Below, one piece after another: positions 1 through 64,000 of a stretch of DNA of 64,000 bases. The notes under the pieces are model-generated. The model was not told the origin of the DNA. It worked only from the letters and a program-made list of their open reading frames with translations, and did no database searches. Location: assembly GCA_965230925.1 (NCBI GenBank), contig OZ246403.1, positions 68,360 through 132,359 on the forward strand, in the 5' to 3' direction. Both the position numbers and the translations under genes were made by a program. How positions within the stretch are numbered: position 1 is the stretch's first letter; the number at the start of each line of letters is the position of its first letter. The DNA comes from an uncultured Candidatus Saccharibacteria bacterium. GTDB taxonomy: Bacteria; Patescibacteriota; Minisyncoccia; Phycocordibacterales; JACOZG01.

Positions 1-1
1 C

Positions 2-460
2 ACGGGCAACTTTGACCACTTGAACGTTGGCGGCGTAGCGGTGATTCCTGGCGAACAACCACCCGGTCACCCTGGACCGACTGTACCCACAGCCTCTCTC
101 GTTGTTGAAGAGGGAAAGTACGCTGACGGCGATACGGTTAATGCCACCTTCACTCTGACCGCGCCCGCGAGTTCAAGTCGAGACTGGTTGATATCTTGTC
201 CATTCTTGAACCGGAACGTTTTCGAGCTTGACGATGGGGAAGAGGATGAACAGTCTCATGACGTGATGTTGGCAGCCGGGCAGACTCAGGAAAGTTTCGA
301 GTTCGAGTTTGAACTCGACCTCGCAAATGAAATCCTGGCGGGTGAAGTGGACCTGCAGTGTCGGGCATTCCAGCTCGATGATGAAGGTCACCCGATCAAC
401 GCGACAAATTGCACCGTCCAGTGCCCAAGCGCCGTTGCTTGGTTCGAGATCGAACCATAG
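2..460 (+). CDS. C-terminal part of an acidic hypothetical protein; the frame is open to the window start, so it is partial. It lies in a GC-rich segment.
   Basis: ORF track 20..460 in a frame that stays open upstream. An intrinsic terminator follows at 494-531. GC is higher than the window average. Confidence 0.3.
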   Translation, partial: TGNFDHLNVGGVAVIPGEQPPGHPGPTVPTASLVVEEGKYADGDTVNATFTLTAPASSSRDWLISCPFLNRNVFELDDGEEDEQSHDVMLAAGQTQESFEFEFELDLANEILAGEVDLQCRAFQLDDEGHPINATNCTVQCPSAVAWFEIEP

Positions 461-493
461 AACTGGCCAAAAGCACCTTAGTTTGGAAAATAA

Positions 494-531
494 AGACCCC
501 GTTGCTCAAAAGGCGACGGGGCTCTTCTTTT
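494..531 (+). terminator. Rho-independent terminator
   Basis: Stem 496-507 paired with 512-523 (ccccgt..gc / gc..acgggg), followed by a T-run at 524-530. Confidence 0.6.
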
Positions 532-542
532 ACCTGTCAGAC

Positions 543-571
543 TTGACAGGATTTACAGGGTATGCTAATAA
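543..571 (+). promoter_or_regulatory. Sigma70-like promoter: TTGACA, 17-nt spacer, TAATAA
   Basis: ttgaca at 543-548, a 17-nt spacer, and taataa at 566-571, upstream of the CDS at 652. Confidence 0.5.
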
Positions 572-651
572 TAGGGGCAGACGGAAAAGGTGCGCAGTTC
601 AAATGTTGAATTTGTGGCTTATTTCCGAAGGTTTCCTGAGTGGGAGAATCT

Positions 652-1300
652 TATGATTCGCACGGTATGTACATTGTTTTCGGTACTATTTCTTGGTTCA
701 ATGACGTTCTGGAGTGGAGGCTGCGGCGCAGTCGCAGAAGCGAGCGGAGACCAACAAGCGTTGGTTGAGAACACCGGCCAAGAGCAGGACTCGCCGCCGA
801 GTGACGAGCAAGGCCTTACCACCGAAAGTTCCGCCAAGGGCGGCTACGGGGAAGAGGAAGAGTTCGAGACCTCGGTCAACGATCTTGTTGCCGTCGATAA
901 TGAGAACGACGGTGATGGCAACGAGATTGCACAGCGCTGGGTTTACGCCCTACCGCTCGAGATCGATTATCGAACTAACGGCAACCTGCAGTGCGGATAC
1001 ACGTCGCAATACGTTCCGTACGAGGGGTTCGAAGTCTTTTCCCTGATCCTTGACGGCGGCGCATTTCCGGACGACACCGCAGACTATTGGGTTCGATGGA
1101 TTTTCCAAGACGGAAGCATTGAATCTGGTCGTTTGAGCGAAGTCCGCGCAATGCGAGTCAGCCTAGCCGAAGAAGGAATCATTCAGGTTTTCGTCAGCGA
1201 CGACATCAAGGCGAAGAGCGAAGACGAAATCGCTGAGTGGCAGCAACTAACCCTGGCCGAAATCTCGTATGAGAACTGGGGTTGGGGCGGCAAGGGCTGA
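652..1300 (+). CDS. Hypothetical secreted acidic protein with a signal peptide
   Basis: ORF 590..1300. An internal ATG at 652 has GGGAGA 8 nt upstream. The N-terminus is hydrophobic (MIRTVCTLFSVLFLGSMTFWSGGCG), and the region is GC-rich. Confidence 0.45.
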
Positions 1301-1347
1301 TATAACCAAGGTCCCCAATTCGTGAAATAGAACCAATTACACAAGAT

Positions 1348-1391
1348 GCCCCCGACTGGCGAAAGCTAGCTCGGGGGTATTGTAATTTTTG
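1348..1391 (+). terminator. Rho-independent terminator
   Basis: ccccga at 1350-1355 pairs with tcgggg at 1371-1376, followed by tattgtaattttt. Confidence 0.6.
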
Positions 1392-1415
1392 GGCTGATGT
1401 GGTAGTCATATCTAT

Positions 1416-2642
1416 ATGCAATCGAAATTAAGAGCGTTTACGTCTCTCGGCCTTATTTTTAGCCTAATTTTGGCGGTTTTTCCTTTTAATATTAACCTCG
1501 CTCGAGCGGAAGATTTAACGGTTAATGTTACTTCCCCGGATGACGGAGCAAGTTTTGACATCGGAGAATCAATCAATTTCTCCTCGAGCTTTGGTGGCGG
1601 GGTTGCCCCGTTTGGCTTCGTTTGGGATTTCGGCGATGACACCAGCGCTTTGAGTCAAAATTATAGTAAAACCTATTCGGAAGCTGGTTCTTATACGGCC
1701 ACGATTACTGTTACTGATGCTTTAGAGAACCAAGCCACTGCTTCGGTTGATGTTACGATTAATGGCGCTGAAGAGGAGGATAATGAGGAAGAAGATAATG
1801 GAACTTTTGAAGTTAGCATTACTGCTCCAGCTAATAACTCCGAGCACAATGTTGGCAGTGCTATCAATTTTAACGCCAGCTTTACTGGTGGTGTTGCGCC
1901 CTTCGGTTTCGTGTGGAATTTTGGGGACAGTACAAGTGGGCTGAGTCAGAGTTACAGTAAAACTTATAATACGGCCGGTACTTACCCCGTAACAATTACA
2001 GTGACGGATGCTTTGGAACACCAGACAACTGATACCGTGAATGTGGTTATTGTGAACCAAAACGGTGGTGGTAATGGCAATACGCCGACCGTAGATATTA
2101 AAATTAATGGTCAAGATTCTTCGGTAATGATTGAGGAAGGAAACACCGCCACGGCCACTTGGACTTCAAGCAATGCCGATAATTGCAGTGCGACCGGCAA
2201 CTGGAGTGGTTCACGCCCCCTTTCTGGCAGCGAGACTATTCCGAACTACTTAACTCCTGGTGAATACCTTTACACCATGACTTGTTTCAATAGTCAGGGT
2301 AATACCCAAGATATGGTTACTTTGGTTGTGACTGGTGGTAACAATGGTGGTGGCAATGGGGGTAATGGAGGCAATAACGACGCTCTTACGATCAGCAATA
2401 TCCAAGTTTCTGATGTGACCTCTACTAGTGCGGTAATTAGCTGGACCACTAACTTGCCTTCTACGAGTCGTGTGATCTATGACACTACTTCTCACTCAAG
2501 CATTGGCGATGCACCAAATTACGGCTACGCCAACTCTACTGGTACTCAAGACACCAGCCCCAAGGTGACTTCACACCAAGTAACCGTTTCTGGTCTCTCA
2601 CCTTCTACCACCTACTACTTCCGCGTTATTTCTGAGAAATAA
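1416..2642 (+). CDS. Secreted surface protein with two PKD-like domains, an Ig-like region and a C-terminal fibronectin-III-like domain
   Basis: Signal peptide present. A PKD-like motif (FGFVWDFGDDTS...YSKTY..AG.Y..TITVTD) occurs twice. A GGNGG linker precedes an FN3-like C-terminus (VISWTT...TTYYFRVIS). Confidence 0.7.
   Translation: MQSKLRAFTSLGLIFSLILAVFPFNINLARAEDLTVNVTSPDDGASFDIGESINFSSSFGGGVAPFGFVWDFGDDTSALSQNYSKTYSEAGSYTATITVTDALENQATASVDVTINGAEEEDNEEEDNGTFEVSITAPANNSEHNVGSAINFNASFTGGVAPFGFVWNFGDSTSGLSQSYSKTYNTAGTYPVTITVTDALEHQTTDTVNVVIVNQNGGGNGNTPTVDIKINGQDSSVMIEEGNTATATWTSSNADNCSATGNWSGSRPLSGSETIPNYLTPGEYLYTMTCFNSQGNTQDMVTLVVTGGNNGGGNGGNGGNNDALTISNIQVSDVTSTSAVISWTTNLPSTSRVIYDTTSHSSIGDAPNYGYANSTGTQDTSPKVTSHQVTVSGLSPSTTYYFRVISEK
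1535..2060 (+). repeat. Internal tandem duplication, roughly 220 bp x 2, encoding the two PKD-like domains
   Basis: Near-identical peptide blocks (VAPFGFVWDFGD / VAPFGFVWNFGD; ITVTDALENQ / ITVTDALEHQ) are spaced about 300 bp apart. Confidence 0.6.
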
Positions 2643-2741
2643 GCTATAATTCTTCGGTGGACACCGCCAAAGAATTCATTCTGATCCTCCTCATTTTTAC
2701 CATTATGGCGCTCTTGGTGGTGGCGCAAGTATTTTTCTAAC

Positions 2742-3656
2742 GTGCTTTCTGTGCAAAACAATGTGTCGATCGGGAACCTGACCACCTTTGGTGTGGGCGG
2801 CATTGCTCGGCGTTATGTGGCTGTTAATCAGGCTGATGATCTCGTTGAGGCTGTAAAATTGGCGAAGGAAAAAAGGTGGAAATATTTTGTTCTCGCTGGC
2901 GGGAGTAATGTGGTTTTTCCGGAGAAATATAGCGGTTTCGTGATCCACTATCGCTCGGATAAGCCGGAGATTAATGGTCTCACTGTTCAAGCGGGAACCA
3001 GTTTGATGGATTTTATTGATTACACGATCGAGCGCGGTTTTGTTGGGCTGGAAACACTGTCGGGAATTCCAGGCACCGTGGGCGGGGCGATTGTGGGCAA
3101 TGCGGGTGCGTATGGTCAAACAATTTCTGATAATTTGGTTAGGGTAAAAATTTTTAATGGGAAAAAAGTGGTTTGGCTGACCAGGCAAGAATGTAAATTT
3201 ACTTACCGCGAAAGTATTTTTAAGAAAAAAGGGAAACAAGATTGGCTGGTGCTTGAAGCCGAGTTTGATCTGAAACTGGGTAATAAGGCCGAGCTCAAAA
3301 GGAGGTCTCAAGAAATTATTGCCGTGCGCAATGAGCGTTATATACCAGGTCTCAAGTGCCCAGGGAGCTTTTTCAAAAATGTTCCAGCAGATAAGGTGTC
3401 AAAGAAAGTTCTTAAGCTTATTAATCCGGAAAAAATTAAGGGGGGCAAAATCCCAACTGGCTATCTTCTTGAAGAAATTGGCGCCAAAGGCCTTAAATTT
3501 GGCAATCTCGAGATCGCCGCTTTCCACGGCAACCTCATTATCAATAACGGCGGTGCCACAATGAAAGAAGTCAAAAAACTTTCCAACTTCCTCAAAACCC
3601 GCGTCCTCAAAAAGTTTGGTATTAAGCTCGAAGAAGAGGTGCGGTATGTGGGTTGA
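2742..3656 (+). CDS. murB: UDP-N-acetylenolpyruvoylglucosamine reductase MurB
   Basis: N-terminal FAD-binding MurB pattern (FGVGGIARRYVAVN...VLAGGSNVVF), 304 aa. Confidence 0.85.
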   Translation: MLSVQNNVSIGNLTTFGVGGIARRYVAVNQADDLVEAVKLAKEKRWKYFVLAGGSNVVFPEKYSGFVIHYRSDKPEINGLTVQAGTSLMDFIDYTIERGFVGLETLSGIPGTVGGAIVGNAGAYGQTISDNLVRVKIFNGKKVVWLTRQECKFTYRESIFKKKGKQDWLVLEAEFDLKLGNKAELKRRSQEIIAVRNERYIPGLKCPGSFFKNVPADKVSKKVLKLINPEKIKGGKIPTGYLLEEIGAKGLKFGNLEIAAFHGNLIINNGGATMKEVKKLSNFLKTRVLKKFGIKLEEEVRYVG

Positions 3657-3752
3657 TTTTTTCTTAAGTTTCTGTTAGTTTTTGACTTTAGGCCGTCGTT
3701 AAACGGCAACACGTAGTACATTTGTGCGCAGCACAGGAAAGGCTGGTGGTCT

Positions 3753-4466
3753 TTGACAACATCAGATAGGTATGTACTCCTAAAAATAGGGGCAGAAGGT
3801 CTAATGAGAGGCAACAACCCACTTGGTAATTTGTCTACCATTGGGCCCCTGCTAGCTGACATACTGGAAACTAAGCGGGATTTGAAATTAATCATTGTCC
3901 CAGGCGGTGGAAATATCGCCCGAGGTGAGCAGTTCGTGGGCGAATCTCACCGGAGACGTTATGCCGCCGATTATATCGGAATGATGGCTACGAACGTGAA
4001 TGCTATGGCGCTCGTTGAAGCAGGCGCGCTTCGTTCAGAACATCTCGGGTGGGCCTTTCTGACCTCCTTTGCTCCGCCTTACCCCGAAGCCCTATATCAC
4101 GTTGCCAAGGCCCGGGATCTCCTGTCCAGGAATAGGGTTTTGGTTCTTGGCGGCGGAACGGGCAATGTTGGTGTGACAACAGATACGGCGGCCGTGATGA
4201 GGGCAAGAGAGCTTGGTGCGGACCTTGTTGTTAAGGCAACGCCGGGAGTTGATGGGGTACTGAGTCAAGGTGAACCCAAAATACTTATCTCACGGATGAG
4301 TTATTCCCGTTTTCTCTCGGAGGGTTTCGATAAAATCTTGGATCGAGAGGCGGTGGTTGCCGCCCAGCGTGCTAAATTGCCGGTCAGAGTTTTTCGAAGC
4401 TCGGAGGAGAATCTGCGCGCAGTATTGAGCAATGACCAATCTCTTGGTACCCTTATCACCGATTGA
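3753..4466 (+). CDS. pyrH: UMP kinase-like amino-acid-kinase family protein
   Basis: Motifs VPGGGNIARG, GMMATNVNAMAL, LGGGTGNVGVTTDTAA and ATPGVDGV match the UMP kinase pattern. Confidence 0.65.
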   Translation: MTTSDRYVLLKIGAEGLMRGNNPLGNLSTIGPLLADILETKRDLKLIIVPGGGNIARGEQFVGESHRRRYAADYIGMMATNVNAMALVEAGALRSEHLGWAFLTSFAPPYPEALYHVAKARDLLSRNRVLVLGGGTGNVGVTTDTAAVMRARELGADLVVKATPGVDGVLSQGEPKILISRMSYSRFLSEGFDKILDREAVVAAQRAKLPVRVFRSSEENLRAVLSNDQSLGTLITD

Positions 4467-4558
4467 GTAGGTGGGGGTTTCTGTGTTTTGTGAAAGGCTC
4501 GGACATACGTTCCGGGCCTTTTTCTTTGTCCTTCAAAATGATAGGCTAAAAACACTTT

Positions 4559-5920
4559 ATGGAATGGAAACCGACGATTGGGCTCGAGATTCATGCGGAA
4601 CTTTCGACCAAAACGAAGATGTTTTGCCGGTGCAAGAATGAATCGGACCTGCCCGACACATCGGCGGGTGAAAAGCGGCCAAATGTAAATATTTGCCCGG
4701 TGTGCATGGCGCATCCGGGAACTTTGCCGGTGATTAATAAGGAGGCGGTGCGGCAAGTGTTGCGCGTGGGGCTCTCGCTTGACGGCGAGCTTGCTGATTT
4801 TACCGAGTTTGATCGTAAAAATTATTTTTACCCCGATATTCCGAAGGGTTATCAGATCACACAATATAAATTCCCACTTGTCTCGGGTGGTGTGCTCCGC
4901 GATGTGCGAATTCGTCGCGTACATCTTGAAGAAGATACGGCCAAGTCTCTCCACGATCCTAAATCGAATGCGAGTTTGGTTGATTTTAACCGCGCCGGTG
5001 TGCCGCTGATGGAACTCGTGACCGAACCAGATATTACGAGCGCTAAGCAGGCTGGGGATTTTGCTCGCGAATTGCAACTTCTTCTCTGGTACCTTGGTGC
5101 TTCAGAGGCCAATATGGAGAAAGGGGAAATGCGCGTGGAGGCCAATATCTCGCTCAATATGGGGACGAAAGTGGAGGTGAAAAACCTGAATTCATTCCGG
5201 AGCGTGGAAGGGGCAATTGATTATGAGCTCAAACGGCAACAAGAAGCCCTAGAGAAAGGCGAAAAGATTGTACAAGAAACACGCGGTTGGGATGAGGCGA
5301 AGCAAATTACTTTTTCTCAACGCGAGAAGGAGTCGGCGCATGATTATCGCTATTTCCCTGATCCTGATTTGCCGAAGTTGAAGATTGGCGAGATCGCCGA
5401 GTTTAAAAACCTGGAGAAAACTTTGCCAGAATTACCGTGGCAGAAGCGTGAGCGACTAGTGAAGCTCGGGATTAAAGTCGAAGATGCCGAGCAATATATT
5501 GCTGACTTTAAATTGGCAGAATTTTTTGATCTCGTAGAAAAAGAGTTGAAGGAACCGGCGCTCGTGAAAACTGCCTCTAATTTTATTGCCAATGACGTGG
5601 CGGGGAAAAGAAAGAAGGAACCCAGTTGGTTGCCAGACATTAAAATTTTTATCGAAGTGGTAAAAAAATATAGTGCCGGTGAATTACCTTCGCCACAAGC
5701 CAAGAGTTCAATCACAAGCGGGGTGATGACTGAAGTTGCCAGCGCTGATTCCTTAAATGAACTGGTAGAAAAAATTATTGCTGAAAATGCAAAAGTAGTT
5801 GGGGAGTATAAGGCGGGCAAAGCAGCGTCACTACAGTACTTAATCGGCCAAGGGATGAAGCTCTCGCGCGGAACCAGTAATCCACAGATTCTCGAAAAAC
5901 TCTTGCGCGCCAAATTGTAG
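4559..5920 (+). CDS. gatB: Asp/Glu-tRNA(Asn/Gln) amidotransferase subunit B
   Basis: WKPTIGLEIHAELSTKTKMFC and the GatB core; C-terminal GatB/YqeY-like tail. Confidence 0.9.
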   Translation: MEWKPTIGLEIHAELSTKTKMFCRCKNESDLPDTSAGEKRPNVNICPVCMAHPGTLPVINKEAVRQVLRVGLSLDGELADFTEFDRKNYFYPDIPKGYQITQYKFPLVSGGVLRDVRIRRVHLEEDTAKSLHDPKSNASLVDFNRAGVPLMELVTEPDITSAKQAGDFARELQLLLWYLGASEANMEKGEMRVEANISLNMGTKVEVKNLNSFRSVEGAIDYELKRQQEALEKGEKIVQETRGWDEAKQITFSQREKESAHDYRYFPDPDLPKLKIGEIAEFKNLEKTLPELPWQKRERLVKLGIKVEDAEQYIADFKLAEFFDLVEKELKEPALVKTASNFIANDVAGKRKKEPSWLPDIKIFIEVVKKYSAGELPSPQAKSSITSGVMTEVASADSLNELVEKIIAENAKVVGEYKAGKAASLQYLIGQGMKLSRGTSNPQILEKLLRAKL

Positions 5921-6021
5921 TTTGCTAAGATGTCTCCCAGACCCCGTTACTTGTTCTGGTTAGGGCCGGAACAAAAACAAAGTAATGGGCCAGCAGTCGT
6001 TCTTCTCATGGAGGTTCCAGG

Positions 6022-6441
6022 ATGAAGAAAGTGGTCGTTGCATCCCTATTCGCAATGATTGCGATGTGGTATGCAGGAGGAGAGTCTCGGGCGAACCCGA
6101 ACTCTTGTTGCCAGTGTCATCAGGCCATGGAGGCCCCCGTTGCTTTGCAACCGGTACCAATAACTGCATACGAGCAGTTGACGGTTCTGGTCGTGAACAA
6201 TGGGAACGGAAGTGGAGAAAAAGTCATCTTGCCCAACGATGCGTCGAACGATTTCGGCGCAACCGACAGGCAAGTTGCCCTACCGCCCCTTTCCGCCGCC
6301 AATGGTAATAATGACACTGGAAACTGGTTACTCGCTATTACGTCACGCCACTGCGTCGTGACCAGCGAGATCCGAGAGGGGGTGTTTCGCCTAATTTGGC
6401 GAGCACTCATCGTTTTGCCGCAGCAACGCGGCGATCCGTAG
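6022..6441 (+). CDS. Hypothetical exported protein with a CCQCH (CXXCH-like) motif, in a GC-rich segment
   Basis: RBS GGAGG upstream, a signal-peptide-like N-terminus, and a CXXCH-type motif (SCCQCHQ). The antisense ORF 6120..6461 is the alternative reading, so strand assignment is uncertain. Confidence 0.35.
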   Translation: MKKVVVASLFAMIAMWYAGGESRANPNSCCQCHQAMEAPVALQPVPITAYEQLTVLVVNNGNGSGEKVILPNDASNDFGATDRQVALPPLSAANGNNDTGNWLLAITSRHCVVTSEIREGVFRLIWRALIVLPQQRGDP

Positions 6442-6488
6442 ATAACTGTCTTCCTGAACACAACAACCTTTCCGTGGAATTCCTAAAC

Positions 6489-6530
6489 AGCGGCCGAACG
6501 TCATGCGCGTTCGGCCGCTATCCTTTTATC
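6489..6530 (+). terminator. Rho-independent terminator
   Basis: A 12-bp perfect stem (agcggccgaacg / cgttcggccgct) with a 7-nt loop, followed by ccttttat. Confidence 0.65.
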
Positions 6531-6630
6531 CACAAATTGGTTGACTATAAATAATTCAGAGCTAAAATAAGGTCTGCATTAGTAAGCGCCATTGAGGCGC
6601 TAGGTGGTCAGATGATCACCAGACCAAATG

Positions 6631-6712
6631 GAAACTCCGCACCCCGGCTTCTCCCACCGTCTTTTAATGACCACGAGAACTCGACGTGCGGAGTTCTTTG
6701 TTTTTATTTTTC
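6631..6712 (+). promoter_or_regulatory. Long hairpin plus T-tract, 25 nt upstream of gap; either a terminator or attenuator-like element or a small-RNA 3' end
   Basis: aactccgcac at 6633-6642 pairs with gtgcggagtt at 6686-6695 around a 43-nt loop, followed by ctttgtttttattttt. Confidence 0.4.
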
Positions 6713-6736
6713 CTTTACCTTGTTAGAATATAGACA

Positions 6737-7756
6737 ATGAAAACTAAAGTTGGGATCAATGGCTTGGGGCGGATTGGTCGAGCGTTTCTTAAAATTGCGG
6801 TGAAGCGAGAGGAACTCGAGGTGGTAGCGGTGAATGATTTGGGCGACTTAGAAAATCTGGCCTATCTTATTAAGTACGATAGCGCGTATGGAAAGTTTGA
6901 TGGAGAAGTGCTTACTCGAAACGGCAAGCTGGTGGTGAACGGCAAAGAAATTACTTTTTGCCAAAAAAAAGAACCAAAAGAGCTTCCTTGGGGTCAGCTT
7001 GGGGTGGATGTTGTTGTCGAATCAACAGGCTTCTTCGAAACTTATGAGAAAGCGAGGGGTCACATTGATGCCGGAGCGCACAAGGTGGTGATCTCCGCGC
7101 CAGTGAAGGGTGACCCAGTGCCAGGTATCTCGGGCGCGACCGTTTTGATGGGGATTAATGAAGACAAGCTCGCAACCTGCCAAATTACCTCGAACGCTTC
7201 TTGCACTACGAACTCGGCGAGTCCGGTGATTCAGATTCTCCACGACGCGATTGGGATCGAGAAGGCCGTGCTCTCGACGGTGCACGCTTACACCGCAACG
7301 CAAAAAATTGTGGATACACCGGATGCTAAAGATTGGCGGAGAGGGCGAGCGGCCGCGGCTAACATTGTGCCAAGTACCACCGGCGCGGCAATTGCGGTCA
7401 CGGAGGCGATTCCGGCCTTAAAGGGTCTCTTCGACGGTATTGCTTTACGAGTGCCGGTGATTGCTGGTTCGGTGGCCGACATTACCTTTATTGCGCGCCG
7501 ACGAACCAGTGTGGAAGAAGTAAATAATATTCTCAAAAAAGCGGCGAGTGAGCCACGGTGGAAAAATATTTTTACCGCGAGCGAAGAACAGCTTGTCTCG
7601 TCAGACATTGTCGGCAACCCCTACGCCTCCATCGCCGACCTCGGCTTTACCAAGGTTGTTGGTGGTAATCTGGTTAAAGTTCTCGCCTGGTACGATAATG
7701 AAATGGGGTATACGCACGCCTTGGTGGAGCATGTGATTAAGGCGGGACGGAGTTAA
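6737..7756 (+). CDS. gap: Glyceraldehyde-3-phosphate dehydrogenase
   Basis: NGLGRIGR Rossmann motif and the SNASCTTNS active-site motif, 339 aa. Confidence 0.95.
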   Translation: MKTKVGINGLGRIGRAFLKIAVKREELEVVAVNDLGDLENLAYLIKYDSAYGKFDGEVLTRNGKLVVNGKEITFCQKKEPKELPWGQLGVDVVVESTGFFETYEKARGHIDAGAHKVVISAPVKGDPVPGISGATVLMGINEDKLATCQITSNASCTTNSASPVIQILHDAIGIEKAVLSTVHAYTATQKIVDTPDAKDWRRGRAAAANIVPSTTGAAIAVTEAIPALKGLFDGIALRVPVIAGSVADITFIARRRTSVEEVNNILKKAASEPRWKNIFTASEEQLVSSDIVGNPYASIADLGFTKVVGGNLVKVLAWYDNEMGYTHALVEHVIKAGRS

Positions 7757-7757
7757 T

Positions 7758-8228
7758 ATGAAAATCTATCTTGGTACCGATCATGCCGGTTTTGAACTTA
7801 AAGAAAAGTTAAAAGTGTGGCTGAAGGAGGAAGGTCATCAGGTTTTGGATGAAGGTGCTTTTGAGCTCGATCCTGAAGATGATTATCCAGATTTTATAAA
7901 AATTGTGGCGAAGCAAGTGGCGAGCGATGCGGGTAGCTTCGGAATTATCTTGGGGGGTTCGGGTCAAGGTGAGGCCATGGCGGCCAATAGGCATGCTGGC
8001 GTACGGGCAACTGTTTACTATGGGAATAAACCGGAGATTCTCAAACTCTCACGTCAGCATAATAATGCTAATATTCTTTCGCTTGGGGCGCGTTTTATCA
8101 CCGAGAGTGAGGCCAAGGAAGCGGTAGAAACCTGGCTCGAGACTGATTTTGTTGGCGAGGAGCGGCACGCGCGTCGCATTGCGAAATTAGATGAACAAGA
8201 ATCCGGTCAAGTGGCTCACGATTTTTAA
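7758..8228 (+). CDS. rpiB: Ribose-5-phosphate isomerase B
   Basis: RpiB/LacAB pattern (IYLGTDHAGFELK...GIILGGSGQGEAMAANR). Confidence 0.9.
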   Translation: MKIYLGTDHAGFELKEKLKVWLKEEGHQVLDEGAFELDPEDDYPDFIKIVAKQVASDAGSFGIILGGSGQGEAMAANRHAGVRATVYYGNKPEILKLSRQHNNANILSLGARFITESEAKEAVETWLETDFVGEERHARRIAKLDEQESGQVAHDF

Positions 8229-8237
8229 ACTTTAAAC

Positions 8238-8903
8238 ATGGCAGAAATTATCCCGTCAATTATTGGCAAGAATTTTACTGAAGTAGCGTCGAAGATGGCG
8301 CAAATTAATGATTTGGTTAAGTGGATTCATTTTGATGTGGTAGACGGCAAGTTTGCGAAGCCGGCTAGTTGGCCTGCCCGCCATAGCTACGCTTCAGGCG
8401 TTGCAGGCGGGGCAATAGACGACATAGCTACGATTGGTAGCAAAGTTAAGATCGAAGCGCACCTCATGATCGAAGCGCCGGAAGAGGTGTTGCCCTTGTG
8501 GCTCGAGGTCGCCGACCGCGTGATTGTGCATTACGAGGCGACTCATAACTTAACCGAGATTCTCGATGTTATTGGTCTGCGCGTTAACGAAGCCGGTGTG
8601 GCGCTCCTGATGAGCACCGATCTCGATGTTCTCACGCCGCATATTGAGAAAATTGATGTGGTCCAACTCATGACCATCGACGAAATTGGCGAGTATGGTC
8701 ATTCATTTAGTTCTCGTGCCCTGGAGAGAATCCGCGCCTTGCGATCAAAATTTCCCAACGTAAAAATCTCTGTTGACGGTGGTATTAATATAGAAACGGG
8801 TAAGCAGGCGATCGAAGCGGGAGCAGACCAACTCGTTGTCGGTTCAGCGATTTGGGAAGCATCCGATCTGGCGAAGGTGATTGAGGAGTTTAAGAAGTTG
8901 TAA
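8238..8903 (+). CDS. rpe: Ribulose-phosphate 3-epimerase
   Basis: HFDVVDG, HLM, DGGIN and AGAD..VVGSAI motifs, with an insertion in loop 1. Confidence 0.8.
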   Translation: MAEIIPSIIGKNFTEVASKMAQINDLVKWIHFDVVDGKFAKPASWPARHSYASGVAGGAIDDIATIGSKVKIEAHLMIEAPEEVLPLWLEVADRVIVHYEATHNLTEILDVIGLRVNEAGVALLMSTDLDVLTPHIEKIDVVQLMTIDEIGEYGHSFSSRALERIRALRSKFPNVKISVDGGINIETGKQAIEAGADQLVVGSAIWEASDLAKVIEEFKKL

Positions 8904-8909
8904 GCAAAA

Positions 8910-8938
8910 TTGACTTTTTGACTCGGGCGTGATAGTTA
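8910..8938 (+). promoter_or_regulatory. Sigma70-like promoter: TTGACT, 17-nt spacer, TAGTTA
   Basis: ttgact at 8910-8915, a 17-nt spacer, and tagtta at 8933-8938. The RBS AAAGGAGGTGA precedes the ATG at 8994. Confidence 0.45.
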
Positions 8939-8993
8939 GAAGGTTGGTAAATTGTTCTCCAAAACGGCTTCAGACCACGAAAGGAGGTGATCG

Positions 8994-9470
8994 ATGAGTT
9001 GGAATACACGGCTTGTTTCTGATCAAGTGCTTATTGTCCCAGAAACTGATGGGACCAAGACTATCTTGGATGCGCGAGATGTTTTTCTGGCAGGGATTAG
9101 CTCTAATTTTCAGGAATGGGGTTGCTGCATCACAGGAACGCCAACACCACAGGTTCCAGCGGAAGCTCGTTTCTTAGTCGAAAGTGCAACATTTGAAGAA
9201 ATCTTCGACATAGAACTTGCTGGCCGGTTCTGGACTTCCACTGACCAAATCACGAAGTTTGTGACCTGCAACCGAAATTGGATGTGGGATGATCGGGGTG
9301 GTGACAAAGTATTTCCTCTCATAATTTGGGGGAAAAAGTTTATTGCCAGCGCTTACTATCGGGCTGACGGTCGGCTTGGAGCCCACCTCCTCGATTTTGT
9401 TAACGAGCGTGTTTGGCATTCCAGGCAACGCCGTCGGTTCATTGTTCCACAACCGGCTGTCGTTCAGTAG
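8994..9470 (+). CDS. Hypothetical protein with no recognisable domain
   Basis: Strong RBS and its own promoter. It sits between rpe and tkt. Confidence 0.5.
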   Translation: MSWNTRLVSDQVLIVPETDGTKTILDARDVFLAGISSNFQEWGCCITGTPTPQVPAEARFLVESATFEEIFDIELAGRFWTSTDQITKFVTCNRNWMWDDRGGDKVFPLIIWGKKFIASAYYRADGRLGAHLLDFVNERVWHSRQRRRFIVPQPAVVQ

Positions 9471-9496
9471 CCTAATCCCAAGTGTTTGCTTTTATA

Positions 9497-9537
9497 ATCC
9501 CCTGGATCAACAGATCTAGGGGATTTTCATTTTTTGA
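9497..9537 (+). terminator. Rho-independent terminator
   Basis: atcccct at 9497-9503 pairs with aggggat at 9518-9524, followed by tttcatttttt. Confidence 0.6.
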
Positions 9538-9551
9538 TCATGATATAATAA

Positions 9552-10433
9552 ATGCACTTCATCATGCCCCATCTTCACGACGAGAAAATTAAGTTTTTGG
9601 AACAAAAGGCGAATGATATTCGTCGCTCGATCATTGAGATGCTGGTGGCTGCAGGTTCTGGTCACACGGCGGGGCCCTTGGGTATGGCCGATATTTTCAC
9701 CGCGCTCTATTTTCATCTTTTAAATCACGATCCTAAGCGACCAAATTGGGACGATCGCGACAGAGTGATTCTCTCTAATGGTCACATTTGCCCCGTGCTC
9801 TACGCCACGATGGCGCATGCCGGGTACTTCCCTGTGGAAGAACTCAAGACATTGCGCCGCTTCGGTTCTCGGCTCCAGGGTCATCCTCATCGTGAGTGGT
9901 TGCCCGCGCTTGAGACCAGTTCTGGTCCGCTTGGTTCTGGCCTTTCGCAAGCGGTGGGCATGGCGCTCGCTGAGCGTATCGATCGCGGCCGCGCTTCAGA
10001 TAAATTTTTCTATTGTCTCATGAGCGACGGCGAGTTCGATGCTGGGAATACTTGGGAGGGGATCTTGCTCGCGGGTAAAGAATCACTACACAATCTCATT
10101 GCGATCGTTGATCGCAATAATATTCAGATCGACGGCTTTACCGAGGACATCATGCCGCTTGAGCCGTTTAAGGCCAAGCTCGAGGCCTTCAACTGGCAGG
10201 TGCTCGAGATCGATGGTCACAACTTCGAGCAAATTAGTGATGCTGTCGGCCGAGCGAAGGCAGTGTTTAATAATCCCTCGATCATCATCGCTAACACCAT
10301 TCCCGGCAAAGGTGTGGCTGAATTTGAGCGCAAAGTTGAGTGGCACGGCAAACCACCAAATAAAGACGAAGCCAAAAACGCTTTGCATGAACTAAGGACG
10401 CTTTGGGGAAAGGTAAAGAGTGAGCATGAGTAA
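9552..10433 (+). CDS. tkt: Transketolase, N-terminal subunit (split transketolase)
   Basis: TPP-binding N-terminal motifs (GSGHTAGPLGMADI...SNGHICPVLYA), 293 aa with no C-terminal half. Confidence 0.9.
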   Translation: MHFIMPHLHDEKIKFLEQKANDIRRSIIEMLVAAGSGHTAGPLGMADIFTALYFHLLNHDPKRPNWDDRDRVILSNGHICPVLYATMAHAGYFPVEELKTLRRFGSRLQGHPHREWLPALETSSGPLGSGLSQAVGMALAERIDRGRASDKFFYCLMSDGEFDAGNTWEGILLAGKESLHNLIAIVDRNNIQIDGFTEDIMPLEPFKAKLEAFNWQVLEIDGHNFEQISDAVGRAKAVFNNPSIIIANTIPGKGVAEFERKVEWHGKPPNKDEAKNALHELRTLWGKVKSEHE

Positions 10434-10677
10434 AAACCACATAATTATTAGTTGTATCTATTTAGCTGTCCTGTTAATGTTTTTCCTTCGCTCCACTCTT
10501 GAAAAAGCTGTCCCAGTTTCTATAATATTTTTGATCTTTTCTTTGGTTCTCATACTCAAAAAACGATTTCCTTATACAGCTTTTTCCTTAATAGTTTTTA
10601 TAATCTCTGTTTTACACGTAATTTTGTTCCCGCTACTTGCGGTGCTTATCATTTTTTCTGGTGGACCTGCGTTATAA
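10420..10677 (+). CDS. Small three-TM membrane protein, paralog 1 of 5
   Basis: 85 aa, three hydrophobic helices, and a KKRFPY loop between TM2 and TM3. AT-rich codons. It overlaps the tkt N-subunit stop by 14 nt. Confidence 0.5.
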   Translation: MSMSKNHIIISCIYLAVLLMFFLRSTLEKAVPVSIIFLIFSLVLILKKRFPYTAFSLIVFIISVLHVILFPLLAVLIIFSGGPAL

Positions 10678-10722
10678 TTGTACTTATAGTGATTAACTCA
10701 AACCAACAAGTGGCCACAATCG

Positions 10723-11064
10723 GTGCGGTTTATAAAAATCTACATGAGTAGCTCTAAACTAAAAAAGTTTTTTCACTTTACTAACACCAGAATGTCTTTG
10801 GCTATCTTGATTTTTGTTATCGGACTCATTTTGTTGTTAGGTTTATTGCCGCAAGCACTAAACGATCACGGCGGAGCAACAACCTCTTTGGGAGGCTTGT
10901 TTCTGGCTATTATTTTCTGGCCAGGAGCCGTTTTTATGAGTCTTGGTCAGGTTTTGTCCTTAGGTTTTATCTTTGCCCCTATAGCTTTTGTAGCCAGCGT
11001 TCTGTATTTTTACGCGTTGTCTTGTGTTTTCTGTAATCTTGTTTCTTATATAAAAAATAAATAA
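10723..11064 (+). CDS. Small three-TM membrane protein, paralog 2 of 5 (start uncertain; internal ATGs at 10744 and 10789)
   Basis: 113-aa ORF with three hydrophobic segments, in an AT-rich region. Confidence 0.45.
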   Translation: MRFIKIYMSSSKLKKFFHFTNTRMSLAILIFVIGLILLLGLLPQALNDHGGATTSLGGLFLAIIFWPGAVFMSLGQVLSLGFIFAPIAFVASVLYFYALSCVFCNLVSYIKNK

Positions 11065-11066
11065 TC

Positions 11067-11354
11067 ATGAGTAAGTTTCTTAAATTCGTCGAACTGTTAT
11101 CGGTTTCTTATTTTGCAATCTCAGCCCCAATACTCTTTTTGAGCTTGCGGCCAACGTTTTTCGATATTCTTTTTCCTAAGGTGATGTTGATTGGTGGTCC
11201 AATAAGTTTAATGATGACCCCCCCATTGATAATTTATTTTCAAAAACCACCCAAAATAAGGTGGCCCGCCGGATTTTCTCTAGCAACCGCTTCTATTATT
11301 AGTCTTTGCTTCTTGTTTTTCTTGGCGCTCCTTTGGTCGGTAGATTTAATTTAA
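11067..11354 (+). CDS. Small three-TM membrane protein, paralog 3 of 5
   Basis: 95 aa, MSKFLKF N-terminus, QKPPKIRWP loop between TM2 and TM3. Confidence 0.5.
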   Translation: MSKFLKFVELLSVSYFAISAPILFLSLRPTFFDILFPKVMLIGGPISLMMTPPLIIYFQKPPKIRWPAGFSLATASIISLCFLFFLALLWSVDLI

Positions 11355-11406
11355 AAAGTTAATCTCAGTCAGTAGTTTCAACTTCGTGATATCATTTTAA
11401 ACGAGC

Positions 11407-11697
11407 ATGAGTAAACTTAAGAAAATAAATTGGTGGATTAGTTTAGGTTTTCTTGTCGTGCTTGTTTCTTCGTTTCTGATTCCATATATTTTTCCTCTCG
11501 ATCTTTTGCCTTATCTGCTTGGCGTACTCCCATTCATTTGGATTCTATCTATTATTGATTTAATAAAACCACCAAGGTCTAAACTAGTAATTTTGGTAAT
11601 GATTTTAGCTGTAGTATTTTACCTTGTTCACGATACTCTATTTCATTGCGGCCTGTCCTGGGGAAAATTATTCGAAGAGGGTAAAATCTGCATTTAG
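11407..11697 (+). CDS. Small three-TM membrane protein, paralog 4 of 5
   Basis: 96 aa, MSKLKKI N-terminus, IKPPRSK loop between TM2 and TM3. Confidence 0.5.
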   Translation: MSKLKKINWWISLGFLVVLVSSFLIPYIFPLDLLPYLLGVLPFIWILSIIDLIKPPRSKLVILVMILAVVFYLVHDTLFHCGLSWGKLFEEGKICI

Positions 11698-11750
11698 AAG
11701 TTAACCCCAGGCGGTGAATTTTATTTTTTTGGTTGTGTTAAAATTTATAC

Positions 11751-12023
11751 ATGGTATTTATCGCGGTTTTATATTTGATTGGCTCTCTCGTAACCATCTT
11801 TAATTTTATTTCCGTACCACTTTTGGACCTTTCCTTTCCTAATGTAGTGGTAGCGCTAGTGGTTGGTTCGATTACTTTTACTGCTTCACCACTATTGCTC
11901 ATTGGAAGTCTAATCTCAATTTTCTACCTCAAGAAGAGGTCGCCATTATTTTTTGTTGTTATGGCAGTATCGCTTGTGATGTCGCTATTTTACATTTATT
12001 CTTTTTTGCGTCCGACATATTAA
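11751..12023 (+). CDS. Small three-TM membrane protein, paralog 5 of 5
   Basis: 90 aa, LKKRSP loop between TM2 and TM3. It ends 1 nt before the tkt C-subunit start. Confidence 0.5.
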   Translation: MVFIAVLYLIGSLVTIFNFISVPLLDLSFPNVVVALVVGSITFTASPLLLIGSLISIFYLKKRSPLFFVVMAVSLVMSLFYIYSFLRPTY

Positions 12024-12024
12024 A

Positions 12025-13011
12025 ATGCTCAACCCCAACCAACATTTAAATCCCAGACTTTTTGATCTGAATGTCGAGCAGGTGCCGATTCGGAAGGGTT
12101 TTGGCGAGGGATTACTCGCGGCGGCGGAGAAGGATGAACGGATTGTGGGCTTGTGCGCGGATCTTACGGAAAGTACGCAGATGCATTTGTTTCGGAATAA
12201 ATTCCCGAATCGCTTTGTGGAGATTGGTGTCGCGGAGCAAAATTTGGCCACTGTTGCCTCGGGCATGGCGGCGATGGGCAAGATCCCATTCTTGAGTTCT
12301 TACGCCATGTTTAGCCCGGGTCGGAATTGGGAGCAGATTCGCACGACGATTTGCTATAACGACCAAGATGTGAAGATTGTGGGCTCGCATGCTGGTGTTT
12401 CTGTTGGTCCCGATGGCGGTACGCACCAAGCGATTGAGGACATTGCGATTATGCGCGTGATCCCACGGATGACGGTGGTAGTGCCATGCGATACGATTGA
12501 GGCCAAGAAGGCGACCCTCGCGATTGCGGCTAAGCGCGGTGCCACTTACTTGCGCTTGGCGCGAGAGAAAACGCCAGTAATTACCACCGAAGATACACCC
12601 TTCGAGCTCGGTAAAGCCAATGTGCTCATGGACCCCGAAGACGCTCAAGTGGCGATCTTCGCTTGTGGTCAACCGGTTTACAATGCTCTTGTGGCGGCGA
12701 AAAAGTTAGATAAAGAGGGAATTAAAGTCGCGGTAATTAATTTACATACGATTAAACCACTTGATACGAAAACGATTTTACACTTTGCCAAAAAGGCGGG
12801 GAAAATTCTTACCGTCGAAGAACATCAGAAGCATAGCGGCATGGGCAGTGCCATCGCCGAATTTTTGGTAGAAAATTACCCAATCCCGATGGCCATCCTC
12901 GGCGTCAATGACGAATTCGGCCAAAGCGGCACTCCCGAGCAACTCGTGGAGCACTATGGTCTCGGTGTTGACTCAATTGTGGAGAAGACGAAGAGTTTAA
13001 CTAAGAATTAA
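12025..13011 (+). CDS. tkt: Transketolase, C-terminal subunit (pyrimidine-binding plus C-terminal domains)
   Basis: FGEGLLAAAEKDERIVGLCADL and EIGVAEQNLATVASGMA motifs, 328 aa. Confidence 0.9.
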   Translation: MLNPNQHLNPRLFDLNVEQVPIRKGFGEGLLAAAEKDERIVGLCADLTESTQMHLFRNKFPNRFVEIGVAEQNLATVASGMAAMGKIPFLSSYAMFSPGRNWEQIRTTICYNDQDVKIVGSHAGVSVGPDGGTHQAIEDIAIMRVIPRMTVVVPCDTIEAKKATLAIAAKRGATYLRLAREKTPVITTEDTPFELGKANVLMDPEDAQVAIFACGQPVYNALVAAKKLDKEGIKVAVINLHTIKPLDTKTILHFAKKAGKILTVEEHQKHSGMGSAIAEFLVENYPIPMAILGVNDEFGQSGTPEQLVEHYGLGVDSIVEKTKSLTKN

Positions 13012-14542
13012 TATCTGAAAGGTAGTCAGTGGGTAAGCCAACCGGAGGAAGTTGTTGGGAGAATTCTTTAGCTGATTCGATCCAATCTTCACCACCTGAA
13101 GCGGGGTAAATGATTGTTTTGTTGCCCAACAGTTGCTGGGTATTGTTGTCGCCCACCCAACGGGGGAAATAACTTTCCAGTTGTTGTAGGGCTTCGCTAG
13201 TAGAATAGGCTCTAAGACAACCAGCATAAGCACCATCTGGCTCTGGTGCGTCCCAACCGCAAGTTTCTGGGTCTGGTGCCGGGCCCCAGTCATGCATGAC
13301 CCACAAGTCTTCTACCACATTGTCTAAGCCAACGAAATCAACGGTTAAATTTCTGGCATTCTCGTCTAAGTCATTCCACCAATAGCGGGCGGCGGTACCA
13401 AGAATAAATTTAGAGTTAGGAACATTGTTTTTTACCACTTCCACCAGGGCGCGAGTCCAAGCAATGCGGTCTCGGCCGTCATTAGGCGCATAGTCGGGCA
13501 AAATCTCGGGCAACCACCACCAGAATTCAATATCTTGATTATTGGCCGCGGCGGCAAGAGGTTGGAGAGCAAGAGCAAGCGCCTGGTAATCAATGGGATA
13601 ATAGTCGAAGTTGTAGCCAGTGAGGTTGGTTTCATTTTCTAATACGATCTGTTTATTGCCCGTGTCTTCAGCAATGGCAATAGCGGCAGAAGCAATCGTT
13701 TGCCAAGCTGCGGCATTGGCAAAATCATAGAGAGGTGTACCACCAGTAGCTGGAGATATGGGCAAAGGCATGGCGGAAAGAGTTTTGATCCCGCCAATAA
13801 TTTCTAAACCAGGTGGTTTGCGATCATTTACTTCATTGTAAAAGTTGGTGTAGGCATATTCGTGGCGGGTGGTAAAAATTGTTCGATGAGACACTTTGGC
13901 GATATCGGGCAAGGCTTCCATGGCAAAGTCGAGCACATCCATCTCGGCGGTGGCCCCATCTTCTTCAGTATAAAATTCGGACGCTGGCCAGTCGGGCACA
14001 TTCACTTCCTTCCAAAAAATAAGTTCCGGCAAAACCTTAAGCGTAATAGTTCCGCGGTCAGTATTACCATCGCTATCGGTCACACGGAAGGTAAAGCTGT
14101 CGGTGCCCTTGAACCCCGCCTCCGGCGTATACGGTACGCGCGCTTCACGACCAAGTGACTGAATTACTCCCAAATGTCCATGACTTGGTTGCGTGCTGAT
14201 GGCAAAGGTCAAGTTGGGGTCGTCATCGTCATTGGCCTTCATGGTGAAAAGTAGGGTTTTCTCTTTTTGGGCTAAATAGCTGGAGTTCCTAGCTCTTGGC
14301 TTGAAGTCGGGCTCGGGAATTTCTGAAAGTGGGGGATTTTGATTTCCTGAATCACCGGAAGCAGAAAGTCTTTGTTCAATAGTCACCGTCGGTTCGACTT
14401 CGTCTACCAGCAAGAGCTTTGCCCCGCCCGAACGCGAGAGTTGATCGGAGAAAAAGAGCTGTTGCCCGACTACATAAAAGAAACCGAACGTTAGGACGAC
14501 GAGAAGCGACGCCAACAAGGTGGCTTTATCTTTCATTGACAC
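13001..14542 (-). CDS. Membrane-anchored exported protein with an Ig-like (cadherin/He_PIG-like) domain and a large uncharacterised C-terminal domain
   Basis: N-terminal TM segment (LLASLLVVLTFGFFYVV), an Ig-like block (FTFRVTDSDGNTDRGTITLKV), 513 aa. Confidence 0.6.
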   Translation of the reverse strand: MSMKDKATLLASLLVVLTFGFFYVVGQQLFFSDQLSRSGGAKLLLVDEVEPTVTIEQRLSASGDSGNQNPPLSEIPEPDFKPRARNSSYLAQKEKTLLFTMKANDDDDPNLTFAISTQPSHGHLGVIQSLGREARVPYTPEAGFKGTDSFTFRVTDSDGNTDRGTITLKVLPELIFWKEVNVPDWPASEFYTEEDGATAEMDVLDFAMEALPDIAKVSHRTIFTTRHEYAYTNFYNEVNDRKPPGLEIIGGIKTLSAMPLPISPATGGTPLYDFANAAAWQTIASAAIAIAEDTGNKQIVLENETNLTGYNFDYYPIDYQALALALQPLAAAANNQDIEFWWWLPEILPDYAPNDGRDRIAWTRALVEVVKNNVPNSKFILGTAARYWWNDLDENARNLTVDFVGLDNVVEDLWVMHDWGPAPDPETCGWDAPEPDGAYAGCLRAYSTSEALQQLESYFPRWVGDNNTQQLLGNKTIIYPASGGEDWIESAKEFSQQLPPVGLPTDYLSDINS

Positions 14543-14596
14543 GGTAAATTATAACGCATAAATAATTTTTATTAGTCTAACTGGGGAAAAGTGTGA

Positions 14597-15844
14597 TTGT
14601 TTAAAAGTGATCGTGCTATAATTTCCTCCGTGCGACGGCCCCGGATACTTATGTTCGGTTGGGAGTTTCCGCCACACAACAGTGGTGGACTGGGCACGGC
14701 CTGCTTCGGCCTGACGAGAGCACTTGCGAGTGTTGGAGCCGAGGTGATTTTTGTCTTGCCTAAACACATGCCAGTAGAGGCGGATTTTTTGCGTTTTCGC
14801 TTTGCCGGCATTGAGAATGTTAAGTTCCGACGGGTACCGGGTTTGCTCTATCCGTATGTCACAAGCGAGAAATATGCCGAGATGCGTAATGGAATCAATT
14901 CTAATCTTTATGGTTGGAGCTTGCTCGAAGAAGTTCAGCTCTATGCCGAGCGCGCGGCGGCCATTGCGGCCGAAGAAGACTTCGATATTATCCACGCGCA
15001 CGATTGGCTCGCCTATCCAGCCGGGCTCGCGGCTAAGGCGGTGAGTGGGAAGCCGCTCGTGGTGCACGTTCACGCCACCGAGTTTGATCGGACTGGCGGG
15101 ACTGGGGTGAATGAACAAGTGTACGCTATTGAAAAAGCGGGGATGGAACAGGCCGAGCAGGTGGTGACCGTGAGTGGTTGGACCAAAAATATTGTGGAGA
15201 AAAATTATGCGATTCCGAGTGAGAAAATTAAGGTGGTGCACAATGGCGTGGATATCGAAAACTTGGCGAGTCGGAAGCCGTTGCCACTCGCGGCCCTCAA
15301 ACAAGCCGGAAACAAAATGGTGCTCTTTGTTGGCCGGATTACTTTGCAAAAAGGTCCGGATTATTTTATCCAACTCGCTAAGCGGGTGCTGGAACTTGAG
15401 CCAAAAACTTATTTTGTGGTTGCTGGTTCGGGCGACATGGAAGCGCAAACTATTCGCCAAGCGGCGGCGCTTGGTATCGCCGATCGCGTGATCTTCGCTG
15501 GTTTCTTGCGCGGCGCCGAGCTCGATGCCATGTATCGCGCCGCTGATATTTATATTTTACCTTCTGTCTCCGAGCCGTTTGGCATTACACCGCTTGAGTC
15601 ACTGGCCGCTGGTACGCCGGTGCTCGTTTCTAAACAATCCGGCGTGGCCGAAGTGGTGAAGCACGCACTCAAAGTTGATTTCTGGGATGTGGAAGAAATG
15701 ACTAATCAAGTTGTTACTGCGCTCCGCCACCCGCCGCTCCAGCAAACTCTCGCCAATTACGGCAATCAAGAAGTCCAAAAAGTCACTTGGATGGAAGCAG
15801 CGAAGAAGTGTATAGACCTCTATCGGAATTTTATTCCAGTTTGA
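14597..15844 (+). CDS. GT-B glycosyltransferase, glycogen/alpha-glucan synthase-like
   Basis: N-terminus RILMFGWEFPPHNSGGLGTA resembles the (K)TGGL motif of glucan synthases. A C-terminal GT1/GT4-like fold is present. GH57 and GH15 genes follow. Start codon is uncertain (TTG at 14597 or ATG at 14651). Confidence 0.7.
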   Translation: MFKSDRAIISSVRRPRILMFGWEFPPHNSGGLGTACFGLTRALASVGAEVIFVLPKHMPVEADFLRFRFAGIENVKFRRVPGLLYPYVTSEKYAEMRNGINSNLYGWSLLEEVQLYAERAAAIAAEEDFDIIHAHDWLAYPAGLAAKAVSGKPLVVHVHATEFDRTGGTGVNEQVYAIEKAGMEQAEQVVTVSGWTKNIVEKNYAIPSEKIKVVHNGVDIENLASRKPLPLAALKQAGNKMVLFVGRITLQKGPDYFIQLAKRVLELEPKTYFVVAGSGDMEAQTIRQAAALGIADRVIFAGFLRGAELDAMYRAADIYILPSVSEPFGITPLESLAAGTPVLVSKQSGVAEVVKHALKVDFWDVEEMTNQVVTALRHPPLQQTLANYGNQEVQKVTWMEAAKKCIDLYRNFIPV

Positions 15845-15930
15845 CGGGGTTTATTAGCTGGTTACAATAAGCCCGGACCTAGTTGTTTGGGGGCCCCATA
15901 ACGGGTCAGTTTCAACAGTGGAGGACGTTT

Positions 15931-16320
15931 ATGGTGCTTAGGATTTGGGCAAGGATGCGTTGGCGCGCGTTGCGTCGAGCACGAGACCTGATTGGTAAGG
16001 AGCCAGAAGTAGATAGAAACACGCTGATTTGGCGAAACAAGAAAGGGCTGATGGTTAGCTATCAGAGAGATGGCTACCTGAGTATCGCGTGGGGGCAGGC
16101 CACCAAGCAGTTCTATATCCCAATCAAGGGGCGTCGACTCCAGTTTGATGAAGGTAGGCTGTCGATTTCGCAAGGGGAAGGTGGTTTGAACATCTACTCG
16201 GTGCCAGATTCGGCAAAAGACAAACTCGAAAACCTGTTGTCGGCAATTCAAAAGAAAGTCGACAAAAAGCTCCGTAAGAAAAAGAAACGAATCAAGACCA
16301 AGAAGCGTCGAGTGGCCTAA
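15931..16320 (+). CDS. Hypothetical protein with a PH-like core and a Lys-rich C-terminus
   Basis: GGAGG RBS 7 nt upstream of the ATG at 15931. C-terminal KKLRKKKKRIKTKKRR. Confidence 0.4.
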   Translation: MVLRIWARMRWRALRRARDLIGKEPEVDRNTLIWRNKKGLMVSYQRDGYLSIAWGQATKQFYIPIKGRRLQFDEGRLSISQGEGGLNIYSVPDSAKDKLENLLSAIQKKVDKKLRKKKKRIKTKKRRVA

Positions 16321-16349
16321 AAAGCTGCTGTATCCAAGGTGTGAGTTCC

Positions 16350-16377
16350 GGGTCCTGCGCCGCAGGACCCTTTTTGT
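16350..16377 (+). terminator. Rho-independent terminator
   Basis: gggtcctg / caggaccc stem followed by ttttt. Confidence 0.75.
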
Positions 16378-16465
16378 GTCTACTTAAAATAGAGGTTGCA
16401 CAGTTTCTTAATTTGTGGTAGTTAATAGGTGACGTATTGGATCATTGAAAACTGAAGGTTAGGTC

Positions 16466-16843
16466 TTGTTGAAAGGGATGGCGATGAAAAATAAAGGTTT
16501 AGTTGTCTTCACTGCGGGATGTGCGATTTGTTCCGCGTTTTTTGGAGGAATGTATTGGGAACAACGGACTCAGTTTGCCAAGAAATATGGTGAGACTGAA
16601 GTTTGTCAAAAACAAATCACTGCGTCTTCGAGCCCCAAAGACGTGGAAGCACTCCTTGTCCAAATTGCAGACATTCTTAAAGAGAACGACAACCGTGATC
16701 TGCTTGCGACAGCAGGGGTTCTTTATGCCCTGTCTGGTTGTTTGAATGTCGGTCAGGAGCGTGCGATTGAGATGTTAAGGGTCCTTGTACCCTTCATCGA
16801 AGGGGAAACCATTGCTCTAAAGTTTCCAATATCTCAAACGTGA
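16466..16843 (+). CDS. Hypothetical lipoprotein
   Basis: Hydrophobic N-terminus with a lipobox-like FTAGC. 125 aa. Start may be the ATG at 16478. Confidence 0.45.
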   Translation: MLKGMAMKNKGLVVFTAGCAICSAFFGGMYWEQRTQFAKKYGETEVCQKQITASSSPKDVEALLVQIADILKENDNRDLLATAGVLYALSGCLNVGQERAIEMLRVLVPFIEGETIALKFPISQT

Positions 16844-16865
16844 CTCACGAGCACTGCTGTTTGTG

Positions 16866-16899
16866 ACCCACTCTCGGTTCGAGGGTGGGTTTCTTTTTG
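16866..16899 (+). terminator. Rho-independent terminator
   Basis: 11-bp stem (acccactctcg / cgagggtgggt) followed by ttcttttt. Confidence 0.75.
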
Positions 16900-16927
16900 T
16901 CTGGAAAAGTCGCTATACTGGAGCCAA

Positions 16928-18187
16928 ATGCCAGCCGTTTGCATGTATTTTCAGGTTCATCAGCCCTTGCGGGTGAAGAAGTATCGAGTCTTTGATATTG
17001 GCACAGACGGTGACTATTTCAACGATAATTCCGAGACAAATTTAAATAATAAGCGGATTGTGCACAAAGTGGCCGAGAAGTGTTATGTCCCGGCGAGCAA
17101 AGTGATTCTTGATTTACTGAAACGTCACCCGGAGTTCCACGCTAACTTCTCGATTTCTGGCGTCGCCCTCGAGCAACTTGAGGCTTGGTCGCCCGAGACG
17201 ATTGATCTCTTTAAAAAATTGGTAGACACCGGCCGTGTCGAGATTCTCGGCGAGACGTATCATCATTCACTCTCCTTCTTCTATTCACCCACTGAATTTG
17301 AACATCAGGTTAAGATGCACGCAGCGAAGGTGAAGAAACTTTTTGGCGTTAAACCAAAGATTTTCCGCAATACCGAGCTCTCATATCGTAACGACCTCGG
17401 CACTTGGGCCGAGCAAGCGGGTTACGATGGTGTTCTTACTGAAGGTTGGGATCATTGGTTGGGTTGGAAAAGTCCGAACTTCTTATATCGCCCGCCCGGG
17501 ACGAAGAAAATTAAGCTGTTTTTAAAAAATTATAAACTCTCCGACGACATGGCCTTCCGCTTCGGCGAGCGTTCTTGGCGCGAGTGGCCTCTTACGGCCG
17601 AGAAGTTTGCTCACTGGGTCTCGGCGCATAATGGCGCGGGTGAGATTATCAATCTTTTTATGGACTACGAAACTTTTGGTGAGCATCAATGGGCCGATAG
17701 TGGTATTTTCGATTTTCTCTCCGCTTTGCCAGGCGAGGTCTATAAACATCCCGACAATCGCTTCCTCACCTTGAGCGAAGCGGCGAAGGAGTTTGAGGCG
17801 CGCGATGAGCTTGATTTGCCGAGCATCGTGACTTGGGCCGACACCGAGCGCGATCTCTCGGCCTGGACGGGGAATGATATGCAAAATTATGCGCTCAAGA
17901 CAATTTATGATCTCGAGCCCGTGGTTCTCGAAACCGAAAATAAAAACCTGATCGAGAGCTGGCGTCGACTCCAAACCTCCGATCACTTCTACTATATGTG
18001 CACCAAGTGGTTCGCCGACGGCGATGTCCATGCCTACTTCAACCCCTACGCCTCACCCTACGAAGCATTTATTGCTTATATCAACGCGGTGACCGACCTC
18101 AAGTGGAGATTAGAACAGATGCCACGTGAGCAAATCACAGTTCGCCCTTCGCGAGATAAGAAGCGGGTGGTAAAATTAAAGGTATGA
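16928..18187 (+). CDS. Glycoside hydrolase family 57 protein (alpha-amylase or branching-enzyme-like)
   Basis: N-terminal MYFQVHQPLR GH57 signature. 419 aa. Confidence 0.8.
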   Translation: MPAVCMYFQVHQPLRVKKYRVFDIGTDGDYFNDNSETNLNNKRIVHKVAEKCYVPASKVILDLLKRHPEFHANFSISGVALEQLEAWSPETIDLFKKLVDTGRVEILGETYHHSLSFFYSPTEFEHQVKMHAAKVKKLFGVKPKIFRNTELSYRNDLGTWAEQAGYDGVLTEGWDHWLGWKSPNFLYRPPGTKKIKLFLKNYKLSDDMAFRFGERSWREWPLTAEKFAHWVSAHNGAGEIINLFMDYETFGEHQWADSGIFDFLSALPGEVYKHPDNRFLTLSEAAKEFEARDELDLPSIVTWADTERDLSAWTGNDMQNYALKTIYDLEPVVLETENKNLIESWRRLQTSDHFYYMCTKWFADGDVHAYFNPYASPYEAFIAYINAVTDLKWRLEQMPREQITVRPSRDKKRVVKLKV

Positions 18188-18513
18188 TAAAAAAGGAAAC
18201 AAAATCTCCGAAAAAGGTTTCGTCACCGAAAACGGTGAAGGTGAAACCGTCTTTGGTTGTGGCTAACGGTGCACAGGCCTTCTGGGTTCACAATGGGCCG
18301 ATTCTGAAAACTTTGGTCGACCTGAAAAACTTTTTAACCACAGCGACGCTCGACCAGTTTTTCCATCACACCAAGCGCGGTGGTAATGATTTCGCCAAGT
18401 GGGTCAAGGCTGTTTTGCGAGACGAGAAATGTGCGAGTGAACTAGAAAAGGCCGACACACCAAAGAAAGCGCTAGCTGTAATAACGAAGGCAATTAAAGG
18501 CTATAGGCTCTAA
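18184..18513 (+). CDS. Hypothetical protein with a Lys-rich N-terminus
   Basis: Overlaps the GH57 stop (ATGA). 109 aa. Confidence 0.4.
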   Translation: MIKKETKSPKKVSSPKTVKVKPSLVVANGAQAFWVHNGPILKTLVDLKNFLTTATLDQFFHHTKRGGNDFAKWVKAVLRDEKCASELEKADTPKKALAVITKAIKGYRL

Positions 18514-18519
18514 TTTCTA

Positions 18520-20493
18520 ATGGCCAAAGCCCTGACGATCGGGAACGGTACTATCCTCGTAAACCTCGACGAGCGGGGCCAGGTTCGTGACTTTTATTTT
18601 CCTCATGTAGGGCTGGAAAATCAAGTTGGAGGTTACTTTGCTCACCGCGTTGGGGTTTGGATCAACGGTGATTTCTCTTGGACGGCTGACGCTGATTGGA
18701 AAATGGAAGTGCACGGTGAGACTGATTATTTGGCCGGCAAAACGGTGGCGGAAAATCATCGGCTTAAGGTGCGCCTCGTTTTCCAAGATTTGGTCTACAA
18801 TGAAAAAAATATTTTTGTCCGAAAAGTTCTAGTTTCTAATTTAGCCAAAGAGAAACGAGAAATCCGCCTCTTTTTCCATCAACAATTCCAACCTTATGAA
18901 TCATATGCCGCCCACACCGCCTATTTTGATCCATTTTCGAAAACCCTAATCCACTATCGCAATCGCCGTGTTTTCCTGGCCAATGCCGAGCTCCACGGCA
19001 AACCTTTTGATCAATTTAGCACCGGCTTGAGTGGTCGTGAGGGGCGAGAAGGCACTTATCGCGACGCAGAAGACGGTGTTTTGAGTGGAAACCCTATTGA
19101 ACACGGACCAGTGGACTCGGTTTTGCGTCTTAGTGCCGAGTATGCGGCAGGGGAAGACAAGCTTGCCTATTACTGGCTCGCGGCCGGGAAAAATGTGGCG
19201 GAAGTGACGGCGCTCAATACTTACGTGATCGAGAATGGACCAGGGCACTTGTTCCAAACCACTCGTGACTTCTGGCGCGCTTGGGTATATCGGCAAAATT
19301 TTACCTTCGAGGGATTGCCGACCGAAGTGGTAAATCTTTTTAATCGATCACTCTTCATGATCCGCGCTCACGTTGACGCTGGTGGCGCCATTATTGCCTC
19401 GGCAGATTCCAACACCTTACAAAACGGCAAAGATACTTACTGCTACACCTGGATGCGCGACTCGAGCTTCGCCGCCTTGGCGCTCACCGGAGCAGGGAGT
19501 CACTCCGTCGCCAAACAATTTTTCACTTTTGCCAACGAGATTATTACGCCTGAAGGCTACTTTCTCCACAAGTACAGCGCGGATGGCTCACTCGGCAGTT
19601 CCTGGCATCCCTGGCTTAAGAACGGCGAGGCTCAACTGCCAATTCAAGAAGATTCAACGGCCCTGGTCATTTTCGCCCTTTGGCAATTTTATGATAAGTC
19701 AAAAGATCTGGAGTTTATTGAATCGATTTATAATTCGCTAATCAAAAAAGCCGCGGACTTTCTGGTGACTTACCGCGACGAACAAACCGGCTTGCCCAAA
19801 CCAAGCTATGATCTCTGGGAAGAAAAGTGGGGTACCTCAACCTTCACCGCCGCGGCCGTGTATGGTGGTCTTATGGCCGCGGCCAACTTTGCCAAAGTGC
19901 TAGGCAAGCTCAAAAGCGGAAATATTTATCATAAAGCTGCCCTTGAAGTCCGTGAAGGAATTCTAAAGTATTTATACGACGAGAAAACTGGTTACTTCCA
20001 CAAACTAATGCGTTTTAATGGTAAAGAATTATTACTTGATACCACGGTAGATATCTCGAGCGTGTATGGGATTTACCAATTCGGCGTCTTACCACCCAAT
20101 GATCAAAGAGTGATTCGCGCCCTAGGCGTGGCCGTGAAAAAGCTCGACACTAAGAATGGTCTGGCGCGCTATGACGGCGATAGTTATTGTCGCACCAATG
20201 ATAATTTGCCGGGTAATCCCTGGATTATCACTACCATGTGGCTCGCTGAACATCAGGTGGCCCTCGCCAGCTCGCAGAAAGAGTTAGAACCGGTGAAAAA
20301 GTGGCTTAGCTGGGCCGCCAAACACTCTTTCGCTTCCGGTATTCTCCCCGAGCAAATTAATCCTGACACTAGTGAACCAATATCTGTTGCGCCTCTAGTC
20401 TGGAGTCATGCGGAATTTGTCCGCGTCATCATTGCCTATCTCGACAAACTCGAGGAACTTGGGATTTGCAAAGCCTGTAACCCCGTGTATTAA
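18520..20493 (+). CDS. Glycoside hydrolase family 15 protein (glucoamylase/glucodextranase-like)
   Basis: IGNGTILVNLDERGQVRDFYFPHVG N-domain and a YDLWEE catalytic motif in the (alpha/alpha)6 domain. 657 aa. Confidence 0.8.
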   Translation: MAKALTIGNGTILVNLDERGQVRDFYFPHVGLENQVGGYFAHRVGVWINGDFSWTADADWKMEVHGETDYLAGKTVAENHRLKVRLVFQDLVYNEKNIFVRKVLVSNLAKEKREIRLFFHQQFQPYESYAAHTAYFDPFSKTLIHYRNRRVFLANAELHGKPFDQFSTGLSGREGREGTYRDAEDGVLSGNPIEHGPVDSVLRLSAEYAAGEDKLAYYWLAAGKNVAEVTALNTYVIENGPGHLFQTTRDFWRAWVYRQNFTFEGLPTEVVNLFNRSLFMIRAHVDAGGAIIASADSNTLQNGKDTYCYTWMRDSSFAALALTGAGSHSVAKQFFTFANEIITPEGYFLHKYSADGSLGSSWHPWLKNGEAQLPIQEDSTALVIFALWQFYDKSKDLEFIESIYNSLIKKAADFLVTYRDEQTGLPKPSYDLWEEKWGTSTFTAAAVYGGLMAAANFAKVLGKLKSGNIYHKAALEVREGILKYLYDEKTGYFHKLMRFNGKELLLDTTVDISSVYGIYQFGVLPPNDQRVIRALGVAVKKLDTKNGLARYDGDSYCRTNDNLPGNPWIITTMWLAEHQVALASSQKELEPVKKWLSWAAKHSFASGILPEQINPDTSEPISVAPLVWSHAEFVRVIIAYLDKLEELGICKACNPVY

Positions 20494-20499
20494 TAGGCC

Positions 20500-21636
20500 G
20501 TGCTAAATTTTAAAATTGAGAAAAAAGGCCTGCCTGCCGGTAGGCAGGGCCAGGGCCTTGCGCGTGCCGGCATAATCGAAACACCACACGGGGTAATAGA
20601 AACTCCAGCTTTTATTCCCGTCGCGACCAAGGCGACAGTGAAGTCGCTCACGCCCGAGATGGTTAATAATCTCGGCGCCCAAGCCGTGCTTGCGAACACT
20701 TATCATCTCTATTTAGAACCAGGCGATGAGCTGGTGAAGAAAGCTGGCGGCTTGGGAAAATTTATGAATTGGCAAAAACCGACCTTCACCGACTCGGGCG
20801 GCTTCCAGGTGTTCTCACTTGGGGCGAAGACCAATAAATTTGGCGAGATTAAGAGTGAAGATCGGGCACCACTCGCTAAAATTGATGATGACGGCGTGAC
20901 TTTCCGCTCACACTTGGATGGCAGTGAACATCGCTTTACGCCCGAGAAGTCGATTGAGATTCAATACAATATTGGGGCGGATATTATTTTTGCCTTCGAT
21001 GAATGTCCTCCTGGAGATTCTGATCATGTGTATCAAACTAAGGCGATGGAGAGAACGCATGCTTGGGCCAAACGATCACTCGTGAGGCACCAAGAACTTG
21101 GTGGGGAGCAAGCTTTGTTGGGAATTGTCCAAGGTGGACGCTTCGATGACCTCCGCGAAGAGAGTGCCAAGGTGATTGGTAAAATGGCTTTCGACGGTTT
21201 TGGCATCGGCGGCACCTTCGATAAACGCGACATCGAGCTAACGATTGCGAAAGTAAATCAAATTTTGCCAGAAGATAAACCGAGACACTTGCTCGGTATT
21301 GGCGAGCCAGAAGACTTTATCGCTGGCGCACTCGCTGGTTGCGACACCTTCGACTGCGTTCTTTCCACCCGCTTAGCGCGCCACGGCACTTTGCAAACTG
21401 CGTCTGGAAAACTTAATTTATTAAATGCCCAATATCGTGAAGATTTTTCACCCATCGAACACGGCTGTGCTTGTTACACTTGCCAACACCACACTCGCGC
21501 CTACTTAGCGCACCTTTTCCGGGCTCAAGAAATTTTGGCCGCCACCCTCGCTTCTATCCACAATCTCTATTTCTCAGTGAGTTTTGTAAAAAAGTTAAGG
21601 GAAAAGATATTAACAGGAAAACAGTTGACAGGATAG
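20500..21636 (+). CDS. tgt: Queuine tRNA-ribosyltransferase
   Basis: TPAFIPVATKATVK..DSGGFQVFSL, and C-terminal zinc site CACYTCQHHTRAYLAHL. Confidence 0.9.
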   Translation: MLNFKIEKKGLPAGRQGQGLARAGIIETPHGVIETPAFIPVATKATVKSLTPEMVNNLGAQAVLANTYHLYLEPGDELVKKAGGLGKFMNWQKPTFTDSGGFQVFSLGAKTNKFGEIKSEDRAPLAKIDDDGVTFRSHLDGSEHRFTPEKSIEIQYNIGADIIFAFDECPPGDSDHVYQTKAMERTHAWAKRSLVRHQELGGEQALLGIVQGGRFDDLREESAKVIGKMAFDGFGIGGTFDKRDIELTIAKVNQILPEDKPRHLLGIGEPEDFIAGALAGCDTFDCVLSTRLARHGTLQTASGKLNLLNAQYREDFSPIEHGCACYTCQHHTRAYLAHLFRAQEILAATLASIHNLYFSVSFVKKLREKILTGKQLTG

Positions 21637-21841
21637 TCTTGCTTGGTAGTATTAAATGGTCCAAGACAACTCCACGCCAGGAAGCGTCTCGGGACAAGTT
21701 CGGGAAGCCTGTCCGGTAGTTATCTCCGAAAACCAAACTCGCAACCACCTATAACGTCATGAAGTTTCTCAACGGCACACTGCCGGACAGGCAACCCATT
21801 TGATCTTTGGCTAGACCGTCCCTTGTGGACCACACTCTAAA

Positions 21842-21881
21842 AGACCCCACCTGTCTTCCAGGCTTCGGGGTCTAATTTTTT
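21842..21881 (+). terminator. Hairpin plus T-run that abuts the rsmE start codon
   Basis: agacccc at 21842-21848 pairs with ggggtct at 21867-21873, followed by aatttttt, then the ATG at 21882. Confidence 0.5.
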
Positions 21882-22568
21882 ATGAAAACCCATCGCTTTA
21901 TTGGCGACTTTAATTTTAAATCAACAGAAATTACTCTCACTGACGGTGAGCTTTTTAATCAACTCAAAAATGTATTACGTCTCACACCGGGAGAGAAAAT
22001 CTTGATTGGTAACGGCCAAGGCGAAGAAGCTGAAGCAGAAATTGAAGTTCTGGAGAAAGAGAAACTGGTTTTAAAAATTAACCAAGTCAAGCCAATCAAT
22101 ACCGAACCAGCGCGGAAGGTTAAACTCTATTGCGCTATCCTTAAAAAAGAGAACTTCGAGCTCGCGGTGCAGAAGGCGACCGAGATCGGCGTTAGTGAGA
22201 TTACGCCGGTAATTACCGAACGAACCGTAAAAACTGGTTTGAACTTTGAACGTTTGCAGAAAATTATTAAGGAAGCTGCGGAACAGGCCGGTCGGGGAAT
22301 CTTACCAATCTTAAAAGAAACACTAGATTTCGAAAAAGCTTTGCAAACAGAAACTAGTCCAAAAATCCTCTTTCATCCTTCTGACCATCAGATGGCCCCA
22401 GTTTCTGGTGACCAAATTGCCGTTTTCATTGGCCCCGAGGGCGGTTTTACGGAAAATGAAGTTGCTTTTGCCAAAGAACACGGCGCCCAAATCGCCACCT
22501 TCGGCCCCCTCATCTTCCGCGCCGAAACAGCAGCGATTATTGCGAGTTATCTGGCGGCAAGAGTTTAG
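21882..22568 (+). CDS. rsmE: 16S rRNA (uracil1498-N3)-methyltransferase RsmE-like
   Basis: MKTHRFIGDF start and a C-terminal SPOUT motif (FIGPEGGFTENE...AETAAI). Confidence 0.8.
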   Translation: MKTHRFIGDFNFKSTEITLTDGELFNQLKNVLRLTPGEKILIGNGQGEEAEAEIEVLEKEKLVLKINQVKPINTEPARKVKLYCAILKKENFELAVQKATEIGVSEITPVITERTVKTGLNFERLQKIIKEAAEQAGRGILPILKETLDFEKALQTETSPKILFHPSDHQMAPVSGDQIAVFIGPEGGFTENEVAFAKEHGAQIATFGPLIFRAETAAIIASYLAARV

Positions 22569-22824
22569 ATATCCACAGCCCTCTTGACTCGTTTCCACGA
22601 AGGAATATCCTTTTAAGTGGCAATAGCACATAAGATATTCGGAACCACGGCGTCACAGCTGGGGTGGGGCGAGTTACCGACGAACAGCGGGCAGCGGCGC
22701 ATAAGGGGCGTAGCAACTCGCCTCACCCCCGGATTGGTTTCTGGATATTTTTTAATACGAGGACCTGGTCATCTTTGACCCGGTCCTTCTTCTTTTATTT
22801 AGCAAAATGTAGTACTTTTAGCGG

Positions 22825-24855
22825 GTGCCAAACTTTAAATTAAAATCGGAGTTTAAGCCGGCGGGGGATCAGCCGCAGGCGATTGAGAAATTGGTGAGTG
22901 GGCTCAAGAAGGGACTGCGTCATCAAACTTTGCTTGGCGTGACGGGGTCGGGAAAAACTTTTACGGCAGCCAATGTGATTGCTGCGATAGATAAACCAAC
23001 CCTGGTGATTGCCCACAATAAGACGCTGGCCGCCCAGCTCGCGCAGGAGTATCGTGACTTTTTCCCTGACGCCGCGGTGCATTACTTCGTTTCTTATTAC
23101 GACTTCTATCAACCGGAGGCCTATTTGCCGACCACCGACACCTACATCGAGAAAGACGCGAGTATTAATGAAGAAATTGATCGCCTACGTCACGCTTCGA
23201 CCCAAGCTTTACTGACGAGAAAAGATGTAATTATCGTTGCTTCGGTCTCGTGTATCTACGGCCTCGGCAGTCCCGCCGAATATCAAGAAGAGAATTTACG
23301 TTTGCGCCGCGGTGATAAATTAAGTCGCACCGACCTGCTCAAGAAATTGGTGAAAATTCATTATGAGCGGACCACGGCGGATCTTGCGCCGGGCACCTTC
23401 CGCGCGCTGGGCAACAGAGTGGAAGTTATGCCGCCGGGCGAAGAAATGGTTTATCTATTTACTTTTAGCCCGAGCGAAATCGAAGAAATTACGAAGTTAG
23501 ATCCAATAACGCGTGAACTTAAGGGCGATGTGATCGAGACTTGGCTCTTCCCTGCTAAGCACTTTATCACCAGTGTCGCGGCGCGGAATCGAGCGATTAA
23601 GGCGATTAAAGAAGAGTTGGCCGAACGCCTAAAATATTTCGAAGATAATAAAATGCCGCTTGAAGCCGAGCGAATCAAGCGTCGCACCAATTACGATCTC
23701 GCGATGATTAAAGAAATTGGTTATTGCTCGGGGATTGAGAATTACTCGCGTCACTTGGCGGGGCGTGAGGCGGGCTCGGCACCAGACACTTTGATCTCTT
23801 ACTTTCCCAAGGATTTCCTGACCATTATTGACGAGTCACATGTGACGATTCCGCAAATTGGCGGCATGTACGCCGGTGATCAGAGTCGCAAACAAACTTT
23901 GATCGAATACGGTTTTCGTCTACCAAGCGCGCGAGACAACAGACCGCTGAAGTTCGATGAATTTGAGAAGCGTGTGGGGCAAACTATTTATACTTCGGCG
24001 ACGCCAAGTAATTATGAACGAGAAAACTCACAGCAAACTGTTGAGCAAATTATCCGACCAACTGGCCTGGTGGATCCTGAGCTCTCGATTCGACCAGTGA
24101 CGGCTAAGAGTAATTACCCCGGCCAAGTTCAGAACTTTATTGCTGAAGCGATTGCGACAATTAAGAAAGGTGACCGCGTGATTGCGACCACCTTGACCAA
24201 GAAGATGGCGGAGGATCTCGCGACCTATCTCAAAGAAAAGGGGATTAAAGCGGAATATTTGCATAGCGAAATTAAGACATTGGAGCGGATTAAGATTCTC
24301 ACCGCCTTCCGCCAAGGCGCGGCCAAGGGTGGATTTGATTGTATTGTTGGCGTGAACTTGCTCCGCGAAGGTCTCGACTTACCCGAAGTGTCATTGATCG
24401 GAATTTTGGACGCCGACAAAGAAGGCTTCTTGCGCTCGGAGGTGTCGCTTATTCAAACCATTGGTCGCGCGGCGCGCAATGCCGAAGGTCGGGTAATTCT
24501 CTACGCTGACTCGGTGACCGGCTCCATGGACGCGGCGATCAGAGAGACAAATCGTCGGCGAGAAATTCAGCTCGCGTACAATAAAAAACACGGGATTACA
24601 CCAAAAACGATTATCAAAAATATTAAAGATATTACGGCCACCCTCGAGAGCGAGCGCAGTAAAGCAGTGAAAAACTTGGCGGCGCTGGATCGCCAAATGT
24701 ACGGCAAAAATCTAAAGAAAGCGATCAAAGAGAAAGAAAAACAAATGGCCGCCGCCGTCCGTGACCTCGACTTCGAAACCGCGGCGCTGATTCGAGATGA
24801 AATTAAAGAACTTCTGGGTGAGAAATCAGTTAATAAAAACAAAAAAGACCGGTGA
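22825..24855 (+). CDS. uvrB: Excinuclease ABC subunit B
   Basis: GDQPQAI..LLGVTGSGKTFT, helicase motifs, and a C-terminal UVR domain. Confidence 0.95.
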   Translation: MPNFKLKSEFKPAGDQPQAIEKLVSGLKKGLRHQTLLGVTGSGKTFTAANVIAAIDKPTLVIAHNKTLAAQLAQEYRDFFPDAAVHYFVSYYDFYQPEAYLPTTDTYIEKDASINEEIDRLRHASTQALLTRKDVIIVASVSCIYGLGSPAEYQEENLRLRRGDKLSRTDLLKKLVKIHYERTTADLAPGTFRALGNRVEVMPPGEEMVYLFTFSPSEIEEITKLDPITRELKGDVIETWLFPAKHFITSVAARNRAIKAIKEELAERLKYFEDNKMPLEAERIKRRTNYDLAMIKEIGYCSGIENYSRHLAGREAGSAPDTLISYFPKDFLTIIDESHVTIPQIGGMYAGDQSRKQTLIEYGFRLPSARDNRPLKFDEFEKRVGQTIYTSATPSNYERENSQQTVEQIIRPTGLVDPELSIRPVTAKSNYPGQVQNFIAEAIATIKKGDRVIATTLTKKMAEDLATYLKEKGIKAEYLHSEIKTLERIKILTAFRQGAAKGGFDCIVGVNLLREGLDLPEVSLIGILDADKEGFLRSEVSLIQTIGRAARNAEGRVILYADSVTGSMDAAIRETNRRREIQLAYNKKHGITPKTIIKNIKDITATLESERSKAVKNLAALDRQMYGKNLKKAIKEKEKQMAAAVRDLDFETAALIRDEIKELLGEKSVNKNKKDR

Positions 24856-24895
24856 GTGCGCGAGGCACTCACCGGCTGGAGGCTTGGTTTTGCTC

Positions 24896-25249
24896 TTATT
24901 TATCCGTTAGGATTACGTGCGCTTTGTAAGTCACCGTTCTCGTCCCGTCGGGTGATTTTTTGCTCTCGGTGTAGAGAAGAACGGTGTCATGATTCTTTAG
25001 ACCATATTCTTCTCCAAACTGAGCGAGCACTTGTTTTCCTGCAGGAGGATCCAAAAGGGCAACTTGGGCCTCGCAGATCCTTTTCCCGCTCCAACCAGAA
25101 CATGACGGTTCTTCAATCAAACGCGCTCTTTCCCCGCCGAACAAGGGTTCCCTGATAAACTCATCTACCCCAATCCGCGCAAGGTGGAATGCCACGGCCA
25201 AAAACATGACGATCAGCATTCCCACAATAACTTTAAGACTACGAGGCAC
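24896..25249 (-). CDS. Hypothetical membrane-anchored protein
   Basis: N-terminal TM segment (VIVGMLIVMFLAVAF). 117 aa. Confidence 0.4.
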   Translation of the reverse strand: MPRSLKVIVGMLIVMFLAVAFHLARIGVDEFIREPLFGGERARLIEEPSCSGWSGKRICEAQVALLDPPAGKQVLAQFGEEYGLKNHDTVLLYTESKKSPDGTRTVTYKAHVILTDK

Positions 25250-25421
25250 GACTCACCTCCCTTTCTTTATGTGAAGAACGCCTCCAAATATAAAAGTAGC
25301 GCCGCTAACTTTGGTTGTCAATGAAAACACTCGCCGCAAGGGACGAGTGTTTCGAACGATCGCAAGAAGGCCATATCTTTAATTTGTCAACCGTCCAAAA
25401 TTCTGTTAGAATTGCCCGACT

Positions 25422-28028
25422 ATGGATCGATCTGGCGCTGACAAAATTATAATTAAAGGGGCTAAAACTCATAACCTCAAGAATATCTCGCTCGAATTGC
25501 CGCGGGGGAAAATGATTGTGTTTACGGGACTCTCGGGTTCGGGCAAGAGCTCGCTCGCCTTTGACACGATTTTTGCCGAGGGTCAGCGACGTTATGTCGA
25601 ATCACTCTCGGCGTATGCGCGGCAGTTTTTGCGCCAAATGCAGAAGCCGGACGTGGAAGAAATTTCTGGTCTCTCGCCCGCGATCTCGATTGATCAAAAG
25701 TCGCGCTCCAATAATCCACGTTCGACGGTGGCAACGATTACCGAGATTTATGATTACTTGCGTGTGCTGTACGCGCGCGTGGGCAAGCCGCATTGTCTTG
25801 AGTGCAACCGGCCAATCGAGAAAATGTCGCACGGCGAAATTATTACACTGATTAATAAACGAGTTAGCGAAGTTAAAGTAAAAAACAGTAAGGTGATGAT
25901 TCTCGCGCCGCTCGTTCGTGGCCGGAAAGGGGAATATTATCAGCTCTTGTACGATCTTCTGGAGAAAGGTTATCGGGAAGTTTTTGTAGACGGTGAACGG
26001 AAAAAGTTGCGCGAGCAAATTGTACTCGAGAAGCAGAAGAAACACAGCATCGATGTTCTCGTGGATGAAATTGAAATTGGCGCTTTGGTGCCGAAGCTGG
26101 AGACCAAGAAAGGAACGATTTTAAGCAAAAGCGTGCTCGCTGCAATGACGCAATCGGCCCGGGAACGGCTGAGTGAGGCCGTGGAGAGGGCGCTAAACGA
26201 GAGCGATGGCCTGGTGCGCATTGTCCTTGCTGATGAGCCGCTCGGTGATGCGCAGATCGTGTCTTCCAAATTTTCTTGTCCGTACGATGGTTTTTCTTAC
26301 CCGGAAATTGAGCCGAGATTATTTTCTTTTAACTCACCTTATGGCGCTTGCCCGGCTTGCCATGGTTTGGGCACCAAGCACTTTTTCGGTAGTGATAATT
26401 GTGAGACTTGCCATGGCGCGCGCTTGCGACCCGAGGCGCTAGGAGTAAAAATTGGCGGTAAAAATATTACCGAACTCACGTCGAGCTCGATTGCTATTGC
26501 CGACAACTTCTTCGATAGCGTGAAGTTCTCGCCGAAAGAGAAACAAATCGCCGCCGCGGTGTTTAAAGAAATTACTGATCGTCTCAAGTTCTTGCTCAAT
26601 GTGGGTCTCGACTATCTCACGCTCGATCGCCGTGCCCACACGCTCTCGGGTGGTGAGTCGCAACGCATTCGCCTGGCGTCGCAACTCGGCTCCAAGCTCG
26701 TCGGCGCGCTCTATGTGCTCGATGAACCGACGATTGGTCTGCACTCCTTCGACAATGATCGATTGATTAAAACCCTCGAAGAATTGCGTGATCTTGGCAA
26801 TACAATTATTGTGGTGGAGCACGATGAGGACACGATTTTTGCTTCTGATTATCTCGTCGATATTGGTCCCGGTGCTGGTGTGCACGGTGGACACGTGGTG
26901 GTGACGGGCGAGACGGATAAACTGATTACTGGAAAAACACCGAAAGAGGGCGAGTCTCTCACACTTGATTATTTGCGCGGTGATAAAAAGATTCCGGTGC
27001 CGGATGATCGGCGAGAAAGTGAAAAAGGTTCGCTGAAAATCCGTGGGGGCAATATTTTCAATATCAAAAACTTAAACCTTGATGTACCGCTCGGGCGTTT
27101 GGTGGCTGTGACGGGCGTGTCTGGCTCGGGCAAGAGTACTTTTGTGTACGAAATTATTTATAAAAACTTGCAGGCGCGCTTCGATCGCAAATATCGCTCG
27201 GCGAAAATTTATAATTGCAAAGAATTCACCGGCACGGAGTATATTCATCGCGAAGTGCTCATTGATCAATCGGCAATTGGTCGCACTCCGCGCTCTAACC
27301 CGGCCACGTATACCGGCGCTTTTTCTCATATTCGCGACCTCTTTGCCGCTACGGAGATGGCGAGAACGCGCGGGTGGAAGTCAGGGCGATTTTCCTTCAA
27401 CGTCGCGGGTGGACGCTGCGAAGCTTGCCAAGGCAATGGTATGGTGGGCGTGGAAATGCAATTTCTCCCGACCGTTTTCGTAGAGTGCGAAGTATGTCGT
27501 GGCAAGCGTTTTACCAAAGAGACGCTCGAGGTGAAATATAAGAAGAAAAATATTAATGAAGTCTTGCATCTCACGGTAGAAGAAGCCCTAAACTTTTTCG
27601 GCGATATTCCGGCGATTGCGGATCGTTTGCGAACCCTGAACGAAGTGGGCTTAGGCTATCTCGAGCTTGGTCAAAGCGCCACAACGCTCTCGGGCGGTGA
27701 GGCGCAGAGAGTGAAGATTTCATCGGAACTTTATCGGCCGTTTACCGAGCGGACGATGTATATTCTTGATGAACCCACAGTTGGTCTCCATTTCGAAGAC
27801 GTCAATAATCTCATTCAAATTTTGCAAAAATTAGTTCAGAAGGGGAATTCGGTCTTGGTAATTGAGCACAACTTAGAGCTTATTAAATGCGCCGATTATC
27901 TCATCGATATGGGACCCGAAGGCGGCACCGGCGGCGGGCAAATTGTAGCGACTGGTACGCCAGAGCAAGTGGCTAAGCACCCCAAATCTCACACGGCCAA
28001 GTATCTTAAAAAGATTTTAGAGAAATAA
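25422..28028 (+). CDS. uvrA: Excinuclease ABC subunit A (compact, 868 aa)
   Basis: Two ABC ATPase modules ([14 protein letters not shown]...; [11 protein letters not shown]) and zinc-finger Cys clusters. Confidence 0.95.
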
Positions 28029-28101
28029 AAGCGCCCCGCCCAACCTGGTGGCTGGAACGGGGGCTTGTGGAAACGCGCGATTGGGCGATCGCAGGAGCAG
28101 A

Positions 28102-28434
28102 TTAGGCAGCTATCTCATCAGTTTTACTTTCTTGCGAGGTGGCGATTATTAACGCTCTTTCGAGTTCATCACGACGTTGTTCGGCCCTAGTTCTTAGTGT
28201 GTGAATTGCTCGAATTGTCGTGATCTGATTGGGCCGCGGTCGTCCCATCAATTCGCACAGCCAGCGAAAGCATTCGTAACCGACGTCGGTTAGAACTCTC
28301 TCTGGTATGAAACCTTTTGGACGACCCATCTCAAAAACAAAAAGTTGCCCCGACTTCTCCAAGCCGTGAAGATTACTGACCGCTTGCTTAAGTTGGCCAA
28401 TCTTCACCTGCTGTTCACAAACAAGGTTCATCAT
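28102..28434 (-). CDS. Hypothetical protein of about 110 aa
   Basis: Internal start MMNLV with AGGGAG 9 nt upstream. The longer 179-aa ORF reading has a low-complexity N-terminus and would span a GC hairpin. Confidence 0.4.
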   Translation of the reverse strand: MMNLVCEQQVKIGQLKQAVSNLHGLEKSGQLFVFEMGRPKGFIPERVLTDVGYECFRWLCELMGRPRPNQITTIRAIHTLRTRAEQRRDELERALIIATSQESKTDEIAA

Positions 28435-28439
28435 CAAAA

Positions 28440-28970
28440 AAACTCCCTCTCTCACTACGGAATCTCCTCCCTGGGGTACAACACCCGGCAAACCATTACC
28501 GGGAAAATTTGATCTGCGGCCAGCATAACACCTCTTATCCTTAGTTGTCAAATAGGAAAGGCCTCGTACGAAACGAGGCCTTATTGGACCGGTCCGCGCG
28601 ATGGACGATCCCCAGAAGGTTATCGTGATAAGAGAGAACACCGGTAAGAAACAGCGTGCTTAAGCAACCTGTTTAGTTGGAACGGGGTAGCTCGCGCACC
28701 GAGCTCTTTGTATCCAGTTGTGTGGATGAGACTCGACACCACCGAAACTGCTGTTGAAGTCAACTCTGTCTTGCGATGCCTCCTGGCTTTCCTTCTCGCC
28801 AAGCGCTCACCCCCGACGAAGACTTCGTCGGCCCCCCTCAGTTCTCTAACCCTCTGGGCGCTTTGATAAACCCTGGTTTCCTCCCTGTTCATTGCGATCC
28901 TCCCTGTTTGTGCTATTTGCCAGCAAATCGTTGCCAGCGTCCGGCGAATACTATAGACTAGGGACAAGGT
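28440..28970. other. Roughly 530-bp GC-rich noncoding interval with several stable hairpins; possible ncRNA or leader region
   Basis: No credible ORF. Hairpin at 28561-28584 (gcctcgt acgaaa acgaggc), palindrome ccgacgaagacttcgtcgg at 28813-28831, and a C/T-rich tract at 28868-28900. Confidence 0.3.
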
Positions 28971-28971
28971 T

Positions 28972-30192
28972 ATGTCAAGCAAGGTAAAAGGTGTGGAAAA
29001 GTTAGTCGACCGGCCTGGCGTGTACTTCTTTAAGCGTGGGCGGGAGATTCTGTATATTGGCAAGGCGACCTCACTCCGCGATCGGGTGCGGAGCTATTTT
29101 AATAAAGAAATTGGCGAGACGCGTGGGCCCAAGATTGAACAAATGTTGGCCCTTGCCACGCGCGTAGAGCATCAGGTAACCGACTCCGTGCTCGAGGCGC
29201 TGATTCTCGAAAGCAATTTAATTAAAAAGCATCAGCCGATTTACAATAGTCGCGAGAAGGACGACAAAACTTTTTATTATGTGGTGCTAACCAAGGAAGC
29301 TTGGCCGCGCGTGCTCCTCGAGCGAGGAAGTGATTTGGCCGCCGACAAAACACTTGATGGTGAAATTTTTGGTCCCTATCCCCACGGCAATGAACTCAAA
29401 GAAGCACTCCAGATTATCCGAAGAATTTTCCCTTTCCGAGACAAGTGCTTGCCCCGAGCGGAGTCGAGGGGTCGACCGTGCTTCAACCGGCAAATTGGTT
29501 TATGTCCCGGTGTTTGCTCGGGAGAAATTAGTCAGTCTGATTACGCCAAAATTATTCGCCACTTAAGGCTGTTTTTCCAAGGAAAAAAGAAATCGCTTCT
29601 CGCTCTTCTCAAGCGCGAAATGAAAGTCGCGGCGCGGGAACAAAACTTCGAGCAAGCGGCGAGAATGAGGAATCAAATTTTCGCCCTCGAGCATATTCAG
29701 GATGTCTCGCTGATTAAACGAAAAAATGTTGAACATTCAATGTCCAACATTAGAGTTGAGGCTTACGACGTGGCTCACTTGAGCGGTAAAAATACGGTGG
29801 GCGTGATGACCGTGGTCGTGGGTAGCGAGCTCGACAAGGCAAGTTATCGGAAGTTTAAACTCCGCGGGGTAACGGCCGAGAAGGCTGATGACACCGCAAA
29901 CTTGCGCGAAGTTCTCGAGCGCCGCTTTACTCACACAGAATGGCCGAAGCCAGATCTGGTAATTGTCGACGGTGGTCAGGCACAGATTAATGTTGCTACC
30001 CAAATTCTCACCCAACACGAACTCAAAATTCCAGTCATTGGCGTAGTGAAGGATGATAAACATAAGGCCGGCCACTTGCTCGGCCGCGCTGACCTGATCC
30101 GTGATTATCATCGCGAAATTATTCTCGCCAATGCCGAAGCCCACCGTTTCGCCATTACCTACCATCGCAAGTTGCAAAGGCGGATGATATAA
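28972..30192 (+). CDS. uvrC: Excinuclease ABC subunit C, short form (GIY-YIG plus UvrBC plus endonuclease-V-like domains; C-terminal (HhH)2 absent)
   Basis: GIY-YIG (GVYFFKRGREILYIGKA), UVR motif (QNFEQAARMRNQIFALEHI), and RNase-H-like domain. Ends at 406 aa. Confidence 0.85.
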   Translation: MSSKVKGVEKLVDRPGVYFFKRGREILYIGKATSLRDRVRSYFNKEIGETRGPKIEQMLALATRVEHQVTDSVLEALILESNLIKKHQPIYNSREKDDKTFYYVVLTKEAWPRVLLERGSDLAADKTLDGEIFGPYPHGNELKEALQIIRRIFPFRDKCLPRAESRGRPCFNRQIGLCPGVCSGEISQSDYAKIIRHLRLFFQGKKKSLLALLKREMKVAAREQNFEQAARMRNQIFALEHIQDVSLIKRKNVEHSMSNIRVEAYDVAHLSGKNTVGVMTVVVGSELDKASYRKFKLRGVTAEKADDTANLREVLERRFTHTEWPKPDLVIVDGGQAQINVATQILTQHELKIPVIGVVKDDKHKAGHLLGRADLIRDYHREIILANAEAHRFAITYHRKLQRRMI

Positions 30193-30201
30193 TTCTCGGT
30201 A

Positions 30202-31653
30202 ATGTTTGAGGCGGGGAAAGAGAAACTCGAAGCCAATGCGTGGCTAATCACCGCGCGTTGGTATTACACGATCGGCATTTTTCTTTTCTTCCTTATTTCC
30301 TTAGTGAGCCGCTCGCGGATGATCGACTTCCCACTCAAGATTACCGTTGAACTTTTTTTCCTCGGACTTCTATTCAACCTCTTCTTCTGGCTCGCGCATC
30401 GAGAAGTTAAGAAACGGGAAAGTTATGAAGACTTGCGCAATCTCTCGCTCGCTCAACTCGGAGTTGAGGTCTTGTTCTTCCTCGTTATTACCCACATCAC
30501 CGGCGGAGTAGAAGGAGTGGCTCCCGCACTTTTCTTTATCCCAATTGTGGCCTCGGTTACCCTCTTTGATCCTCGAGGACCAATTCTCACCGCCCTCGCT
30601 TCAACCCTACTCCTTAATGGTCTCGTGGTGCTCGAATATGGTGGCCTCTTAGAGCAAGCGGGAAAATATTTTGGTCTCCATTTTCTCACCTTCAATGATT
30701 GGTCGGGGGCCTGGGTCCGCGCCGCGCTTATCAGTTTAACCTACCTCATCGTTGGCCTCTTTGCAGGTTATACGGCCAGACTCATTAAGCGTCGCAGTGA
30801 TCTCTTGGCCGAGAAGCTGGTGGAAGAAAAGAATAAAATTAAAGACATTGAGCGGCTCAACCAGGAACTCACCGATTATGCAAAAGAACTTTTCGATAAA
30901 GACTTCGAACTCACTTTGGCCAATAAGCGTCTCCAAATGCTTGAGCAAGCGAAGTCAAAATTCGTTTCTGTTACTACCCACCAGCTACGCACACCGCTTG
31001 CCGCCATTAAGTGGACTTTCCACATGGTCTTGCAAGAAGGATTGGGAAAAATTAATCCGGAACAAAAAGAGTTTCTCCAAAAAGGCTTCGACAGCACCCA
31101 ACGAATTATTTCTATCGTTAATGATCTGCTCAATATCGATTATATTGAAGCCAATAAGCTGGATTATCACTTCATTCCAATTAAACTGGACGAACTAATT
31201 GAGGGTTTAATCTTCGAATTCACCAACCACGCCGAGAGTAAGAAAATTAAACTCAATTTCCTTAAACCCAACAAAATACCGCCAGAGGTAAATGCCGATC
31301 CAATTAAGATCAGCATGGTGCTCGAGAACTTGGTAGACAATGCCATTAAATATACTTCGCCCGGTGGCTCGGTAAGCGTTGAACTCAATGATGACAAGCT
31401 CAATAGCGCCGAGGCTACCCTTGAAGTAAAGGTGATCGATAGCGGTATCGGTATACCGCCCACCGAACAAGAGAAGATCTTCCATCGCTTCTTCCGCGCC
31501 TCCAATGCCGTGAAGCAGAGTCCAGATGGCTCGGGATTGGGTCTTTTTATCTCTCGTGATATTATACAGAAGCATGGCGGTCAGATGTGGTTTGAGTCTA
31601 AAGAAGGGAAGGGGACACATTTCCACTTCACCTTGCCTATTCACCGCAAATAA
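30202..31653 (+). CDS. Sensor histidine kinase with a multi-TM sensor domain, HisKA and HATPase_c
   Basis: H-box SVTTHQLRTPLAAI, and N/G boxes NLVDNAIKYT, DSGIGIP, GSGLGLFISR. Confidence 0.85.
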   Translation: MFEAGKEKLEANAWLITARWYYTIGIFLFFLISLVSRSRMIDFPLKITVELFFLGLLFNLFFWLAHREVKKRESYEDLRNLSLAQLGVEVLFFLVITHITGGVEGVAPALFFIPIVASVTLFDPRGPILTALASTLLLNGLVVLEYGGLLEQAGKYFGLHFLTFNDWSGAWVRAALISLTYLIVGLFAGYTARLIKRRSDLLAEKLVEEKNKIKDIERLNQELTDYAKELFDKDFELTLANKRLQMLEQAKSKFVSVTTHQLRTPLAAIKWTFHMVLQEGLGKINPEQKEFLQKGFDSTQRIISIVNDLLNIDYIEANKLDYHFIPIKLDELIEGLIFEFTNHAESKKIKLNFLKPNKIPPEVNADPIKISMVLENLVDNAIKYTSPGGSVSVELNDDKLNSAEATLEVKVIDSGIGIPPTEQEKIFHRFFRASNAVKQSPDGSGLGLFISRDIIQKHGGQMWFESKEGKGTHFHFTLPIHRK

Positions 31654-31680
31654 AATAAGCTATCATTAAACAAACAAACC

Positions 31681-32061
31681 ATGGCAGAAGCAAAAAACAA
31701 AAATGTAATGATTGTGGAAGACGACGAGTTCTTGCGCTCGCTCACAGCTAAGCGCTTGGAGAAAGAGGGCTTCACGGTTACGGTGGCGGTAGACGGCGAG
31801 AACGCTATTGGCACTCTCGCTAACGTGAAGCCAGATATTGTCCTTCTCGACCTGCTTCTCCCCGGTGTGGACGGCTTCGAAGTTTTGAAAAAAATTAAAA
31901 CGACCGATAATCTTAAGTCAACGCCAGTCATTATTTTCTCTAATCTTGGTCAGAAAGAAGATATCGAGAAAGCAAAGTCCATTGGTGCCGACGACTTCCT
32001 CATTAAGGCGAACTTTACGCTCGATGATGTGGTCGCCAAGATCCATAGTTTGGTAAAATAA
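31681..32061 (+). CDS. Stand-alone response regulator receiver (CheY-like)
   Basis: VMIVEDDEF...DIVLLDLLLPGVDGFEV..., 126 aa, no output domain. Confidence 0.85.
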   Translation: MAEAKNKNVMIVEDDEFLRSLTAKRLEKEGFTVTVAVDGENAIGTLANVKPDIVLLDLLLPGVDGFEVLKKIKTTDNLKSTPVIIFSNLGQKEDIEKAKSIGADDFLIKANFTLDDVVAKIHSLVK

Positions 32062-32066
32062 ACTGA

Positions 32067-33041
32067 ATGCCAAGCAAAATTCGGGTTGGGGTCATCCGCG
32101 GTGGTCCGAGCCATGAGTACGATGTCTCTCTCGAGACAGGGAAAAGTGTGCTCGCGCATCTCCCCGAGAAGTATGAGAAGAAAGATATTCTAATTACGCG
32201 CGGAGGCGTGTGGCACTTGCAAGGCTTGCCCGTTACACCAGAAAGACTGACGCAAAATGTGGACGTGATCTTCAACGCCCTCCACGGCGAATATGGTGAA
32301 GACGGCAAAGTGCAGAAGGTAATGGATGATCTGGGATTGCGCTACACTGGCTCGGGACACTTACCTTCGGCCCTCGGTATGGCCAAACACCTCGCTAAAG
32401 ATGTGTATCGCCAAGCGGGGATTAAAACGCCGCCGGGCATGGTGTTCCGTCGCGGTCAGGCGGAGCCACATGAGATGGCGAAGGAAGTCTTCACCAAAAT
32501 TTCTCCCTTCTGGATTGTGAAGCCAGCCGACCGTGGTTCTTCCGTTGGTCTACTCGTCGCCAAGACCTTACCGGAGCTGGCCGAAGCTATTAATACTTGC
32601 TTCCAATATTCATCGCTTGTTCTCGTAGAGCGCTTTATCCAAGGAGAAGAAGCGACCTGTGGCGTCGTAGACAACTTGCGCGGTGAAGAAATTTATCCGC
32701 TTTTCCCCATTGAGATCCGTAAACCTGGCAAGAAAGAAGTGTGGACCTATGATGATAAATACAGCGGCGCAACACAAGAAATTTGCCCGGGCAACTTCTC
32801 GGATGAGGTAAAACAAGAAATTCAAAACCTCGCGGCTAAGGCACATCAAGCACTTGGCCTGCGACACTATTCACGTTCTGACTTTATTATTGCGCCCAAT
32901 GGCCATATTTACCTTCTAGAGACCAATAGTTTGCCGGGCCTGACCAGTGAATCACTTTTGCCTAAAGCCCTCGCCGCCCACGGTATCTCCTACCCACAAT
33001 TCTTAGATCATGTTCTCACCCTTGCGCTAGAGGGAAAATAA
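32067..33041 (+). CDS. ddl: D-alanine--D-alanine ligase
   Basis: IRVGVIRGGPSHEYDVSL...ALHGEYGEDGKVQ plus an ATP-grasp C-terminus. Confidence 0.9.
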   Translation: MPSKIRVGVIRGGPSHEYDVSLETGKSVLAHLPEKYEKKDILITRGGVWHLQGLPVTPERLTQNVDVIFNALHGEYGEDGKVQKVMDDLGLRYTGSGHLPSALGMAKHLAKDVYRQAGIKTPPGMVFRRGQAEPHEMAKEVFTKISPFWIVKPADRGSSVGLLVAKTLPELAEAINTCFQYSSLVLVERFIQGEEATCGVVDNLRGEEIYPLFPIEIRKPGKKEVWTYDDKYSGATQEICPGNFSDEVKQEIQNLAAKAHQALGLRHYSRSDFIIAPNGHIYLLETNSLPGLTSESLLPKALAAHGISYPQFLDHVLTLALEGK

Positions 33042-33058
33042 TTTAAGCTTAAAGTCTT

Positions 33059-33131
33059 GGGCCCGTAGTTCATCTGGTAGAACGCCTCATTTGCAATGAG
33101 GAGGTAAGCGGTTCGAGTCCGCTCGGGTCCA
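33059..33131 (+). tRNA. tRNA-Ala (anticodon TGC)
   Basis: Manual cloverleaf: acceptor GGGCCCG/CGGGTCC with G3:U70, anticodon loop TTTGCAA, T-arm AGCGG-TTCGAGT-CCGCT. 73 nt, no encoded CCA. Confidence 0.8.
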
Positions 33132-33267
33132 CAATTCCTTATTTGCCAGGTTTTGGTTGGTGGGATATTCTGGGTCATGCTTCATAATCGTCAGATAAAG
33201 ACTTGGTCTAGTTTTGTTTGGAACACCTCTCCCGACCGGTAGGGTAAGGGTTGCTTTTTGTCTCTAG

Positions 33268-33296
33268 CCCCCGCCCTATCGGGCGGTTTTTGTTTG
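33268..33296 (+). terminator. Rho-independent terminator
   Basis: ccgccc tatc gggcgg followed by tttttgtttg. Confidence 0.75.
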
Positions 33297-33322
33297 TCTT
33301 TTAAAAGTTAGAACAAAAAATC

Positions 33323-34030
33323 ATGATTACTCAACCAATCAAAACCCGTGTCTTCCAGGAAGGCGAAAGCTTGCTTTCATTTATCAAGAAATATCTCAAA
33401 AAGATCCCTGAGAAATCTGTTCTCGTCGTGACTTCTAAAATTGTTGCTCTGGCAGAGAGGCGAACAGCCATTGCCGAAAATGTTCAGAGCAAAGAAAAAC
33501 TCATTCGAGCCGAGAGTGAACTCGTAATACCCACCAAATATGCCTGGCTTACCATCAAGGATGGAATGGTTATGGCTTCCGCCGGCATTGATGAATCAAA
33601 TGCGAATGGTAAATTTATTCTTTTGCCAAAAGACAGCTTCAAAACCGCCCGCCTTCTGCGCCACAAATTGCGGGGGCATTACCGGCTCAAGCATCTTGGT
33701 GTTCTCATTACCGATAGTCGGACCTTGCCGCTCCGCGCTGGCGTGGCGGGTGTGGCCACGGGGTATGCCGGCTTCCGAGGTATTAAGGATTATCGGGGCT
33801 TGCCCGACATCTTTGGGAGAAAATTTAAATTCTCTCGCACCGATGTGGCCGACAGTCTCGCTACCGCCGCCGTCTTCGTGATGGGAGAGGGAAATGAACA
33901 ACAACCTTTGGCGATTATTAAGAAAGCTCCGGTTGAATTTTGCGACAAAGTTCATCGTCAAGAATTACACATCGATATTCAAGAAGACATGTACGGACCA
34001 CTCTTTGCCAAGTTACCCAAACCTTGCTAA
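33323..34030 (+). CDS. CofE-like (F420-0:gamma-glutamyl ligase family) protein
   Basis: VLVVTSKIVALAERR and downstream GVATGYAGF blocks resemble the CofE fold. 235 aa. Confidence 0.5.
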   Translation: MITQPIKTRVFQEGESLLSFIKKYLKKIPEKSVLVVTSKIVALAERRTAIAENVQSKEKLIRAESELVIPTKYAWLTIKDGMVMASAGIDESNANGKFILLPKDSFKTARLLRHKLRGHYRLKHLGVLITDSRTLPLRAGVAGVATGYAGFRGIKDYRGLPDIFGRKFKFSRTDVADSLATAAVFVMGEGNEQQPLAIIKKAPVEFCDKVHRQELHIDIQEDMYGPLFAKLPKPC

Positions 34031-34125
34031 CCTTTTACTGAACCGTGAGCGGGCACTGCACAGGGTGTGCGGAGGCAAAAGCTCACAATTTGTTCTCCTT
34101 ATTATATTTCGTGGAGGTTGGTATA

Positions 34126-34290
34126 GTGAACACGAAGCAAGGGACTCAGGAAAAAACCCAGGAAACGAGCGTGGCCGATCGAGTGCGGACGAGAATAGCC
34201 GCGCAAGGACGACAATCTGGACAGGACACTGACGCCGCACCAAGGCTACCCGAAAAAAATCACGAGGACAGCAAAAACTCAATCACCTAA
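34126..34290 (+). CDS. Putative small hydrophilic protein of 54 aa
   Basis: GGAGG 8 nt upstream of the GTG at 34126. Terminator directly downstream. GC-rich segment. Confidence 0.3.
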   Translation: MNTKQGTQEKTQETSVADRVRTRIAAQGRQSGQDTDAAPRLPEKNHEDSKNSIT

Positions 34291-34313
34291 AACACAGAAC
34301 CACTTAGGACCCC

Positions 34314-34368
34314 GGGCCGGCTACGTTGCTATGAACAACGAGCCGGCCCAAATTTTTTGACTTTTTTC
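34314..34368 (+). terminator. Rho-independent terminator
   Basis: 9-bp stem (gggccggct / agccggccc), followed by aaattttttgacttttttc. Confidence 0.7.
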
Positions 34369-34527
34369 TTTATCCACAGTTTTGCTTTTCAACTCTTGAC
34401 GATGAAAACGAGGGGAGTAAACTGAAAGCTGGCAAGATTCATTGTTCTTTGTTGAATAGTTCCTGGGGCACGGTTGCCGAGGAAAATTTCAGAGAACATG
34501 AGTCACACTGAAAAAGGAGTCATTCGT

Positions 34528-34704
34528 ATGTTGTTTACCATTCGTAACCACATGGCCGCACATGACCGTCGACAACGTGCTTTGGCTGGTCATCTTTCGG
34601 CGAATTTCAACGTGATGAACATGATCGACGACCCTGCTGCCACCACCGCCAACAGGAAGAACACCGCCGCTCCACCTGCGACGACGACCGTTCTCCGTGT
34701 TTAG
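34528..34704 (+). CDS. Putative small protein of 58 aa
   Basis: AAAGGAG 9 nt upstream of the ATG at 34528. GC-rich segment. Confidence 0.3.
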   Translation: MLFTIRNHMAAHDRRQRALAGHLSANFNVMNMIDDPAATTANRKNTAAPPATTTVLRV

Positions 34705-34881
34705 CGCGACGAGCAGCTGACCCGGATTTAGGAACTTTCACTCCACTGCGCTGGAGTGCCCGGGACCGAAAGGTCCCAAAAACAAGAAGCCCTGTAGCCT
34801 GCATGCCAAGTAGGAGCGGGGCTTTTTCATTTTTAAATTCCATTTTCAAACGTAATTTGCTAGGATTGAGGGCGCAAATAG

Positions 34882-34955
34882 GCACCCTTAGCTCAGCTGG
34901 TTAGAGCGTACGATTCACATTCGTAAGGCCCCAGGTTCGATTCCTGGAGGGTGCA
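34882..34955 (+). tRNA. tRNA-Val (anticodon CAC)
   Basis: Acceptor GCACCCT/AGGGTGC, anticodon loop TTCACAT, T-arm CCAGG-TTCGATT-CCTGG. 74 nt. Confidence 0.8.
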
Positions 34956-34979
34956 CCCGCTTCGAGGAGCGAGGCGAGC

Positions 34980-35054
34980 CGGGGTGTGGTGTAACGGTAA
35001 CATGTCCGTCTCGGGGACGGATGACTCCGGGTTCAAATCCCGGCACCCCGACCA
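34980..35054 (+). tRNA. tRNA-Pro (anticodon CGG), with encoded CCA
   Basis: Acceptor CGGGGTG/CACCCCG, anticodon loop CTCGGGG, T-arm CCGGG-TTCAAAT-CCCGG, 3' ACCA. Confidence 0.8.
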
Positions 35055-35120
35055 AGAGTTATGATATGATGGAGGTGTTCCCAAGGTCGCTTTATTAGCG
35101 TAATACCTGAAGGAAATATT

Positions 35121-35204
35121 ATGGATACTAAATGTGAGAGTTGCGGCCACATGCACAACGCTGGTGAGAAGTGCACAGAAAGTGGTTGCAGTTGCGAAGG
35201 TTAA
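35121..35204 (+). CDS. Putative 27-aa Cys-rich mini-protein (MDTKCESCGHMHNAGEKCTESGCSCEG)
   Basis: GAAGGAAAT RBS-like sequence 4 nt upstream. CxxC...C....GC.C pattern. Confidence 0.25.
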   Translation: MDTKCESCGHMHNAGEKCTESGCSCEG

Positions 35205-35277
35205 GCTAAGTTTGCCTCATTAGAATAGAGGCCAAAATTCGCTCTGGTTTACTTCCCGAGCGGATTTTGTTTTTTTG

Positions 35278-35323
35278 TGGACCCAGCGAGAATCGGACTC
35301 GCGCCTCGGCAATGCGAATGCCG
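35278..35323 (-). other. tRNA 3'-half-like fragment (anticodon arm with CGC loop, T-arm, 3' acceptor strand) with no 5' half
   Basis: Minus-strand CGGCA-TTCGCAT-TGCCG AGGC GCGAG-TCCGATT-CTCGC TGGGTCC A. No matching GGACCCA 5' acceptor strand or D-arm upstream. Confidence 0.4.
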
Positions 35324-35377
35324 CGTAACCCGCCCGCAACGCCTGAGCGCGTAGCGATGGCGGGCGGGTACCACCTG

Positions 35378-35450
35378 TGGACCGTGCCGGAATTGCACCG
35401 GCGACCTCTCGAATGCGAATCGAGTGTTCTACTAACTGAACTAACGGCCC
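35378..35450 (-). tRNA. tRNA-Ala (anticodon CGC)
   Basis: Minus strand: acceptor GGGCCGT/ACGGTCC with G3:U70, anticodon loop TTCGCAT, T-arm GCCGG-TGCAATT-CCGGC. 73 nt. Confidence 0.8.
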
Positions 35451-35505
35451 TCAATGGTTCTACACAATAGCAAAAGGTACTTGAAAAGGGAACTTGCTAT
35501 AATGG

Positions 35506-36804
35506 TTGGTGATGAAGTGGGTAAACAACGCTGAACAAATTATTGGTAATAAATTGCGTCGTGACGCTCTTGAAATTTTAGAATCTGGCCTAACTGCCAT
35601 TGAGACCAAACACGTAGTGCGGGAAGCCCTTGATTGGAAAAATGAAACCAGAACTCTTTGCGTGCGCGGCCTTGATATTTGTTTTGCTGACTATGAGAGA
35701 ATTTATTTTATCGCAATTGGCAAATGCGCTGTAGCCGCGGCCGAAGTGGCGGAAGAAATTTTTGGCCACGAACTTACTGGCGGCTTTGTCCTTGATGTGC
35801 AGTCTGGTATTTTTTCCAAATTAGTCTCTAGGGTCGGCACTCATCCTCTGCCTTCCAATGATAATGTGTCAGCCACCGAAGATATTGTTTTGCTTCTCGA
35901 CCAAGCCACCGAGCGTGATTTGGTCTTGGTGGTAATTTCTGGCGGCGGTTCCGCTTTGCTCTGTAGTCCCAATGAGATGGGTTGTGACACTTTGGCCAAG
36001 ATTGTGGCTGAACTAATTGCAGGCGGAGCTGATATCAACGAGCTTAATACCGTGCGAAAGCATTTGTCTAAGGTGCAGGGTGGTCAATTGGCAAAAATTG
36101 CTTATCCAGCAACGGTTATTGGTCTAATTTTTTCTGATGTAATTGGTGACGATGTTTCCATGATTGCTTCCGGCCCACTAACCAAAGACACAACAACCAA
36201 AGAGGAAGCTGAACAAATTCTCGCTAAGTACCAAATTGTAACTAAGTGCGCCTTGCCAAGTTGTGAAGTCTTAGAGACACCGAAGGACGATAAATATTTT
36301 TCACGAGTTAAGACCGTGCTCGTGGTCAACAATTTGCGCGCGCTTACAGCCATGGCCAAGAAGGCAGAAGAATTGGGCTATCAGGCGAAAATTGAAACCA
36401 CCACTCTCGCTGGTGAGGCGGCTGAGGTGGGTAAAAGTTTGGCCACGCGACCACTTGAGCCCAAAACCGCATTACTTTTTGGCGGCGAAACCACGGTAAT
36501 TTCTAAAAATAGTTCGGGGCAAGGTGGCCGCAATCAAGAATTGGCCCTCGCGGCGCTTACTAAACTCGGCGATAATCGTCTCGTTCTCGCTTGTGCTTCT
36601 GATGGTTGGGATAATGGACCAGCCGCCGGCGCCATTGCTGATCAAGAGACCATTCTTTCGGTTGAGCAAGGTGGTCTCCAGCCGGAAGTGGCGCTCGGTG
36701 GTCACGATTCCTTCACTTTCTGGTCCAAGACTGATAGTCAGATTATCACCGGCAAAACTGGAGCCAATGTTTCCGATTTAATGTTAATTTTAAAAGATTT
36801 ATAA
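35506..36804 (+). CDS. Glycerate kinase (MOFRL family)
   Basis: VISGGGSALL...LNTVRKHLSKVQGGQLAK and the MOFRL C-terminal domain. 432 aa. Confidence 0.7.
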   Translation: MVMKWVNNAEQIIGNKLRRDALEILESGLTAIETKHVVREALDWKNETRTLCVRGLDICFADYERIYFIAIGKCAVAAAEVAEEIFGHELTGGFVLDVQSGIFSKLVSRVGTHPLPSNDNVSATEDIVLLLDQATERDLVLVVISGGGSALLCSPNEMGCDTLAKIVAELIAGGADINELNTVRKHLSKVQGGQLAKIAYPATVIGLIFSDVIGDDVSMIASGPLTKDTTTKEEAEQILAKYQIVTKCALPSCEVLETPKDDKYFSRVKTVLVVNNLRALTAMAKKAEELGYQAKIETTTLAGEAAEVGKSLATRPLEPKTALLFGGETTVISKNSSGQGGRNQELALAALTKLGDNRLVLACASDGWDNGPAAGAIADQETILSVEQGGLQPEVALGGHDSFTFWSKTDSQIITGKTGANVSDLMLILKDL

Positions 36805-36811
36805 TTATTTT

Positions 36812-39226
36812 ATGAATAAAAATGAAGCATTGGTCTTGTGGTTTGACCAAGTTTCCAATGACGACGTGGCTCTCGTGGGTGGAAAGAACGCTTCGCTCGG
36901 CGAGATGTATGCCACCTTACGTCCGCAGGGTATTCGTATTCCCAATGGTTTCATTATCACCGCCAAAGGTTATCGCCACTTCATTGAGAAAACTGGTTTG
37001 AGTAAAACCATTGAGCATGAATTGTCCGGTCTCGACACAAACAACATGAAAGATTTACAAGCTCGTGGGGCAGAAATCAGACGCTCTTTTCTCGCTGTCC
37101 CTTTTCCCGAGGATTTGGCGGCAGAAGTGAAGCGGGCTTACGCTGATTTGTCTCACGCTTACAATGTATCCGAGGTGGATACGGCGGTGCGCTCTAGCGC
37201 CACGGCCGAAGACTTACCAGGAGCTTCTTTTGCTGGTGAACACGAAACATTCTTAAATGTCCGAGGAGAAAATCACGTCCTTCACGCCATCCAAGCTGCT
37301 TTCGCCTCTCTTTTTACCGACCGCGCTATTTCTTACCGAGTAGATAAGGGTTTCGATCATCAGGCGATTTCTCTCTCGGTTGGGGTGCAAAAAATGGTGC
37401 GGTCTGATCTCGGCGCTTCTGGGGTAATTTTTACCCTCGATACTGAAACGGGTTTCCGCGACGTAGTTACCATCACCAGTTCTTGGGGGCTCGGTGAGAT
37501 GGTGGTGCAAGGGAAGGTCACACCGGATGAATTCTTGGTTCATAAGCCAACTCTCCGCGCTGGCTTCGCCTCAATTATCCGGAAAAATCTCGGACCGAAA
37601 ACGATTAAAATGATTTATCACGGCTCGGGTAATAAGCCGGTGAAGGAAGTGACGACAACGAGTGAAGAACGAGAAAAGTTCTCGCTCACCGATAGCGAAG
37701 TGCTGGAGCTTGCTCGCTGGGCGCTCGCGATTGAAGAACATTATTCCACGCGCGCTGGTCACCCGATGCCGATGGATCTCGAGTGGGCCAAGGATGGTGA
37801 ACGCAATGAGCTCTACATTGTGCAGGCCCGGCCAGAAACGGTGCAAGCCGAGAAAAAAGGTTTTGTCCGAGAGGAATTTAAACTTCAAGGAACAGGCAAA
37901 ATTATTACCGAGGGCATTTCGGTCGGAGCTAAGGTGGCAAACGGCAAGGTGAGAATTATTTTGTCGCCCAAGAAACTTCATGAATTCCAAGACGGCGAAA
38001 TTCTCTTTACCGAGATTACTGACCCAGATTGGGAACCGATTATGAAAAAGGCGGCGGCGATTGTGACCGAGAAGGGTGGCCGGACTTCCCACGCGGCCAT
38101 TGTCTCGCGCGAGCTTGGGATTCCGGCGATTGTGGGCGCCAAGGGAGTGCTCGCAAAAGTAAAAACAGGTGAATTGGTTACTGTGGATACTTCCTCCGGC
38201 GATGTGGGAAGAATTTATGAGGGAGCCATTCCTTTCGAAAAGAAAAACATCAACTTGGCCGAGGTGCCAACCACGCGCACCAAAATTACCGTTAATGTGG
38301 GCGCACCAGATGGTGCCTTCATGCACGCTCAATTACCTCATCGCGGCGTGGGGCTAGCGAGAGAAGAATTTATTATCGCCTCACACATTAGGGTTCATCC
38401 TCTCGCTTTGCTCAACTTCGATCAGTTGCCGAGCAAAGAACTGAAACACAAGATTGAAAAAATCACCTTAGGTTACGCCTCGAAAAAAGATTTTTATATT
38501 CGCAAACTAGCCGAAGGCATCGCTCAAATTGCCGCCGCCTTCGCGCCCCATCAAGTGATTGTTCGCTTTTCTGATTTCAAGACTAATGAGTATCGCGCCC
38601 TCTTGGGTGGCGAACTCTATGAGCCAGAAGAAGAAAACCCCATGCTCGGTTGGCGCGGCGCTTCGCGTTATGCCCATCCTGACTTCAAACCCGCTTTTGC
38701 TCTGGAGTGCGCGGCAGTGAAGGTGGTGCGAGAAGAATTTGGGCTAAAAAATCTCCAAACAATGGTACCTTTCTGTCGCACACCGGAAGAAGGAAAAAAG
38801 GTGATTGAGGTGATGCGCGAGTTTGGCTTGGAGCAAAGCGGGGGAGAAAATGGTCTAAAAATTTATGTGATGTGCGAAATTCCGTCCAATGTTATCTTGG
38901 CCGATCAATTCCTCGATATTTTCGACGGCTTCTCAATTGGTTCCAATGATTTAACTCAACTCACCATGGGCCTCGACCGCGACTCTGGACTAGTGGCCAA
39001 AATTACCAATGAAAATAACCCAGCGGTGCGTAAATTGGTAGAAGACGCGATTACGGCCTGCAAGCGTCGAGGCAAATATATTGGCATTTGTGGTCAAGCG
39101 CCGAGCGATTACCCCGACTTTTTGCGTTTCCTCGTGCGGGCGGGGATAGATTCTATTTCCCTCAACCCCGACTCGGTGGTGCCAATGACCTTCGAGGTGG
39201 CGGAGGAAGAGAAAAGCTTGTTTTAA
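36812..39226 (+). CDS. ppsA: Phosphoenolpyruvate synthase / pyruvate, water dikinase
   Basis: ATP-grasp N-terminus (GGKNASLGEM), phosphohistidine domain (GGRTSHAAIVSRELGIPAIVG), and PEP-utilising C-terminus. Confidence 0.9.
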   Translation: MNKNEALVLWFDQVSNDDVALVGGKNASLGEMYATLRPQGIRIPNGFIITAKGYRHFIEKTGLSKTIEHELSGLDTNNMKDLQARGAEIRRSFLAVPFPEDLAAEVKRAYADLSHAYNVSEVDTAVRSSATAEDLPGASFAGEHETFLNVRGENHVLHAIQAAFASLFTDRAISYRVDKGFDHQAISLSVGVQKMVRSDLGASGVIFTLDTETGFRDVVTITSSWGLGEMVVQGKVTPDEFLVHKPTLRAGFASIIRKNLGPKTIKMIYHGSGNKPVKEVTTTSEEREKFSLTDSEVLELARWALAIEEHYSTRAGHPMPMDLEWAKDGERNELYIVQARPETVQAEKKGFVREEFKLQGTGKIITEGISVGAKVANGKVRIILSPKKLHEFQDGEILFTEITDPDWEPIMKKAAAIVTEKGGRTSHAAIVSRELGIPAIVGAKGVLAKVKTGELVTVDTSSGDVGRIYEGAIPFEKKNINLAEVPTTRTKITVNVGAPDGAFMHAQLPHRGVGLAREEFIIASHIRVHPLALLNFDQLPSKELKHKIEKITLGYASKKDFYIRKLAEGIAQIAAAFAPHQVIVRFSDFKTNEYRALLGGELYEPEEENPMLGWRGASRYAHPDFKPAFALECAAVKVVREEFGLKNLQTMVPFCRTPEEGKKVIEVMREFGLEQSGGENGLKIYVMCEIPSNVILADQFLDIFDGFSIGSNDLTQLTMGLDRDSGLVAKITNENNPAVRKLVEDAITACKRRGKYIGICGQAPSDYPDFLRFLVRAGIDSISLNPDSVVPMTFEVAEEEKSLF

Positions 39227-39229
39227 ATT

Positions 39230-40399
39230 ATGGCGAAAATTACCAAACTGGAAGCTAGAGAAATTCTTGACTCGCGCGGTAAACCAACCCTAGAAATCAA
39301 GCTCAGCTCTGGCGACTTGTTTGGTGTGGCACAAGTGCCGTCAGGGAAATCGACCGGTCGGCACGAGGCGGTAGAGTTGCGTGATGCATCAGGAAGAATT
39401 GAGCCAGCTTTGCGGGTAATTGAAGAGACCGTCAAACCAGTTTTGCTCGGGCAAGAAGTGCACCAGGGTCTAGACCAAACCCTGCTCGAACTCGACGGAA
39501 CCGAAAATAAATCGAAGCTGGGTGGCAATACGATAATTGGCCTCTCCATGGCCACAGCTAGGCTCGCAGCGCGGGTGGAAAAAGTAGAACTTTGGGAATA
39601 TTTGGCCGATTTAGCTAGCACTAAACCACACAAGCCAAAATTATTTATGAATCTGATTAACGGAGGCGTGCATGCCGACTTTAGACTGCCATTCCAAGAA
39701 TATATGGTGGTGGTAGAGAGTTATGCGCAAGGGAAAAATTTGTTCGAGAAATTAAAGCAAGAAATTGCTACTCAATACGGTGAGGTGCCCTACGGTGACG
39801 AGGGTGGTCTCTCGCCCGAGCTAACTAAATTAGAGGAGCCGTTCGAAATTTTAACAAGATTAATTACCGGGGAACCAAACGTTAGCCTTGCTATTGACGC
39901 CGCCGCCTCGGAACTCTGGCAAAACGAAATTTATACGCTGAAGAATCAAGAATTCACGGCCGCCGAATTAACCGATTTTTATCTTGAATTAACAAAAAAG
40001 TATCCGCTCCAAAGTATTGAGGACCCCTTTGCCGAAGATGAAATCGAGAGTTTCCAGAACCTGACTCGCCAGGTGAGTGAAGAAATTCTTGTGGTTGGCG
40101 ATGATTTAACAGTCACTAATCCCAAGCGCTTGAAAACCATGATTGAGCAAAAAGCGGCCAACGCCCTCATTATTAAACCCAATCAAATTGGGACAATCAG
40201 CGAAACTTTAGAAACAATTAAATTGGCCCATGAAGCCGGTTGGCAAACTATTGTCTCGCACCGTTCTGGTGATACGCTCGATGATTTCATTGCCGATCTT
40301 GCTTATGCCATTGGCGCTTATGGTCTCAAGGCCGGCTCACCCGAACCCCCCGAACGCCGCGCTAAATACGAAAGGTTAGAAAAGATTGCGGGAGAATAA
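39230..40399 (+). CDS. eno: Enolase (compact, 389 aa)
   Basis: IKLEAREILDSRGKPT, SHRSGDT..DFIADL and KAGSP..ERRAKY motifs. Confidence 0.9.
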   Translation: MAKITKLEAREILDSRGKPTLEIKLSSGDLFGVAQVPSGKSTGRHEAVELRDASGRIEPALRVIEETVKPVLLGQEVHQGLDQTLLELDGTENKSKLGGNTIIGLSMATARLAARVEKVELWEYLADLASTKPHKPKLFMNLINGGVHADFRLPFQEYMVVVESYAQGKNLFEKLKQEIATQYGEVPYGDEGGLSPELTKLEEPFEILTRLITGEPNVSLAIDAAASELWQNEIYTLKNQEFTAAELTDFYLELTKKYPLQSIEDPFAEDEIESFQNLTRQVSEEILVVGDDLTVTNPKRLKTMIEQKAANALIIKPNQIGTISETLETIKLAHEAGWQTIVSHRSGDTLDDFIADLAYAIGAYGLKAGSPEPPERRAKYERLEKIAGE

Positions 40400-40408
40400 C
40401 CAAAAACT

Positions 40409-40482
40409 TGGTGGACCTACGGGGAGTCGAACCCCGACCTGTTCCATGCCATGGAACCGTTCTACCGCTATACTATAGGCCC
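40409..40482 (-). tRNA. tRNA-Ala (anticodon GGC), with encoded CCA
   Basis: Minus strand: acceptor GGGCCTA/TAGGTCC with G3:U70, anticodon loop ATGGCAT, T-arm CGGGG-TTCGACT-CCCCG. The D-stem has one mismatch. Confidence 0.7.
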
Positions 40483-40631
40483 TTGGAGTTAAATTATCCT
40501 TAATTTTAAGAAAGACGCAACCGAGGAAATGAGTCTCTGGACTTATTTACACAATAATGGTAGTTTAAGTGTCGAGGTTTTGGGAATTGATAGATATTTG
40601 ACAACCGAAAACGGAAAGGAGAGAGAACTCA

Positions 40632-40972
40632 TGGCGACAAACAGAATGGAAAGGGTCCTGAAAAAGGAACTCCGCAATAGAGATTTGCGTCTCGTATGGA
40701 GTCCTAAGCCGGGACACATGAAAAGGGATGAGTTGGTGGTTTTCGGGGCAGAGCAAAAGGTTGGCTGTAAGGCCAAGAAACAACTCAGCATGGCTTCACC
40801 CATGCCTGTGGTCAATGAGTACCATGAAGCTTTTCTTCGGTCGCTCGAGCTGGCTGGTGTTCCGAGAAATTGTCTTCACTCTACCTACGTCCATGTTGGC
40901 CGGGGAAAGATCTGGCCAACCTTTATCGCTCGGATTACTCAGGAGAGTTTCCGGGTGATCAAGGAAAGGTAA
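40632..40972 (+). CDS. Hypothetical protein of 113 aa
   Basis: GGAGAG RBS upstream of the ATG at 40632, inside the longer ORF 40529..40972. Confidence 0.4.
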
Positions 40973-40989
40973 CTCCGTTGTTTTTTTCA

Positions 40990-41028
40990 GGGTCCGCTGT
41001 CTTCACGATGGCGGACCCGTTTTCTTTC
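40990..41028 (+). terminator. Rho-independent terminator
   Basis: gggtccgc / gcggaccc stem followed by gttttctttc. Confidence 0.75.
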
Positions 41029-41043
41029 TGATATATTAGCGCG

Positions 41044-41259
41044 ATGTTTAAAGAATTTTTGATGAAGAAGATGCTCAAGCGCCAGGGCGTGCCGGAGGAT
41101 CAAGTGGAGAAAGTGCTCGCGATTATGGAAAAAAATCCAGACTTGTTTAAGCAAATCGCCGCCGAAATTCAGGCGAAGATGCAAAGCGGCATGGACCAAC
41201 AAGCCGCCGCGATGCAAGTAATGCAAGCGCATCAAGAAGAATTGAAGAAAATTTTGTAG
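41044..41259 (+). CDS. Small helical hypothetical protein of 71 aa
   Basis: Immediately precedes ychF (stop TAG then ATG). Confidence 0.4.
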   Translation: MFKEFLMKKMLKRQGVPEDQVEKVLAIMEKNPDLFKQIAAEIQAKMQSGMDQQAAAMQVMQAHQEELKKIL

Positions 41260-42240
41260 ATGTCTCTCTCAATTGGAATTGTGGGTCTGCCAAATGTCGG
41301 GAAGTCGACATTGTTCAATGCGCTGACGGGGAAGGGGGTGCCGGCGGAGAATTATCCGTTTTGTACTATTGATCCATCGGTCGGGATTGTGGGTGTGCCC
41401 GACGATCGCTTGGCGAAATTGACCGAGTTTAGTAAATCGGCAAAGACGATTCCGGCGGCGATTGAGTTCGTCGACATTGCCGGGTTGGTGAAAGGTGCCT
41501 CGAAGGGTGAAGGCTTGGGGAATCAATTTCTCTCGCATATCCGCGAGGTGGATGCCATTCTCCACATGGTGCGAGTGTTTGCCGACGACAAAGTGACGCA
41601 TGTGAACAATAAAGTTGATCCTTCGGGTGATATCGAGACAATTGGTCTTGAACTTATCTTGGCCGATCTCGCGACGGTAGAGAAGCGGCGAAGTAATTTG
41701 CAAAAAGAAGTGAAGCGGGGAGATAAAATGTCAATAATGGAAGATGGGGTGCTCGCGCGAGCAGAAGCTTTATTGAAGAATAGTGAGCCCGTGTCGCGAC
41801 TAACTTTCGCGAGTAAAGATGAGGAAAAAATTTTAAAAGGGATGCACCTCTTGAGTGCGAAGCCGATGCTCTATGTACTCAACACCTCAAGCGCCACAGA
41901 AAATGCGGTGGCAGAGATTAAAGAAAAGTTGAAAGGAGAAATTTTTGTCGAGATTGATCCGGTCTTCGGCACCGGCCTCGATGATCTCATTAAAGCGAGT
42001 TATAAATTACTCGGTCTCGCGACCTACTTTACGACTGGAGAAGATGAGACACGGGCATGGACTTTCAAAATCGGCTCTACGGCGCCAGAAGCGGCGGCGG
42101 CGATTCACACCGACTTCCGCGAGAAGTTTATTAAAGCTGATGTCATCAATTGGCAAGATCTCCTCGCCGGTAAACATTGGCACCTCGAAGGCAAAGAATA
42201 TCTCGTCAAAGACGGGGATGTAATTGAGTTTAGGATATGA
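41260..42240 (+). CDS. ychF: Ribosome-binding ATPase YchF (compact)
   Basis: G1 GLPNVGKSTLFNALT, G3 DIAGLV, and C-terminal TGS domain. 326 aa. Confidence 0.9.
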   Translation: MSLSIGIVGLPNVGKSTLFNALTGKGVPAENYPFCTIDPSVGIVGVPDDRLAKLTEFSKSAKTIPAAIEFVDIAGLVKGASKGEGLGNQFLSHIREVDAILHMVRVFADDKVTHVNNKVDPSGDIETIGLELILADLATVEKRRSNLQKEVKRGDKMSIMEDGVLARAEALLKNSEPVSRLTFASKDEEKILKGMHLLSAKPMLYVLNTSSATENAVAEIKEKLKGEIFVEIDPVFGTGLDDLIKASYKLLGLATYFTTGEDETRAWTFKIGSTAPEAAAAIHTDFREKFIKADVINWQDLLAGKHWHLEGKEYLVKDGDVIEFRI

Positions 42241-42261
42241 AAAAACAAAAAAAATAATCGG

Positions 42262-42286
42262 GAGACACGAGGTCTCCCGATCAAAA
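42262..42286 (-). terminator. Hairpin plus A/T-runs, usable as a terminator for the minus-strand gene 42304..42717
   Basis: tcgggagac acgag gtctcccga flanked by long A-runs on + (T-runs on -). Confidence 0.55.
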
Positions 42287-42303
42287 GAAGGCTTGTTGGT
42301 AAC

Positions 42304-42717
42304 CTAAGTTTTCATCTTTAGGCCTCCCCATTTAATCTCTTTCCTCCGGTAGATAGTTTCTGGTGACAAAGCAAAGAGTTGGGTTACAACCCAAGACTGG
42401 GTTTGCTCGTTCTTGAGGAACAATTCCCCCAAGAGGGCCTGGATATTGGTCTCCAGAAGCGGCGCTTTTACTGCCGCGTTTTGCAAGCCGGTGACGCCAA
42501 CAATGAAATTCAACCCGGCAAGGTACTTACCCGAGGAGGGAAAAATTCCCCTGGTTTCAATTTCAATGTCGTGGACGTTTAGTTCTTCCCCGTTGATGCC
42601 GTTTGAGTGCGCCTCCGGAAACATCCCAAACAAGAGCCTCTGTAAACGGAACTGGAATTCAGCGTTGGTTCCAACATTGGCCAACTCAGAAACGTAATTC
42701 AAACGCAAAGTAATCAT
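42304..42717 (-). CDS. Hypothetical protein of 137 aa
   Basis: Strong promoter in repeat copy 1 and an RBS AGGAAAGGCGGGAG. Confidence 0.5.
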   Translation of the reverse strand: MITLRLNYVSELANVGTNAEFQFRLQRLLFGMFPEAHSNGINGEELNVHDIEIETRGIFPSSGKYLAGLNFIVGVTGLQNAAVKAPLLETNIQALLGELFLKNEQTQSWVVTQLFALSPETIYRRKEIKWGGLKMKT

Positions 42718-42756
42718 AACTCCCGCCTTTCCTAAACATTTTGATCGTCACCATGA

Positions 42757-42800
42757 CGACCTCTGCCGGAGAATTATACAGATTTATGACTTCTTGTCAA
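42757..42800 (-). promoter_or_regulatory. Consensus sigma70 promoter on the minus strand (TTGACA, 16-nt spacer, TATAAT), inside a 44-bp repeat (copy 1)
   Basis: Plus-strand tgtcaa at 42795-42800 and attata at 42773-42778. The segment cgacctctgccggagaattatacagatttatgacttcttgtcaa recurs at 43359-43402 with 2 mismatches. Confidence 0.65.
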
Positions 42801-42812
42801 CCTAGATATGAA

Positions 42813-42846
42813 AAACCGGCCGAGAGTTTCGGCCGGTTTTTGGGAA
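42813..42846 (-). terminator. Bidirectional hairpin terminator
   Basis: aaaaaccggccga gagt ttcggccggttttt. Confidence 0.65.
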
Positions 42847-42877
42847 CTTGTGGGAGGGTGAAGAACAGGAAGGTGTC

Positions 42878-43330
42878 TCACTCGGCGAACAAGCTGAGGC
42901 ACTTTCCACGGGGTAGCGAGGCGCTGGCCTGCCAACCACCAATGTTGAGTCTGAAAAAAACAGGATCTCCTACGTCCCCGTCGATCGTCAGTTCCGCCTT
43001 CTCCACCAGAACAAAAGACAGGGCCTGCTTTAATCGAGACACTGGATCAAACCCGGTACCGCCCAGATCGTTTACTGAACGGAGAAAGAGGTTTAGATCG
43101 ACGGTTACATCTCTTGGTACGATAGCGAGCTCGAGCTGTCTATCGAAGAGAATTGTGGGATATGGTTCGTCCCCGAATGGGTCCTGCTCATCATCAAAAA
43201 TTAATTCGACTCTCCATTGTCCCCGCACATAATCGGGAAAAATTGAGCAGAAGAGATCTTTCACCAACGTAACCCCAGACGGTTTGATTGTCTTTATCCT
43301 TCCCCAGCCATTAGTGTCCTCAATGTGCAT
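42878..43330 (-). CDS. Hypothetical protein of 150 aa
   Basis: RBS AAGGAGGTG. Promoter in repeat copy 2. Confidence 0.5.
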   Translation of the reverse strand: MHIEDTNGWGRIKTIKPSGVTLVKDLFCSIFPDYVRGQWRVELIFDDEQDPFGDEPYPTILFDRQLELAIVPRDVTVDLNLFLRSVNDLGGTGFDPVSRLKQALSFVLVEKAELTIDGDVGDPVFFRLNIGGWQASASLPRGKCLSLFAE

Positions 43331-43358
43331 GTCGCACCTCCTTTTTTCAATTTCGAGT

Positions 43359-43402
43359 CGCTACAACAGCGACCTCTGCCCGAGAATTATACAGATTTAT
43401 GA
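43359..43402 (-). promoter_or_regulatory. Consensus sigma70 promoter on the minus strand (TTGACA, 16-nt spacer, TATAAT), repeat copy 2
   Basis: Plus-strand tgtcaa at 43397-43402 and attata at 43375-43380, with the same surrounding 44-bp sequence as copy 1. Confidence 0.65.
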
Positions 43403-43459
43403 GTTCTTGTCAAGCAAATGATTTTTTCTTAGGTTCTGCTAAACTTCTGTAAATTAGAC

Positions 43460-46117
43460 ATGAAAGGCAAGAAAAAAACCTATTTACTCGTTGAGTTCCC
43501 GTATCCATCCGGCGATGGTTTGCACGTGGGTCATGTGCGTAGTTACACGGCGATGGATATTGTGGCGCGGAAGCGGCGAATGCAGGGCGAAGAAGTAATG
43601 TACCCAATGGGTTGGGACGCTTTTGGTTTGCCCGCCGAGAATTACGCAATCAAAACTGGCATTAACCCCGCCATCACGACAAAGAAAAATATCGACACTT
43701 TCCGCCGACAGCTTAAGGCTTTGGGAATTTCTTTTGACTGGAAACGGGAGGTGAATACGACCGATCCGAATTATTACAAATGGACGCAGTGGTTATTCTT
43801 ACAATTCTTTAAACAAGGTTTGGCGTATAAATCGAAGTCAGAAATTAATTGGTGTCCAAAAGATAAAATTGGTCTCGCGAATGAGGAGGCGATTGGTGGC
43901 GTGTGTGAGCGTTGTGGGACGAAAACCGAGAAGCGCGAGAAAGAACAATGGATGCTCGCGATTACGAAGTACGCTGATCGACTTGATAAAGATCTTGATC
44001 TCGTGGATTACCCCGAGCCGGTGAAGTTGCAACAGCGCAACTGGATCGGGAAAAGTGAGGGGTGGGAAATTGATTTCGATAATATTAAAGTTTTTACCAC
44101 CCGGCCGGACACCATCTTCGGTGCGAGTTTTGTGGCTATTGCGCCGGAGTTAGCGAAAAAGTTAACGGGCAAAGATTTTGGTATTAGGGTTGATAATGAT
44201 CGGGAAAATAAGGAGAAAGTGGGTGCTGATACTGGTTTGCGGGTAAAGAATCCGGCCAGTGGCGAAGAATTGCCAGTGTGGGTCGTGAATTACGTCTCGG
44301 CCGACTACGGCACCGGCGCCATCATGGGCGTGCCTGCTCACGACGAACGTGATTTTGAATTTGCCAAGAAATACAACTTGCCAATTAAAGCCGTGGTAAT
44401 GCCAAGCCTAACTGATTACTCTAATCCACCGCGGGAAGGGAAAGAAAACACTTTCCGCAATATGGTGCTCGGTATTCTGCACAATCCAAAAACAAAAAAA
44501 TATCTGGTTCTGAAGTGGAAGAAACAGCCGTGGATCGGTTTTGTTACCGGAGGAGTTGAAGAAGGAGAAAATCATGCTGAAGCGATGAAACGTGAAATCG
44601 CTGAAGAGACTGGTTATACCAACACCAAATTGGTGAGAAGCTTAGGAATGACTGAGGCGTACTTTTTTGCCGCGCACAAAGATGTGAATCGTCGAACTCA
44701 TGGTGAACACTTCTTGTTTGAACTACTTGATGAAACCAGAAATGAAGTGAGCAAAGAAGAGCAAGAATTGTATGATTTTGAATGGCTTTCTTTCGACGAG
44801 CTCAAAGCGACGCGATTGCAACACACTGAGTCGCCAATGCTCTTAGACCGAATCGCCACGGGAAAAGATTTTTTCACCGGCTCGGGCCGAGTTTTCAACT
44901 CGGGAGAGTTCTCTGATCTCATGAGCGACGAGGCGAAAGAGGAAATCGCCAAAGAAGTAGGCGGGAAAAAGGTGACGACATATAAACTCCGCGATTGGGT
45001 GTTTAGCCGGCAGCGGTACTGGGGTGAGCCAATTCCAATGATTTATTGCAATGATTGCGGGTGGCAGCCGGTCCCGGAGAAAGATTTACCGGTCAAATTG
45101 CCGAAGATGGATAAATATCAGCCAACGGATAATGGCGAATCGCCACTCGCGAATATTAAAAAGTTCGTGGAAACAAAGTGTCCAAAGTGTAAGAGCAAAG
45201 CGCGCCGAGAAACAGACACAATGCCCAACTGGGCTGGATCTTCTTGGTATTACCTCCGGTACACTGATCCCAAAAACAAAAAAGAATTTGCGAGCAAGAA
45301 AAATCTTGAACATTGGCTGCCAGTAGACTGGTACAACGGCGGCATGGAGCATACCACACTTCACCTGCTCTATTCCCGTTTCTGGCACAAATTCCTGTTT
45401 GATCAAAAGCTTGTGCCGGGCAAAGAACCGTATGCCAAACGCACATCGCATGGTCTCATTCTCGCTTCTGATGGCGAAAAGATGAGTAAATCGCGGGGGA
45501 ATGTAATTAATCCCGATGAAATTGTGAAAATGTATGGCGCCGACGCCCTGCGGCTCTACGAAATGTTTATGGGCCCCTTCGAGCAGGCGGTCTCATGGCA
45601 GACTGAGAGTATTATTGGCGTGAAGCGCTTCTTGGAGCGAGTGGAAAAAGCGGGGAGGAAGGTGAGTAAAAAAGCTTCTGATCACCAGCTTGATATTTTA
45701 ATCAACAAAACTGTTCAGAAAGTGAGCGATGACATAGAAGCGATGCGCTTCAACACCGCCGTGAGCGCGCTGATGATTGCACTCAATGAACTGGAGAAGG
45801 CAGAGAAAATCCCAGCTAAAGTGTGGGAGACTTTCTTAACCCTACTTTCGCCCTTTGCGCCACATATCGCGACCAAACTAAAAGCAGGTAAAAAGTGGCC
45901 AATCTATGACCCGAAATTGGTGGGCGAAGAAAAAAAGAAGCTTTCTGTCCAAATTAATGGCAAGGCTCGGGGAATTCTCGAAGTCTCTGGGGCTGAAACT
46001 GAGGCGGAAATTCTTCAACTCGCTGAACAAGAAGCCAATCTCGCCAAGTGGTTCTCTGGCAAACCTCTCAAAAAAGTTGTCTACCAACCAGGAAGGTTTA
46101 TCAACCTCATTGTTTGA
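43460..46117 (+). CDS. leuS: Leucyl-tRNA synthetase carrying a Nudix-box-containing insertion (~150 aa)
   Basis: HIGH-type motif HVGHV, TTRPDT and GTGAIMGVPAHD editing-domain motifs, KMSKS. A 150-aa insert with a perfect Nudix box (GGVEEGENHAEAMKREIAEETGY) lies between the editing domain and the GRVFNSGEF block. Confidence 0.9.
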   Translation: MKGKKKTYLLVEFPYPSGDGLHVGHVRSYTAMDIVARKRRMQGEEVMYPMGWDAFGLPAENYAIKTGINPAITTKKNIDTFRRQLKALGISFDWKREVNTTDPNYYKWTQWLFLQFFKQGLAYKSKSEINWCPKDKIGLANEEAIGGVCERCGTKTEKREKEQWMLAITKYADRLDKDLDLVDYPEPVKLQQRNWIGKSEGWEIDFDNIKVFTTRPDTIFGASFVAIAPELAKKLTGKDFGIRVDNDRENKEKVGADTGLRVKNPASGEELPVWVVNYVSADYGTGAIMGVPAHDERDFEFAKKYNLPIKAVVMPSLTDYSNPPREGKENTFRNMVLGILHNPKTKKYLVLKWKKQPWIGFVTGGVEEGENHAEAMKREIAEETGYTNTKLVRSLGMTEAYFFAAHKDVNRRTHGEHFLFELLDETRNEVSKEEQELYDFEWLSFDELKATRLQHTESPMLLDRIATGKDFFTGSGRVFNSGEFSDLMSDEAKEEIAKEVGGKKVTTYKLRDWVFSRQRYWGEPIPMIYCNDCGWQPVPEKDLPVKLPKMDKYQPTDNGESPLANIKKFVETKCPKCKSKARRETDTMPNWAGSSWYYLRYTDPKNKKEFASKKNLEHWLPVDWYNGGMEHTTLHLLYSRFWHKFLFDQKLVPGKEPYAKRTSHGLILASDGEKMSKSRGNVINPDEIVKMYGADALRLYEMFMGPFEQAVSWQTESIIGVKRFLERVEKAGRKVSKKASDHQLDILINKTVQKVSDDIEAMRFNTAVSALMIALNELEKAEKIPAKVWETFLTLLSPFAPHIATKLKAGKKWPIYDPKLVGEEKKKLSVQINGKARGILEVSGAETEAEILQLAEQEANLAKWFSGKPLKKVVYQPGRFINLIV
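44410..44880 (+). other. Nudix-box-containing insertion (~150 aa) within leuS
   Basis: GX5EX7REUXEEXGU satisfied at nt 44549-44617. Canonical LeuRS has only about 25 aa at this position. Confidence 0.65.
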
Positions 46118-46170
46118 CACAGTTGACTAAAAATAGATAGGATGATAGAAATAAGGTAATTATTAAAAAT

Positions 46171-47199
46171 ATGGCCAAAATGAGCCCAAATTTTAAGCCC
46201 AAGGAGGTGGTCAAAGGCCTCTTAATTAGTCTCCCAGAACGCTCACAAGACGTGATCCGGAAGCGCTATGGTTTGGACGCTGAGGAAGGTATGACGCTCG
46301 AAGCAATCGGGCAGATTTACGGTATTACTCGTGAGCGCGTACGCCAGATTGAGGAAGCCACGCTCAAGATGATCAAGAAGTCTGAGCACTTTGCCCGTCT
46401 TGCGGCTGAACTTGAGGAACTTAAGTCGGCGCTTGAGGATTACGGTGGTATTGCCCATGAAGGTGAATTCCTCCGCCATCTCCACGACCATCCTACGACC
46501 CAAAACCAAGTGAACTTCCTCTTGGTACTTGGTGACGACTTCGTTCGCCTTAAGGAAGACGACGATTTCCATCATCGCTGGACGGTCAATAAAGGATTGG
46601 CCGACCGCGTGCATGTGGCGCTTAATAAACTCGCCAAAGAACTCGGCGAAGACGATTTGCTTTCCGAAAAAGATATTGTTTCTAAGCTCTTGGCCAAACT
46701 TGATGGCGACACCAAGGATGATCTCTTCCGTGAACGTGGTCGCCGCTGGCTCGCTATTTCTAAGAAAATTGGCGCTAACCCTGTAGGTGAATGGGGCCTC
46801 GCTGTTTCCCCTAATGTCCGCCTCCGCGGTATCCGTGATTACGCCTTCCTCGTACTCCGACGCCATGGCTCGCCGCTCCACTTTACCGAAGTGGCCAAGG
46901 CTATTGAATCTTCTTTCAAACACCGCGCCAATGCCGCCACTTGCCACAACGAACTCATTAAAGATGACCGTTTTGTTCTCGTGGGTCGCGGTCTCTACGC
47001 ACTTACTGAGTGGGGTTACACCCGCGGTGTCGTTCGTGACGTTATTCGCGCCCTCATTGAGAAGCATGGCCCAATGACCGAGAAAGAAATTATTGACCGC
47101 GTGATGAAGGAGCGCTATGTGAAGGAAAACACCATTCTCGTTAATCTCCGCAATAGCAAAAACTTTAAGAAAAACAGTTCCGGCAAATACACAGTCTAA
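46171..47199 (+). CDS. Putative DNA-binding protein with an N-terminal sigma70-region-4-like HTH and a C-terminal HARE-HTH-like winged helix
   Basis: Residues about 17-66, LPERSQDVIRKRYGLD...MTLEAIGQIYGITRERVRQIEEATLKMIKK, match the sigma-70 r4 signature. The C-terminus FTEVAKAIE...DDRFVLVGRGLYALTEWGY resembles HARE-HTH. Confidence 0.5.
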   Translation: MAKMSPNFKPKEVVKGLLISLPERSQDVIRKRYGLDAEEGMTLEAIGQIYGITRERVRQIEEATLKMIKKSEHFARLAAELEELKSALEDYGGIAHEGEFLRHLHDHPTTQNQVNFLLVLGDDFVRLKEDDDFHHRWTVNKGLADRVHVALNKLAKELGEDDLLSEKDIVSKLLAKLDGDTKDDLFRERGRRWLAISKKIGANPVGEWGLAVSPNVRLRGIRDYAFLVLRRHGSPLHFTEVAKAIESSFKHRANAATCHNELIKDDRFVLVGRGLYALTEWGYTRGVVRDVIRALIEKHGPMTEKEIIDRVMKERYVKENTILVNLRNSKNFKKNSSGKYTV

Positions 47200-47238
47200 C
47201 TGGTAGCCCCCAAGCACCCCATCCGTTATAATGGAGGG

Positions 47239-48459
47239 GTGTTTTTGGTTCAAGTGTTGCAACTAACTCTCGAAACCCTCGTCAACGGATTTTTCCAGAC
47301 GAGTGTGATCTGGCTTCCGTTTGGTCTTGGCGGTATCACCTGGACTCTCTGGTACCGCTACAAGCAAGCGCAATACATTAATGCCACCGCTTGGGTATTG
47401 TTAGAAATTAAAATTCCGAAAATCATTGATAAATCACCGCAAGCGATGGAGATGGTGATGGGAATTTTTCATCAGACTTGGCAGGGGAATTGGCTGAATC
47501 GCTTCACCCAAGGTATTGTCCGCGGCTGGTTCTCTTTAGAACTGGTGTCGTTTGGTGGTGAACTTCATTTTTATATCCGAGCACCAAAATTCTTCCGTAG
47601 CATTGTGGAAGCGCAAATTTATTCGCAATATCCTGAGGTTGAGATTTACCAAGCAGATGATTACGTAACCAAGGTAGACCTAAACTCGCCAGGAAGCGCT
47701 CTCGATATTTGGGGTGGGGAGTGGCAGTTGAGCAAAGATGATCCTTATCCGATAAAAACCTATCTCGATTACAAGCTCGATGAGAATCCCGATGAGGAAT
47801 TCAAAATTGATCCGATTACGCCTCTGATTGAGTTCTTTGGTTCCATTAAGCCCACCGAGCAACTCTGGATGCAGGTCTTGATCCAAGCTACCAAGGATCG
47901 CTATCCGGATCCAAAAACCTGGTTTGGCAAAAGAGATTGGAAGGCAGAAGGAAAAGACTTGATTGAGAAGCTGATGAAGCGTGATAAGCAACCTAAACCC
48001 GATGAACCGCTGCGCTTAGAAATTCTCTCACCGGGCGAGCGCGAGGCCGTGGCCGCCGTGGAGCGCAGTATCTCCAAGCTCGGCTTCGACTGCGGTATGC
48101 GCACCATTTATCTTGGACCTAAAGACAAATTTGATCCCGTGAAGCCGGTGGGTCTCCGCGGATGTATGCGCCAATTTAGCTCGCAGCACTTAAATGGTTT
48201 CAAGGTGAAAAAAGACACGACCGTGGACTTCCCGTGGCAAGACTTCCGTGGCATCCGGGTAGCGTATAAGAAGAAAAAAATGTTTAAAGCCTATGCCTTG
48301 CGCGGTTGGTTCTACGAGCCCTTCAAGCGCAAACCTTTCGTGCTGAACACTGAGGAGCTTGCTACCATTTACCACTTCCCTGGCGCGGTGGCGCGCACGC
48401 CGACCCTCGAGAAAATCGAGTCGAAGAAGGGCGAGGCGCCAATCAATTTACCTTTATAA
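47239..48459 (+). CDS. Hypothetical membrane-anchored protein of 406 aa (start uncertain)
   Basis: N-terminal hydrophobic segment (VIWLPFGLGGITWTLWY). No recognised domain. Confidence 0.45.
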   Translation: MFLVQVLQLTLETLVNGFFQTSVIWLPFGLGGITWTLWYRYKQAQYINATAWVLLEIKIPKIIDKSPQAMEMVMGIFHQTWQGNWLNRFTQGIVRGWFSLELVSFGGELHFYIRAPKFFRSIVEAQIYSQYPEVEIYQADDYVTKVDLNSPGSALDIWGGEWQLSKDDPYPIKTYLDYKLDENPDEEFKIDPITPLIEFFGSIKPTEQLWMQVLIQATKDRYPDPKTWFGKRDWKAEGKDLIEKLMKRDKQPKPDEPLRLEILSPGEREAVAAVERSISKLGFDCGMRTIYLGPKDKFDPVKPVGLRGCMRQFSSQHLNGFKVKKDTTVDFPWQDFRGIRVAYKKKKMFKAYALRGWFYEPFKRKPFVLNTEELATIYHFPGAVARTPTLEKIESKKGEAPINLPL

Positions 48460-48462
48460 ATC

Positions 48463-49416
48463 ATGAAGAAAAAAAGAAAGATTATTCTTATCTCACTAGC
48501 GATTGTGGTCTTTATTATCGGCTGGACTGCGATTTTACTTGTCTTGCCACCGAGCGACTTCCCACTTGAAAAAACAGTAAAGATTGAAGCTGGTCTTAAC
48601 CTGGATGAGATTGCGACCAAACTTACCAGCGAGCGATTGATAAGGAGCGAACGGGTTTTTAAATTCCTGGTGTATCTTGGCGGTACGGCGCGAGTGATCC
48701 CGGCGGGGGATTATTTCTTCCCCAAAAAGGCCAGTGCTTTCAGCGTAGCTAAGCGCTTCGGCAATGGTATTTTTAATCTCAACCTCGCCAAGATTACAAT
48801 TCCGGAGGGTGCGACGGCTAAAGAAATTGGAGTGTTAATTAAACGCAAAATTAAAGAATTTGATATCGAGAACTTCAATTTACTCGCCACGCCACTTGAG
48901 GGCTACCTTTTCCCCGACACCTACTTCTTCTCACCCAAGATCACTCCCGCCGAAGCCGTGGAATATCTCCACAGTAATTTCAAAAATCAAACCGCGAGCG
49001 CCCTAGAAGCGGTTAAAAAATCAGGGAGAACTCTCGAAGAAATTATTACCATGGCCGCGCTTCTTGAGGAAGAAGCCAAAACCACCGACTCGCGGCGCAT
49101 TATTTCAGGGATTCTCTGGAAGCGGATCGATGATGATATGTTGCTCCAAGTAGACGCTGTTTTCCCTTACATTATTAATAAAAACACTTTTGAGGTCACG
49201 CGGAAAGATCTCCAAACAGACTCGCCGTACAATACGTATAAATATAAAGGCCTTCCGGCTGGGCCAATTACCAACCCTGGTCTCGACGCCATTCTGGCGG
49301 CCGCTGAGCCCCTAGAATCGCCCTATTGGTTCTATCTTTCTGACCATTCTGGTAGGATGCACTACGCTATTGATTACGATCAACACAAAAAAAATAAAGC
49401 CCAATATCTGAACTAG
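48463..49416 (+). CDS. mltG: Endolytic murein transglycosylase MltG/YceG family
   Basis: N-terminal TM segment, YceG-like motifs (YFFSP; GLPAGPITNPGLDAILAA). Confidence 0.75.
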   Translation: MKKKRKIILISLAIVVFIIGWTAILLVLPPSDFPLEKTVKIEAGLNLDEIATKLTSERLIRSERVFKFLVYLGGTARVIPAGDYFFPKKASAFSVAKRFGNGIFNLNLAKITIPEGATAKEIGVLIKRKIKEFDIENFNLLATPLEGYLFPDTYFFSPKITPAEAVEYLHSNFKNQTASALEAVKKSGRTLEEIITMAALLEEEAKTTDSRRIISGILWKRIDDDMLLQVDAVFPYIINKNTFEVTRKDLQTDSPYNTYKYKGLPAGPITNPGLDAILAAAEPLESPYWFYLSDHSGRMHYAIDYDQHKKNKAQYLN

Positions 49417-49971
49417 ATGAAAAAACACGACCTTGCCTTCATCGACCTGGAAACCACCGGGTTCAACCCTGACCAACACGAGATCATTGAGCTCGGCTGT
49501 CTCATTGCGCGACAAGTGCCACAAAACAACGGCCGCGGGCCCAAGGTTGAGCTTGTCGATGAGTTTGAATTCAAAATTAAACCAACACACATTGAGACCG
49601 CTGACCCCGGCGCCTTTGCGAAAAATGGCTACAATGATGCTGATTGGCTCTTCGCCATTGATCTCAAGAGTGCACTCGAACAAGTATCTAAGAAAGCGGA
49701 GGGTGCCTCCATGGTGGGGCATAACGTGACCTTCGACTGGAACTTCCTCAACAAGGCATTTAATACGACTGGCGTGGCAAATAAAATGCATTATCATCGC
49801 ATCGACACCATGTCGATGGCCTTCGCCAAACTTTATCACAATGAACGGGCGCAATACTTCAGTCTCCAGGCGCTCTGCGAACTCTTCGATATCAAAAATG
49901 ATCGCGCCCACACCGCGCTCTCCGATATCCGCGCCACCTTCGAGCTCTACAAAAAGTTGTTAGAGATTTGA
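49417..49971 (+). CDS. DEDDh 3'-5' exonuclease (DnaQ/epsilon-like)
   Basis: Exo I (FIDLETTG), Exo II (VGHNVTFDWNFL) and Exo III (HTALSDIRAT) motifs. Confidence 0.85.
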   Translation: MKKHDLAFIDLETTGFNPDQHEIIELGCLIARQVPQNNGRGPKVELVDEFEFKIKPTHIETADPGAFAKNGYNDADWLFAIDLKSALEQVSKKAEGASMVGHNVTFDWNFLNKAFNTTGVANKMHYHRIDTMSMAFAKLYHNERAQYFSLQALCELFDIKNDRAHTALSDIRATFELYKKLLEI

Positions 49972-50055
49972 CAAAATTATAGATAAAATGTAGTATCTCC
50001 ACTGGATTGTACTCGGAGCGTAAACCGATACACCTTGAAATTAAGGAGATTAGCC

Positions 50056-50286
50056 ATGGCAAACCACAAGGCCTTGAGTTTAGACCTGCAACAAAAGGTC
50101 CAACTACTCCCAAAAGACTGTCTCGAAGCCCTAAGGCTCTTCACTACAATGATTGAGGGTCAGTTGCTACCGGAAGACGGCAAGGTGTTTACTCAACACC
50201 TCGCCCAATGCAAGAGGGGCTGCCACCGAACGTTCAGGATAATCAACGGTCACATCAACCTGGTTATTAAGGGGAATGAATCATGA
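50056..50286 (+). CDS. Hypothetical protein of 76 aa
   Basis: AAGGAG 7 nt upstream of the ATG at 50056. Confidence 0.35.
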   Translation: MANHKALSLDLQQKVQLLPKDCLEALRLFTTMIEGQLLPEDGKVFTQHLAQCKRGCHRTFRIINGHINLVIKGNES

Positions 50287-50690
50287 AAAAGTTGAATCCG
50301 GTCCAACTGTTTGTTTTGATCCTTATCCTTACATTTGATCTAGTCCTGGTCAGTGGCTGCAGTCACAAGAAGTCTCCATGGAAAGAACACGAGTTATTTC
50401 CACCCACCCCGACGGTGATTGAACCGGGATCAGGAAAGTGGCTCGGACCACCGGAAGAAAAATCGTTTCGGTTCTTGAACTACAAGGACTTTGACGGTGT
50501 GATGATGGCTTGCTTTAGCGCGCCGGGCAGTATCACCTTCCACCAAGGGGTTCTAAGTAGCAACTCTTCTCTGGGCGCCCACAATATCTGCCTCAGTCGA
50601 GAAGCTCTTGTAAAACGCTTGAAGGACAGGGACGAAGGAGATCTTCATCGCGGTGAAACCCTACGCGCCCTATGGAGCTGGCCGAAATGA
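50283..50690 (+). CDS. Hypothetical lipoprotein
   Basis: Signal peptide with lipobox LVSGC. Overlaps the upstream stop (ATGA). Confidence 0.5.
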   Translation: MKKLNPVQLFVLILILTFDLVLVSGCSHKKSPWKEHELFPPTPTVIEPGSGKWLGPPEEKSFRFLNYKDFDGVMMACFSAPGSITFHQGVLSSNSSLGAHNICLSREALVKRLKDRDEGDLHRGETLRALWSWPK

Positions 50691-50718
50691 CTTCCGCGCC
50701 GACAAACGCAATATCGAA

Positions 50719-50757
50719 ACGCACGACTTTAACCGGTCGTGCGTCTTCTTTTTTTAT
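50719..50757 (+). terminator. Rho-independent terminator
   Basis: 9-bp stem (acgcacgac / gtcgtgcgt) followed by cttcttttttttatt. Confidence 0.7.
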
Positions 50758-51524
50758 TCTAACCACAAGAGGCCAAACATCAGAAGGATACCGAGAACGA
50801 GAGCGAGAAATTGGGCGAGTGAGCGGCGAGGGTCAGTAGTTTTATGAAGCTCAGGAACAAGATCAGAGCCAGCAATGTAGAGAAAGCCGCCAGCAGTGAA
50901 GGCGAGGAGAACGGGGATTAGACCTTCAATTTTTGAACTTAGGAGCAAGGCAAGAATTGTGCCAATAATGGCAAGAGCGGCCGAGAGTAAGTTAAAAAGC
51001 AAAGCCTTTTTCTTAGTAAATCCAGCGTGCAAGAGAATGCCGAAGTCGCCGATTTCTTGCGGGATCTCATGGAGAATCACGGCAAGAGTGGTGGCAAAAC
51101 CGAGCGCCGGCGAAGCAAGAAAACTAATCCCAATAATCACCCCGTCGATGAAATTATGGAGCCCATCAGAAATTAAATTAAGATGACCCACCGGATGCAC
51201 CTGCGCGTGATGATCACTCTCTTCGACTGAAACATCAATCGCGTGATGATGGTGCCAATGAAGAAATTTCTCGAGAATAAAGAAAACCAAAATCCCAGCG
51301 AGGATAGCAACAGAAAGGGTAGTGGGATTCATTGCCTCTTCGAAGATCTCCGGCAAGAGGTGTAGAGCGACGTCGCCAAAAAGCGCTCCAGCTGCCAGAG
51401 CCACCAAGAGAAAAACTGCCTTTTTCAGCCGTTCGGCATTGATGGCGAGGGTGAAGGCTCCAACGAGCGAAGCGAGGCTAACCGCAACCACGCTCGCAAT
51501 AGCATAGAGATAAATAGTAATCAT
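50754..51524 (-). CDS. ZIP family metal (zinc) transporter
   Basis: HEIPQEIGDFGILLHAG and His-rich loops. 256 aa. Confidence 0.9.
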   Translation of the reverse strand: MITIYLYAIASVVAVSLASLVGAFTLAINAERLKKAVFLLVALAAGALFGDVALHLLPEIFEEAMNPTTLSVAILAGILVFFILEKFLHWHHHHAIDVSVEESDHHAQVHPVGHLNLISDGLHNFIDGVIIGISFLASPALGFATTLAVILHEIPQEIGDFGILLHAGFTKKKALLFNLLSAALAIIGTILALLLSSKIEGLIPVLLAFTAGGFLYIAGSDLVPELHKTTDPRRSLAQFLALVLGILLMFGLLWLE

Positions 51525-51602
51525 AAATTAATTTGTATACCTAAAATGTGGCTCAACCACAACGTTAAAAACTACTTACAGCCTATCACATCCTCATAAC
51601 GC

Positions 51603-51630
51603 TTGACAAGTTTTACACTTCGTGTAGAGT
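51603..51630 (+). promoter_or_regulatory. Sigma70-like promoter (TTGACA, 16-nt spacer, TAGAGT) reading into a GC-rich locus with no ORF
   Basis: ttgaca at 51603-51608 and tagagt at 51625-51630. Confidence 0.45.
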
Positions 51631-51639
51631 ATTGGGCGT

Positions 51640-52180
51640 GGAAGCTGGTTCGTTAGGGATTAGAACAAAGATTCTATTCCCGCCAGCAGGGTCCACTTAG
51701 TACATTTTATTCAGGAGAAACAGTCATGGACAGATCACCCAGCAGGACGCGTGGGCGTCCGGAAACCACCCAATTTTCTCGCTTTAGCAAGAAGAATGTC
51801 CAGATCCGCAGCACGCACAAGTTCTCGCGATTCACTCGCGACTGATCGACGCGCGACGGCGCACACATAGCCGCCCATCTCAATAGGGCATGGAAAACGA
51901 GATCGGCGGCAAAAGCGGCGAAGAGGGAAGAAGCAGGTGCTAGGGGAAAAGAAGCTGAGCGAGATGGCGCAGGCCGTCGCTGTAGCAACTGGTCGCCGCG
52001 ACAGAGACGACGACCAGAACCCAAGAAAGGAGTAATGACTCATGACGAGGTCAGGAAGACCGCCTCCGAAATAAATTCGCTGCTCGAGCCAAAAAAGGTC
52101 CCCTCCTTTTACGCGCAGCGATCGAACCAAGGCCGGTAGAAGTACACGCAAACACGTACTTTCACCGGCCTTTCATTTTA
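51640..52180 (+). ncRNA. Candidate noncoding or small-peptide transcript: GC-rich, bounded by a promoter and a hairpin/T-tract, with no ORF of 60 aa or more on + and only implausible ones on -
   Basis: Only tiny ORFs, for example a 39-aa ORF at 51726-51845 with an AGGAGA RBS. Hairpin ggccggt...accggcc at 52130-52166 followed by tttcattttat. Confidence 0.3.
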
Positions 52181-52207
52181 TCTAAATCTTGTGCTAAGTT
52201 AATTTTA

Positions 52208-53311
52208 ATGATGAAAAACAAAGGCTTGTCTCGCCAAAGTGGAACGAAGGCGGAGCGGGTGGTAGTGGCCATGTCGGGCGGGGTGGATAGCTCGGTGGCG
52301 GCAGTGCTCTTAAAAAAAGAGGGCTATGAGGTCGTGGGTGCGTTTATAAAAGTATGGGAGGCTCCTAAAGAATGGGCTGGAGTTACCGGTGTGTGTAATT
52401 GGCGCGAAGAACGGCGTTGGGCTATGCGCGCGGCAGCCAAACTCGAGATTCCGCTCATCACATTCGATCTGAGTGAAGAATATAAAAAGGGGGTGGTGGA
52501 TTATATGGTAAGCGAATATCGCGCCGGTCGGACGCCGAACCCGGACGTAATGTGTAATAAAGAAATTAAGTTCGGGGCCTTCTGGCGTGCAGCGGAGAAA
52601 AAACTGAAAGCAGATTTTATTGCGACCGGACACTATGCAATTACTAAAGACGGCAAACTCCACAAAGCGAAAGATAAAACTAAAGAGCAGAGTTACTTCT
52701 TGTGGGCAATCGAACCAGAACTGCTCCCGAAAATCATGTTCCCGATTGGTAATTTGAAGAAAACAGAGGTGAGAAAACTCGCGAAGAAATTTGATTTACC
52801 CAATGACGTGAAGCCAGACAGTCAAGGCCTCTGTTTCATTGGTAAAGTTGATTTTAAAGACTTTTTGAAAAATTTTATTACAGAAAAACCAGGAAAAGCG
52901 CTCAATGATAAAGGAGAAACGATTGGCGAGCACCCGGGGGCACTCTTCTTTACCCTCGGCGAGCGCCATGGCTTCACGATCACGAAACAATCGCCGAGTG
53001 AGGCGCGTCACTATGTGATTGCAAAGGATTTGGCAAAAAACACTATTACTGTTTCTAACAAAAAGCAGGCTAAGTCGCATGACTTGAAAACACTTACGCT
53101 TATCCACACCAACTGGCTAATTACTCCAAAACCAAACAAGATTTATAAAGCCCAAATTCGCTATCATGGCACTGAATATCCTTGCCAATTAGAACAAAAT
53201 GGTGATGTCTGGCAAGCAATTTTTACCAAATCGCCGGACTTCGCTACGCCAGGCCAATCGCTTGTTCTCTATGACAAAAAAGTTTGCCTGGGTGGCGGCG
53301 TGATTGCGTAA
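52208..53311 (+). CDS. mnmA: tRNA-specific 2-thiouridylase MnmA
   Basis: PP-loop SGGVDSS and GRTPNPDVMCNKEIKFGAF. Confidence 0.9.
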   Translation: MMKNKGLSRQSGTKAERVVVAMSGGVDSSVAAVLLKKEGYEVVGAFIKVWEAPKEWAGVTGVCNWREERRWAMRAAAKLEIPLITFDLSEEYKKGVVDYMVSEYRAGRTPNPDVMCNKEIKFGAFWRAAEKKLKADFIATGHYAITKDGKLHKAKDKTKEQSYFLWAIEPELLPKIMFPIGNLKKTEVRKLAKKFDLPNDVKPDSQGLCFIGKVDFKDFLKNFITEKPGKALNDKGETIGEHPGALFFTLGERHGFTITKQSPSEARHYVIAKDLAKNTITVSNKKQAKSHDLKTLTLIHTNWLITPKPNKIYKAQIRYHGTEYPCQLEQNGDVWQAIFTKSPDFATPGQSLVLYDKKVCLGGGVIA

Positions 53312-53374
53312 ATCTAAATAAAACACTAAACTAAGCCTCAGCTAGGGGTCTTTCCAGAAAGGAGTGTGGAGGCT

Positions 53375-53791
53375 ATGAGAGCAAAGGGGCGCGTCGTCCT
53401 TTTCGTCCTGGATCAAGAATCTGAAAACAAACTAGTTGTTGAACAAACTCTTCCTAAGATTGAAGCTGACGGCTTCACTTGCCAAATGCACGGGTTTAAT
53501 ACGCTGAGCGCGGTGACTGATCAAGACTTGGCGACACTTGTCGTGGTTCTCTCTAACCCAGAAACCACAATTGGGACAGAATTATCCACCCTCATTACAA
53601 AACAACACGAGTTAGGGGTACCAATTATTTTGTGGAAGCGTCATCCTGGGTGCTTAGATCAACTACCAGCACCAGTAAAACTACTCTTGCGTCCGCAAAA
53701 ACCGGGTGATTCTGGTGGCCCTGGATGTTCTTCTGTTGGTGGAGAAATTCTTGCAATTGCTTACCCAGAGCGGGTTGCGCCAAGAGCATAA
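53375..53791 (+). CDS. Hypothetical protein (start ATG 53375 preferred over 53366)
   Basis: RBS AGGAGTGTGGAGG. 138 aa. Confidence 0.4.
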   Translation: MRAKGRVVLFVLDQESENKLVVEQTLPKIEADGFTCQMHGFNTLSAVTDQDLATLVVVLSNPETTIGTELSTLITKQHELGVPIILWKRHPGCLDQLPAPVKLLLRPQKPGDSGGPGCSSVGGEILAIAYPERVAPRA

Positions 53792-53831
53792 AACATCCGT
53801 CAGTTCCTCACCCCAGGAGAAAGGGGTAAAC

Positions 53832-53869
53832 GCCTCCACGGCTACGGTCGTGGAGGCAACATTTTTTTT
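53832..53869 (+). terminator. Rho-independent terminator
   Basis: gcctccacg / cgtggaggc stem followed by attttttttg. Confidence 0.8.
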
Positions 53870-53880
53870 GGCCTAAAATC

Positions 53881-55548
53881 ATGGTAGAATCGCCAAATAT
53901 GAGTTCGGCCGAGATTCGCGAACAATTTCTTAAATTCTTCGAAGCGCGCGGGCACAAAATTGTTCCCTCGTCTTCCTTAGTGCCCGAGAATGATCCGTCG
54001 GTGCTCCTAACTTCAGCCGGAATGCAACAGTTTAAGCCCTATTTCACCGGCGCGGCTAATGCCGAACAAGATTTCGGTTCCAAAAACACTTGTTCGGTCC
54101 AAAAATGTTTTCGGACTTCAGATATTGAAGAAGTGGGGGATGAGCGTCACTTAACTTTCTTCGAGATGCTCGGGAATTTTTCTTTCGGCGGCTATTTTAA
54201 AGAAGGCGCAATCCAACTCGCGCATGAATTTATTACAAAGGAGCTTAATTTGCCAATTTCTTACGTCACAATTTTTAAAGGGTCGAACGAAGTGCCAAAG
54301 GATGAGGAGTCCCGCGCAATTTGGCAAAAGCTCGGCGTGCAAGATGTCCGCGAAGAAGGAATGGAAGATGTTTTCTGGGGTCCAACGGGAACTGAAGGCC
54401 CCTGTGGACCAACAACGGAAATTTATTGTAAGAACGCGGCTGGGCAAGATATTGAAGTCTGGAATCTAGTTTTTAATCAATTTTATTATCCCGGGACGCG
54501 AGAAGAACTACTGGCTGGTGCGCCGGGTAAAAACTTGCGCCCACTTGAAACCCCCGGTGTAGACACCGGCATGGGACTTGAGCGCTTGGTGATGATTGCC
54601 CAAAAAACACCCACAATCTTTGAAACTGATTTGTTCAAACCATTAATCGAAATTACGGACAAAAACTTATCAGAAACCAAAAAGAGAATACTTGCTGATC
54701 ACGCGCGCGCTATTAGCCACCTCATCACCGATGGAGTGCGCCCAAACAACAAAGGTGCGGGCTATATTTTGCGACGACTAATTCGGCGAATGATTAGTTT
54801 CGGTCAAAGCACTAATTTACAAAACTTACTTGCCCTAGTAACAGAAAACCCGGTGGTAATTGATGAGTTTAATAAAGAGAAAGAAACTTTTACCAAAGCG
54901 ATGGAAAGCGGCAAGCGAGAACTTGAAAAAATAAGTGACCTTGGCGCCGCCCAAGCCTTCCAACTCTACGAAACATACGGCTTACCCTTCGAATTAATTC
55001 AAGAAAAGTCCCCGTCATTGAAAAAAGCTGATTTTGAGGCGGAATTTAAGAAACATCAGGAGGTGTCGCGTGCGGGATTAGAGAAGAAGTTTGCTGGTGG
55101 CTTGGCTGATCATGAACCGGCCACGATTAAACTCCACACTGCGCACCATTTACTCTTAGCCGCACTAAAACAGGTGCTCGGGCCAGAAGTGAAGCAAAAG
55201 GGGAGTAATATTACCCAAGAACGCTTGCGGCTTGATTTCTCTTGGCCAGAAAAGATGACGGATGAACAGAAAAAACAAGTGGAAGAAATCGTGAACGAAA
55301 AAATTAAAGCAGCTTTGCCCGTGGAAAGGCGAGAAATGCCGAAAGTTGAAGCCGAAAAACTAGGCGCCGAGATGGAATTTGGCGCAAAGTATGGCGAAAC
55401 AGTTTCTGTTTATCTAATAGGAGATTTTAGTAAGGAATTCTGCGGCGGGCCTCATGTCTCTAACACTAGCGAACTTGGCACTTTCAAAATTCTGAAAGAA
55501 GAAGCCGTGGCAGCCGGCGTGCGGCGCATAAAAGCAGTTGTGATATAA
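53881..55548 (+). CDS. alaS: Alanyl-tRNA synthetase, short form (catalytic plus editing domains; C-Ala domain absent)
   Basis: N-terminal class II AlaRS motifs and an editing-domain HxxxH (HTAHHLLLAAL). Only 555 aa. Confidence 0.9.
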   Translation: MVESPNMSSAEIREQFLKFFEARGHKIVPSSSLVPENDPSVLLTSAGMQQFKPYFTGAANAEQDFGSKNTCSVQKCFRTSDIEEVGDERHLTFFEMLGNFSFGGYFKEGAIQLAHEFITKELNLPISYVTIFKGSNEVPKDEESRAIWQKLGVQDVREEGMEDVFWGPTGTEGPCGPTTEIYCKNAAGQDIEVWNLVFNQFYYPGTREELLAGAPGKNLRPLETPGVDTGMGLERLVMIAQKTPTIFETDLFKPLIEITDKNLSETKKRILADHARAISHLITDGVRPNNKGAGYILRRLIRRMISFGQSTNLQNLLALVTENPVVIDEFNKEKETFTKAMESGKRELEKISDLGAAQAFQLYETYGLPFELIQEKSPSLKKADFEAEFKKHQEVSRAGLEKKFAGGLADHEPATIKLHTAHHLLLAALKQVLGPEVKQKGSNITQERLRLDFSWPEKMTDEQKKQVEEIVNEKIKAALPVERREMPKVEAEKLGAEMEFGAKYGETVSVYLIGDFSKEFCGGPHVSNTSELGTFKILKEEAVAAGVRRIKAVVI

Positions 55549-55556
55549 TTTCGGGC

Positions 55557-56693
55557 ATGAAAAGTTCGCCTGTGGCGATTCTCGACATTGGGAGTGACCG
55601 CGTGCTCGGCGGCGTACTCACGCGAGGAACAAAAGAAGACAAAAAGCCTTTTCTCAATTATCTCTTTACAACGAAAAAGGAATTACCGTATCAAGAAAAT
55701 CTCGACCCGGCGCGACTCTTAAACGAAAGCTTAACCGCCGCCAAACAGGTTATCGAGGAACTAGCTGCGAGCAAGACAAAACCCGAGCAAACATATTGTT
55801 TTCTTTCTTCACCCTTCTATGCCTCGCAAACCCGGATCGCTAAACTGCAAAAAGACGCGGCGTTTAATGTAACAAGTAAACTCCTCGGGGATCTCGTTAG
55901 AACGGAAGCTGAAAAATTTAAACAAACTGGAGCCCGGCTTCTAGACCAGAAGGTTATGCAGACGAAGTTAAATCGTTATGTGACGACCAAACCAGAGCGC
56001 AAAAAGGCAAAAGAGCTTGAATTAGACCTCTTTTTCAGCCAAGGCGAAGACACGATTATTAAACAATTGGAAGAAATGATTCGTGGGCGATTGCATCACC
56101 GACGGCCGGAGTTCCATGCTGGCACATTGACCTTCTTTTCTGCTATTCGCGACCTTAAACCTGAGCGACCGAGCGCTCTAATTCTCCACGTAAGCGGCGA
56201 GATCACTGAGCTCTCACTCTTTAGCGATCGAGTGCTGGCCGAAACCGTGTCTTACCCCATTGGCTATAATTTTCTGATTCGAGAACTTACCACCCGTCTT
56301 GGTTCACCAGCGGCCGAAGTTCTGTCTCGACTCAAACTCCACCTCGCTGGCGATGCAAAAGAAACCGAAAATGAAAAAATGACCGAGATGGTGGGGGAAT
56401 TTGGCGTCCGCTTCCTCACCGCGGTAAAGGAAATGCTTCGCACCCTAGGAGAAAATCACTTTTTACCCGGCGAAATTTTCTTAATTCTCGATAATCGTTT
56501 CGTGCCAATATTTGAACAGTGGCTCAAAGGGGCTGATCTCGCCGCTACCGGTATTATGCGTAAGAACCTTGCCATAACCATTTTAGAAAATAATCTCTGG
56601 GCTGACTGGCAACCGTCAGACGTAAATGCCGTTATCCCCGACGTTGCCCTTATCTTGGATGGAATATTTTATGCTAAAATAGCTGACAACTAA
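55557..56693 (+). CDS. Actin-like ATPase fold protein (FtsA/PilM-like)
   Basis: VAILDIGSDRV phosphate-1-like and ILHVSGEITELSLF phosphate-2-like motifs. Confidence 0.45.
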   Translation: MKSSPVAILDIGSDRVLGGVLTRGTKEDKKPFLNYLFTTKKELPYQENLDPARLLNESLTAAKQVIEELAASKTKPEQTYCFLSSPFYASQTRIAKLQKDAAFNVTSKLLGDLVRTEAEKFKQTGARLLDQKVMQTKLNRYVTTKPERKKAKELELDLFFSQGEDTIIKQLEEMIRGRLHHRRPEFHAGTLTFFSAIRDLKPERPSALILHVSGEITELSLFSDRVLAETVSYPIGYNFLIRELTTRLGSPAAEVLSRLKLHLAGDAKETENEKMTEMVGEFGVRFLTAVKEMLRTLGENHFLPGEIFLILDNRFVPIFEQWLKGADLAATGIMRKNLAITILENNLWADWQPSDVNAVIPDVALILDGIFYAKIADN

Positions 56694-56696
56694 GCA

Positions 56697-58019
56697 ATGC
56701 GAGAAGTCATTCAAGATATTAAAAAACCAAAGCGCAGTTTGCGTGAGGTGTTGCCAAGAAGTCCAGTGCCCACCATCAAGCGGGTAAGCCAAAGCGTGAG
56801 TGATGAGGTAGAGCCCGAGCCAGAATTCACTTCACCGCCACCACGCCCTCGGACGGGCCGGCGGGGCGGCAAGTTCTTTGGTTTTGTTATTGTCATTATC
56901 CTCCTCGCCGTTCTCGCGATCGGGGCTTCTGCTTTCTTAAACCAGGCTACGGTTAAATTAAGTCCGAAAGAAACCAATGTCTCCCTGAACGAAGAGACAA
57001 CGATTACAGCAATAAAGAAGCCCGAGAATGACACAGATCTAACCTTCGCTATCATGACCCTCGAGATGAGCGAGGGTCGACTCCTGCCAGCCAAAGGCAA
57101 GGAGCAAGTATCACAAAAAGCTTCTGGAACCATCACTATTTATAATGACTACAGCACCAAAAGCCAAAGTTTAGTGAAAGATACTCGTTTTGAAGCAAAA
57201 AACGGGAAAATTTACCGCATTTCTCAAGCCGTAACTGTGCCGGGGCAAAAAAAGCAGGGAGCCGAAACCGTTCCAGGCTCAGTAGAAGCGACAATACAAG
57301 CTGATGAACCAGGAGCTGATTACAACAGCGATTTAACAGAGTTTACTATCCCGGGATTCCGCGGCGATCCTCGATATACCAAGTTTTCGGCAAAGTCCAA
57401 AACGACCCTTAGTGGGGGTCTAGTAGGCGAAGTAAGCTTGGTTGAGCCAGCAGATAAAGCTAGGGTTAAGGCCGAATTAGAAGATCTTTTGACCAAAAGG
57501 CTTCTTGAAGAAGCCAAGACCAAGGTGCCAGCTGATTTCATTTTCTATAATGAAAGCCCAATCATCACCTTTACTGAAATTAACCCTCAACCAGGAAGCG
57601 TAAGCGCGGCTGGTGAGGTGGAATTTAAAGAAGGCGGTAAATTAACCGTGCCGATCTTTCATCGCCAAAAATTAAGTCAACACGTAGCCAAGAGCAAGCT
57701 CGGTGAGTCTGTGGGAGAAGAAAAAGTGATCATAAATAATCTAGAGCAACTCACTTTCAAGGTAAAAGGGCAAACGCCAACCACCTGGGAGCAAGTGGAA
57801 GAATTGGAGTTTACCTTAAACGGCGAGGCGAAAATTAGTTGGCTCATTGATCAAGAAGAATTGAAAAATAGTCTCACCGGACTCTCAAAAGATGGCTATC
57901 AATCGGTCTTCTCGCAGTACCCAGCCATCAAGCGTGCAGAGGTAATATTCCGCCCACCGTGGATTCGAGAATTCCCTACAACCGTTGATAAAATTAAGAT
58001 CGAAATCGATCGTTCTTGA
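56697..58019 (+). CDS. Hypothetical single-pass membrane protein with a large extracytoplasmic domain
   Basis: Basic N-terminus, then TM segment ([21 protein letters not shown]), then about 370 aa. Confidence 0.45.
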
Positions 58020-58062
58020 CCGACTAATTAATAATCTGCTAGTATTACCAAGCCCACAAGGA

Positions 58063-58278
58063 ATGTCGGAAGATAGTCAGTCAAATTTGGAGACCGGAGT
58101 AGTGGTGGAGGCTTTGCCCAACACCCTGTTTAAGGTCAAACTCGATAACGGCAATGAGATATTGGCCTTCTTATCGGGGAAAATGCGGCTTTATCGCATC
58201 CGGGTACTAGTGGGCGATCGGGTTGATGTCTTCCTTGACCAATACGGTGGGAAGGGTAGAATCCAAAAACGCCTATAA
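58063..58278 (+). CDS. infA: Translation initiation factor IF-1
   Basis: S1-like fold ([43 protein letters not shown]). Confidence 0.8.
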
Positions 58279-58395
58279 ATGCAAGTTCGATCAGCCATTG
58301 TAAAAAGATGCGCAAGCTGCCGCCTGGTTCGCCGGCGGGGCCATTTGTATATTATTTGCAAAAACAAGAAGAAACATAAGCAAAAACAAGCCTAA
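58279..58395 (+). CDS. rpmJ: 50S ribosomal protein L36
   Basis: MQVRSAIVKRCASCRLVRRRGHLYIICKNKKKHKQKQA. Too short for the ORF track; starts directly after the infA stop. Confidence 0.8.
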   Translation: MQVRSAIVKRCASCRLVRRRGHLYIICKNKKKHKQKQA

Positions 58396-58398
58396 AAC

Positions 58399-58779
58399 AT
58401 GCGTCTAGCCGGTATCACCTTACCCGATAATAAGCGGATAGAGATCGCTCTCACAGCGATTTATGGTATTGGCCGCAATTTAGCCCAAACCTTGCTGGAT
58501 GAGGCTAAGGTGGAATACGGTAAAAAGACCAAGGAAGTGAGCGCGGACGAGGAAGCCAGAATCCGGAAAATCGTTGAATCTCTGCGGGTTGAAGGAGTTC
58601 TCAAGCGTGAGGTCGCTGGTAATATTAAACGCTTGATTGACGCTAAAAGTTACCGGGGTTCCCGTCATGCCCGCCACCTTCCTTCTCGTGGCCAGAGAAC
58701 TAAGACCAATTCTCGAACCCGCCGCGGCAACATGAGAAAGACCATGGGTTCAGGTCGCAAGAAGGTAGAAAAGAAATAA
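58399..58779 (+). CDS. rpsM: 30S ribosomal protein S13
   Basis: MRLAGITLPDNKRIEIALTAIYGIG. Confidence 0.9.
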   Translation: MRLAGITLPDNKRIEIALTAIYGIGRNLAQTLLDEAKVEYGKKTKEVSADEEARIRKIVESLRVEGVLKREVAGNIKRLIDAKSYRGSRHARHLPSRGQRTKTNSRTRRGNMRKTMGSGRKKVEKK

Positions 58780-58787
58780 TTTTAATC

Positions 58788-59216
58788 ATGGGAAAGAAAC
58801 GCGTAGTAAAACAAGGGGGAACAGAAGACGGGGCACAAGCTCGTTCCGCGGCCAAGGCGCCAAAGCGGAAACTGTCTGAGGGTGTTCTCCATATTCAATC
58901 AACCTACAACAACACACGACTTCTTCTTACCGATAAGGAAGGGAACGCTTTGGCTTGGAGTTCAAGCGGTTCACTTGGCTTTAAGGGGGCCAAGAAGGGC
59001 ACCACCTTCGCCGCCGGTAAGGTGGGGGAGCTTATTGCTGACAAGGCCATGGCGATGGGAATTAAAGATGTAAGCGTGGTAATCCGCGGCGTGGGTTCGG
59101 GCCGCGAATCATCCTTGCGCGCCTTCTCGGCCAAAGGGCTCGGCTTTACCAGCATTGAGGACTCTACGCCGGTACCCTTTAACGGCCCCAAGCCTCGTAA
59201 GCCTCGACGGGTGTAA
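58788..59216 (+). CDS. rpsK: 30S ribosomal protein S11
   Basis: S11 core (TYNNTRLLLTD..GNALAWSSSGSLGFKG). Confidence 0.9.
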   Translation: MGKKRVVKQGGTEDGAQARSAAKAPKRKLSEGVLHIQSTYNNTRLLLTDKEGNALAWSSSGSLGFKGAKKGTTFAAGKVGELIADKAMAMGIKDVSVVIRGVGSGRESSLRAFSAKGLGFTSIEDSTPVPFNGPKPRKPRRV

Positions 59217-59238
59217 TTAATTTCCTTCATTTTTTATT

Positions 59239-59850
59239 ATGAAAATTGGTCCAAAATATAAAATCGCTCGTCGCCTCGGAGATCGCGTTTTCCCCAAGAC
59301 GCAGAACCCGCGCTTTAGCCTCACCAAAGAGGGAGGGCGGGGCAGTGGCGGTCGACCAAAACCACTTTCCGACTTCGGTCGACAATTGATTGAGAAGCAA
59401 AAAGCGCGCTACACTTATGTGGTTACTGAAAAACAGTTTGGCAATTATGTGAAGCGCGCTCGCCAAACCGGCGGTACCGACAAGGTTGGCACGCTTTACC
59501 GCGCACTGGAATCTCGGCTCGATAATGTGATCTTCCGCCTCGGACTCGCGAACTCCCGCCTCTTTGGTCGCCAGTTGGTCTCGCATGGCCATATTTTGGT
59601 GAATGGAAAGAAGGTCACCATTCCGTCATACGAAGTGAAGGCGGGTGACCGGATCAGTATTCGGCCAGGTAGCGCGGCGAAAGGACCGTTTAAAAATTGG
59701 GAGGAAAAAAAGGAGAATTATCAGACCCCAGAATGGCTCGTTTTAGAGGAGGGGAAGGCCAGTTGGCAGGTAAAACACTTGCCGCTCGGTAATGATCAGG
59801 AGTTGACCCTGAATTTCGGCGCCATTTTGGAATTTTATAGTCGAGGTTAA
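59239..59850 (+). CDS. rpsD: 30S ribosomal protein S4
   Basis: S4 N-terminus and an S4 RNA-binding domain. Confidence 0.9.
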   Translation: MKIGPKYKIARRLGDRVFPKTQNPRFSLTKEGGRGSGGRPKPLSDFGRQLIEKQKARYTYVVTEKQFGNYVKRARQTGGTDKVGTLYRALESRLDNVIFRLGLANSRLFGRQLVSHGHILVNGKKVTIPSYEVKAGDRISIRPGSAAKGPFKNWEEKKENYQTPEWLVLEEGKASWQVKHLPLGNDQELTLNFGAILEFYSRG

Positions 59851-59861
59851 TTAATAAAACC

Positions 59862-60851
59862 ATGAGTGATTTAAATATTATTTTGCCTTCGAAGCCACGC
59901 ATTATTTCGGAGTCAGACAAAGACAATAAGGGAATCTACGAGATTGAGGGTCTATCACCTGGGTACGGTCAAACCTTGGGTAACTCTTTGCGCCGGATTA
60001 TTCTCTCCTCAATGGCGGGTGTGGCCATCACTTCGGTTAAGATTGCTGGGGTTACTCATGAGTTCGCAACTATTCCTGGTCTAAAAGAGGACGGTATTGC
60101 TCTTATTTTGAATCTTAAGAAAATTCGCTTCCGATTGGCTGACGAGGGTCCTCACACGGTAACCCTCAAGGTGAAGGGTGCGAAGGAAATTAAAGCTGGT
60201 GATATCGAGTTGCCTGGTCAGGTGGAAGTAATGAACCCTGAGTCTTATGTCGGTAGCCTCAGTGGAAAAGATTCTAGCCTTGAGGTGGAAATGACACTTG
60301 AGAAGGGCATTGGCTACTTACCTAAAGAAGCAGTGAAGCATGACAAGGCGGCGGAAATTGGGGCAATTACCCTTGACGCTGCTTTTACCCCGATCCGCCG
60401 CGTGAGTTATGAGGTAGAAAATATGCGGGTGGGCGATCGCACCGACTACAATCGCTTGAGACTCACCATCGAGACCGACGGCATCATTAGCCCAAGAGAA
60501 TCACTGGACCATTCTATTAGGATTATGATCAACCAGCTCAAGGCGATTGTTGGCTTCAAAGAGGAAATGGTGGAGGAAACCACATCTACCTCGGAAACCA
60601 AGCGTGGTCGGAGCGAAGAATCTGGTGAAGAAGGTGAATCAACCGACGAAGAACTTTTGAAAACTCGCATTGAGCAGCTCGATCTCGGTGCCCGAACAGT
60701 GAAGGCGCTCGGCAATGCTGGTATTCGCACGCTTGGCGGCCTCGCGCGCAAGCGCCTGGCTGATCTCGAAGAGCTCGAGGGGCTCGGCGAGAAGTCGGTA
60801 GAAGAAATTAAGAAACTCCTAAAGAGTCACGATTTGAGCTTGAAGGATTAA
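59862..60851 (+). CDS. rpoA: DNA-directed RNA polymerase alpha subunit
   Basis: NTD GYGQTLGNSLRRIILSS, and CTD with a HhH-like fold. Confidence 0.9.
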   Translation: MSDLNIILPSKPRIISESDKDNKGIYEIEGLSPGYGQTLGNSLRRIILSSMAGVAITSVKIAGVTHEFATIPGLKEDGIALILNLKKIRFRLADEGPHTVTLKVKGAKEIKAGDIELPGQVEVMNPESYVGSLSGKDSSLEVEMTLEKGIGYLPKEAVKHDKAAEIGAITLDAAFTPIRRVSYEVENMRVGDRTDYNRLRLTIETDGIISPRESLDHSIRIMINQLKAIVGFKEEMVEETTSTSETKRGRSEESGEEGESTDEELLKTRIEQLDLGARTVKALGNAGIRTLGGLARKRLADLEELEGLGEKSVEEIKKLLKSHDLSLKD

Positions 60852-60861
60852 TTAACGGACC

Positions 60862-61212
60862 ATGCGGCACCACAACAAAATCAAAAAATTTGGCCGAGAG
60901 ACGAATGTTCGTCGTGCCCTCATGCGCTCCTTGGCTCGTAACCTTATCTTGAAAGGAAAAATTAAGACGACTCAGGCTAAGGCTAAAGCTCTCCGACCCT
61001 TCGTGGAGAAGCTAGTGACCAAAGCGCGCGGTGGCGACTTGGCCGCGAGACGCCTGGTGGCAAGCCGACTCGCTGGGGACAAGGAGACGAAAATTCTCTT
61101 CGCTACAATTGGTCCGCGCTATGTGAACCGACCAGGTGGCTATACCCGAATCACCAAGTTGCCGCCTCGGGCTGGTGACGCGAGCCCCATGTCCCTGATT
61201 GAATTTGTATAA
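60862..61212 (+). CDS. rplQ: 50S ribosomal protein L17
   Basis: MRHHNKIKKFGRETNVRRALMRSLA. Confidence 0.9.
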   Translation: MRHHNKIKKFGRETNVRRALMRSLARNLILKGKIKTTQAKAKALRPFVEKLVTKARGGDLAARRLVASRLAGDKETKILFATIGPRYVNRPGGYTRITKLPPRAGDASPMSLIEFV

Positions 61213-61215
61213 AAC

Positions 61216-61581
61216 ATGAAAACGATGCCAAAAAATCAAGAGCTCAATATTGACGCTAGTGGCCAAGCCATTGGTCGCGTGGCCACCCAAGCCGCCTTTC
61301 ATTTGCGCGGGAAAACCCTTCCCACTTTTACCCCCAATCAACTACCCGCGACCAAGGTAAACATCGTAAACGCTGCTAAAATTAAAATTACGACGAAGAA
61401 ATTAAAAGAAACCGAGTATCCAAATTATACCGGCTACCCAGGCGGACTTCATTACCACAGTCTCGAGACCGTGGCCAAGAAACACGGATACAGCGAGCTC
61501 TGCCGCCGAGCCATCTTGAGAATGTTGCCTCGGAATAAACTCCGACCGCAGATTATGAAAAATTTAACGATTAGTGAGTAA
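61216..61581 (+). CDS. rplM: 50S ribosomal protein L13
   Basis: IDASGQAIGRVATQAAFHLRGK. Confidence 0.85.
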   Translation: MKTMPKNQELNIDASGQAIGRVATQAAFHLRGKTLPTFTPNQLPATKVNIVNAAKIKITTKKLKETEYPNYTGYPGGLHYHSLETVAKKHGYSELCRRAILRMLPRNKLRPQIMKNLTISE

Positions 61582-61987
61582 TATGGCAACGCAAACCAAA
61601 AATTATTTCGAGGCGGTAGGCCGGCGCAAAGAGGCAATTGCCCGCGTGCGCTTAACCCCTCAAGCCAAACAGGAAATCACTGTAAACGGGAAGCCGGTGC
61701 AAACTTATTTTCCTACGGCTGATTGGCGAGAACAAATTACGAAGGGACTAAGAGATGGTGCAGTGGAGCAAAAGTTTGGGATCACTATTCAAGTGAAAGG
61801 TGGGGGAACTCACTCGCAAGCTGAAGCCAGTGCTCATGGCTTAGCCCGCGCCCTACTTTTGTTTAATCCTGAACTCCGGATTGCCTTAAAGAAAGAGGGT
61901 AATCTCCGCCGCGACCCACGAGCCAAAGAACGCCGCAAATTCGGTCTCAAAAAAGCCCGCAAAGCCCCACAGTGGTCAAAGCGTTAA
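61574..61987 (+). CDS. rpsI: 30S ribosomal protein S9
   Basis: C-terminus RRDPRAKERRKFGLKKARKAPQWSKR. Confidence 0.9.
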   Translation: MSNMATQTKNYFEAVGRRKEAIARVRLTPQAKQEITVNGKPVQTYFPTADWREQITKGLRDGAVEQKFGITIQVKGGGTHSQAEASAHGLARALLLFNPELRIALKKEGNLRRDPRAKERRKFGLKKARKAPQWSKR

Positions 61988-62010
61988 TTCTCCACTTTTA
62001 CTTACTCTCA

Positions 62011-62036
62011 AAAACGGCCCAACTGGGCCGTTTTTC
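62011..62036 (+). terminator. Rho-independent terminator
   Basis: cggccc aact gggccg followed by ttttt. Confidence 0.75.
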
Positions 62037-62067
62037 CGTCCTCACGCTTAACAACTTATAAAAATGC

Positions 62068-62095
62068 TTGACAGGAAAATTGATTCATGTATACT
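62068..62095 (+). promoter_or_regulatory. Near-consensus sigma70 promoter (TTGACA, 16-nt spacer, TATACT)
   Basis: ttgaca at 62068-62073 and tatact at 62090-62095. Confidence 0.55.
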
Positions 62096-62099
62096 ATCG

Positions 62100-62433
62100 G
62101 GCAGATGTTGACCACCACGCGATGGTCACGAACCAGCCGGTAAGCTTGATTAAATGGTTCACTTACTAGACTGATGAGAGTAGTGCACAGGTAACTGTGC
62201 CCTCGAACCTGATCCCGGGACTGCAGGGAGGGATGCTCGCCATGAGTCTAACTTGGCAAAATCCTCGAGACGGTCGAGGGCATGATGGAAGGATGCGGAA
62301 ACCACGGGGCGCCGCTAAGATCTCCACCATGACACAACGCACCAACCCTGAACCAAATAGTTCTTCGAACTAGATCAAGGGGTTTTGTAACCCACAACAC
62401 CGCTGGAGCAATTTTGCCCAGCGGTTTCTCTTT
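62100..62433 (+). ncRNA. Candidate noncoding RNA of about 330 nt, bounded by a promoter and a terminator; identity unresolved
   Basis: No ORF over 46 aa. Internal hairpins (gtgcacag gtaact gtgccc; ctcgagacggtcgagg). Terminator ccgctgg..ccagcgg followed by tttctcttt at 62400-62433. Confidence 0.4.
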
Positions 62434-62446
62434 GCTAAAAATTGAA

Positions 62447-62474
62447 TTGACTTTTTTTGAAATCGGTGTAAGAT
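62447..62474 (+). promoter_or_regulatory. Sigma70-like promoter for grpE (TTGACT, 16-nt spacer, TAAGAT)
   Basis: ttgact at 62447-62452 and taagat at 62469-62474, 10 nt before the ATG at 62485. Confidence 0.45.
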
Positions 62475-62484
62475 TGGCGGGCTT

Positions 62485-63036
62485 ATGGAGGAACATGATG
62501 AAGAAATTGTCCCCGAGGACGAGAATGAAATGGGCGAGGCCGCCATTAAGAAATTGCGTGAGCGGGTGAAGCGGGCGCTGGAGGAAAAGCAAGAATATCT
62601 CGATCTCTCGCAACGACTGAAGGCAGATTACTTAAATTTAAAGAAAGAAACGGAAAGAGAAAAAGGAGAGATCAAAAGTTGGGCGACGGCAAACGTCTTA
62701 CTTGAATTATTAGGAGTCGCCGACAGCTTCGAGATGGCGCTCGGCAATAAGGAATCGCTGAAGCAAGTTCCGGAGAATTGGTTGAAAGGTGTAGAATATA
62801 TTTATCAAAAATTACAAAGCGTTTTTAGAGATCACAAGCTGGAGGAGTTTAAACCAAAACCGGGCGATACTTTTAATCCCGAAACGGAGCAAGCGGTAGA
62901 ACAAGTGGCTACTGATGAGGAAGACAAAGATAATACAGTTACCACAGTGATTCAGGCGGGTTATAAATTGCATGGGAAGGTGGTCCGGCCGGCGCAGGTG
63001 AAGGTCGCGAGTTGGCAATTAGAAAAAAATAATTAA
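62485..63036 (+). CDS. grpE: Nucleotide exchange factor GrpE
   Basis: Coiled-coil N-terminus and the GrpE core (ANVLLELLGVADSFEMAL). Confidence 0.8.
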   Translation: MEEHDEEIVPEDENEMGEAAIKKLRERVKRALEEKQEYLDLSQRLKADYLNLKKETEREKGEIKSWATANVLLELLGVADSFEMALGNKESLKQVPENWLKGVEYIYQKLQSVFRDHKLEEFKPKPGDTFNPETEQAVEQVATDEEDKDNTVTTVIQAGYKLHGKVVRPAQVKVASWQLEKNN

Positions 63037-63045
63037 AATAAAACC

Positions 63046-64000
63046 ATGGGAAAAATTTTAGGGATTGATTTGGGTACGACCAATTCCGCCATGGCCTATG
63101 TGGAAGGCGGGAGTCCGAAGATTATTGAGAACGCTGAAGGCGCGCGCACGACGCCGTCTATTGTCGCGCTATCAAAGAGTGGCGAGCGCATTGTGGGACT
63201 CCTCGGCAAGCGCCAATCGGTAACGAATCCACAAAACACAATTTTTGAAGTGAAGCGCCTGATGGGTCATCGCTTCGACGACCCGAATATTCAGAAGGAT
63301 AAACAAACCTTTCCATTCCAAATCGAGAAAAGTGAGGATGGGGGAATTAAAATAAAGTTGGGGGACAAGACTTATCGGCCGGAAGAAGTGTCGGCCATGA
63401 TTTTGCAAAAGCTCAAACACGATGCAGAAGCTAAGCTCGGTGAGAAAATTGAGGAAGCGGTGATTACCGTGCCGGCCTACTTCGACGACTCGCAACGCAA
63501 AGCGACCCGCGACGCTGGTGAAATTGCTGGCTTTAAGGTGCGGCGAATAATTAATGAACCCACCGCCGCGGCTCTCGCTTACGGCTTTAATAAAAAGAAG
63601 GAGGAAAAAATTGTGGTCTACGACTTCGGCGGCGGAACCTTCGACGTCTCGGTCTTAGAAATTAGCGGCGGGAATGATGAGCAGAGCATTCAAGTCAAGT
63701 CGACCGACGGCGACTCACACATGGGCGGCGGTGACATTGACCAGAAGATGATCAAGTGGATTGGTGATGAATTTAAAAAAGAATCAGGCATTGATATTAC
63801 TCGCGATCCACTGGCCTTACAACGCCTGAAGGAAGCGGCGGAGAAAACGAAGCACGAGCTCTCAACAACCCTGGAATCAGAAATTAATATTCCGTTTATT
63901 ACTTCCGACGCTTCTGGCCCGCGCCATTTACTTCTCAAGATGACGCGCGGTCAGCTCGAGACTCTGGCGCGCGAATTTATTGATCGCTCGATTGAGATTA
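63046..64000 (+). CDS. dnaK: Chaperone DnaK (Hsp70), N-terminal part; runs off the window end
   Basis: [24 protein letters not shown], and nucleotide-binding domain motifs. Confidence 0.9.

Follow-up and report, generated by a model that had tools for sequence, protein, structure and literature searches.

The window, the whole 64,000-nucleotide (64-kb) stretch of DNA that was analyzed, carries a complete leucyl-tRNA synthetase (LeuRS) gene that hosts a Nudix hydrolase domain (Table 1). Translation of the reading frame gave zero internal stops, and the protein passed the curated equivalog cutoff of the bacterial LeuRS model TIGR00396 leuS_bact (892.2 versus 548.4 bits). It matched the LeuRS structures of T. 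thermophilus (Tth), E. coli and N. gonorrhoeae at E values of 1e-184 to 1e-163, and shares with these canonical enzymes (1h3n/2byt, 4aq7 and 6q89, respectively; 32–35% identity) the same motifs and the same architecture, including CP1 within the Rossmann fold, Zn-binding modules, an anticodon-binding domain and a C-terminal domain. The LeuRS body of a full-length AF2 model (pLDDT 88.6, pTM 0.75) superposes on the solved structures with TM scores of 0.70–0.78; a counterpart of Tth ~594–636, the leucine-specific domain region, is absent from the window protein. The original prediction described an intact LeuRS frame with TTRPDT, GTGAIMGVPAHD and KMSKS motifs, and each was found in place. The AHD element with its conserved aspartate ends at residue 295 and is at least 95% conserved in homologs. 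The protein is thus the organism's bacterial-type LeuRS, in which neither the synthetic site (HIGH, KMSKS) nor the post-transfer editing site (T-rich motif, AHD aspartate) is disrupted; leucylation of tRNA-Leu and clearance of mischarged tRNA are its predicted activities.

The N-terminus is shorter than in 118 of 120 relatives. A frameshifted upstream segment was considered and rejected, because the sequence ahead of the gene has in-frame stops and the divergent intergenic region spans just 130 nt.

Table 1 Features of the LeuRS gene and its nested Nudix domain (window coordinates; aa, residues of the LeuRS protein).
Feature	Position	Strand	Basis or remarks
LeuRS gene, complete, hosting the Nudix domain	43460..46117	+	Single ORF, 885 aa plus stop
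HIGH signature of the synthetic site (HVGH), aa 22–25	43523..43534	+	H22, G24 and H25 invariant (n=83 homologs)
CP1 editing domain, N-terminal major part, aa 193–319	44036..44416	+	Pfam PF13603
TTRPDT (Thr-rich motif), aa 213–218	44096–44113	+	At least 95% conserved (n=120 homologs)
GTGAIMGVPAHD, aa 284–295	44309–44344	+	At least 95% conserved (n=120 homologs)
Insert (N-linker, Nudix domain, C-terminal helix, linker), aa 315–474	44402..44881	+	Alignment to 1h3n
Subfamily-specific conserved residues outside the box	44453..44788	+	R333, W353, K354, W358, F402, F403, K407, N410, R411, E434, W442
Nudix hydrolase domain core, aa 335–460	44462..44839	+	Pfam NUDIX PF00293
Nudix box GGVEEGENHAEAMKREIAEETGY, aa 364–386	44549..44617	+	Exact fit to GX5EX7REUXEEXGU
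Box residues for catalysis or metal binding	within 44549..44617	+	E379, E382, E383, plus E370 and R378 (Nudix box)
CP1 C-terminal remainder and return strand to the catalytic body, aa 475–510	44882..44989	+	Starts SGRVFNSGEF; alignment resumes at Tth 380
KMSKS signature, aa 674–678	45479..45493	+	K674, S676, K677 and S678 invariant (n=83 homologs)

A surface loop of CP1, ~20 residues past the editing-site aspartate, houses the Nudix domain. Alignment to T. thermophilus LeuRS (1h3n) stops at window residue 314 (Tth 363) and restarts at residue 475 (Tth 380), which leaves ~160 window residues where Tth has 16, and the canonical loop Tth 364–379 is replaced by the insert. Beyond it lies GRVFNSGEF (residues 476–484), with G476 and S481 nearly invariant in homologs. 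The Pfam editing-domain model PF13603 (E 1.5e-47) covers profile positions 1–146 of 185 only, and Tth 380–417 still belongs to CP1, going by the domain limits of the Tth structure papers; the insert therefore lies inside CP1. The original prediction gave correct coordinates for the insertion (44410–44880, residues 318–474) but placed it after the editing domain rather than within it, and its estimate of about 150 residues against about 25 is revised to ~160 against 16.

The insert contains a whole Nudix domain and not an isolated motif. PF00293 aligned over profile positions 5–130 of 134 (E 4e-17, 62.8 bits versus a gathering cutoff of 21.1), and the excised insert scored 66.6 bits on the same model, so that the surrounding Nudix elements claimed from the sequence were borne out by profile searches. 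The claimed textbook box is equally exact, and GGVEEGENHAEAMKREIAEETGY is the sole GX5EX7REUXEEXGU match in a six-frame translation of the window. Structure prediction, which had been proposed as a check, returned a confident Nudix fold both for the domain alone and within full-length LeuRS: an alpha/beta/alpha sandwich with the box on a loop-helix-loop. In the full-length model, pLDDT was 92–96 over the insert and both linkers, and linkers modeled as ordered in this way suggest a fixed, co-evolved placement of the Nudix domain in LeuRS. An intein or other mobile element was rejected as the nature of the insert, since it has a full Nudix fold and no Hint or endonuclease features. GC content dips mildly over the insert (0.42 versus 0.47–0.50), and composition gives no evidence of recent acquisition.

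Fusions of this kind can also arise as artefacts, through an assembly chimera, a frameshift that merges two separate genes, LeuRS and Nudix, or a motif match by chance, and a related database fragment (P0001) is indeed broken after GGVED. We found no support for such an origin at the window locus. The gene is one continuous frame with LeuRS sequence on either side of the Nudix domain, the Pfam match spans the whole domain, and the protein recurs without change in an independent Logan assembly. The same architecture recurs in all 120 nearest LeuRS homologs, judged by PF00293 hits precomputed in a public database, and in 80 of 80 genome loci retrieved. An artefact is effectively refuted, and with it the assembly frameshift named beforehand as a way in which the claim could fail.

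A survey of CPR orthologs for the same insertion, also suggested at the outset, was strongly positive: at least 538 GTDB species-representative Patescibacteria genomes encode the LeuRS-Nudix domain, and it was embedded in LeuRS at each of the 80 loci retrieved from this set. The nested Nudix domain is thus a lineage-wide trait in public databases and not a peculiarity of the window genome. The Nudix subfamily itself is small, with 727 hits among 1.84 billion proteins, the best 150 of which are mostly LeuRS or LeuRS fragments. A word-indexed search with the insert alone matched only the broken fragment P0001, a result that reflects the sensitivity limit of the index and not rarity.

Conservation within the subfamily is high at the expected catalytic positions. 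The strict Nudix box is kept in 108 of the 120 nearest homologs. Across 204 domains, G364, G365, E379, E383 and G385 are 100% conserved, E382 is present in 94%, and R378 and E370 in 84%. Outside the box, conservation reaches 98% for R333, 99% for K407 and W442, 97% for R411, 94% for N410 and 91% for E434, and an aromatic residue (F/Y) occupies position 402 in 99% and position 403 in 93%; we propose that these residues, together with W353, K354 and W358, line the substrate pocket. The Nudix domain evolves faster than the LeuRS core, and its overall identity of 46% is similar to that of the LeuRS C-terminal domain (43%). On this evidence, the nested domain is very probably genuine, under selection and, by prediction, catalytically competent.

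Some relatives carry two or three Nudix copies in one LeuRS. By position, 273 copies are post-CP1, 39 are pre-CP1 and 2 lie within the second catalytic half, and this repeated duplication and relocation argues for a lasting association with the LeuRS host. Pre-CP1, post-CP1 and stand-alone copies were interleaved in a neighbor-joining (NJ) tree of 144 Nudix copies, which shows interleaving only and is too noisy for counting insertion events. A strict catalytic box is retained in 236 of the 273 post-CP1 copies, including that of the window. In a minority of copies the box is degenerate, with E370 replaced by Q and R378 by A or M; these 'Q-type' copies (GG.E.GQT.E.AA.[AM]E..[EQ]ETGY) make up ~10% of post-CP1, about half of pre-CP1 and about a third of stand-alone copies.

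The domain retains all the canonical residues for catalysis and metal binding, and the subfamily has its own conserved residue set; the most likely prediction is therefore an active hydrolase that depends on Mg2+/Mn2+ and cleaves a nucleoside-polyphosphate compound. The domain might instead be a non-catalytic module that senses nucleotides by binding them, or that modulates CP1 movement as a structural element or by positioning tRNA, with the box kept for ligand binding. Q-type copies, which have lost R378 and the first Glu and are the sole Nudix copy in some LeuRS (for example, P0055 and P0095), fit such a role, and inactive Ap4A-binding Nudix proteins such as CFIm25 are known (PMC7705103). 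The strict box in the window copy and in most post-CP1 copies, and the near-universal retention of the three glutamates E379, E382 and E383, make a non-catalytic role improbable; the Q-type copies keep the REUXEE glutamates and so may be active too.

The domain falls outside every curated Nudix family and, judged by profile scores, appears weakly closest to RppH/NudH and the diadenosine-polyphosphate hydrolases. Its best PDB profile matches were AvrM14, lupin Ap4A hydrolase, NudB and Dcp2, and profile and structure searches of the PDB with the domain gave no LeuRS chain, so that no solved LeuRS with a Nudix domain was found. Among characterized enzymes, its best matches by structure and profile appear to be RppH/NudH/YgdP and the Ap_nA hydrolases (Aquifex 3i7u, T. 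thermophilus Ndx1 1vc8, mycobacterial MutT1/Rv2985 and lupin 1f3y), with which it shares a small monomeric Nudix fold, a perfect box and aromatics 16–17 positions after the box. They also have in common an Arg on the first strand (R333; compare YR.NVG). According to Dunn et al. 1999, Ap_nA hydrolases reportedly carry a signature Tyr 16–18 positions after the Nudix box; of the 204 domains in the subfamily, 99% have F/Y at +16 and 93% at +17 (F402 and F403 in the window), a likeness that we treat as a lead and not as a curated test. Identity to these neighbors is only 15–27%, and at ~35 bits the scores stay well below the curated cutoffs, which start at 103. The signature W353-K354, W358, K407-x2-N410-R411, E434 and W442 is foreign to them, and they are free-standing (basic in RppH/NudH-type enzymes), whereas the LeuRS-Nudix domain is acidic and nested in another enzyme. 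The flax rust Nudix effectors AvrM14-A/B (8dp8, 8dp9) share ~20–23% identity with the domain and have no relation to a synthetase; AvrM14 is said by McCombe et al. 2023 to be a secreted eukaryotic effector with mRNA decapping activity in vitro. The citation of the AvrM14 structure is confirmed in PMC12018790.

Among the substrates suggested in the original prediction, Ap4A-type dinucleoside polyphosphates would best fit these weak family resemblances. Aminoacyl-adenylate is the precursor from which aminoacyl-tRNA synthetases produce Ap_nN, and the Nudix enzymes RppH/NudH and MutT1 hydrolyze Ap4A (PMC7705103). We infer that dinucleoside polyphosphates (Ap4A/Ap4N and relatives) may be the preferred substrates: aminoacyl-adenylate and ATP or another NTP at the synthetase would yield them as side products, and water activated by Glu379/382/383 would then split them asymmetrically into AMP and NTP. 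The hydrolase would be produced 1:1 with the synthetase, in fixed stoichiometry, and one polypeptide would combine three active sites for synthesis, editing and by-product or alarmone removal. The acidity of the domain (median pI 5.9, net charge −3; window copy pI 5.9, charge −4) favors a small-molecule substrate over RNA. LeuRS is not known to rank with the strongest producers of Ap4A, which leaves a LeuRS-specific Ap4A link unexplained. Ap_nN as the substrate and a function tied to LeuRS together form our leading proposal, which is tentative.

The same resemblances could point to RNA. An RppH- or Dcp2-like enzyme might act on an RNA bound to LeuRS, such as tRNA-Leu or its precursor, and strip pyrophosphate or a nucleotide cap (Np4, NAD) from its 5' end, which would adjoin the acceptor end visiting CP1. 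The most consistent curated-family likeness is indeed to RNA pyrophosphohydrolase models (RppH/NudH matched weakly in 32–33 of 34 subfamily members); RppH-RNA complexes, AvrM14, oomycete decapping effectors and Dcp2 are among the structural matches; and, by alignment and LeuRS-tRNA structures, the insert sits in CP1, to which the acceptor end of the tRNA binds. RppH is both an Ap_nA hydrolase and an Np4-decapping enzyme (PMC7705103, PMC7044304). All scores nevertheless fall far under the RppH cutoffs (best 34.9 bits versus 118 for PRK00714), and stand-alone and peptidase-nested copies have no RNA-binding host. RppH is basic, with a basic RNA-binding surface that the acidic domain does not match, pI and charge being a crude proxy, and mature tRNA has a 5' monophosphate, leaving nothing for a Nudix enzyme to cut. 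Action on an RNA 5' end thus seems unlikely.

Hydrolysis of Leu-AMP or misactivated aminoacyl-adenylates, another possibility raised in the original prediction, would make the domain a built-in pre-transfer editing site, and only its proximity to the editing domain speaks for this. Nudix enzymes cut pyrophosphate linkages in nucleoside diphosphate-X compounds, and Leu-AMP, as an acyl-phosphate, has no pyrophosphate bond and so is an unlikely substrate. The aminoacyl-adenylate hydrolases that we know of are HIT-family enzymes, not Nudix. The canonical CP1 editing site is fully conserved and needs no replacement, and we consider this activity very improbable.

The main rival to coupling with LeuRS is that the domain is a housekeeping nucleotide pyrophosphatase (for example, an NTP/dNTP enzyme of NudB/NudI type) carried in a tolerant loop, with chemistry unrelated to leucylation or editing, and that nesting brings the benefits of co-expression and a more compact genome. 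Against the domain, NudB and NudI score as high as Ap_nA hydrolases; the NudB model (dihydroneopterin-triphosphate diphosphatase, NF006961) is weakly matched by 33 of 34 subfamily members, at 31.9–32 bits versus a cutoff of 103. Sister LeuRS carry other guests at several sites (a serine alpha/beta-hydrolase, a HAD phosphatase and a DUF559 endonuclease-like domain), and this hosting of unrelated enzyme domains fits a passive host. An M17 aminopeptidase hosts one subfamily relative alongside GNAT domains, and an IleRS with an N-acetyltransferase domain is listed in NCBIfam as an 'exception' model (NF040702 ileS_w_GNAT), likewise a small enzyme inside a class Ia synthetase but with a different host and a different guest; no equivalent curated model for LeuRS-Nudix exists among NCBIfam models. 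Stand-alone relatives (~160 aa) have neighbors unrelated to LeuRS; one of them, P0144, adjoins another Nudix gene, with nothing LeuRS- or RNA-related nearby and no functional clue. Stand-alone and M17-nested relatives count against coupling, as the Nudix domain does not need LeuRS, and the faster evolution of the domain relative to the LeuRS core also suits a passenger. Against this stand the overwhelming occurrence of a small subfamily in LeuRS, its retention across at least 538 species, its re-insertion or duplication at several LeuRS sites, which is hard to explain without a host-tied benefit, and linkers modeled as ordered at high confidence, which suggest a fixed, co-evolved placement. 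We regard a passenger domain as less likely than not, and as only slightly less likely than the coupled Ap_nN hydrolase. Returning to the coupled hydrolase, it is conceivable, though doubtful in this full form, that Patescibacteria LeuRS is a three-active-site enzyme whose Nudix domain destroys adenylylated by-products or alarmones (Ap4A/Ap4N, possibly Np4 caps) arising at the synthetic site, or whose Nudix activity is gated by the motion of CP1 as the enzyme aminoacylates and edits.

Few enzymes are as conserved as the aminoacyl-tRNA synthetases, and extra catalytic domains within them are, to our knowledge, rare, especially in bacteria. A full-text literature search returned no description of a Nudix domain in any aminoacyl-tRNA synthetase, in agreement with the original prediction; co-occurrences of the terms were incidental (a reference list, an unrelated section, a table). 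The LeuRS-nested Nudix domain is real, widespread and apparently undescribed. It places a complete, apparently active second enzyme in the domain with which an essential synthetase proofreads, and does so in hundreds of species of ultra-small bacteria, the Patescibacteria, a major and mostly uncultivated radiation with minimal genomes. Nesting matters for annotation because such proteins carry only the label 'class I tRNA ligase family protein', and nested enzymes also bear on estimates of metabolic capacity for reduced genomes. If the domain is a passenger, then together with the alpha/beta-hydrolase, HAD, DUF559 and GNAT cases it would point to a general strategy, in these bacteria, of nesting small enzymes in large housekeeping proteins. 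If it is coupled to its host, this would be the first case of an alarmone or by-product hydrolase built into an aminoacyl-tRNA synthetase, and the multi-copy, alpha/beta-hydrolase and HAD variants would be elaborations of a lineage-specific CP1 'hydrolase platform'. It has long been debated whether the Ap4A made by synthetases serves as a signal or is waste; if the Nudix domain removes Ap4A-type compounds, alarmone synthesis and destruction would be linked on a single polypeptide, offering a tractable in-vitro system for this question.

The leucyl-tRNA synthetase (LeuRS) gene of the window is a single open reading frame without internal stops. Its product scored 892 bits against the bacterial LeuRS equivalog model TIGR00396 (cutoff 548), aligned over its full length with the solved LeuRS of T. 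thermophilus, E. coli and N. gonorrhoeae, and contains every LeuRS motif named in the original prediction. Alignment to T. thermophilus LeuRS (Tth numbering) is interrupted between residue 314 (Tth 363) and residue 475 (Tth 380), so that ~160 residues stand in place of 16. The limits first given for this insertion (44410–44880) were accurate, but its placement after the editing domain was not: because the insert interrupts the Pfam editing-domain model at position 146 of 185, it is nested within that domain (CP1), ~20 residues past the AHD aspartate of the editing site. The Nudix box claimed for the insert is an exact fit to GX5EX7REUXEEXGU, and translating the whole 64-kb window in six frames gave no second one. 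Pfam NUDIX (PF00293) matches over profile positions 5–130 of 134 (E = 4e-17 in context, 3e-18 when excised); the match is to a whole domain and is more than an isolated motif. GC content dips mildly over the Nudix-coding part (~0.42 at 44350–44800, 0.47–0.52 in flanking LeuRS), which we treat as compositional noise or differing amino-acid usage.

Features of the LeuRS gene, its product and neighbouring genes
Feature	Residues	Window position (nt)	Strand	Remark
tRNA genes, four of five		33059-35450	both	clustered, 33.0-35.5 kb
tRNA gene, fifth		40412-40482		
LeuRS (leuS)	885 aa	43460..46117	+	
HVGH	22-25			
TTRPDT	213-218			
GTGAIMGVPAHD	284-295			
Nudix insert	315-474	44402-44881		
Nudix box GGVEEGENHAEAMKREIAEETGY	364-386	44549-44617		
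GRVFNSGEF	476-484			
KMSKS	674-678			
Sigma-70 region 4 / HARE-HTH protein	342 aa	46171..47199		downstream of leuS
339-aa ORF	339 aa	46243..47262	opposite to sigma-70 region 4 gene	overlaps that gene almost completely; probably spurious

In a predicted model of the full-length protein (pLDDT 88.6, pTM 0.75), the insert and both linkers reached pLDDT 92–96, and the LeuRS body superposed on solved LeuRS structures with TM 0.70–0.78; no solved LeuRS has a comparable domain. The computed evidence shows that the LeuRS is complete and that its CP1 bears a Nudix lobe which is autonomous and equipped for catalysis. The synthetase starts with MKGKKKTYLLVEFPYPSG (region 43331–43520) and lacks an N-terminal segment of 20–50 residues (consensus ...YDHKKIEKKWQKxW...) that 118 of 120 homologues possess; this truncation looks genuine, since stops close the frame upstream and no more than 130 nt of intergenic sequence separate the gene from its divergent neighbour. 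What we take to be the leucine-specific domain, adjoining KMSKS at Tth ~594–636, seems to be missing or minimal, as the alignment skips these residues (window ~45480–45510, residues 674–683).

The architecture is widespread. Surveying LeuRS orthologues, as the original prediction had suggested, recovered PF00293 in all 120 of the best full-length homologues (47–100% identity) from a collection of 5.8 billion proteins, with source names including Parcubacteria, Uhrbacteria, Nomurabacteria, Paceibacter, Minisyncoccota and ‘Patescibacteria group’. A genome scan found relatives encoded in at least 538 GTDB species-representative genomes, and the match lay inside the LeuRS reading frame in 80 of 80 loci retrieved. 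An independent Logan assembly (SRR12822861) encodes the identical 885-residue protein beside the same neighbour genes. The claim of one gene is thereby upheld by the single reading frame, the independent assembly and the shared architecture, and these data leave a negligible chance that an assembly chimera, frameshift-joined genes or a chance motif produced the fusion. One 187-residue JGI protein (P0001) has the CP1 end and the first ~45 residues of the same insert, followed after GGVED by unrelated Gly/Ala/Arg-rich sequence, and is probably from a chimeric or frameshifted contig. Patescibacteria-type LeuRS–Nudix proteins also occur in MAGs, many of them TPA_asm, named ‘uncultured Gammaproteobacteria’ or ‘Candidatus Saccharibacteria’ (for example, GTDB loci L011, L024, L033, L039, L040, L042, L044 and L055); these third-party labels look like placeholders or mis-assignments, and our lineage statements rest solely on specifically named Patescibacteria lineages.

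Nudix-bearing homologues keep the motifs of the synthetic and editing sites with little or no variation, which makes it most likely that the host is the organism’s working LeuRS. Across 204 near-complete copies of the Nudix domain, G364, G365, E379, E383 and G385 are 100% conserved, E382 reaches 94%, and E370 and R378 84%; outside the box, the subfamily signature comprises R333 (98%), W353/K354, W358, K407 (99%), N410 (94%), R411 (97%), E434 (91%) and W442 (99%). Mean identity to the window copy is 46% for the Nudix domain, 43% for the LeuRS C-terminal domain, 64% for CP1 and 72–75% for the catalytic halves. Because the scaffold diverges while catalytic and putative pocket residues stay fixed, this pattern indicates a functional enzyme under selection, and we rate a genuine, selected and active nested Nudix as highly probable.

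Copy number and site vary, with 273 Nudix copies after CP1 (post-CP1), 39 before it (pre-CP1) and 2 in the second catalytic half, and up to three per protein. Some Patescibacteria LeuRS contain two or three Nudix domains, arranged as two pre-CP1 plus one post-CP1, in tandem post-CP1, or with one within the second half of the catalytic domain; proteins with unusual copy number or site are P0122, P0123, P0108, P0127, P0129, P0135, P0138, P0137 and P0158, and loci L068 (Candidatus Taylorbacteria, three domains), L070, L071 and L051. In 6 of the 80 species loci the Nudix is solely pre-CP1. A paralogous Q-type box (GG.E.GQT.E.AA.[AM]E..[EQ]ETGY), with the first Glu replaced by Gln and the Arg lost, accounts for ~10% of copies post-CP1, about half of those pre-CP1 and about a third of those that stand alone; carriers include P0023 (residues 253–395), P0055, P0082, P0095, P0096, P0102 and P0144, and some LeuRS have Q-type copies alone. 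Such boxes, without R378 and the first Glu, would suit a non-catalytic sensor or structural role, but the box of the window copy is canonical, and we consider that role distinctly improbable.

Searched exhaustively with HMMER, 1.84 billion representative proteins yielded only 727 relatives at E ≤ 1e-3; LeuRS or LeuRS fragments form the majority of the best 150 of these, the rest including stand-alone proteins of ~160 residues. No curated NCBIfam family could be assigned, the best scores being ~35 bits to RppH (cutoff 118) and 32 bits to NudB (cutoff 103), and 32–33 of 34 members scored show the same weak pattern. Top PDB profile matches were AvrM14 (E = 4e-8; the alignment extends to the K..NR motif), lupin Ap4A hydrolase, NudB and Dcp2, and the nearest characterized structures were Ndx1 Ap6A hydrolase, the diadenosine polyphosphatase Rv2985/MutT1, Aquifex Ap4A hydrolase, RppH and NudI. 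These weak scores and neighbours place the domain within the small monomeric NTP/Np_nN/RNA-5′-end Nudix group, as a distinct subfamily. An aromatic pair 16–17 residues past the box is near-invariant, at what is presumably the site of the signature Tyr in Ap_nA hydrolases. Family resemblance would agree with an RppH-like role in which the lobe processes the 5′ end of an RNA bound by LeuRS, a reading we rate as unlikely given the acidic surface of the domain and the 5′-monophosphate of mature tRNA; the mild acidity (median pI 5.9) favours a small molecule as substrate rather than RNA. Hydrolysis of aminoacyl-adenylate by the Nudix is very improbable, the bond being an acyl-phosphate and not a pyrophosphate.

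The Nudix could instead be a passenger merely hosted in a permissive LeuRS loop. Sister LeuRS host other enzymes: a serine alpha/beta-hydrolase lies pre-CP1 in P0029 (residues 246–415) and P0053 (441–598) and in the Zn-2 region of P0023 (750–905), a HAD phosphatase in P0110 (654–808) and a DUF559 Vsr-like endonuclease domain in P0028 (270–372). P0249 (1318 residues), a second housekeeping enzyme with nested small enzymes, joins an M17 (leucyl) aminopeptidase catalytic domain to two GNAT acetyltransferase and two same-subfamily Nudix domains in one polypeptide; NCBIfam lists another synthetase, IleRS, with a nested GNAT; and neighbours of stand-alone relatives are unrelated to LeuRS. Against these stand the concentration of the subfamily in LeuRS and its repeated placement there, and we regard a mere passenger as possible but rather doubtful.

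Both families are known and Pfam matches precomputed in public databases already make the architecture visible, under NCBI names such as ‘class I tRNA ligase family protein’ or ‘leucine--tRNA ligase’. Full-text literature searches, with subscription journals mostly outside coverage, found no description of a Nudix domain in LeuRS or another aminoacyl-tRNA synthetase, and the nested combination, its breadth and the multi-copy variants appear undescribed. Aminoacyl-tRNA synthetases form Ap4A/Ap4N from aminoacyl-adenylate and ATP or another NTP, and RppH/NudH- and MutT1-type Nudix enzymes are known Ap4A hydrolases (PMC7705103). As the leading explanation, we tentatively propose that the Nudix lobe may hydrolyse dinucleoside polyphosphates such as Ap4A/Ap4N in coupling with LeuRS. 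Tethering would then keep the hydrolase at 1:1 with an Ap4A/Ap4N producer, perhaps for local clearance.

Follow-up and report, generated by a model that had tools for sequence, protein, structure and literature searches.

The analysed window is a 64,000-nucleotide stretch of a contig from an uncultured Candidatus Saccharibacteria bacterium with housekeeping gene content. It contains a gene encoding a protein of 342 amino acids, in which a sigma-70 region 4 is combined with a HARE-HTH winged helix (sigma4/HARE protein), followed by genes encoding a membrane-anchored DUF8128 protein, the endolytic transglycosylase YceG/MltG and a DEDDh (RNase T-type) exonuclease (Table 1). The first two open reading frames are present as the initial annotation had given them, and the start of the sigma4/HARE gene is backed by an alignment of homologues. 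A long antisense open reading frame on the minus strand (46243-47262) was rejected as a mirror ORF without support. The position of the DEDDh exonuclease gene is less conserved than the rest of the block, and the gene lies downstream in a minority of loci.

Table 1. Features of the sigma4/HARE locus (positions within the window).
Feature	Position	Strand	Evidence and remarks
Sigma-70-type promoter region of the sigma4/HARE gene	46114..46151	+	Promoter scan and direct sequence reading
Sigma4 + HARE-HTH gene, 342 aa	46171..47199	+	ATG start; end includes stop codon
Sigma-70 region 4 (residues 11-83)	46201..46419	+	Pfam, NCBIfam, PDB, tblastn, contact-residue conservation
Middle region (residues 76-212)	46396..46806	+	Model secondary structure, per-domain pI, conservation
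HARE-HTH winged helix (residues 223-281)	46837..47013	+	Pfam PF05066
C-terminal basic winged-helix-like unit (residues 285-342)	47023..47196	+	Model secondary structure H-H-H-E-E
Hairpin followed by UUUUU in the 39-nt spacer	47212..47246	+	RNA fold -22.8 kcal/mol, z=-3.7
DUF8128 gene, 406 aa	47239..48459	+	GTG start; alternative in-frame TTG start at 47245
YceG/MltG endolytic transglycosylase gene	48463..49416	+	Pfam YceG 3.8e-67; starts 3 nt past DUF8128
DEDDh (RNase T-type) exonuclease gene	49417..49971	+	Pfam RNase_T 3.6e-22; abuts YceG

A sigma-70 region 4 HTH had been proposed near the N-terminus of the 342-aa protein, and profile searches confirmed it: Sigma70_r4 (PF04545) matches residues 18-69 (nt 46222-46377; E=5e-15, 55.2 bits against a curated cutoff of 24.1), and a PDB sequence search aligned residues 11-77 to region 4 of SigA/RpoD proteins, with 33-50% identity and 4g6d as best match (E=5.8e-11). 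Using regions 2-4 of B. subtilis SigA as tblastn query, region 4 alone was matched (46201-46416). The domain includes the recognition helix TRERVRQIE; the following helix aligns with the C-terminal end of sigma factors, and the alignments to the RpoD, SigC and MzaA models of NCBIfam reach residue 83. The AlphaFold monomer model of the protein (pLDDT 89, pTM 0.67) contains no disordered segments, and the middle region, which is the most variable stretch of the family, is predicted to form two helix/strand units whose secondary structure follows a winged-helix-like pattern. The first of these units is acidic (pI 4.95), and no sequence-level repeat was detected in the middle region by hhalign. 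The HARE-HTH, with an E-value of 2e-9 and 38.2 bits, passes the Pfam gathering cutoff of 25.9 and is the most conserved domain, 42 of its 69 columns being at least 90% conserved among close members; it is also matched in 46 of 50 divergent family members. The initial annotation had assigned this domain to the C-terminus; the domain stands, but its placement at the extreme end does not, since around 60 residues follow. This last unit gives weak Pfam matches to DUF3320 and DUF4777, and TBPIP and Rok winged-helix matches in a few family members. The calculated pI is 9.21 for the whole protein, 9.1 for the sigma4 domain, 9.7 for the HARE-HTH and 10.2 for the C-terminal unit.

The 342-aa protein is not a sigma factor, and it is not a delta subunit of RNA polymerase (RNAP) either. 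Sigma70_r2 and Sigma70_r3 of Pfam remained unmatched even at E<=1, the sigma-70 family model TIGR02937 scored 35.0 bits against a cutoff of 42.9, and the RpoD, RpoS and RpoH models of NCBIfam scored far under their cutoffs and matched residues 11-83 alone, in agreement with the earlier view that regions 2 and 3 are absent and that this is not a true sigma factor. Of three sigma-factor hallmarks, region 4 with its -35 recognition helix is the only one found. It has the same fold as region 4 of the primary sigma factors RpoD/SigA, the same TRER(V/I)RQIE recognition helix and all of the -35-contact residues; however, it is located at the N-terminus instead of the C-terminus and is followed by approximately 270 residues of winged-helix modules. 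As regions 1.1, 2 and 3 are missing, the protein would be expected neither to bind the beta-prime clamp helices nor to recognize -10 elements or melt DNA. The proposal of a delta-like subunit does not hold in the sense of family membership. Delta (RpoE, Bacillota) and the sigma4/HARE protein share the HARE-HTH with a common D-RF-L---W-L--W-type motif, but the match to the delta model TIGR04567 (25.1 bits) stays below the cutoff of 42. Furthermore, delta consists of an N-terminal HARE-HTH and a long acidic disordered tail with a net charge of -47 (PMC7749165), whereas the HARE-HTH of the sigma4/HARE protein is internal (223-281 of 342), the protein is basic and its chain ends in a basic unit in place of an acidic disordered region. 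The best match in both NCBIfam (E=8e-19) and PADLOC (2e-9) is MzaA, the sigma factor of the MZA anti-phage system; however, this match is limited to the C-terminal region 4 of MzaA (profile positions 644-716 of 726) and reaches 68 bits where the cutoff is 800, the DUF8128 protein is unmatched, and the genes of the surrounding 64 kb are housekeeping genes rather than defence genes, and an anti-phage role was rejected. GerE (PF00196) likewise gave no Pfam match in the sigma4/HARE protein even at E<=1; unlike LuxR/GerE-type HTH regulators, the protein is similar specifically to region 4 of primary sigma factors.

In the PDB alignment, residue n of the sigma4/HARE protein corresponds to residue n+530 of E. 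coli sigma70. The equivalents of R554, R562, L573, T583, R584, E585, R586, R588 and Q589, which we take to be -35 contacts on the basis of the Taq sigma A region 4/-35 DNA structure 1KU7, are 100% conserved among 24 close members and 92-100% conserved in 50 representatives whose overall identity is only 35-49%. For sigma32, the equivalents L253, E265, R266 and R268 have been confirmed as -35 contacts (PMC10216364). That the reading head has kept its primary-sigma state despite this divergence suggests an invariant, -35-like target and not an operator particular to one lineage. Three of the six positions by which sigma32 contacts the beta-flap tip also remain hydrophobic, the equivalents of W244, L245 and L278 being F/Y, L and I/L in 46-50 of 50 divergent members, whereas the other three are variable. 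Docking to RNAP is therefore equally allowed; the retained residues are also part of the fold core, however, and their retention is thus not specific to flap binding.

The protein belongs to a very large, uncharacterised family that is specific to Parcubacteria-group Patescibacteria. The family is present in at least 577 GTDB species, all of them Patescibacteria of the Parcubacteria group, and comprises 385 clusters at 50% identity (E<=1e-30), and its architecture is fixed in 49/50 and 46/50 members. NCBI lists it under generic names only, and a literature search yielded no paper describing either this or the DUF8128 family. Across the same loci, the sigma4/HARE protein has a median identity of 54% compared to 48% for LeuRS, a level more typical of core machinery than of DNA-binding regulators.

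Upstream of the sigma4/HARE gene, the promoter region carries tandem hexamers, TTGACA (46114) and TTGACT (46123). The promoter scan paired TTGACA with TAGGAT over an 18-nt spacer (10/12 matches), while direct reading of the sequence offers an alternative pairing of TTGACT with the extended -10 element TGaTAGAAA over 17 nt. TTGAC is approximately 7-fold enriched 40-100 nt upstream of sigma4/HARE genes in 87 related loci, with TGATAnAAT-like -10 elements after it, and TTGAC-N16-19-TAnnnT occurs upstream of the gene in 46 of 90 loci; the host promoters use the TTGAC element. Tandem TTGAC motifs, a possible hint at autoregulation, are found in only 29 of 87 loci.

The DUF8128 protein consists of an N-terminal membrane helix (2-49), an alpha/beta domain (approximately 50-383) whose predicted structure has the fold of the VirB4 N-terminal domain (NTD), and a disordered tail (384-406) with the conserved sequence TPTL..IESK.GE.P.NLP, which looks like a docking motif. 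The initial annotation found no recognisable domain here, and neither Pfam nor NCBIfam gave a match, the Pfam set having been searched without the PF26449 model. However, all 120 homologues listed carry the precomputed label PF26449/DUF8128, as do the neighbours in loci L001, L003, L092 and L093; among the labelled proteins is P0121 (337 aa), a shorter gene call that is 100% identical over 83% of the 406-aa query. The nine best Foldseek matches of the predicted structure are all TrwK chains. Like the VirB4/TrwK NTD of type IV secretion systems (T4SS) and EccE of the ESX type VII secretion system, the DUF8128 protein would be a membrane-anchored cytoplasmic scaffold domain, but sequence identity to them is only 6-8% and there is no profile-level match. 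It also differs from VirB4 in lacking the C-terminal ATPase domain, as the protein terminates after the NTD-like domain and the 23-residue tail; Pfam searches for a P-loop and for CagE_TrbE_VirB found no Walker A/B ATPase domain, and a PDB sequence search was likewise empty. Finally, its gene forms an operon with mltG and not with a virB cluster. DUF8128 is thus, by its predicted fold, a VirB4-NTD-like membrane scaffold that is translationally coupled to the cell wall enzyme MltG.

The hairpin in the spacer between the sigma4/HARE and DUF8128 genes sequesters both the GTG start of DUF8128 and the Shine-Dalgarno sequence before it, GGAGG (47233-47237). The hairpin resembles a terminator, an attenuator or a translational-coupling element; a consensus terminator scan missed it because its stem has a bulge. 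A hairpin followed by a T-run is located in 31 of 67 related spacers compared to 11 of 335 control segments, and about half of the loci (33/69) have a terminator-like hairpin between the two genes. TTGAC is present in the spacer in just 3 of 64 loci and a promoter-like pattern in 1 of 64. The two genes are adjacent in approximately 80 of the 93 species-level loci examined, across two candidate phyla and with four different upstream genes, and in L003 they share 4 nt. L085, L088, L044 and L054 lack the pairing but still have a conserved sigma4/HARE protein. The initial annotation had suggested the downstream membrane protein as a functional partner. The conserved adjacency and the spacer without a canonical promoter agree with this; however, the coupling of DUF8128 to YceG/MltG is far tighter than that to the sigma4/HARE gene. 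The median gap is 59 nt between the sigma4/HARE and DUF8128 genes but 3 nt between DUF8128 and YceG, where 54 of 76 loci have a gap of 10 nt or less and only 4 of 76 a terminator-like hairpin. In addition, unrelated housekeeping genes encoding LeuRS, MnmA and an ATP-cone/Mrr protein are equally syntenic in the block.

Taken together, the sigma4/HARE protein is not a sigma factor but probably a general transcription or DNA-binding factor specific to its lineage. We tentatively favour a genome-wide promoter-DNA-binding factor, a reading that falls short of an even chance. Its region 4, left unmasked by the absence of regions 1.1, 2 and 3, would read TTGAC(A) -35-type hexamers in the manner of sigma A, while the basic winged helices (HARE-HTH and C-terminal unit) may contribute DNA contacts and possibly RNAP contacts; the protein could thereby be a competitor or a partner of sigma A at promoters, its own included. 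Both the DNA sequence that it recognises and whatever it does to transcription are inferred. A DNA-binding role via the intact -35 reading head would fit at least as well as the sigma-mimic or anti-sigma action proposed earlier. HARE-HTH domains are known from both settings: that of ASXL1 bound duplex DNA in pull-down assays (PMC6591016), while that of delta, the only bacterial one with a solved complex, sits on RNAP between the beta-prime shelf and jaw and does not bind DNA (PMC7749165). The main rival, itself doubtful, is that the protein is bound to RNAP as an accessory subunit or a general initiation factor and would remodel promoter use or RNAP recycling, with region 4 on the beta-flap tip helix, replacing or competing with region 4 of sigma A, and the HARE-HTH on beta-prime like the delta NTD. 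The conserved -35-contact residues would also persist if region 4 worked mounted on RNAP, the sigma homology extends through the last sigma helix to residue 83, and the hydrophobic flap-contact equivalents, the sub-threshold delta match and the conservation above LeuRS, as expected of core machinery, are all consistent with such a subunit. However, the hydrophobic residues double as fold core, the three further flap-contact equivalents vary, delta membership fails with the missing acidic tail, and the interaction between region 4 and the flap is weak on its own (PMC3985653).

The gene order would also suit a regulator that acts locally on the neighbouring DUF8128-mltG operon, in the classic layout of a regulator beside its target, with its own promoter and often a terminator-like hairpin. 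This is improbable: the spacer offers hardly any site for the region-4 head, the protein is conserved where the pairing is lost, and both the primary-sigma state of the reading head and the level of conservation are atypical for a local regulator. Quite improbable, too, is physical work with DUF8128 at the membrane, where the protein would tether DNA or the chromosome or act as a DNA-handling adaptor in an envelope or type IV secretion-like machine, with the VirB4-NTD-like protein as membrane scaffold and MltG to open the wall. Patescibacteria have a widespread chromosomal T4SS, whose VirB8 and VirB1 homologues are difficult to find (PMC12102498), both families are apparently lineage-specific and adjoin across lineages, DUF8128 has no separate canonical promoter, and its fold and tail would suit such a machine. 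The hairpins, the wider gap and the equally syntenic housekeeping genes speak against it, however, as do the absence of T4SS genes and of an ATPase partner from the 64-kb window and the T4SS study itself, which places virB4 near dnaA and does not mention the sigma4/HARE family (PMC12102498). In principle, a region 4 that stands alone and has its -35 head intact could also be one half of a split sigma factor, acting in trans for a sigma factor that lacks its own region 4. Two-subunit sigma factors exist, for example SigO-RsoA of B. subtilis. However, the 270 extra winged-helix residues are ill-suited to the role of a simple missing domain, no region-2-only partner adjoins, and the one Patescibacteria sigma factor found beside a family member (552 aa, L085) has both region 2 and region 4; a split sigma factor is highly improbable. 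CPR genomes are annotated with full-length RpoD; no rpoD gene was found in the 64-kb window or the 93 loci.

A stoichiometric, lineage-specific general transcription factor, with its free region 4 on the beta-flap and/or the -35 element and its HARE-HTH gripping beta-prime, is unlikely. If it did exist, promoter recognition in thousands of CPR species would be split between sigma A and a second obligatory protein, a division not described for bacterial RNAP. For the DUF8128 family, the second uncharacterised lineage-wide family, the predicted VirB4-NTD-like fold provides a first structural handle. A large part of bacterial diversity belongs to the Patescibacteria (CPR), whose genomes are tiny and have very few recognisable regulators. 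The sigma4/HARE family matters in that it is found in hundreds of species-level genomes, is conserved beyond an aminoacyl-tRNA synthetase and carries an intact -35-reading domain of the primary-sigma type.

The open reading frames at 46171-47199 (+; 342 aa) and 47239-48459 (+; 406 aa) were both found to be real. The sigma region 4 that had been proposed for the N-terminus of the first protein, referred to here as the sigma4/HARE protein, is recovered by Pfam (Sigma70_r4, residues 18-69, E=5e-15, 55.2 bits, cutoff 24.1), and residues 11-77 find their counterpart in region 4 of SigA/RpoD of many species when searched against PDB sequences (best 5.8e-11). NCBIfam sigma models cover residues 11-83 only and all score far below their whole-protein cutoffs. 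Regions 2 and 3, already described as absent, are not among the Pfam matches even at E<=1, and the same search gave no GerE match for the helix-turn-helix. The HARE-HTH domain was also detected (residues 223-281, Pfam E=2e-9, 38.2 bits, cutoff 25.9); however, it does not form the C-terminal end of the protein, as had been assumed, but is followed by about 60 residues that constitute a further basic winged-helix-like unit. The domain reading of the initial annotation is therefore correct, and none of the outcomes that it had named as refuting it was observed. The protein is not a true sigma factor because region 2 is missing, in line with the earlier suggestion. Nor is it a delta subunit, one of the options suggested earlier: its HARE-HTH lies inside the chain, an acidic tail is lacking in this basic protein, and the score of the delta model is below the cutoff.

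A confident AlphaFold model of the sigma4/HARE protein, calculated with 24 homologues as input (pLDDT 89, pTM 0.67), is divided into the units listed in the table. Comparison of five segments with hhalign revealed no significant internal repeat (best probability 13%), and the additional winged helices are therefore read solely from the secondary structure of the model.

Units of the sigma4/HARE protein and their location in the AlphaFold model
Unit	Residues	Source
Region 4, four helices	10-70	AlphaFold model
Helix that aligns with the final sigma-factor helix	directly after region 4	AlphaFold model
Two units whose helices and strands follow a winged-helix-like order	78-138, 141-210	AlphaFold model
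Pfam HARE-HTH	221-278	AlphaFold model
Last unit	288-341	AlphaFold model

The family is very large: matches to the protein comprise over 8,000 clusters at 90% identity, and relatives are encoded in the genomes of at least 577 GTDB species. Among the matches listed, members have around 340 to 350 aa and all contain both Pfam domains; NCBI knows them only as "sigma factor-like helix-turn-helix DNA-binding protein". Using the non-sigma part (residues 75-342) as query against 1.84 billion representatives, 385 clusters were found at E<=1e-30, nearly all of 330-380 aa and extended at the N-terminus by about 80 residues. The architecture is also kept among 50 divergent members of this kind, with Sigma70_r4 in 49 and HARE-HTH in 46 of them. 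Named sources are Paceibacterota, Vogel-, Kaiser-, Taylor-, Nomura- and Magasanikbacteria, which NCBI places in the Parcubacteria group. The synteny of Paceibacteria and around 55-60% identity also recur in many records labelled "uncultured Candidatus Saccharibacteria", and this label was thus treated as generic; a 3-kb contig labelled Chitinophagales, which carries a family member, is probably mis-binned. The sequence family is not new, since both domains and both protein families are already present in databases and a generic NCBI name exists. In the searchable literature, no description of DUF8128/PF26449 or of proteins combining Sigma70_r4 and HARE-HTH was found; the domain combination may nevertheless have been noted before, in the paper of Aravind and Iyer from 2012 that reportedly defined HARE-HTH. 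Neither the sigma4/HARE family nor DUF8128 is mentioned in the Patescibacteria Tn-seq and T4SS papers (T4SS: PMC12102498).

Within the same set of loci and with the window protein as reference, median identity amounts to 54% for sigma4/HARE, 48% for LeuRS and 41% each for DUF8128 and YceG. In the sigma4/HARE family, constraint is strongest on HARE-HTH and region 4, and the two middle units vary most. Residues 17-70 align without gaps to residues 547-600 of E. coli sigma70, so that residue n corresponds to n+530. The equivalents of sigma70 R554, R562, L573, T583, R584, E585, R586, R588 and Q589, which we take to be the -35 contacts known from the Taq sigma A region 4/-35 DNA structure, are 100% conserved in a close set and 92-100% conserved in 50 divergent members. 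For the sigma32 equivalents L253, E265, R266 and R268, a role in -35 contact was experimentally confirmed (PMC10216364).

Directly upstream of the sigma4/HARE gene lies a sigma-70-type promoter with TTGACA at 46114 and TTGACT at 46123. In 87 related loci, TTGAC is around 7-fold enriched 40-100 nt upstream of the gene and typically precedes a TGATAnAAT-like extended -10; TTGAC-N16-19-TAnnnT was found in 46 of 90 loci. Since this pattern recurs across related loci, these organisms make use of canonical -35 elements, and region 4 of the sigma4/HARE protein should read this very motif. Within 200 nt upstream of the gene in the 87 loci, the apparent Paceibacteria promoter consensus is TTGAC, around 17 nt and a TGATAnAAT-type extended -10. 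Autoregulation via tandem -35 hexamers, as suggested by TTGACA-N3-TTGACT in the window, was rejected as a general feature, because two or more TTGAC are present in only 29 of 87 loci.

The 406-aa protein had been described as lacking a recognisable domain. This holds true for local Pfam and NCBIfam searches, which gave zero matches; however, the protein has more than 4,200 homologues, of which all 120 listed bear PF26449 (DUF8128) as a precomputed label, and the model has a fold like that of the VirB4 N-terminal domain. The AlphaFold model (pLDDT 83, pTM 0.81) begins with a long helix (residues 2-49), continues with an alpha/beta domain and ends in a tail that is disordered yet highly conserved; its last 23 residues (TPTL..IESK.GE.P.NLP) appear similar to a docking motif. 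Nine TrwK/VirB4 chains occupy the top Foldseek ranks (E<=3.6e-4), among them the 457-residue chain 8rtd_h, which was read as a chain comprising only the N-terminal domain. The fold similarity to VirB4/TrwK is confined to this domain, and the ATPase domain is missing from DUF8128. Single-sequence and profile searches revealed no sequence-level tie to solved structures. Based on the N-terminal helix, the fold ranks and the missing ATPase domain, the model identifies DUF8128 as a predicted membrane-anchored scaffold resembling the VirB4 N-terminal domain, and not as VirB4.

Of the first 89 loci, 80 have a DUF8128 homologue directly downstream of the sigma4/HARE gene, on the same strand. The order sigma4/HARE-DUF8128-YceG persists when the upstream gene encodes LeuRS, RNase III (L003), SecDF (L086) or DnaB; in the DnaB case, Magasanikbacteria locus L090, an unannotated 466-aa neighbour matches the DUF8128 profile at E=7e-95. 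The spacer contains a canonical promoter in just 1 of 64 loci, and DUF8128 thus probably depends on read-through. The sigma4/HARE-DUF8128 junction has a median gap of 59 nt and a hairpin followed by a T-run in 33 of 69 loci, compared to 3% of control segments; DUF8128 and YceG are separated by a median of 3 nt, with such a hairpin at their junction in only 4 of 76 loci. In the window, the spacer hairpin (-22.8 kcal/mol, z=-3.7) is followed by UUUUU and, according to RNA folding, buries the ribosome-binding site and start codon of DUF8128; the consensus terminator scan missed it because of a bulge. Its loop contains a perfect TATAAT (47227-47232), 7 nt before the GTG start and without a matching -35, which could give rise to a leaderless transcript or be due to chance. 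The pairing is absent from loci L085, L088, L044 and L054, and the unrelated genes for LeuRS, MnmA and an ATP-cone/Mrr protein are equally syntenic in the same block. The proposal that both proteins work together is backed by the conserved neighbourhood and by a spacer that almost never has a promoter; the hairpin, the 59-nt gap, the loci lacking the pairing and the equal synteny of unrelated genes speak against it, and a physical partnership is no more than possible. DUF8128 and YceG/MltG are nearly always translationally coupled, often overlapping (window 47239-49971 and around 76 related loci), which suggests that DUF8128 has a function in the envelope or related to secretion. We concluded that DUF8128 and MltG are the tight functional pair and that the sigma4/HARE gene is either the highly expressed first gene of a DUF8128-mltG operon or a separate unit ahead of it.

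Several other features of these loci were observed. In L085, which lacks DUF8128, the gene for the most divergent sigma4/HARE member is convergent with that for a 552-aa sigma factor (7167-8825, -), which contains Sigma70_r2 and Sigma70_r4 and, at its C-terminus, an additional DnaA_C-like HTH. Some lineages have SecD/F directly in front of the sigma4/HARE gene (L086 741-2682), and the database entry P0350 (659 aa), a SecDF-sigma4/HARE fusion, is probably a merged gene call. In LeuRS of the window (43460-46117), a NUDIX hydrolase domain (PF00293, E=4.4e-17) has been inserted at about residues 335-460, where it closely follows the CP1 editing domain; by tblastn, 24 of 93 related loci have this insert in their LeuRS region, and two or three tandem copies are present in some of them (L033, L062, L036). 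Another Paceibacteria genome encodes a NusB-NUDIX fusion (299 aa; L003/L004 4317-5216) upstream of RNase III, and fusion of NUDIX domains to RNA-related proteins of housekeeping type seems to have occurred repeatedly in this group. Five tandem small ORFs (10420-12023, +; 85-113 aa, very hydrophobic) fill the 1.6-kb gap between separate genes for the N-terminal (9552-10433) and C-terminal (12025-13011) parts of transketolase; this region has an unusually low GC content (0.38) and an AT skew of -0.21.

The main rival to a DNA-binding role of the sigma4/HARE protein is an accessory factor docked to RNAP, with region 4 on the beta-flap and the HARE-HTH on beta-prime. Conservation at housekeeping level favours such docking, and the HARE-HTH of delta indeed sits on beta-prime (PMC7749165). 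In sigma32, A221, L225, W244, L245, L278 and E283 contact the beta-flap tip helix (PMC10216364); the equivalents of W244 (F/Y), L245 (L) and L278 (I/L) are kept in the family and the other three are variable. These hydrophobic residues would be compatible with flap binding; however, they also build the region 4 fold and are therefore not specific evidence, and we regard RNAP docking as possible but rather unlikely.

A local regulator of DUF8128-mltG is improbable, since TTGAC is not enriched in the spacer (3 of 64 loci), and a membrane-tethered DNA-handling pair of the sigma4/HARE protein and DUF8128 was given slightly less credence still. It is very improbable that the protein is one half of a split sigma factor, because the only sigma factor nearby, that of L085, has both regions 2 and 4; a search for rpoD in the window and around 1 Mb of related loci found only region 4 of the sigma4/HARE protein itself. 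HARE-HTH domains are common in conflict systems, and a match to MzaA prompted a defence-system reading, which was rejected: the likeness detected by PADLOC is confined to region 4, and the genomic context is that of housekeeping genes.

Our tentatively preferred reading is that the sigma4/HARE protein acts as a general promoter-DNA-binding factor. Region 4, which is unmasked in this protein, would recognise hexamers of the TTGAC type, and affinity would be increased by the basic winged helices; a HARE-HTH able to bind duplex DNA has been described for ASXL1 (PMC6591016). The reading head has stayed in the primary-sigma state even among deeply diverged members, which argues for an invariant target. 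The fixed architecture of an N-terminal primary-sigma region 4, a spacer, a HARE-HTH and a winged helix is specific to one lineage, in which it is conserved at the level of housekeeping proteins.

Follow-up and report, generated by a model that had tools for sequence, protein, structure and literature searches.

A candidate lineage-specific transcription unit of about 545 nt upstream of mnmA in a candidate-phyla-radiation bacterium

We report a likely plus-strand transcription unit between the zinc-transporter (ZIP) gene and mnmA of a candidate-phyla-radiation bacterium, found in a stretch of 64,000 nucleotides of its genome (hereafter the window). A sigma-70-type promoter and a Rho-independent terminator bracket a GC-rich block there, on the plus strand and in the correct order (Table 1); the block has no homologue in the collections searched and is absent from the closest relatives found. 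Since promoter and terminator agree in strand and order, and since both types of motif are concentrated in intergenic DNA, their sequences make a real transcription unit likely. As to its product, our preference is tentative and held at somewhat less than even confidence: an independent, lineage-specific unit of ~545 nt giving most likely a young orphan RNA, possibly with a 39-aa peptide, and being neither a member of a conserved structured-RNA family, nor a leader of mnmA, nor a minus-strand gene. From the motifs we infer both transcription and any function of RNA or peptide, and the orphan RNA may act, if at all, as RNA. Because no recognisable gene, RNA family or relative was found, the unit probably represents a lineage-specific RNA of recent origin or an orphan gene now dead, rather than a conserved new RNA class.

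Table 1. Observed and predicted features at the locus (positions within the window)
Feature	Position	Strand	Basis
Putative sigma-70-type promoter, TTGACA (51603-51608), 16 nt, TAGAGT (51625-51630)	51603..51630	+	Promoter scan, 10/12 matches
Predicted primary transcript, ~545 nt	51637..52180	+	Predicted from promoter and terminator; no Rfam match at E <= 10
5'-proximal stem-loop, GUGGA/UCCAC, GCUGG/CCAGC, GGGA-UUAGAA...UUCUA-UCCC	51638..51696	+	-24.6 kcal/mol, z = -2.8
AGGAG (51713-51717), 8-nt spacer, 39-codon ORF (51726-51845) ending in TGA; putative product MDRSPSRTRGRPETTQFSRFSKKNVQIRSTHKFSRFTRD	51713..51845	+	ORF list
Continuation of the same frame, 97 codons without a stop past TGA 51843-51845, to TAG 52137-52139 in the terminator stem	51846..52139	+	Translation
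138-aa ORF, TTG start, judged spurious	51735..52151	-	Exact antisense codon register with the plus-strand frame
Rho-independent terminator, 16-bp interrupted stem, 10-nt loop, tail UUUCAUUUUAU	52129..52180	+	Folding and T-tract
mnmA extended -10 promoter, TGC-TAAGTT, 7 nt, ATG 52208; leaderless mRNA; right-hand boundary, outside the unit	52192..52210	+	Conservation and genome pattern

The ORF-free stretch that contains the unit (51525-52207, 683 bp) is the largest in the window once an unsupported minus-strand ORF is discounted, the runner-up measuring 497 bp, and it lies in a densely packed genome (intergenic DNA <10% of the 64-kb window), which speaks against the persistence of inert DNA. 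The promoter, which an earlier sequence-only reading of this DNA had pointed out, was borne out by our scan; with -35 and -10 hexamers, a spacer within 16-18 nt and an intergenic position it classes as a predicted sigma-70-type promoter. Sites of such quality number 19 in the window, both strands counted, and about two thirds of them fall in the small intergenic fraction. The extended form CTTGACA(A/G)-N15-TAnAnT-..GGGC is common to this promoter, to one on the minus strand at 43413 and to a unit at 62068; the second of these serves an SD-led gene (43330-42878, 150 aa), where the same promoter type is followed by a 5'-UTR hairpin and an SD-ATG. Several ORF-free promoter-to-terminator units may exist in the genome, a second lying at 62068-62435.

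At the other end, the long imperfect hairpin with a T-tract before mnmA, likewise seen in the sequence-only reading, folds at -25 kcal/mol (z = -6.1), and its arms (52129-52145 and 52156-52172) are 88% complementary and followed by TTTCATTTTAT, as in a Rho-independent terminator. It ranks 12th among the plus-strand terminator candidates of the window; a simple terminator scan, which allows loops of up to 8 nt, missed the 52129-52172 hairpin because its loop exceeds that limit. Since the minus strand has no T-run after the hairpin, the hairpin can terminate plus-strand transcripts only, and no other plus-strand gene lies upstream for it to serve, the nearest one having its own terminator at 50719-50744. 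Strong promoter-like sites and hairpin-plus-T sites are mostly intergenic or at gene ends in this window, and thus behave as real signals. Beyond the terminator lies a feature that the sequence-only reading had missed, the leaderless-mRNA promoter of mnmA: a -10 box a few nucleotides ahead of the start codon is a common pattern in this genome, and AATCTTGTGCTA is conserved upstream of mnmA in one related locus (L003). Because mnmA has its own promoter downstream of the terminator, we regard the unit as independent of it.

As we picture the unit, transcription from the promoter at 51603-51630 would start near 51637, as the promoter predicts, and give an RNA with a stable hairpin (51638-51696) at its 5' end, then AGGAG, 8 nt, an ATG and a 39-codon basic ORF, a middle body rich in purine and GC and poor in T, and a strong Rho-independent terminator (52129-52180) at its 3' end, which would shield the leaderless mnmA promoter directly downstream. 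The unit would occupy a slot upstream of mnmA whose small cargo differs per related lineage, and the 39-aa basic peptide may be co-delivered in the style of a dual-function RNA.

The composition of the block agrees with the claim that its GC lies above the window average, at 0.54-0.61 (200-nt windows, 51700-52100) versus 0.481. Among 636 windows of 500 nt, the one at 51801 stands 8th in GC (about +2 SD), which is high, yet ordinary genes reach such values; the true extreme is strand asymmetry, the T content of the plus strand being the lowest in the window. The whole unit folds with z = -5.6, against -1.2 +/- 2.1 for random windows of the same genome, of which 2 in 30 were equally low. Without the terminator the body still reaches z = -3.2 against the same background, and sub-domains of the unit range from -1.0 to -2.8. 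The 5'-proximal stem-loop, equalled by 2 of 200 shuffles, is placed like the hairpin in the 5' UTR of the SD-led gene 43330-42878. The RNA body folds only slightly better than ordinary genomic sequence, which weakly supports a structured ncRNA.

Comparison with known RNAs and with relatives bears the other way on the ncRNA that the sequence-only reading had offered as one option: folding of the whole unit and of the body lends that option weak support, whereas Rfam returned nothing and the closest relatives found lack the unit. When 51400-52400 was scanned with cmscan at E <= 10, the sole match was to snoR25, by chance (52203-52248, 20.7 bits versus a threshold of 50), hence no family at the locus, and a scan of the whole window at gathering thresholds gave tRNAs only; the Rfam 15 test included OLE, GOLLD, ROOL, HEARO, raiA, RNase P, tmRNA, 6S and SRP as well as group I/II introns, T-box, metal riboswitches and RNAIII. 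ARAGORN reported no tRNA and no tmRNA at the locus, and no target complementarity of the unit RNA was found within the window.

In the closest relatives found, whose MnmA is 65-74% identical, the spot holds other small cargo or nothing. VIT1 fills it in L002 and L086, the nearest relative among them; L004 has a 16-bp gap only; L003 carries an analogous unit, TTGACA-16-CATAGT and a perfect terminator ~175 nt apart, in the same place and orientation and with no ORF longer than 17 aa; and in L091 an SD-led ORF of 65 aa lies there between a promoter and a terminator, likewise an analogous unit. Homology of our unit to that of L003 was rejected, because significant similarity is confined to the mnmA promoter segment TCTNAATCTTGTGCTA and does not extend to the promoters, bodies or hairpins. 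The two units share the ordered blocks AAGAAAGGAG, UAAUG and ACCGCCU, a likeness that is statistically unconvincing. No homologue of the unit was found in 93 loci, in plasmids, in phages or in exact-pattern scans of viral contigs, and neither the window nor any of the loci contains a second copy; the sequence recurs only on 100% identical contigs of the same organism. Searches for closer relatives gave a best MnmA match of 57% among the matches listed (GTDB scan), only the identical contigs of the same organism (exact IF-1 look-up) and, for a clade-specific DNA pattern in metagenomes, only L086, arranged as L002, and two unrelated contexts. The sequence-only reading had named conservation in relatives as a check on a conserved ncRNA, and as the region is absent from the closest ones found, the outcome leans away from it.

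The orphan RNA that we prefer has therefore to be weighed with care. With no homologue found, it draws no support from conservation or covariation; at 545 nt it would be a long trans-acting sRNA; a U content of 14% limits its capacity for A-U pairing; and L002, L086 and L004, the nearest relatives, lack the unit at the syntenic position. Moreover, the layout of SD, ATG and a frame reaching a stop inside the terminator would suit a dead or truncated protein gene just as well.

That gene is a close rival of the orphan RNA, though we hold it to be doubtful. The unit would be a nonsense-truncated orphan gene for a basic, disordered protein of 138 codons with an in-frame TGA at codon 40 (e.g. CGA to TGA), complete with its own promoter, 5'-UTR hairpin, SD, ATG 51726 and stop 52137-52139 in the terminator; what is left would be either a pseudogene or no more than a 39-aa product followed by a 3' tail of 330 nt. 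The sequence-only reading had described the 39-aa ORF and its ribosome-binding site correctly, and had overlooked that the frame continues past the single TGA to the TAG inside the terminator. By sequence, AGGAG and ATG 51726 provide the ribosome-binding site and start codon expected of a small protein, in a genome where most genes lack an SD sequence and a subset of leadered genes has one. Besides this gene-like layout, with the SD-ATG frame open up to the terminator except for one TGA, the SD-like ATGs 51726 and 52035 share a frame, the genome has SD-led genes whose promoter and 5' UTR follow the same design, and the L091 slot contains a small SD-led protein gene. Yet at most one stop in the 51726 frame has a probability of 0.16 given the composition, and of 43% in some plus-strand frame, so that near-openness of this kind is expected by chance.

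Coding statistics also weigh against a truncated gene. The 39-codon ORF scores -0.11 per codon, and frame 0 is not the best, whereas it is the top-scoring frame in most of the real small genes compared; small hypothetical genes here can also score near zero, however (50056-50286 at -0.002). All six frames score between -30 and +1.5, versus +47 +/- 15 in real genes, and GC is flat over the codon positions, with no three-base periodicity. The read-through translation contains 17% Arg, 2% Leu and about 15% hydrophobic or aromatic residues, and AlphaFold models it as isolated helices only (pTM 0.26). Homologues were found neither for the read-through protein in a word-indexed search of 5.8 billion clusters nor for its C-terminal 97 aa in a full HMMER scan of 1.84 billion representative proteins; the 39-aa peptide sequence was not found in the protein collection, and the plus-strand frames had no significant match in Pfam, NCBIfam or PHROGs.

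Non-functional DNA, left when a rearrangement removed or replaced VIT1 in the variable slot, seems to us unlikely; promoter and terminator would then be fortuitous, or kept only to insulate the ZIP and mnmA promoters mutually. Such an origin would suit a locus that occurs in no relative, in a slot holding VIT1 (L002, L086), nothing (L004) or other inserts (L003, L091), and a body without coding signal or exceptional RNA structure. It would also suit surveys of GC-rich intergenic regions, in which, unannotated ORFs aside, regions of no clear function ('unnamed' or low-ranking) far exceed the named RNA candidates (PMC11109978). It sits badly, however, with a tightly packed genome in which this locus is the largest ORF-free stretch, and a 10/12 promoter and a -25 kcal/mol terminator that bracket the block exactly on the same strand are jointly improbable by chance. 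Nor is a VIT1 remnant detectable. A VIT1 (PF01988) pseudogene was rejected on tblastn, which found nothing in the region, and on Pfam, which gave no match; a frameshift-tolerant VIT1 alignment scored 38 versus a null of 34.5 +/- 4.7 (12 of 60 shuffles as high; 24-residue positive control 109).

The sequence-only reading had also allowed for a remnant of acquired DNA, an option that gains nothing from k-mer composition, which is native rather than foreign (trinucleotide signature ordinary, rank about 100-180 of 636). Foreign DNA was rejected on this signature together with the lack of similarity to plasmids and phages and the empty exact-pattern scans of viral contigs, and a mobile element (MITE or IS remnant) on the lack of terminal inverted repeats, target-site duplication and extra copies; direct and tandem repeats are absent, and the only repeats are internal hairpins.

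Considerably less probable is a relevant transcript on the minus strand. ZIP, its VIT1 partner lost, would be driven by a distal promoter, either TTAACT-16-TAAAAT (52202-52175) or TGGACA-18-GAAAAT (51802-51773), so that the block would be a long ZIP 5' leader, and the plus-strand promoter would give convergent antisense transcription modulating ZIP. Two minus-strand promoter-like sites with 9/12 matches each point this way, as do the lack of a convincing promoter beside the ZIP start (best by eye TTGTGG-17-TATACA), a weak minus-strand hairpin and T-run just before ZIP (51561-51547), folding of the minus strand on a par with the plus (z = -5.6), and the arrangement in L002, where ZIP comes second in an operon transcribed from a promoter next to mnmA. 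These promoters are nevertheless weaker, at 9/12, with 3 found versus a chance expectation of 1.8 in 2 kb; the large hairpin has no T-run on that strand; no metal riboswitch or other leader family matched; and a leader of 240-650 nt would be unusual where many mRNAs are leaderless.

That the unit acts in cis on mnmA, as a leader or attenuator, with transcription from 51603 entering mnmA unless the hairpin stops it, is in our view very improbable. The common orientation of unit and mnmA and the position of the terminator, 28 nt ahead of the mnmA ATG, would allow this, but mnmA has its own extended -10 box 7 nt upstream of the ATG, conserved in L003, and L002, L004 and L086 express mnmA without such a leader, across a gap of 16-60 bp. 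Neither an alternative antiterminator pairing nor a known leader family was found. A leader or riboswitch of mnmA was rejected on the -10 box past the terminator and on a comparison of 80 distant loci, across which no element recurs ahead of mnmA.

Two further possibilities have next to nothing to recommend them. The 138 codons could be a live recoded gene, its UGA inserting selenocysteine or being read through, as one in-frame UGA in an otherwise open frame and a hairpin CCGCCCAUCUC...GAGAUCGGCGG downstream of it might suggest; UGA is, however, an ordinary stop in 10 of 42 long genes, no tRNA-Sec occurs within the window, and the frame has neither homologues nor a coding signal. In bacterial SECIS elements the apical loop lies 16-37 nt downstream of the UGA, whereas the nearest stable hairpin here begins 28 nt past it with its loop about 39-55 nt away, and a selenoprotein gene was rejected on that ground. 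Equally remote is a real protein-coding gene in the 138-aa minus-strand ORF, uninterrupted from its TTG start and already judged implausible in the sequence-only reading: it stays open because the minus strand is A-poor (chance of some stop-free minus-strand frame 0.07), would cross the terminator hairpin, has a negative coding score and a predicted pLDDT of 41 (AlphaFold), was never annotated by gene callers on three independent contigs, and was rejected for lack of homologues at E <= 10 among 5.8 billion protein clusters, of matches in Pfam, NCBIfam or PHROGs, and of a predicted fold.

To our knowledge, RNA-based regulation is almost wholly undescribed in the Patescibacteria, with their tiny gene-dense genomes. 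If transcribed and functional, the orphan RNA would be among very few candidate regulatory RNAs described in this group, and would also reveal, next to a core gene for tRNA modification, an accessory slot that evolves fast. Should it instead be a dead orphan gene or leftover DNA, the locus reflects ordinary genome flux, and its main value is a caution that an ncRNA takes more than a promoter, a terminator and raised GC.

Among described systems, the unit resembles the 'unnamed' or low-ranking candidates of the GC-IGR pipeline (PMC11109978) in being long, intergenic and higher in GC than the genome mean, in lacking a known ORF or RNA family, and in having fewer than five representatives. What defines those categories is the absence of a consensus model, whereas our unit has not even a second representative, and its excess over a genome GC of 48% is modest (+2 SD). 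Within the genome and the slot, the orphan SD-led gene at 43330-42878 (150 aa) and the 65-aa ORF of L091, the latter in the very slot upstream of mnmA, share the promoter form, 5'-UTR hairpin, SD-ATG and terminator; they have an intact ORF, an ordinary amino-acid composition and frame 0 as the best frame, whereas our unit has a frame interrupted at codon 40 and a composition that differs from a normal protein's. Among dual-function RNAs, RNAIII of Staphylococcus aureus is about 514 nt long and encodes the 26-aa delta-haemolysin, and SR1 of Bacillus subtilis encodes the 39-aa SR1P. Our unit matches neither RNAIII nor any other Rfam family in sequence or structure, its expression and translation are predictions, and its host belongs to an unrelated phylum. 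By analogy, there is an outside chance that it is a lineage-restricted regulatory RNA of ~545 nt built like RNAIII or SR1, in which a 5' hairpin would be followed by a translated ORF for the 39-aa basic peptide and by a long tail rich in hairpins. As a lead, the likeness lies in a stand-alone promoter-to-terminator RNA of ~0.5 kb, in which a short SD-led ORF ~90 nt from the 5' end would be followed by that tail.

We found that the GC-rich block upstream of mnmA is probably an independent + strand transcription unit, as predicted from its promoter, a strand-specific terminator and the presence of mnmA's own promoter. All the elements named there by a sequence-only reading (promoter, raised GC, hairpin with T-tract, and two ORFs of 39 and 138 aa, each lying where it had been placed) were present. 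Sites matching at least 10 promoter positions number only 19 in 64 kb, both strands included; because about two-thirds of them fall in the <10% of DNA that is intergenic, such sites behave like genuine promoters here. The terminator hairpin (-25 kcal/mol, z = -6.1) comes 12th when + strand hairpin-plus-T candidates are ranked. Many of these candidates lie between genes or where a gene ends. No T-run follows the hairpin on the minus strand. No other upstream gene on the + strand needs this terminator, the nearest having one of its own, and the conserved mnmA promoter sits downstream of it. GC reaches 0.54-0.61 over 51700-52100, where the window as a whole averages 0.481. Of 636 windows of 500 nt, the block's densest comes 8th (about +2 SD), but ordinary genes attain similar values, and the trinucleotide signature is unremarkable. 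Strand asymmetry is extreme at the block, where + strand T content is at the window minimum. Near-identical AT-rich decamers abut the start codons of the divergent ZIP and mnmA genes; no convincing promoter adjoins the ZIP start.

Features of the predicted unit, its surroundings and other parts of the window
Feature	Position	Strand	Remarks
Strong promoter	6541-6736	+	TTGACT-16-TAAAAT, 169 nt before next start codon
Low-GC island	~10300-12020		GC 0.34-0.37 vs 0.48
Strong promoter	21625-21881	+	TTGACA-16-TAGTAT, 230 nt before next start codon
Low-complexity ORF	42741-43232	+	163 aa, longest at 42741-43330, probably spurious
Small ORF	43330-42878	-	150 aa, overlaps preceding ORF; promoter 43413-43386
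Upstream gene's terminator	50719-50744	+	
ZIP transporter gene	50754-51524	-	Pfam Zip, E = 1.5e-50
ORF-free stretch	51525-52207		683 bp, window's largest with 138-aa ORF set aside
Decamer at ZIP	51525-51534		AAATTAATTT
Unit promoter	51603-51630	+	TTGACA-16-TAGAGT, 10/12 positions match
Predicted unit	51637-52180	+	~545 nt
5' hairpin	51638-51696	+	z = -2.8
39-aa ORF	51726-51845	+	TGA at 51843-51845
138-aa ORF	51735-52151	-	
Terminator	52129-52180	+	arms 52129-52145 and 52156-52172, then TTTCATTTTAT
Decamer at mnmA	52196-52205		AAGTTAATTT
mnmA	52208-53311	+	right-hand neighbour of unit
alaS	53881-55548		555 aa
Second ORF-free unit	62068-62435		~330 nt, TTGACA-16-TATACT

The source genome is patescibacterial (candidate phyla radiation, Parcubacteria-like); those best matches of its MnmA that carry a name come from Pacebacteria, Vogelbacteria and Parcubacteria, and coding is dense and nearly all on the + strand. 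Most genes lack a Shine-Dalgarno (SD) sequence, and many carry a -10-like box a few nucleotides before the start codon, which is, on sequence grounds, the leaderless-mRNA pattern. Its recurrence implies that predicted leaderless mRNAs are widespread: TATAAT-like boxes end 5-10 nt before the start of many first genes (e.g. 6737, 25422, 30202, 32067, 36812, 47239, 52208, 55557 and 62485), and mnmA has TGC-TAAGTT, 7 nt, ATG. A strong SD within a 5' UTR is confined to a minority, mostly small hypothetical genes (6022, 8994, 34528, 50056 and minus-strand 43330). The last of these, without a Pfam match, has a perfect TTGACA-16-TATAAT promoter, a 5'-UTR hairpin and AGGAGG 6 nt before ATG. Our unit shares its extended promoter form, CTTGACA(A/G)-N15-TAnAnT-..GGGC, and is alike in build, its 5' hairpin being followed by AGGAG, 8 nt and ATG; this arrangement is the best argument that the unit's RNA may be, or may once have been, an mRNA. 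Elsewhere, the leaders at 6541-6736 and 21625-21881 are long for a mostly leaderless genome and gave no Rfam match at gathering thresholds.

The sequence-only reading had allowed that the region might be absent or variable in relatives, and this is what we observed: none of the close relatives examined has the unit, and the slot upstream of mnmA differs in content. L002 and L086 (MnmA 73% identical to the window's) have ZIP(-), VIT1(-), 30-60 bp and mnmA; L004 (65%) has ZIP(-), 16 bp and mnmA; in L093 (~59%) YceG lies directly against mnmA; and L091 (~61%) has a 365-bp slot with a promoter, an SD-led 65-aa ORF and a terminator. In L003 (74%), VIT1(-) and TTGACA-16-CATAGT precede ~175 nt in which no ORF exceeds 17 aa; next come a perfect terminator, a 183-bp insert and mnmA. 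That insert (within L003 332-544) lies between perfect 15-nt direct repeats CAATCTTGTGCTAGT, equal to the mnmA promoter, carries CCATCTCTGGCAAGG-like repeats in three copies and looks like a small insertion with target-site duplication. The site therefore appears to be a variable slot gathering small self-contained units. Similarity between the window and L003 is significant only in the mnmA promoter segment, not in the units' bodies, promoters or hairpins. No similarity to the unit was found in 93 fetched loci, plasmids or phages, three exact-pattern scans of viral contigs were empty, and its only other copies lie on contigs of this organism that are 100% identical. A decayed VIT1 was considered and rejected: tblastn of the block gave no match, and a frameshift-tolerant alignment scored 38, where shuffled sequences gave 34.5 +/- 4.7 and a 24-residue positive control 109. 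Two further observations concern other parts of the window. Bacterial AlaRS is typically ~870 aa, and alaS is far shorter here and in L091 (602 aa, 5064-6872), with domains tRNA-synt_2c and tRNA_SAD; a 378-aa ORF without a Pfam match follows. The low-GC island, compositionally the window's most deviant part in trinucleotides, holds five successive small + strand ORFs (85-113 aa) without Pfam matches and may be acquired DNA.

We tentatively favour a young orphan RNA that would act as RNA, possibly also delivering the predicted 39-aa basic peptide. It belongs to no known family: Rfam at gathering thresholds gave only tRNAs across the window, its E-value mode over 51400-52400 only a chance snoRNA match outside the unit, and ARAGORN no tRNA or tmRNA at the unit. 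The segment 51631-52190 folds better than shuffles on both strands (z ~ -5.6), as compared with -1.2 +/- 2.1 for random genomic windows, 2 of 30 being as low; the unit body without its terminator gave -3.2 and sub-domains -1.0 to -2.8. The modelled fold would be a chain of short hairpins, making no case for an ornate one. Another promoter-to-terminator unit without an ORF is found immediately upstream of grpE; its terminator hairpin is CCGCTGG...CCAGCGG with a T-run after it. One stretch of this unit, CUGAUGAG...CGAA, loosely resembles the core of a hammerhead; Rfam gave nothing for it at E <= 10, and its body has a z of -1.7.

A close but somewhat less probable rival is an orphan 138-codon gene cut short by a nonsense mutation. 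Beyond the TGA of the 39-aa ORF, the frame stays open for 97 more codons to a TAG (52137-52139) in the terminator stem, a continuation overlooked by the sequence-only reading; with the SD-ATG 5' end, the layout is gene-shaped. However, at most one stop occurs in this frame in 16% of dinucleotide-preserving shuffles, and in some + frame in 43%, such near-open frames being frequent because the strand is T-poor. Neither a protein search with the 137-residue read-through translation nor a full HMMER search against 1.84 billion representatives with its C-terminal 97 residues found a homologue; AlphaFold predicted two isolated helices (pTM 0.26), and the composition is 17% Arg and 2% Leu. Codon-usage scores in the unit's six frames run from -30 to +1.5, against +47 +/- 15 for same-sized real-gene windows, GC is flat across codon positions, and frame 0, top in most real small genes compared, is never top-scoring for the unit's candidate ORFs. 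As some small hypothetical genes here likewise score ~0, these statistics weaken an orphan gene without excluding one.

It is unlikely that the block is an inert remnant of the rearrangement that removed VIT1, and improbable that it is a long minus-strand ZIP leader with antisense interplay. An mnmA leader is very improbable given mnmA's own downstream promoter. UGA recoding in the 39-aa ORF's frame is hardly credible, TGA being an ordinary stop that ends 10 of 42 genes, and equally so a minus-strand protein gene. For the 138-aa ORF, in exact antisense codon register with the read-through frame, a search of 5.8 billion clusters gave no homologue at E <= 10, whereas the sequence-only reading had named conserved homologues as what would support a gene there. 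The ORF has no Pfam, PHROG or NCBIfam match and a mean AlphaFold pLDDT of 41, and was never annotated by gene callers on any contig carrying the sequence.

To our knowledge, hardly any regulatory RNA has been described from Patescibacteria, and it is mainly for this reason that the unit would matter. Its most favourable reading is a new member, with a single representative, of the broad class of bacterial orphan RNA genes, and its least favourable a dead orphan gene. In the scheme of GC-rich intergenic surveys, where, unannotated ORFs aside, 'unnamed' and low-ranking classes far outnumber named RNA candidates, the locus would count as an 'unnamed' or low-ranking candidate (PMC11109978).
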